Shown piece by piece: positions 1-16,491 of a stretch of 16,491 bases of DNA. This DNA comes from an uncultured Acidobacteriota bacterium (GTDB lineage: Bacteria; Acidobacteriota; Thermoanaerobaculia; UBA5066; DATFVB01), in assembly GCA_963813155.1 (NCBI GenBank), contig CAWEYG010000007.1, forward strand, positions 1-16,491, read 5' to 3'. Made by a program: the position numbers and the translations under genes. The notes below the pieces were generated by a model that was not told the origin of the DNA, did no database searches, and was given only the letters and a program-made list of their open reading frames with translations. Within the stretch, counting starts at the first letter, position 1. Each line of letters starts with the position of its first letter.

Positions 1-4
1 CGGC

Positions 5-68
5 GGGTGAGGGGGCGCGATCCCCGGGGCTACCCCTCACCCCGACCCTCTCCCGCAAGGGGAGAGGG
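5..68. repeat. Short palindromic (REP-like) element
   Basis: GGGTGAGGGG (5-14) pairs with CCCCTCACCC (33-42); CCCTCTCCC (46-54) pairs with GGGAGAGGG (60-68). It resembles the widespread CCCTCACCCCnnCCCTCTCCC...GGGAGAGGG intergenic repeat, lies just 3' of the DUF1015 gene and is probably cut by the window edge. Confidence 0.7.
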
Positions 69-83
69 AGGAGGGTCGCATCC

Positions 84-1359
84 TCAGACGATCGAGTCTT
101 CCAGCGAAACCCCGAACAACCCCGAGATCATCTTCGGCTCGAAGAGCGTCGATTTCTGCGGCAGGAACGTCGCCCGCCGCAACGACTTCCTGCACGCTCG
201 CAATCGGAGTCGGGCGCAGCAAAACGGCCATCTGGGCTTCGCCGGATCTCGCCAGTTCGAGCGCCGCGCCTTCGTCTTTGGGAAACGACACGAACTCGCC
301 CCGCTCGATCTGCCCGGGGTCGATGCCCAGAACGGCCCGAAAGAAGGCGACTTCCAGTGCGGCAGGGTCCAGTCGGCGCCACGCCGCGCCCTTCTCCGGC
401 GGCCACGGAAGATTCGCCGCGTCGGGACGAAGCCGAAGGAGCGTCGGCGCCCCTCCGTTCGGGACGACGAGGAATCCGGTTTCGCTCCGCGGAAGCTGAT
501 CGAGGGCGCGCCGTGCGTCCTCGGCCGAGGGAAACTCCGTCGCGTCGAAAAACGCGGCGGCTTTCTTCCTCGACTCCGCGAAGGAAAAGCCGGGCAGGCC
601 GGAGACCGCGCGCGGAATCGCGAACGCCTCGAGGCCCGGCGACGCGACGTCCACGATCGCGCAGAGCTTGAACGCGGCCGTCGGCAGCTTCTCGGCTTCC
701 GGCGATTGGGAAAACCTCAGGGCCGTCTCGTAGCGGTGGTGGCCGTCCGCGATCAGCGAGCCGGCCGTCGAGAGGAGCCGCTGGAATCGAACGTGGTCCG
801 CGGGATCTTCCACGCGCCAGGCGTCGTGGCGGTAGCCCGCGAGGTCGCGGCACGAGAGCTGGGGCGCGCGGCGAGTCTGGAGGGCGTCTTCGAGAGGAGC
901 GCGCGACAGCAGGAACACCATCCCGAAGTCGGCATGCGAGGCGCGCAGGAGATTGAGCCGGTCCTCCTTCGCCTTCGCAAGCGTGCGCTCGTGGGGGCGG
1001 ATCGATCCGCCTTCGTAAGGCTCCACGCGAACGAGCCCCACGAGCGATCGCCGCGCCTTGACGGTGCCGTCCCGGCCGGGAAACACGACCTGGTGGATCC
1101 ACAGAGCGGCGGAGCGCTCGTGGTAGAGCACGCCGTCGGCGAGCCAGTCCTTCAGCTGCTGTGCCGCCTCGGCATAGAGGTCCCCGCCGTCGTCCTTCCG
1201 CGCGTCGAACCGCACGATGTTCTCCGGCGACCGGGCGTAGAGCTCCTCGCGGATCTTCGGGGTCACCCGGTCGTACGGCGGCGCCACGAGGTTGTCGAGC
1301 CCGCGCTCCTCGATGATGGCGGGGCTGTACCGGAGGGCGCGAAACGGATGCAGTTCCAT
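84..1359 (-). CDS. DUF1015 family protein (one frameshift near 166)
   Basis: N-terminus PFRALRY...APPYD, plus IRPHERT and LIADGHHRYETA motifs. The family C-terminus LPQKSTLFEPKMISGL...SIV* is in another frame after GAC GTT C CTG (about 166) and stops at 84-86. Confidence 0.88.
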
Positions 1360-1375
1360 CAGATCTTCGCTTCCA

Positions 1376-2038
1376 TCAGATCTTCACTCCCATTGCGAGT
1401 CCTTCCACGGTCGGCAGGAACGTCGCGACGAACTCGCCTCCGCCCGCGAGCTCGCGGTTGAAGAGGTCGAGGGCTCCGACGGATTCTGCGCTCCAGTTCG
1501 CGTCCGTTCCGAAGGCCGCGCGAAAAACGTTGTCCGCCAGGATCACGCCGCCCCGCCGCAGGTTCGCCGTCGACCATCGGAGGTAGTCGGGATACCCGAT
1601 TTTGTCCGCGTCGATGAAAACGAGGTCGAACGGCCCGTGCTTTTCGATCGACGGCAGGTTGTCGGCGGCCCGGCCGACGTGGACGTGAACGAGCTTCTCG
1701 ACGCTCGCCCGCGCAAAGGATTCCGTTGCGACCTTCGCGTGCTTCGGATCGAATTCGAACGTGTCGAGCCGCCCGCCGTGGGGGAGAGCCCGGGCGAGGC
1801 AGACCGCGGAGTAGCCCGCGAGCGTGCCGATTTCGACGATCTTCTTCGCCCCGGCGGCGAGCGCGATCGCGGTGAGGTGGCGGCCGTCGAGCCGCGCGAC
1901 CGCGATTTCCGGAAGGCCTTCCCGCGAGGCTCGCTGGCGGATCTCGGCGAGCACGGCGTCTTCCGGCCCGAAGAGAGAATCGAGGTAGCCCGCGACCGCC
2001 GGGTCGCTCTGGCCTATGCCGGCCGGGTCGTTTCCCAT
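1376..2038 (-). CDS. SAM-dependent O-methyltransferase (caffeoyl-CoA OMT-like, Methyltransf_3)
   Basis: [21 protein letters not shown] and GGVILADNV motifs. Start taken as ATG 2038 (MGNDPAG), overlapping the end of rph; exact start uncertain. Confidence 0.9.
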
Positions 2039-2811
2039 CCGGGTCTCCTGAAAAAGTTCTTCTCCGGGATCTTCAGGGGCGCGAGGATCGGCCCGAGGAC
2101 GCGCCACTGGGCGTCGAAGATGTCTTCGAGGCCTCGCGAAGCGAGAGAGAGCATCTCGTCGAGCTCCGGCTTGGAGAAAGGTTCCTGCTCCGCCGTCGTC
2201 TGGACTTCCACGAACTTGCCGGATGCCGTGCCGACGATGTTGGAATCGACCTGGGCCGTGGAGTCCTCCTCGTAGCAAAGGTCGAGCAGCGCCGTTCCGT
2301 TGCCGCGCCCGACGGAGACCGCGGCGAGCGTTTCGCGCATCGGCCAGTTCCGGAAGAAGTGGTTTCCCGCGACTTTCGCGAACGCGAGCGCCAGCGCGAC
2401 GCAGGCCCCGCTGATCGCCGCGCACCGCGTGCCGCCGTCCGCCTGAAGGACGTCGCAATCCAGAGTGAAGGTCCTCTCGCCAAAAGCCTTCAGGTCGACG
2501 ACGCTTCGCAGGGCCCGGCCGATGAGACGCTGGATCTCCAGGGTACGGCCTCCTTGCTTTCCGCGCGCGGCTTCGCGTGCGGAGCGGGTGTGGGTGGAGC
2601 GGGGGAGCATGCCGTATTCCGCCGTCACCCAGCCGGTCCCGGAATTCTTCAGGAACGGGGGGACCCTGTCCTCGATCGAAGCCGTGCACAGGACCTTCGT
2701 TTCTCCCTGGGTGATCAGCGCGGATCCCTCCGCGTAGCGGGACACTCCCGTCTCGATCGAGATTGGCCGCAGGTCCGCCGGCCCGCGGCCGTCGATCCGC
2801 GAGCCGCTCAA
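2014..2811 (-). CDS. rph: Ribonuclease PH
   Basis: RIDGR...[58 protein letters not shown] and [12 protein letters not shown] start overlaps the murI stop (TTGA). Confidence 0.96.
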
Positions 2812-3607
2812 CCGGTGATCTCCACGTGCTCGAGACGGTCGAGGGGACGGCCGAGAAACCTCTCCGCGACGAGCCGAAACCTTTCCGCGCTGTCGGTCAC
2901 GCAGACATGGTATTCCGAATCGGCCTCGTTTCGATGTGCCGGCGTCAACAGCGCGCCGACCGCCTCGCAGACGGCCTCCGCCGAGTCGACGAGCGCGACA
3001 CCGGGCAGCGTCGCCGCGATCGTCGCCTTCAGCAGCGGATAGTGCGTGCAGCCGAGCACGAGGGCGTCGATTTTCTCCTCGCGAAACGGGGAAAGGTAGA
3101 TCTCGGCGGCCCTTTCGCAACGTCGTTGTCGGTCCAGCCCTCTTCCGCGAGCGGGACGAACAGCGGGCACGCGCGCGAGATGACCTCGAGCCGCGGGTTG
3201 TGCCGCCGGATCGCGTCCCTGTAAGCGCCGGAAGCGATCGTCGCTTCTGTACCGATCACCCCGATCACGCCGCCGTGCCCTCGGCTCGCGCGCGCGGCCG
3301 TCTCCGCGCCCGGTTCGACGACGCCGACGACCGGCACGGGCGAAAAGCTCTCGATCGACGGCAGCGCGAGGGCAGATGCCGTGTTGCAGGCGACGACGAG
3401 CATCTTGACGTCGCGCGACAGCAAAAAGCGGATGTTCGCGAGCGAGTACCGCTCGACTGTCTGGGGCGACTTCGTCCCGTACGGCAGGCGCGCCGTGTCC
3501 CCGAGGAAGAGGAACGACTCGCGCGGAAATTCCTCGGCGAGCTTCCGGGCGACCGTGAGGCCGCCGACCCCCGAATCGAAGATTCCGATCGGTCTCGAGT
3601 CGCTCAT
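2808..3607 (-). CDS. murI: Glutamate racemase (one frameshift near 3114)
   Basis: [26 protein letters not shown] and VVACNTAS are in ORF 3029-3844; [11 protein letters not shown] is in ORF 2808-3170. Adding one A to GCG AAA (A)GG GCC joins them as DVAKRAAEIYL. Confidence 0.95.
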
Positions 3608-4263
3608 GGCGTCGCCGGTGGCGGTGCCGGTGCTGGTACGGGCGCCGGCGCCGGCACCGCGCCCACGACGTCGGGCATCGCCGGGAGCGGCCGGCTCACG
3701 TCGACGTGCCCGGCGAGCGTCTCGACCGGGTTGCCGTTGACGAGGATGCGGACGCGGTCCGTCTGGGCGAGGTTCTGCAGAAGCGTGTCGACGATCGCGC
3801 CGACGGCCGCGAGCTCGTCGCTCGAGCCGGCCGACCGGGCCCATTCCGAATCGACGTTGAAGTCGACGACAACCTGCCCGTTTCCGGGCACGAAGACGTT
3901 GCGAACGGAAAACTTCTCCGGCAGCGCGGTCACGAGCAGCGGATTTTTCGGGCCCGAGATCTCCTCCCGCATGAGCTCGCGGGCGAACCCGACCGCGTCG
4001 GCGGGCTTCTCCACGTCGCGCTCCTCCGGGCGAAGCAGGCCGTCTTCGCGCAGCGGAAAGAAAAGCGTGACGCGGATCTTCTCCGCGGGCGGGGGAGTCG
4101 GGCTGCCGGGCCCGAGTTTCAGCGGGGCCGATTCCCGCGGCCGGACGACCGGGCCTTCCCCCCGCCGCAGGCGAATCGAGCCCTCCCTCTTCGCGACCGC
4201 GAAGAGGAGAAAAACCGCGGCGGAGGCCGCGGCGATCACGCCCCAGGCCATTTTCTTCGTCAC
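3604..4263 (-). CDS. GerMN domain-containing membrane-anchored protein
   Basis: N-terminal hydrophobic segment, VTLFFP, GSSDELAAVGAIVDTL and VRILVNGNPVETLAGHVD. GTG start overlaps the amidase stop (GTGA). Typical position between amidase and murI. Confidence 0.85.
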   Translation of the reverse strand: MTKKMAWGVIAAASAAVFLLFAVAKREGSIRLRRGEGPVVRPRESAPLKLGPGSPTPPPAEKIRVTLFFPLREDGLLRPEERDVEKPADAVGFARELMREEISGPKNPLLVTALPEKFSVRNVFVPGNGQVVVDFNVDSEWARSAGSSDELAAVGAIVDTLLQNLAQTDRVRILVNGNPVETLAGHVDVSRPLPAMPDVVGAVPAPAPVPAPAPPPATP

Positions 4264-5714
4264 GGCGAGGAGGTCGGCGCGGCCGGGTGAACTCTCAGGT
4301 ACGAGGAAACCGCCCGGGCGATCGCTTCCGCGACGCTCTGGCGAAACTCCGCCGTCGCGAGCTTCTTCGCTTCTTCCGGGTTCGACAGGAATCCGGCCTC
4401 GACGAGGACGGCCGGCATCGAGGCTCCGACGAGAACGCGAAACGGCGCCTGCTTGATGCCGCGGTTCTCGGTGTGCAGAAGACTGTTCAATTCGTTCTGG
4501 ATCGATTCGGCGAGCGCGGCCGATTCCTTCAGGTGGGCCGATTGCGCCATGTCCCACAGGATGAAATCGAGCTCCGGCGGGGCCGCGGACGGCGCCGCCG
4601 CCGCCTTTCCGTCGGACGCGTTTTCCTGGTTCGCGACGGCGTCGGCGAGCTTGTCGGAGCCGGCCAGCGAAAGGTAGTACGTCTCCGAGCCGTGCGCCCC
4701 GGTCGCCCTCGACGAGTTCGCGTGGATCGACAGGAAGACGGCCGCCTTCTCGTGGTTCGCGATCGCGGCCCGCTCGTCCAGCGCAACGAGCGTGTCGCTC
4801 GTGCGGGTGAGGACGCAGCGCACGCCGGCTTCCTTCGCGAGGAGCGCGGAGAGACGTCCCGCGATGTCCAGCGTGATGTCCTTCTCGAAGACGTTTCCCG
4901 GCCCGATCGCCCCGGTCTCCTCGCCGCCGTGGCCGGCGTCGATCACGACCGTGCGCGTGGGCGGCGCGACGTTGGGCGCCGGCAGCGGCGCGGCTTTCGA
5001 CGCGGCGCCGGCCTCCGCCTTCGTGATCTCGACGATCACCCGGTCGGGGGCCTTCAGCGCGTACGGCGAGAACGCGAGGTTCGATTCGCGAAGCGTCAGC
5101 GTCGCGGCATTGCCGGAAAAGCGGATCTTCGAGACAAACGGGTCGTCGAACGTCCGTTCGCCGAACGCGGCGGCGACGGGCGACTTGAACGTGACCGTGT
5201 AGCCGTCCTTCGTCGGAAACGCCTCGAACGGAACGGGAGAGCTCTCCTGGAAGATGACCTGGGTCATCCGGTTCAGGTGGACGACGCCGGCGTCGACGTT
5301 TGCGGCCGCCGCGCTGCCGGTCCGCGTCCGGATCGTCTTCGCGGCTCGGTCGTATTCGGCCGCGAGGCCAGCGGCGGAGAGCACTGTCTTCTCGAAGAAT
5401 TCCCACGGGGCGTAGAGGATTCCTGCGAACACGCGGGTCGGGTGCGCGAGCATCACGACGCGGTCGTCGAAGGCGACTGTTGCGACTCCGTCCGCCGCGA
5501 CGATACGGTGGCCCGACATCTCGACGACGAGCGAAGCGCCGGGCTGGGGGCGCGACGTTCCCCCGAGCGCGGCGACAACGTCCGGAACGGCCAGGAGAGT
5601 CCCGTTTTCCGCGGCCGAAATCGGAACGGCGCGGCCCGCGACCGACAGCGTCACCGTGGAAGGCTCGGGGGCGACGACCGCGAGCAAAAACGCCAGAATT
5701 TGCGCGAGAGGCAC
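4260..5714 (-). CDS. N-acetylmuramoyl-L-alanine amidase (Amidase_3, AmiC-like)
   Basis: VVIDAGHGGEETGA, EKDITL, LTR, FLSIHANS, GSETY and PAVLVEAGFLSNPEE. A signal-peptide-like start at GTG 5714 is preferred to 5792, which lies inside the repeat. Confidence 0.92.
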   Translation of the reverse strand: MPLAQILAFLLAVVAPEPSTVTLSVAGRAVPISAAENGTLLAVPDVVAALGGTSRPQPGASLVVEMSGHRIVAADGVATVAFDDRVVMLAHPTRVFAGILYAPWEFFEKTVLSAAGLAAEYDRAAKTIRTRTGSAAAANVDAGVVHLNRMTQVIFQESSPVPFEAFPTKDGYTVTFKSPVAAAFGERTFDDPFVSKIRFSGNAATLTLRESNLAFSPYALKAPDRVIVEITKAEAGAASKAAPLPAPNVAPPTRTVVIDAGHGGEETGAIGPGNVFEKDITLDIAGRLSALLAKEAGVRCVLTRTSDTLVALDERAAIANHEKAAVFLSIHANSSRATGAHGSETYYLSLAGSDKLADAVANQENASDGKAAAAPSAAPPELDFILWDMAQSAHLKESAALAESIQNELNSLLHTENRGIKQAPFRVLVGASMPAVLVEAGFLSNPEEAKKLATAEFRQSVAEAIARAVSSYLRVHPAAPTSSP

Positions 5715-5719
5715 AGCGC

Positions 5720-5725
5720 ATTCTA
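5720..5725 (-). promoter_or_regulatory. Putative -10 box (TAGAAT) of the amidase operon
   Basis: TAGAAT lies 5 nt upstream of GTG 5714, leaving no room for a Shine-Dalgarno. Confidence 0.45.
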
Positions 5726-5772
5726 GCGCAGGGACAGGGGAAAGCTCGCCCTCCAGCGTGTCGAGCCCGTTG

Positions 5773-6262
5773 CCGCGGGGCTCGGCACTCATCCGCTGGC
5801 ACGGCGCGGTCGATCAGAATGGAATCGATCCCCCGCGCCTCTAGCGATCGGCGCGACATCTCGCGTCTCAACCGACAACGGGGTTCTTCTTGCGCCTCAC
5901 TCATGGCCTGCGGACGAGCGCCTGCGCCCCGCGTCTAGCCCCACGCCACCCATGCGGCCTACGCTCGAGGGATGGGGCTCCACCCCCTGAGCGAAGGTCC
6001 GCGAGGTCGGGCCAAGCGCGCTTTGGTGCGAGCGTCGAGAGGGCAGCGAAGGGCGGCGTGCGAAGGCGGGAAGGGTGGCATGGGAGGAGACCCCCTTTTG
6101 CCGCTCGCGGCGCGGAGTCGTAGCAAAGTCCTCACATTCGCAGCGAGCGGAAAAGCGGGGCGAGTCCCATGACAGGCCCCTCGCCGGCCGAGCAGTCTCT
6201 CCGTCGCTAAAGCACGGCATCGACGCTCGCTCGCCGGGCCTGGGGCTGAAACCTCGCGGACC
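5773..6262 (-). repeat. Structured palindromic interspersed repeat, copy A (most complete)
   Basis: 5773-5935 is the reverse complement of 10316-10478 (ungapped, 17 mismatches in 163 nt by hand count). About 6070-6190 is the reverse complement of about 14990-15105. It contains two long imperfect hairpins (5774-5933 and 5996-6262). Confidence 0.85.
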
Positions 6263-6289
6263 GAGCGAAGCCCTTAACTTTGCGCGGCG

Positions 6290-6298
6290 TGATAAAAT
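6290..6298 (+). promoter_or_regulatory. Extended -10 promoter of ssrA (TGaTAAAAT)
   Basis: TGnTAAAAT ends 16 nt before the mature tmRNA 5' end. Confidence 0.55.
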
Positions 6299-6314
6299 GA
6301 TCTTCGATCTTTGA

Positions 6315-6673
6315 GGGGGCGAAACGGTTTCGACGGGGATGCCTGGTCGGAACGTCGCATGCCGAGGTTCACTCGCCTCGTAAAAAAGGGTGAAAAAAAT
6401 AGTTGCGAACAGCAACCTCGCACTGGCTGCCTAATTTAGTTTAGCGTCAGCCACGTCCTTCCCGGAGCGCGCCCGCCGCGCTGGAAAAGGGCGCCGCAAA
6501 TGTGGGCTCATCCGGCAGGGTCCCCCGGCCCTGCAGGAGACATCAATTCGGGGTAGGTTCGGCGCGTTTGGTTCCTCTTTGAGCGCCGGATCGAGATGAA
6601 AGAGGAACTGAGCATGGAGTGGCGCTTCGATTCACTTCTTCGGACGCGGGTTCGACTCCCGCCGCCTCCACCA
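6315..6673 (+). ncRNA. ssrA: Transfer-messenger RNA
   Basis: 5' GGGGGCGAAACGGTTTCGACGGGG; 3' GACGCGGGTTCGACTCCCGCCGCCTCCACCA (T-arm, alanyl acceptor stem with G3-U, CCA). Tag frame 6405-6434 encodes ANSNLALAA*. Confidence 0.97.
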
Positions 6674-6872
6674 AATTTCGCTCCACTTCGTTACGCTGGC
6701 GCTTCGCGCGTCCCTGATTTTCAGCGAGTAGATTCGAACAAGACTCGGACAATCGTCGTAAGGCGAATTGCCAACGTATTGAATTCATTGCGTCGTTTGA
6801 GATTTGTTTCCCGAACTCCGCTTTCATGCGCTGTACATCTCGGAGTGGACAGAATGGGAGGGTGGATGGATA

Positions 6873-8138
6873 GTGAGAACCGCTCGCGTCCTGCTGACTG
6901 CCGCGATCTTCCTCGCGGGGGCCGGGGTCGCCATCCTGCGTCATCGGACACTGATCGCGGCCCGGGATCAGAAGCGCCTCGCCGCGGCAAGGGAAGGAGC
7001 GGCGAAGTTCGAGCGCCGCCAACTTGTCGGAAGGGAGCTTCGCAATGCCGGGTCTGCTGCGCAGCCGTTGGACTTCGCCCTGCGAACTCCGCCCTCGTCC
7101 GTCTTTCTTCCGAATGAAGAGAAACTCCACGCTCTGGCTGTTCCCGGAACGCGCGCCGTGCGCGTGGGTGACAAGGTCATTCAGCTCGTGGAGCTTCGCG
7201 GCTGGCTGCGATTCATCGATTCCGCCTGCAAGGCGAGCGACCCCGCCTGGTATTACCTGCTCGAACCGGATCTGGCCTGGAGCGACACAGTGGGCCTGCG
7301 GCCGAGCGACATCCTGCGGGTCGGCAACATTGCCGGCCTCGGAGATCGCCGTGGGGGAACTTCGCCGTGGCAAATCGAAAGTCGACCCCTCATCCGGATC
7401 GAATTCGGAGGCTGGGACGAACAGAAGCTTCGGGGTTCACCGCCCGAGGACTGGCGAGCCCGGGGTGCCTTCGGATGTCCCAACGTCTCCTTTGCTTTTG
7501 ACCCGCTTCATCCGGTTCCCGGGGGGCCGCGGCTTGCGCCGGGTCAGTACATCCGAGTCGTCGGATCGCTCGTTACCGACGCTCCCCACGCAACGAAGGC
7601 CACCGCCGGCGTGTGGCTCGTCCGAAATTTCGGCCTCGCGGTAGACCCGGAACACGTCATTCATGCCTGCGAGAGCGCATGGAGCGAAGGGGGAGAGGAA
7701 AACCCGGGCAACCCTGCCCGCTGGACGGAGATCCATCCTCCCGACCTGATCAAGCCTCTTCCGGCTCAGGAACCGTCGGAAGCGGTGATCGGCGTCGCCA
7801 TCTCCGGACCGGACGCGGCCCTTTCCGGACCGGCAGAGCCGATGGAGTTCTCGCTCGCGCCCCCCGGACCGCGCCCGGCCTGGGCTCGAGGTATCCGAGT
7901 TGTGGAAACGATTCTCCATGCCTGCCGAGAATCCGCCTTCGCGCGTTGCCTGGCTGCGTGCCACCTCGCGGAATACAAAAACCTGATCTCTGTTCGAATC
8001 GACCCGGAGTCGGCGAGTGCAGACAGGTTTGCGGCAATCTTTCGAGTCTCCTGGAGCCCCGAGGCGGATTCCTGGCTGGTCGAGAGGCCGGCAAACGCCC
8101 GGGATCCGTCCTCGCACCCCAAACCGGTCGGCCTATGA
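6873..8138 (+). CDS. Hypothetical membrane-anchored or secreted protein
   Basis: Long ORF; GTG 6873 follows a purine-rich SD-like tract and starts a hydrophobic segment. Contains GQYIRVVGSLVTDAPH...WTEIHPPD. Stop overlaps the next ATG (ATGA). Confidence 0.7.
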   Translation: MRTARVLLTAAIFLAGAGVAILRHRTLIAARDQKRLAAAREGAAKFERRQLVGRELRNAGSAAQPLDFALRTPPSSVFLPNEEKLHALAVPGTRAVRVGDKVIQLVELRGWLRFIDSACKASDPAWYYLLEPDLAWSDTVGLRPSDILRVGNIAGLGDRRGGTSPWQIESRPLIRIEFGGWDEQKLRGSPPEDWRARGAFGCPNVSFAFDPLHPVPGGPRLAPGQYIRVVGSLVTDAPHATKATAGVWLVRNFGLAVDPEHVIHACESAWSEGGEENPGNPARWTEIHPPDLIKPLPAQEPSEAVIGVAISGPDAALSGPAEPMEFSLAPPGPRPAWARGIRVVETILHACRESAFARCLAACHLAEYKNLISVRIDPESASADRFAAIFRVSWSPEADSWLVERPANARDPSSHPKPVGL

Positions 8139-9337
8139 GCCGTGACCCGCCTCGTTCTTCGCGGATCTCGATGCGCGCGGCGAGAGCTCTCTGGGTCCTG
8201 CTCGGCATCGCCGCGAGCGTCCATGTGCTCGTATCACCGGAACGACACAATCTGTGGCCGGTCTTTCGGAAGGGAGCGCTGGGTTGGTGGGGCGGGCGGA
8301 TCCTCTACGAGGGCACGGATTACTTCCGTTATAGCCCCGTCTTCGCGGCGCTGCTCGCGCCCTTTGCGGCGCTCCCCGGGTCGCTCGGGAACATTCTCTT
8401 CGATGTCCTGGGCCTCGGGCTTCTGTTCCACGCAATCCGCCGGCTCGCGCGCACGGTGTTTCCGGAACCGGTTCTGTGTCGAAACGAACCCGCGGTGCTC
8501 GCGCTGAGCCTTGTGGGCGTCGTTCGTTCGATATGGTCGTCGCAAGCGCACACCTGGACCGCGGCGGTCATTTTTCTGGCCGCCGTCGCCCTCGTGGAGC
8601 GACGGTGGTGGTTGGCGGCCTTCCTCCTGGCGCTCGGCGTGCATCTCAAGCTCGCTCCGATCGTGCTGGCCGGTGTCGTCGCGGTCCTCTGGCCCAGGAA
8701 GATGAGCTGGCGATTCGCCATCGCTCTCGTCACGCTCGCGCTGTTGCCATTCTTCAACGGGCAACCCGGGGCGGTCGTCGGAATGTACCGGGATTGTCAG
8801 GCGCGGTTGCAGGAGTTGACGGCCCTGCGATTGCCCGGTGTGCGGGATGTCCTGCATGTCTTCGAATCCCTCAACGTCGCGCTGCCGCTCGGCGCCTATC
8901 GGGCGATTCAAGCGCTTGGCGGACTCCTCGTCGTCGGCTGGGCCTGGCGGCTGCAACGGCGGGAGGTGCCTGCGGAGTGGCTGGTGAGCGGCTGCTTCGC
9001 GGTAACGATCGTTTACATGCTCGCGTTGGGGCCGGCCGTCGAGTTCGTGCAGTACCCGCTCCTCGCACCCTGGGTCAGCGCGGCGATGCTCGCCGCAAGG
9101 CCTCGATCAGGGGAGCGCCGCGCCCTCGCCATCCTCTACGCGATGACGATGGTCGCCGGATTTGGAGCGGTGGAGGATCTGCTCGGCAAGCTGATCCGCT
9201 CGAAGGCTTCGGAATCGTTGATCACGCTGGGTGCGATCGCGTTTGGCGTTTGGGTCGTTCTGAAATGGAGGCGTGCGGCCCCCTCCCGTGACGCGAAGGC
9301 CTTCGGAGAAATAGAAAGGGCTTTCGCGAAGACATGA
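8135..9337 (+). CDS. Glycosyltransferase family 87 (DUF2029, GT-C fold) membrane protein
   Basis: LYEGTDYFRYSPVFAALLAPFAALP, a Q motif, LALGVHLKLAP and multiple TM helices. ATGA overlaps at both ends. Confidence 0.82.
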   Translation: MSRDPPRSSRISMRAARALWVLLGIAASVHVLVSPERHNLWPVFRKGALGWWGGRILYEGTDYFRYSPVFAALLAPFAALPGSLGNILFDVLGLGLLFHAIRRLARTVFPEPVLCRNEPAVLALSLVGVVRSIWSSQAHTWTAAVIFLAAVALVERRWWLAAFLLALGVHLKLAPIVLAGVVAVLWPRKMSWRFAIALVTLALLPFFNGQPGAVVGMYRDCQARLQELTALRLPGVRDVLHVFESLNVALPLGAYRAIQALGGLLVVGWAWRLQRREVPAEWLVSGCFAVTIVYMLALGPAVEFVQYPLLAPWVSAAMLAARPRSGERRALAILYAMTMVAGFGAVEDLLGKLIRSKASESLITLGAIAFGVWVVLKWRRAAPSRDAKAFGEIERAFAKT

Positions 9338-9666
9338 AAACGAGGCTCGTGGTCGTCGTCGTGCTCGCTGTCCTGGCGGGGACATGGGCGTTCCTTCGAA
9401 CTCGGGAAGCGCCCGTGGCGCGGAAGGAAACGCGCCCGGTGACGATTGCGACAGATCTCTCCGTCGTCGCGGGTTGCAGGATGGTGAGAAGAGTCAATCT
9501 TTCCGGCAGAATTGGGACGAATGGAGTCGCGAAAGACGAGGCGGATCGTAACGCCAACCTCGAAGCGATCGCCGCGGATGCCGGCGGCGACACCGTGCTG
9601 ATTCTCGAGAGAACACCGAACTTCGTTCGAGGGGCGATCTATCGATGCGAAGACCCGGCGCCCTAA
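9334..9666 (+). CDS. Small exported protein, DUF4156-like
   Basis: Signal or anchor segment and the pattern GC...AADAGGDTVLI...GAIYRC with two Cys. Confidence 0.6.
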   Translation: MKTRLVVVVVLAVLAGTWAFLRTREAPVARKETRPVTIATDLSVVAGCRMVRRVNLSGRIGTNGVAKDEADRNANLEAIAADAGGDTVLILERTPNFVRGAIYRCEDPAP

Positions 9667-9726
9667 GCCCCGCCCGGGGTCGCGCCGCGTCCTCGCCAAG
9701 CGAACTTCGCGCGACGGCCGGCTGGT

Positions 9727-9770
9727 AGTGGGATATCCCACTTGACTCATATCCCACTCAGCGCGAGAAT
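9727..9770 (+). promoter_or_regulatory. TA promoter with palindromic operator
   Basis: Perfect 16-bp palindrome AGTGGGATATCCCACT (9727-9742) and an extra half-site ATATCCCACT (9749-9758). TTGACT-17-GAGAAT ends 6 nt before ATG 9777. Confidence 0.7.
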
Positions 9771-9776
9771 CGCTTC

Positions 9777-10073
9777 ATGAGCCAGGCCACTTCGTTCAAG
9801 TACGTCGCCCGGGTCCGCCCGGACTCGAAGGGACGCGTCACGCTCGGACGCCTGGGGAAAGACATCAGCAGTTATCGCGTGGCGGTGGATGGCGAAGGTC
9901 GAGTCCTTCTCGAGCCCTTCGTCGAAGTTCCCGCGCGCGAGCAATGGCTTTATGAAAACCCCGAGGCGTACTCGAGCGTCCGGCGTGGGCTAGCCCAGGC
10001 GGGGAAGGGTGAAACGGCTTCGCTCGGCTCGTTCGCCAGGCCCGCACCGAAAGCGCGCAAGCCCCGCAAGTGA
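9777..10073 (+). CDS. AbrB/MazE-like antitoxin
   Basis: DSKGRVTLG swapped-hairpin-like motif, then EQWLYENPEA...VRRGL. Coupled (GTGA) to a RelE-like ORF. Confidence 0.75.
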   Translation: MSQATSFKYVARVRPDSKGRVTLGRLGKDISSYRVAVDGEGRVLLEPFVEVPAREQWLYENPEAYSSVRRGLAQAGKGETASLGSFARPAPKARKPRK

Positions 10074-10204
10074 CCTTTCGCCTTCAGTTCACGAAGGAAG
10101 CGAAAGAGAACCTTCACAAACTCGAGTCGGACGGCGGACTCTCCAAGCGCCTCAAGGCGGTGAGAAAGGCTCTCGGTCTCCTCGAATCGAACCCGCGCCA
10201 CCCG
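10070..10204 (+). pseudogene. RelE/ParE-like toxin, 3'-truncated and fused to repeat copy B
   Basis: MTFRLQFTKEAKENLHKLE...KAVRKALGLLESNPRHP is a RelE-type N-terminal half. The rest of ORF 10070-10354 is repeat sequence homologous to copies A and C. Confidence 0.72.
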
Positions 10205-10478
10205 CCCTTCTGGCGCCGGCGCCTTTGGCCCGGACTCTCGCGGACCTTCGCTCAGGGAGTTAGGGCCCCAACACCGGCGAGCGAGACTCAGGAGTACGCT
10301 CTTCGGGCGGGCCGGGACGCGGGGCGCAGGCTCTCGTCCGCAGGCCATGAGTGAGGCGCAAGAAGAATCCCGTACTCAGTTGAGACGCGAGAGGTCGCGC
10401 CGAACGCTAGAGGCGCGGGGGACTGATTCCACTCCGACCGATCGTGCCGTGCCAGCGGACGAGTGCCGAGCTCCGAGG
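10192..10478 (+). repeat. Structured repeat, copy B (5'-truncated)
   Basis: 10192-10257 matches 15091-15157 directly; 10225-10257 and 10316-10478 match copy A in inverted orientation. Confidence 0.85.
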
Positions 10479-10676
10479 CCCGGGACCAGGATCTCCCGGC
10501 CCAAGCGAGCCGCCGCCCGGCGCGCTGCGTCTCCTCGAGGGAGGCATCGATGACCCGCCCGGGTACTCGCCGCGACCTCGCCGAGCGACCTTCGCGCGAT
10601 CATGCCCAGGCCGGGAGGCAATACTGCAAAACACGGATCCGACCCCAGGCACGACGTGCTGCCCTCCGCCGGCACG

Positions 10677-10705
10677 TGCTAGAATCGCGGGCAAAACAGA
10701 AGGAG
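10677..10705 (+). promoter_or_regulatory. Extended -10 (TGcTAGAAT) and SD (AAGGAG)
   Basis: TGnTAGAAT at 10677-10685; AAGGAG at 10700-10705, 5 nt before ATG 10711. Confidence 0.55.
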
Positions 10706-10710
10706 CGAAA

Positions 10711-11178
10711 ATGAAAAAGCGTCTCGGCGTCCTGCTCGGTACGGTTCTTCTGCTCGGCTTCTCGGCAACCGCGCTCGCGAAAGGCAAAGGGTCGAATCCC
10801 CAGTTCCCGGCGCCCCCTGCAGCGGGGTATTACGTCAACGAATGCACGGGTGAGATCTTCATCGAATGGGACCCGGTCGTCAGCAACGTCGACGGAAGCT
10901 CGCCGACGAAATACGCGATCCAGATTGTCCAGTCGCTCCGCAGCGGCTGCCCGGACGGCCCAATCGTCGCAACGAACGTCACGAATTTCACCGCTCCCGG
11001 CAACACCACGGAATTCGCCACGCCGCCCGGAACGCTCCAGTTTCCAGGCCCTCCCACCGCCTGCGGGCCGGACGACGTTGTCATCCTGATCAAGGCTCTC
11101 AACCCGCCCAGCAGGTCGCAGAACAACCCGCAGGTGATCGCCGAATTCGAAGGGGTCGGCGGCGGTCCCTGCATCTGA
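10711..11178 (+). CDS. Secreted hypothetical protein (possible FN3-like beta-sandwich)
   Basis: Strong SD, signal peptide MKKRLGVLLG...ALA, IEWDPV...TKYAIQI pattern, four Cys, followed by a terminator. Confidence 0.75.
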   Translation: MKKRLGVLLGTVLLLGFSATALAKGKGSNPQFPAPPAAGYYVNECTGEIFIEWDPVVSNVDGSSPTKYAIQIVQSLRSGCPDGPIVATNVTNFTAPGNTTEFATPPGTLQFPGPPTACGPDDVVILIKALNPPSRSQNNPQVIAEFEGVGGGPCI

Positions 11179-11207
11179 CCGGACGACTCCCGGACCCGGT
11201 TTGATCC

Positions 11208-11240
11208 GCCCCCTTCGGCCCGCGCCGGAGGGGGCTTTTT
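11208..11240 (+). terminator. Rho-independent terminator
   Basis: GCCCCCTTCGGC-ccgc-GCCGGAGGGGGC followed by TTTTT. Confidence 0.85.
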
Positions 11241-11325
11241 CGTGCCGGGCTTCTCCGCGTTTTCCCTGAACGCTTCTCTCGCCAGCAGCGCGGCCGACCG
11301 GCCGGTATAATTTGACGGAGTCAAG

Positions 11326-11535
11326 ATGAGTCGTTACGAAGTGATCATCTACTGGAGCGCCGAGGACGAAGCCTTCGTGGCCGAGGTCCCGGAGCTCCCC
11401 GGCTGCGCGGCGGACGGCGCTACCCGCGAGGAGGCGCTCGCCAGCGCCGAAGTCGTCATCCAGGAATGGATCGAGACGGCGCGCGAGCTGGGTCGCCCTA
11501 TCCCGGAGCCCAAGGGCCGCCTGATCTTCGCGTAG
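11326..11535 (+). CDS. hicB: HicB family antitoxin (short form, no adjacent HicA)
   Basis: YEVIIYWSAEDEAFVAEVPELPGCAADGATREEAL...WIETARELGRPIPEP; GGAG SD upstream. Confidence 0.92.
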   Translation: MSRYEVIIYWSAEDEAFVAEVPELPGCAADGATREEALASAEVVIQEWIETARELGRPIPEPKGRLIFA

Positions 11536-11558
11536 GCCCAGCGGCTCCAGGCTCCCAA

Positions 11559-11590
11559 ATTCAACATTCAAAATTTAGAATTCACAATTC
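11559..11590. repeat. AT-rich heptamer tandem repeat
   Basis: ATTCAAC ATTCAAA ATTTAGA ATTCACA ATTC. Confidence 0.7.
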
Positions 11591-11750
11591 TTCGGCCTCT
11601 GGCCGAAGCCATGTCCCCAAACCCCCGGAGGCGCGATGGGAAGGGGTAAGATAGGATTTCGCCGTTCCGATTGGAGGCAGATTTGCTTCTCTCGCGCGGT
11701 GTTCGGCTGCGTTGGATTGACGTTCGAACTCTTTCTGGCGGGTGCCTGGA

Positions 11751-12002
11751 GTGAAATTCACTAAGCATCAGCTTGAGGCCATCGAGCATGATGGTCGGAA
11801 CCTCCAGCTGATTGCCTGCGCCGGCTCCGGCAAGACCGAGGTTGTCGCTCGGCGCGTGGTCCACCTGTTGACACCCGGCAGGAAAGACGCCCTCACTCCG
11901 CGCAACATCATCGCCTTCACCTTTACCGACAAGGCCGCGGCCGAGCTGAAGGAACGGGTCGTCACGCGAACTCGCCAGGCACTCGGAGAGATCCCGGGGA
12001 TG
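11751..12002 (+). pseudogene. UvrD/PcrA-like SF1 helicase, N-terminal fragment
   Basis: Q-motif (FTKHQLEAI), Walker A ACAGSGKT and motif Ia IIAFTFTDKAAAELKERV. Similarity stops after GEIPGM, before the expected TxH motif; the ORF ends at 12152. Confidence 0.85.
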
Positions 12003-12105
12003 ACGTACGGGTCATTGCTGAGTTTGTGGGGGTGCTCGGTGGCTCCAGATAGGCAAGAGGAGCGTTGGAAAGAACTACCGGCGTCGAGATATGTCGGGGG
12101 GCGAT

Positions 12106-12197
12106 TAGGGTCAGATCTGTGTTTTTACGGTAGCCGTCGCTCAGAGGCGTGAAGGCGTGAAACGTGAAGACGTGAAGGTGGTGGCGCGAAGGCGTGA
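12106..12197 (+). repeat. Degenerate boundary motif plus (AG)GCGTGA tandem repeats
   Basis: TAGGGTCAGATCTGTGTTTTT, then AGGCGTGA AGGCGTGA AACGTGA AGACGTGA ... AGGCGTGA. The same short repeats follow the motif at 15200. Confidence 0.5.
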
Positions 12198-12198
12198 G

Positions 12199-12468
12199 CT
12201 AGAGCTTTTTCAGGAATCGGCGAATCTCGTCGTGGGTACCGAGCAACAACACGAAGAGGCGAGCCTTTTCCTGACGGAACAGGATTCTCAGATCAATACC
12301 CACCCGAGCCTCAAAGAGTTTGCCGCGAAGCTTTCGAACCCCGCGATGAGCGTGCGGTTTTCCGAAGTCGTTTTCGAGTCTTGTGAGAGCAGAAGCAACT
12401 TGATCGACTCTTGCCTCCGGGAGCGCGCCTAGAGCCCGCTCGAAAGCCTCCGCGGTCTCAATTTTCAA
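12199..12468 (-). CDS. RelE/ParE superfamily toxin
   Basis: 89 aa; FERAL, HRGVRKLRGKLFEARVGIDLRILF and C-terminal LGTHDEI. TTG start overlaps the antitoxin stop. Confidence 0.8.
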   Translation of the reverse strand: MKIETAEAFERALGALPEARVDQVASALTRLENDFGKPHAHRGVRKLRGKLFEARVGIDLRILFRQEKARLFVLLLGTHDEIRRFLKKL

Positions 12469-12740
12469 GCGCGCGTTTTCTTCTTTGTTCGCCGGGTGCT
12501 TTTCAGGAGATCAGCCACGCTGTCGTAAGTCCGAGTCCGTCCTCCGCGCCGCTCGGCGTCGGCCCAGGCGTTGAGCTTCGACGCGTCGGCGGCGCTCAGC
12601 TGAAAGTCCTCTTCGCCCACGGGAGTCAGGCGAACCGCCGGCTTGCCGTGGCGGCTGATGACGACGGTCTCACCCCGCTCCGCGAGCCGAATGAGCGTTC
12701 CCAGTTCGATCTTCGCTTCGGAAAGAGATCTAAATTTCAT
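12465..12740 (-). CDS. Phd/YefM family antitoxin
   Basis: SLSEAK..LGTLIRLAERGETVVISRHGKPAVRLTP. Confidence 0.88.
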   Translation of the reverse strand: MKFRSLSEAKIELGTLIRLAERGETVVISRHGKPAVRLTPVGEEDFQLSAADASKLNAWADAERRGGRTRTYDSVADLLKSTRRTKKKTRA

Positions 12741-12760
12741 ACCAAAGATTGTACTCTGGT
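12741..12760 (-). promoter_or_regulatory. Operator inverted repeat enclosing the -10 box of phd-relE
   Basis: ACCAGAG-TACAAT-CTTTGGT directly before ATG on the minus strand. Confidence 0.6.
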
Positions 12761-12767
12761 TTATAGG

Positions 12768-12822
12768 CGTGCCCCAAGCCGTTCAGGGGTTTAATGGGGA
12801 CGGTCTTGTTTTGGTGTATTAC
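12768..12822 (+). repeat. Boundary motif copy 1
   Basis: TGGGGACGGTCTTGTTTTGGTGTATTAC (12795-12822), preceded by the inverted arm CGTGCCCCA (12768-12776). Confidence 0.85.
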
Positions 12823-12871
12823 GTGGCGGCCCGACGGAGAGCGTCCACAGCGCGGGAGTAAGATCGCAGAG

Positions 12872-13345
12872 ATGAAGACAGCCATTTTCCTTCTCCTCCT
12901 TGCAGCCTCGGCCTCGGCCGCGGGAGCCGCGGCGCCCGACGCCCAGCCGGGGATCGACGCCTTCAACCGCGCGGTGATCGACGCGACGAAGAAAATGGAT
13001 GACGGCGCGAGCCTCGCGCTCTGGGAGGACGACGGTGTGAGCATTCTCCCGAATTCGAAGCCGCTCTCCGGCAAGCCTGCCATCGAGGCGTTCCTTCGGA
13101 CGGTCGCCGAGCAGACGAAGGGCGCGCGCATGGAGTCGTTCTGGATGGGGTGCGTCACGATCGCGGTCTCGGGCGACACCGCGTCGGAGCGATGCGTCGA
13201 GCACCAGGTGGTTCGGTTCCCGGGCGACAAGCCCCCGTTCGACGGCTGGGGGAACCTCCTCTACGTCCTCCACCGGGGAGGCGACGGGCATTGGCGGATC
13301 CGCGCGGAAATGTGGAACGCGGCGCTTCCCGGTTCGGCGCCCTGA
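12872..13345 (+). CDS. Secreted NTF2/SnoaL-like (DUF4440) protein
   Basis: Signal peptide MKTAIFLLLLAASASA, then LWEDDGVSIL..SGKPAIEAF, VSGDTA and LYVLHRGGDGHWRI. Confidence 0.82.
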   Translation: MKTAIFLLLLAASASAAGAAAPDAQPGIDAFNRAVIDATKKMDDGASLALWEDDGVSILPNSKPLSGKPAIEAFLRTVAEQTKGARMESFWMGCVTIAVSGDTASERCVEHQVVRFPGDKPPFDGWGNLLYVLHRGGDGHWRIRAEMWNAALPGSAP

Positions 13346-13410
13346 CCGCTACTTCGCCGCGGGCAGGTCCTTCAGTGGTAATTGACCCCTCAGGCCGCCG
13401 AGTGTTGAGA

Positions 13411-13561
13411 AACGTCCCAGCCCGGAAAGACGGGATGGGGACGGTCTTGTTTTCGTGTATTACTCTGAAACGAGTCACGAGTGGCGAGCTGAGAGTCGAG
13501 GGTCGGACGTGAAATCGCCGACGAGGGCGATTCCCGCCCCGGCTCAGTGGTCGGGGCAAGC
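13411..13561 (+). repeat. Boundary motif copy 2 (extended)
   Basis: Hairpin CGTCCCA-GCCCG-gaaaga-CGGGA-TGGGGACG; core 13436-13463 has 1 mismatch to copy 1. Followed by degenerate heptamers ACGAGTC ACGAGTG GCGAGCT GAGAGTC GAGGGTC, then GGCGATTCCC and a hairpin GCCCCGGC...GTCGGGGC. Confidence 0.85.
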
Positions 13562-13728
13562 TTTGCGCGGGAATGACCGCGGGTGAGCCTTCTACTCCAA
13601 TCCCGCCGCCAGGCTCAGGACTTCCCGACTCCGTTCGATTGTTGCGTTATGATCTCGGGCTGACAGTCGTCAATCGATTCTTGGGCTCGCGAGGCGGCTC
13701 CTCCGGGCAGGACGCGAAAGGGAGAATC

Positions 13729-14914
13729 ATGCACGCCCGTACGTTTCGACTCGCCGCGGCGGCCGCCGGGGTCCTCGTCCTCGCGGGGGCCGCGATCCTC
13801 GAAGCGGACATCGACTGGAGAAGCAAGGGAGCCGTGACGCCGGTCAAGAACCAGGGCACGACTTCGTTCGACGCCTCGTGGGCTTTCGCCGTCACCGGGG
13901 CGGTCGAGGGGTATCGGGCGATCAACAGCGGATCGCTGACCTCTCTTTCGGAACAGCAGTTGATCGACTGCGTTCCTGCCGTCGGGGACTGCGCCGATCC
14001 GCTCTGCGGGCAGGCGCCGTGCGGCCTGAACTTCGCCATGACCAACGGGCTCGCCAGCGAAAGCGCCTATCCGTATACCGGCCTTCAGGGAACGTGCAAG
14101 GTGCCCACCCCGGTGGCGACCATCCCCGGGTGGACGCGGCTCGTCGGAGAGACCGGGATCGCGGGGGCGCTCAGCAGCGGCCCCGTCATCGCCCGCCTTT
14201 CGATCGGCGACCACGGGACCCCCATCGCGGCCTGGACGTCCTACGCGGGCGGACCCTTCCCGGCGTCGGCGGCGTCGGCCTACGACGACACGGTTCATCA
14301 GTGGGTGCTCATCGTCGGATACTCTTCGAGTCTCTACACCATCAAGAATTCGATCGGAACGTCGTGGGGAAGCTCGGGGTACCTGTTTCTTCCGCGCGGT
14401 TTCAATGCGCTCGGCGTGGGAGACGACGCTTATGCGCCCTCGATCGACACGGCGCACGGCGCCTGCGCGCTGCCCGGCGGCGCGTGCCAGGACATGACCG
14501 CGGCCGATTGCACGACGGCCGGCGGAATTTATGGGGGAGATCTGTCGTTCTGCCCGGCCTCCTGCGGCACCTGCGCCGACGATGCGACGCCGCCCGTCAT
14601 TCGCGCGAGCGCGATCCCGCGTCCGGCGAAGAAGGGGAGCGGGACATTGACGCTGACGGTAGCCGGTACGGCAACCGACGATTGCACGCTCGACCGGTCG
14701 TCCGGGGAGTACTGGGTCACGGACTCGTATCGACCCGGGGGCTCCGATCGTCCCGAATCCGGTGACGTTTGGCGAGGACGGCTCGTTCAGCTTCCCCGTG
14801 TCGCTCGCCGCGACGCGCATCGGCAAGCGCGCACACGTTTACAAGATTTTCGTGAGCGCCCGGGATGCCGCGGGGAACACAGCGACGATCACCATCGCCG
14901 TTCCCATCACCTGA
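13729..14914 (+). CDS. Secreted papain-family (C1A) peptidase-like protein with Cys-rich and Ig-like C-terminal domains; frameshift near 14731
   Basis: DWRSKGAVTPVKNQG, SWAFA, SLSEQQLIDC, ESAYPYTG, VLIVGY and IKNSIGTSWGSSGY. After TAT C GAC the +1 frame reads DPGAPIVP...YKIFVSARDAAGNTATITIAVPIT* (stop 14912-14914). GGGAGA SD before ATG 13729. Confidence 0.85.
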
Positions 14915-14960
14915 GCGCTCGTCGAGTCCGGTTCGCGTTGGGGGATTCGAGACTTCGTCA

Positions 14961-15171
14961 GCCCGACTCGCGGTTCGCCCCGCGCCGGCTCGGTGAGCGG
15001 GTCCTGTCGCAGGACTCGCTCCGCTTTTCCGCTCGCCGAGCCAGAGGACTTTGCTACACCCGCGTTGCGAGCGGCAAAAGGGAGTCTTGCCCCGCGCCAC
15101 CCGCCATCCTTGCGTCGGCGCCTTTGGCCCCACCGCTCTCGGGCTTTCGCTCAGGGGCGAGGCCTCGTCCC
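14961..15171 (+). repeat. Structured repeat, copy C (3'-truncated)
   Basis: Rod hairpin 14961-15144 with central stem CTTTTCCGCTCGC / GCGAGCGGCAAAAG and loop motif GAGGACTTTGCTAC shared with copy A. Confidence 0.85.
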
Positions 15172-15199
15172 GCGAAATTAGCGGATTTGGGATAGCTGC

Positions 15200-15304
15200 T
15201 GGGGACGGTCTTGCTTTTCGCGTATTACCTTGAATGCGAGTCGTAAGGCGTGAGGGCGTGAGGCGTGGCGGCGATTCCCCCCCGACTCGCGGTCGGGCCA
15301 AAGC
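15200..15304 (+). repeat. Boundary motif copy 3 (extended)
   Basis: TGGGGACGGTCTTGCTTTTCGCGTATTAC (15200-15228), GGCGTGA repeats, GGCGATTCCC and hairpin CCCGAC-tcgcg-GTCGGG. Upstream inverted arm CGTCCC at 15166-15171. Confidence 0.85.
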
Positions 15305-15312
15305 GTACTCGG

Positions 15313-15350
15313 TATACGTGAGTTGCGTATATCCGCAAGTTGCGTATAAT
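15313..15350 (+). promoter_or_regulatory. higBA promoter with tandem operators
   Basis: TATACG-N7-CGTATA (15313-15331) and TATCCG-N7-CGTATA (15330-15348) overlap TTGCGT-16-TATAAT. Confidence 0.75.
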
Positions 15351-15356
15351 TAAGTG

Positions 15357-15698
15357 GTGAAGGCGGTCTTCGTCGAGTTGCCGGCTTTCGAGCGGCATCG
15401 TGAGAGGCATCTCGATGATGAAGATTTCCGGCGCCTTCAGGCGGACCTGATGGTGAATCCCCAGGCGGGAGACGTTATCGAAGGAACCGGAGGCCTTCGA
15501 AAACTTCGATTCGCCGACTCACGGCGCGGCAAGGGGAAACGCGGCGGCCTTCGGGTGATCTACTACTGGTGGATCGCCGGATTGCAGTTCTGGCTGTTCA
15601 CCGTGTATGGCAAGGGAGAACTGGATGATCTCACGCCGCAAGAGCGGAAAGATCTCAGGGCGATGATCAAGGCCGAGTTGAAGGCAAGGAGCAAGTGA
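15357..15698 (+). CDS. higB: HigB/RelE family toxin (HigB-2-like)
   Basis: FVELPAF, NPQAGDVIEGTGGLRKLRF, RGKGKRGGLRVIYY and LFTVYGKGE. Start is GTG 15357 or 15354. Confidence 0.92.
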   Translation: MKAVFVELPAFERHRERHLDDEDFRRLQADLMVNPQAGDVIEGTGGLRKLRFADSRRGKGKRGGLRVIYYWWIAGLQFWLFTVYGKGELDDLTPQERKDLRAMIKAELKARSK

Positions 15699-16045
15699 TG
15701 AAATCAGTCCGCAAGAAGAAACATGGGCTCACCGCAAAGCGCAATCTCTTCGCCGAGCTGTCGGAGGGTGTGAAGGCTTTGGCGGACGAGCGGCTGGGAA
15801 AACGGACGCTGCGGACGCATGCCGTAGAGTTCAAACCCGCTCCGGAGGTGACTCCCGCGGAGCTAATTCGCGTAAGAAGGCATCTGAATCTCTCTCGTCC
15901 CTTATTTGCCGTCTACTTGCGGACAAATGTTCGCACGTTGGAGAATTGGGAACAGGGGCGCGCCAGGCCAAACGCTCAGGCTGCGCTGCTTATCCGACTC
16001 GTAAAGCGGTTTCCCGACACGGTCGCGAGGCTCGCGGCGATCTAG
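15698..16045 (+). CDS. higA: HigA-like XRE/HTH antitoxin
   Basis: NLFAELSEGV...VRRHLNLSRPLFAVYLRTNVRTLENWEQGRARPNAQAALLIRLV; lies downstream of the toxin with an AAGGAG SD. Start is ATG 15698 or GTG 15695. Confidence 0.9.
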   Translation: MKSVRKKKHGLTAKRNLFAELSEGVKALADERLGKRTLRTHAVEFKPAPEVTPAELIRVRRHLNLSRPLFAVYLRTNVRTLENWEQGRARPNAQAALLIRLVKRFPDTVARLAAI

Positions 16046-16141
16046 GAAACCTGTTTCTCAATCGCTCCTGCAATTGTGCGAAGGCCCAGTTTCGCGATGC
16101 CAGGCATAAACCCGGGAGTCCGGGAGTCGTAAAATCGTTTG

Positions 16142-16471
16142 ATGGGACGTTCGTGGGTTCCTTTCGTTCTCTCCGGCGCCCTCGTCGTGTGGGGCGTGGC
16201 GTTGTCGATGTCTTCTCGAACCGCCCGGGCGAACACGCCCCCGTCTGCCGTCCCTCCGGTCGCGAGCGCCTTCGAGACCACCGTGCGGCCGATTCTCCGG
16301 GCCCGATGCCAGCCGTGCCATTTCGCGGGCGGGAAGATCTATGACCACCTTCCGTTCGACAACGAAGACGTTGTGCGGAGGCTCGGAACGGGCCGGCTGT
16401 TCACGCGGTTGAAGGACGAGAAGGATCGCGCCGCGATACGGGCGTTCCTCCAGGAGAAGACGGCGCGCTGA
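16142..16471 (+). CDS. Small exported c-type cytochrome-like protein
   Basis: Signal peptide and F...VRPIL...CQPCH with a single CxxCH heme-binding motif. Confidence 0.7.
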   Translation: MGRSWVPFVLSGALVVWGVALSMSSRTARANTPPSAVPPVASAFETTVRPILRARCQPCHFAGGKIYDHLPFDNEDVVRRLGTGRLFTRLKDEKDRAAIRAFLQEKTAR

Positions 16472-16491
16472 CCATCCTTCACTTCTTCGGG

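Follow-up and report, generated by a model that had tools for sequence, protein, structure and literature searches.

Downstream of the tmRNA gene ssrA, the window (the whole stretch of 16,491 nucleotides that was analysed) enters a variable region with repeats, in which copies of a 28-bp motif stand between small, unrelated genes. The question raised by this locus is what the motif is and whether the neighbouring genes are moved by it. The 28-bp motif is probably the terminal inverted repeat (TIR) of the TIRtron family of tyrosine-transposase elements, present here as gene-less solo copies between toxin-antitoxin (TA) and accessory genes, and the locus would thus be a new example of a known repeat kind and not a new gene-capture system.

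Copies of the motif in the window and the genome

The near-identical cores noticed at 12795, 13436 and 15200 in the sequence-only reading are real and far beyond chance. As shown in Table 1, two of them have the sequence TGGGGACGGTCTTGTTTT[G/C]GTGTATTAC on the plus strand, for which 200 shuffles gave no match, and the third has one inserted base and one substitution. A gapped form of the motif pattern matched six places in the genome while its reversed control matched none, and an nhmmer profile gave nine matches with E<0.01 in the 3.8 Mb genome. The MAG contains about ten solo copies, five of which differ from one another by at most one base. The motif has no self-complementarity and no dyad symmetry.

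The copy at 12106 had been described as degenerate. This description was not correct: AGGGTCAGATCTGTGTTTT at 12107-12125 is not decayed but a member of a second (sister) subtype (GGGGTCAGATCTGT...), which flanks intact transposase genes in relatives. Positions 12099-12138 share 95% identity, across 40 bases, with a copy from a related genome (G001:C11). Two TIR subtypes were distinguished in the window, both as solo copies with no gene; the type-A sequence is GGGGACGGTCTTG...GTATTAC and that of type B is GGGGTCAGATCTGT.... The start of type A, GGGGACGG, agrees with the published GGGG[AT][CG]A[CG] at seven of eight positions, since position 7 is G instead of A. The type-B start in relatives, GGGGTCAG, agrees at all eight positions, and the window's own type-B starts, AGGGTCAG (12107) and GGGGTCGG (10646), agree at seven of eight each. 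The four copies first recognised do share one orientation, but further copies on the minus strand lie upstream of them (10628-10646 and the truncated 11609-11619).

Table 1. Positions of genes, TIR copies and other repeats in the window
Feature	Position	Strand	Basis
tmRNA gene ssrA	6315..6673	+	Rfam RF00023, 195.7 bits; ARAGORN
Type-B-like TIR copy GGGGTCGGATCCGTGTTTT	10628..10646	-	3 mismatches to type-B pattern
Truncated type-A TIR (TGGGGACATGG on minus strand)	11609..11619	-	
UvrD/REP-type helicase, N-terminal fragment	11742..12000	+	Pfam PF00580, 8.2e-19, profile positions 2-72 of 271
Type-B TIR copy	12107..12135	+	earlier called degenerate
Tandem array AGGCGTGA, period 8, 7 copies	12145..12197	+	TRF
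Putative toxin, 89-aa ORF overlapping phd	12199..12468	-	no recognised family
Phd/YefM-family antitoxin	12465..12740	-	PF02604, 8.6e-10; TIGR01552, 2.5e-9
Type-A TIR copy 1	12795..12822	+	sequence, pattern and nhmmer
SnoaL/DUF4440-like protein	12863..13345	+	Pfam SnoaL_4, 2e-8; TIGR02246, 4.2e-5, under cut-off
Type-A TIR copy 2	13436..13463	+	sequence, pattern and nhmmer
Papain-family (C1) cysteine peptidase gene	13730..14914	+	PF00112, 4.6e-28
Hairpin repeat of an abundant family unrelated to the TIR, one copy	14953..15160		dozens of BLAST matches genome-wide
Type-A TIR copy 3	15200..15228	+	one inserted base, one substitution
Tandem array GAGGCGT, period 7, about 4 copies	15238..15267	+	TRF
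higBA-like toxin-antitoxin pair	15354..16045	+	RelE-fold toxin, MqsA/HTH antitoxin

Genes and repeats between the copies

Unrelated units do lie between the copies, with phd, SnoaL-like, papain-like and higBA genes all recovered, but the name relE given to the ORF beside phd remained unconfirmed because this ORF had no match in Pfam, NCBIfam or PDB sequences. The ORF is kept together with phd in G003:C256. The hydrophobic N-terminus of the SnoaL/DUF4440-like protein is, judged from the translation, a putative signal peptide. The peptidase gene has an apparent frameshift near 14731-14765, and the base at 14731 is absent in one soil-metagenome contig.

Broken UvrD sequence within the array was confirmed as the N-terminal fragment found by Pfam. 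The second sequence described as broken, repeat copy C, is indeed a repeat, but it belongs to the separate hairpin family with dozens of copies. Tandem repeats of 7-8 nt had been seen after three copies; two of these arrays were recovered, while the one after 13436 was too degenerate for TRF. Arrays of spaced CGTGA occur at only six places in the genome, and four of the six adjoin a TIR or a TIR remnant. Neither strong co-occurrence with TA genes nor adjacent 7-8-nt tandem arrays are predicted by the TIRtron explanation.

The motif encloses Y1 transposase genes in relatives and metagenomes

A TIRtron is a small element with one TIRYT (TIR-associated tyrosine transposase) gene, encoding a Y1_Tnp core and a DnaA-C-like HTH, between two inverted GGGG-headed repeats. 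Such an arrangement was found in soil metagenome locus L101, where type-A TIRs at 749 (+) and 1748 (-) enclose an intact 315-aa ORF (784-1731) that matched Y1_Tnp (3e-14), Bac_DnaA_C (8.1e-10; the HTH is C-terminal and DnaA-like) and NF047646 (71 bits; the genes compared with this model scored 71-80 bits, the cut-off being 80). Loci L038 and L033 matched Y1_Tnp with 7.8e-12 and 3.4e-13 and Bac_DnaA_C with 8.5e-9 and 1.1e-3, respectively. In G001:C14 and G004, type-A copies lie directly 5' of truncated 5' ends of the Y1 gene, and these fragments read MARQVRIEYPGALYHVMSRG... and VARQARIEFPGTLYHVISR....

Type-B copies enclose intact genes of 315-316 aa in G003, G006 and G004. Their arms measure 29 nt in G003 (83% complementary), 27 nt in G006 (93%) and 21-22 nt in G004 (91-95%). 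Among the 15 Y1 ORFs recovered by script from 20 loci in order-level relatives, 10 have flanking inverted repeats headed by GGGTCAG. Copy numbers are low and the copies lie in clusters. G004 has 16 type-B and 4 type-A matches in five clustered places plus one single match, and one TIR cluster sits directly downstream of its ssrA. The repeat is found in both orientations and as inverted dimers in relatives. One of the two alternatives in the sequence-only reading, stacked ends of non-autonomous elements on which an HUH/Y1 (RAYT-like) transposase acts in trans, is supported in that the motif is the inverted repeat that encloses Y1_Tnp plus Bac_DnaA_C genes, in L101 for type A and in relatives for type B.

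These features match those given for the family in the sections of the two source papers that describe it: TIRs have GGGGWSAS in common and are found singly, in dimers or in groups, with a sharp group of TIRYTs from Acidobacteria (Di Nocera, De Gregorio & Rocco 2013, PMC3733652), and Bac_DnaA_C/HTH domains are present in TnpA-Y1 subclass 2.1 (Quentin et al. 2018, PMC6006769). The TIRtron assignment rests on the identity of the motif to TIRs around intact genes, on the truncated genes that follow it and on the way its copies cluster at hot spots of accessory genes.

In the sections of the same papers that deal with TIRYTs, no experiment is reported in which a TIR is cut or moved by any of them, and the mechanism was inferred by analogy with RAYT/REP and IS200/IS605 for this reason. 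The solo copies may be TIRtron insertions from which the gene was later deleted; alternatively, single ends may have been dispersed in a REP-like manner by an enzyme acting in trans. The HUH domain likely acts on the GGGG-headed outer part of the repeat, and the HTH domain likely has its site in the inner, A/T-rich part. The copies would persist in permissive 3' intergenic spacers between TA and defence modules downstream of ssrA.

In this genome, a PF01797 profile scan for a Y1 gene gave no match, and the best hit in a TIRYT protein search had an E value of 0.049. The MAG is 90.8% complete, so that a TIRYT gene may simply be missing from the assembly, and the copies would be orphans unless a gene absent from the MAG serves them. 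A difference of one base at most among five copies is unexpected for long-orphaned relics and counts against viewing them as such.

Possible gene-capture array

The sequence-only reading put forward an integron-like gene-capture array, in which cargo would be exchanged at the motif. The evidence on recombinases, collinearity, higBA, hot spots and the orientation of the repeats in relatives did not support this. The repeats are not attC sites, as had already been recognised, since the sequence contains no RYYYAAC ... GTTRRRY cores and only a short one-sided arm. No recombinase gene was found near the array; the genome has four PF00589 matches (C6:93.8k, C2:645.7k and two at C3:295k), none of them in C7, C8 or the C2 end.

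In its wider form, this explanation posits a cargo system of integron-like or IS200-like type that recombines at the repeats: a Y1 enzyme in trans would excise and insert TIR-bounded one-gene or TA units, and arrays would be built at hot spots, the ssrA flank being one example. We consider it unlikely. A unit of putative toxin and phd on the minus strand between two TIRs is common to the window and G003:C256, which is from a different genus, with both TIRs at equivalent positions and unrelated DNA beyond them, and metagenome locus L121 also has this unit. On the other hand, the second haplotype of the window (C2:876101-884869) is collinear with it at 92% identity and shows no cargo swap, and the higBA unit (15314-16046) recurs in G004 at 75% identity with no TIR beside it, the homology ending before the TIR of the window is reached.

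A TIR lies exactly at the synteny breakpoint between G001:C11 and G000:C1, and contigs C7 and C8 of the MAG split immediately beside the truncated TIR at 11609-11619; metagenome contig L104 has a full TIR at this C7/C8 junction. However, the second C7/C8 breakpoint, at 11647, is without a TIR, and at the C2:623k hot spot TA cargo differs between G000 and G001 with breakpoints at conserved flanking genes and the TIR internal. No joints or circle junctions at TIRs were found in four sequencing runs, which yielded tiny contigs only. Because two breakpoints coincide with copies, the repeats may still take part in rearrangements.

TA genes were found within about 1 kb of type-A TIRs at 8 of 12 Acidobacteria-like metagenome loci, but they were nearby at only 2-3 of 24 other loci. 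Direct TIR pairs about 1 kb apart with small genes inside are present in L098, whereas the geometry of TIRs and TA genes is variable overall: TIRs stand singly or in direct or inverted pairs, and TA genes lie on either strand. A related proposal is that TIRYT ends, instead of being mere relics, are cis sites of a single-strand HUH system that repeatedly seeds, shuffles or stabilises TA and defence cassettes at a small number of chromosomal hot spots, as a functional integron analogue built on a Y1 transposase; to this we likewise give only a small chance. The hot spots named for it are the ssrA flank and a monooxygenase/kinase spacer, and an HTH-bound, DnaA-box-like inner half would tie such a system to replication forks.

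Possible transcription-level role and possible assembly artefact

The upstream inverted arms described for the three clear copies are present, although they have little length and do not characterise the family. In this genome, 6 of 7 copies have an exact complement of 5 nt or more; among 22 copies from other sources 3 have one, and the rate in shuffles is 18%. Fold z-scores of eight copies were between -1.84 and +1.42, those of the window's four between -0.82 and +1.42.

Such arms could make the copies terminators or insulators between accessory genes, that is, a co-opted repeat acting mainly at the RNA or transcription level, with the upstream arm pairing with GGGGACG and the following TCTTGTTTT serving as U-tract. 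The copies do lie 3' of gene ends, frequently between convergent genes, and the 5' arms of the copies at 15200 and C1:830553 pair via G-U wobbles, which is workable only in plus-strand RNA. The exact CGTCCC arm, 17-28 nt upstream, is present at 3 of 7 copies in this genome, above the level of about 5% in shuffles, and REPs in general are reported in PMC3733652 to be transcribed and to be located 3' of genes. Nevertheless, a terminator scan of 9500-16491, which looks for a T-run after a G+C-rich stem whose loop has 3-8 nt, gave six sites, none of which is a motif copy, because the loops of the copies are too long. Fold energies of the copies were no better than those of shuffles, 19 of the 22 copies from other sources lack the arm, and conservation of the motif extends 10 nt past the T-run. 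This role is very improbable.

It is barely conceivable that a chimeric metagenome bin gave rise to the pattern as an artefact, with multi-strain collapsed repeats stitched into one small contig. The bin does contain three versions of the ssrA locus (C7, C8 and C19), the C2 end duplicates the window at 92% identity as a mosaic of 100% and 75-85% blocks, and the contamination figure is 3.76%, but small contigs from independent soil and rhizosphere runs are identical to the window over copy 1 (12675-12905) and over copy 2 (13146-13500 as well as 13316-13479), another one (13427-13749) crosses copy 2 with 6 letters different, and the same repeat occurs in similar settings in relatives and in unrelated metagenomes.

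Comparison with known systems

REP/REPIN sequences with RAYTs are likewise short intergenic repeats akin to the sequences that flank a Y1 transposase gene of domesticated appearance, lie mainly after genes and are thought to be spread in trans. They are defined as palindromes of 20-40 nt that have a GTAG (or CGTC) foot and number more than 100, whereas the motif is non-palindromic, is without a GTAG foot and has about 10 copies instead of hundreds. IS200/IS605 elements and their gene-less derivatives, PATEs, share the Y1/HUH enzyme; their one-strand direct ends could in principle bound cargo, and their orientation can follow the direction of replication. However, the ends of IS200/IS605 are subterminal hairpins without inverted repeats, while the intact elements here have true inverted repeats, and no cleavage tetranucleotide was defined here.

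Integron attC arrays resemble the locus in having short conserved sites between unrelated one-gene or TA units on the chromosome. Here, in contrast, an IntI gene, an R''/R' core and a conserved folded site with two arms are all lacking; the cassettes lie on both strands, some with their own operators, and the site matches a transposase TIR. In Acinetobacter plasmids, 28-bp XerC/D sites bound small pdif modules, in which TA genes are often present. These sites are imperfect palindromes that alternate in orientation and on which tyrosine recombinases act, unlike the motif, which lacks dyad symmetry.

The closest match is TIRtron/TIRYT (PMC3733652; equal to subclass 2.1 of PMC6006769), which in the family descriptions of these papers shares GGGG-headed inverted repeats of about 28 nt, one gene of about 315 aa, a Y1/HUH core with a Bac_DnaA_C-type HTH, a distinct Acidobacteria group and moderately abundant solo, dimeric and grouped repeats. 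The window differs in having solo copies only, the enzyme gene not being assembled, and in that its copies cluster with TA modules and short tandem arrays, a link of which no mention was found in the family descriptions of these papers or among the titles and abstracts listed by literature searches. An apparently new integron-like array is thus filed under a class described in 2013 and almost unstudied experimentally. The class gains two TIR subtypes, A and B, from Thermoanaerobaculia, as well as clusters of orphan TIRs downstream of ssrA in two genera. Two leads would, if confirmed, be informative on what TIRYTs do. One is the co-occurrence of TIRs with TA modules, sometimes at rearrangement breakpoints. 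The other is the inner half of the type-B TIR, which resembles a DnaA box in its sequence and would give the DnaA-like domain of the enzyme a target.

Probable Terminal Inverted Repeats in the ssrA Region

As listed in the table, the near-identical cores that the sequence-only reading reported at 12795, 13436 and 15200 proved to be real, and the pattern shared by the first two did not occur by chance in shuffled sequence. The motif consists of an outer half, GGGGACGG, and an inner half, GTGTATTAC. A profile built from five copies identified nine genomic sites at E<0.01, three on the window contig (C7), two on C8, three on C2 and one on C1, together with two weaker sites. The copy at 12106, which had been called degenerate, instead belongs to a sister subtype (type B, the main 28-bp motif being type A), the sequence type bracketing intact Y1 genes in relatives. 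The genes between the copies were broadly as described earlier, except that the "relE" ORF beside phd had no family match. Judged from sequence comparison, the motifs in the accessory-gene region downstream of ssrA very probably form a cluster of orphan terminal inverted repeats (TIRs), which belong to TIRYT/TIRtron elements and fall into two subtypes.

Features of the window and inverted repeats of Y1 genes in relatives
Feature	Location	Strand	Length	Remarks
ssrA	6315-6673			Earlier identification confirmed
Type-B-like copy	10628-10646	minus		
Type-B copy	12107-12125			Called "degenerate" in the sequence-only reading
Motif copies 1 and 2 (type A)	12795-12822; 13436-13463			TGGGGACGGTCTTGTTTT[G/C]GTGTATTAC; 0 matches in 200 shuffles
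Third copy (type A)	15200-15228			One base inserted and one substitution
Type-B inverted repeats	G003		29 nt	83% complementary
Type-B inverted repeats	G006		27 nt	93% complementary
Type-B inverted repeats	G004		21-22 nt	91-95% complementary

Downstream of ssrA, a switch of polarity was observed in the window (10628-12135) and in a locus of the relative G004 (L041, 1136-12600), with minus-strand TIRs nearer ssrA and plus-strand TIRs further away. The GGGG heads thereby face each other over the intervening DNA in both genomes, which is the reverse of the TIRtron arrangement.

Y1 Transposase Genes in Relatives and Metagenomes

The 27-nt pattern, allowing up to three mismatches, was found in three of 41 related genomes including this one, while the reversed control gave none. 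In G001, a genome of the same genus, the motif lies 8 bases ahead of an ORF that starts with MARQVRIEYPGALYHVMSRG and is then broken off. This 66-aa fragment returned nothing in a Pfam search and was identified as Y1 because its N-terminus is near-identical to that of the intact protein of L101. The rhizosphere metagenome contig L101 carries a complete element, with type-A repeats at 749 (+) and 1748 (−) and an intact ORF at 784-1731 encoding 315 aa (Y1_Tnp, 3e-14; Bac_DnaA_C, 8.1e-10). A Y1_Tnp scan found genes in 26 of the 41 genomes of the order and none in this genome, a MAG of 23 contigs (3.8 Mb, 66% G+C, 90.8% complete) of which the window is one entire contig. Intact genes of the sister genus encode 315-316 aa with Y1_Tnp and a Bac_DnaA_C helix-turn-helix, and the inverted repeats bracketing them start with GGGGTCAGATCTGT or, in G006, with GGGGTCAGTTCT. 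G004 has type A ahead of another truncated Y1 gene. Scripted recovery from 20 loci of order-level relatives yielded GGGTCAG-headed flanking inverted repeats for 10 of 15 Y1 ORFs, one of the ten being from an unpublished genome (G008). Inverted dimers of about 90-110 nt with a type-A head were present in Deltaproteobacteria-type MAGs and in G004. The earlier suggestion of a Y1/RAYT-like enzyme was therefore correct, since the motif forms the inverted repeats of genes encoding Y1_Tnp and Bac_DnaA_C domains in L101 and in relatives.

The name TIRtron was coined for exactly such elements, and TIRYT for their enzyme, by Di Nocera et al. (2013, PMC3733652), in whose available text GGGGWSAS is the head common to many TIRs, TIR families are moderately abundant as singles, dimers and groups, and Acidobacteria are the sharpest TIRYT group. 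Most TIRYTs were placed in TnpA-Y1 subclass 2.1, with a C-terminal Bac_DnaA_C or HTH domain, in the available part of Quentin et al. (2018, PMC6006769). Type-B copies of the relatives match the TIRtron consensus fully, whereas type A matches it at seven of eight positions. The orphan-TIR cluster is a fresh example of a class already known though little studied.

In five loci (L033, L038, L040, L041 and L043), TT[AT]T[ACG]CAC[TC] occupies a constant position in the type-B inner half, TIR bases 16-24, and 9 of 26 copies agree with the DnaA-box consensus TT[AT]TNCACA at eight of nine positions. The likeness of type A is weaker (7-8 of 9) and on the opposite strand (window 12812-12822 and 13453-13463). 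In the same available part of Quentin et al. (PMC6006769), only the outer 8 nt were compared with the DnaA box. Because of its resemblance to this box, the TIR inner half could be a candidate target of the DnaA-like domain of TIRYT.

Versions of the ssrA Locus and the Gene-Capture Model

The ssrA region is duplicated in contigs C8 and C19 of the same MAG with 86-99% identity. Window positions 7755-16491 are collinear with the final 8.8 kb of C2 at 92% identity, and gene order and repeat positions are identical in the two copies, so this natural comparison revealed no exchange of cargo. C7 and C8 part ways after 11647, beyond which type I restriction-modification fragments occur on C8, along with an IS30-family element and another two copies of the motif. 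Portions of the window were contained in 20 public read runs (best share 0.30), none of those listed being an RNA run. In four soil and rhizosphere runs compared, which gave contigs of only 122-361 nt, several small contigs crossed copies 1 and 2, mostly without differences, and thus supported the assembly locally; no joint was found at any repeat in these contigs.

Reading NEVERTHELESS as a cassette array, assembled by integron-like capture, is not supported and appears quite unlikely. Some observations agree with it. The window and contig C256 of the relative G003 share a conserved unit in which the putative toxin and phd genes (minus strand; window 12199..12740) lie between two TIRs, about 70 nt away on the toxin side and about 55 nt on the phd side, with unrelated DNA beyond both repeats; a TIR-bounded unit of this kind was also present in the metagenome locus L121. 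On G001:C11, about 370 bp of this genome are replaced by other genes over 2.6 kb, and the switch falls precisely at a TIR; the second C7/C8 breakpoint directly adjoins a truncated TIR (11609-11619), which is complete at this junction in a metagenome contig. However, the second haplotype at the end of C2 is collinear with the window. G004 has a TIR-less counterpart of the higBA unit (15314-16046) that is 75% identical, and this homology stops short of the TIR and tandem array of the window. At the C2:623k hot spot, different toxin-antitoxin (TA) cargo lies between the same two conserved genes in this genome and G001, with breakpoints at those genes and the TIR internal; the other C7/C8 breakpoint, at 11647, has no TIR. 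In G004, 16 type-B and four type-A matches, some in one orientation and some in the other, occur at five clustered places and one single site, and their neighbours are an Imm40 immunity gene, a DNA methylase, a trypsin-like peptidase and unknown ORFs. No recombinase genes were found near the TIR clusters of this genome.

The motif was also rejected as a tmRNA-derived att repeat of tandem ssrA islands (by inspection, neither tmRNA gene end convincingly resembles it), as the end of the C8 IS30-family element (it lies outside the element's own inverted repeats) and as a promoter (no fitting −35/−10 geometry; the scan gave a single unrelated site). No copy was called terminator-like. Rfam at E≤1 returned nothing in the window besides tmRNA.

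Toxin-Antitoxin Genes near the TIRs

Recognisable TA genes were located within about 1 kb of the TIR in 8 of 12 metagenome loci with an Acidobacteria-type TIR tail, a subset picked by repeat sequence and not by neighbours, these being raw counts without a formal background model. The types were Phd, BrnT/CopG, VapBC, MazF, YoeB/YefM, HicB, DUF433 and BrnT/CopG with AbiEii. The other 24 metagenome loci, from other taxa and including motif matches within ordinary genes, had TA genes nearby in two or three and Y1 genes in two (scan of 154 ORFs minus the last four). Distant Phd homologues (19 loci) were so divergent that they gave no information on whether the cassettes move. The repeated company of TIRs and TA genes and the coincidence of TIRs with some breakpoints are worth following.

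The TA hot spot is the spacer between FAD monooxygenase and Ser/Thr kinase genes, at C2:622.9-624.9k (L011) and on G001:C14 (L081). It holds mazEF and DUF488 in this genome and an unrelated minus-strand gene pair in G001; in G004 (L093), the monooxygenase gene is closely followed by a higBA pair. Another locus of G001:C14 (L017, 7728-9577) contains an RHS-repeat protein C-terminus and a hydrophobic 161-aa ORF, which may be a candidate immunity protein, directly before a type-A TIR and a truncated Y1 gene; BrnT-like, RHH-MazF and PIN modules follow.

Inverted Arms and Other Repeats

The window does have the upstream inverted arms described earlier, though they are short. A perfect upstream complement of at least 5 nt accompanied six of seven copies of this genome, three of 22 elsewhere and 18% of shuffles, and the folding energies of the copies were no better than those of shuffles. 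In two copies the arm looks like an inverted TIR that has decayed through A-to-G changes; a degenerate head-to-head dimer would agree with this, and so would G-U pairing in RNA. Spaced CGTGA arrays are scarce, with six in the genome, four of them adjoining a TIR or TIR remnant, and short tandem duplications lie beside TIRs in other loci too; slippage at such sites, the sole explanation we offer, may account for them.

The papain-family peptidase gene shifts frame at window 14731-14765; as a base is missing at 14731 in one metagenome contig, this may be an assembly error or strain polymorphism. A 171-nt inverted pair (5772-5942 and 10309-10479, 88% complementary) flanks the ssrA region. An abundant hairpin repeat, which belongs to a different family from the TIRs and has dozens of copies across the genome, occurs at 6073-6180, 10192-10257 and 14953-15160. 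The IS30-family element of C8 (L008, 6190-7270; HTH_38 and rve) is inserted in a short repeat, GGCGATTC...GCGGGAATGAC, which also follows TIR copy 2 at about 13517-13580 of the window.
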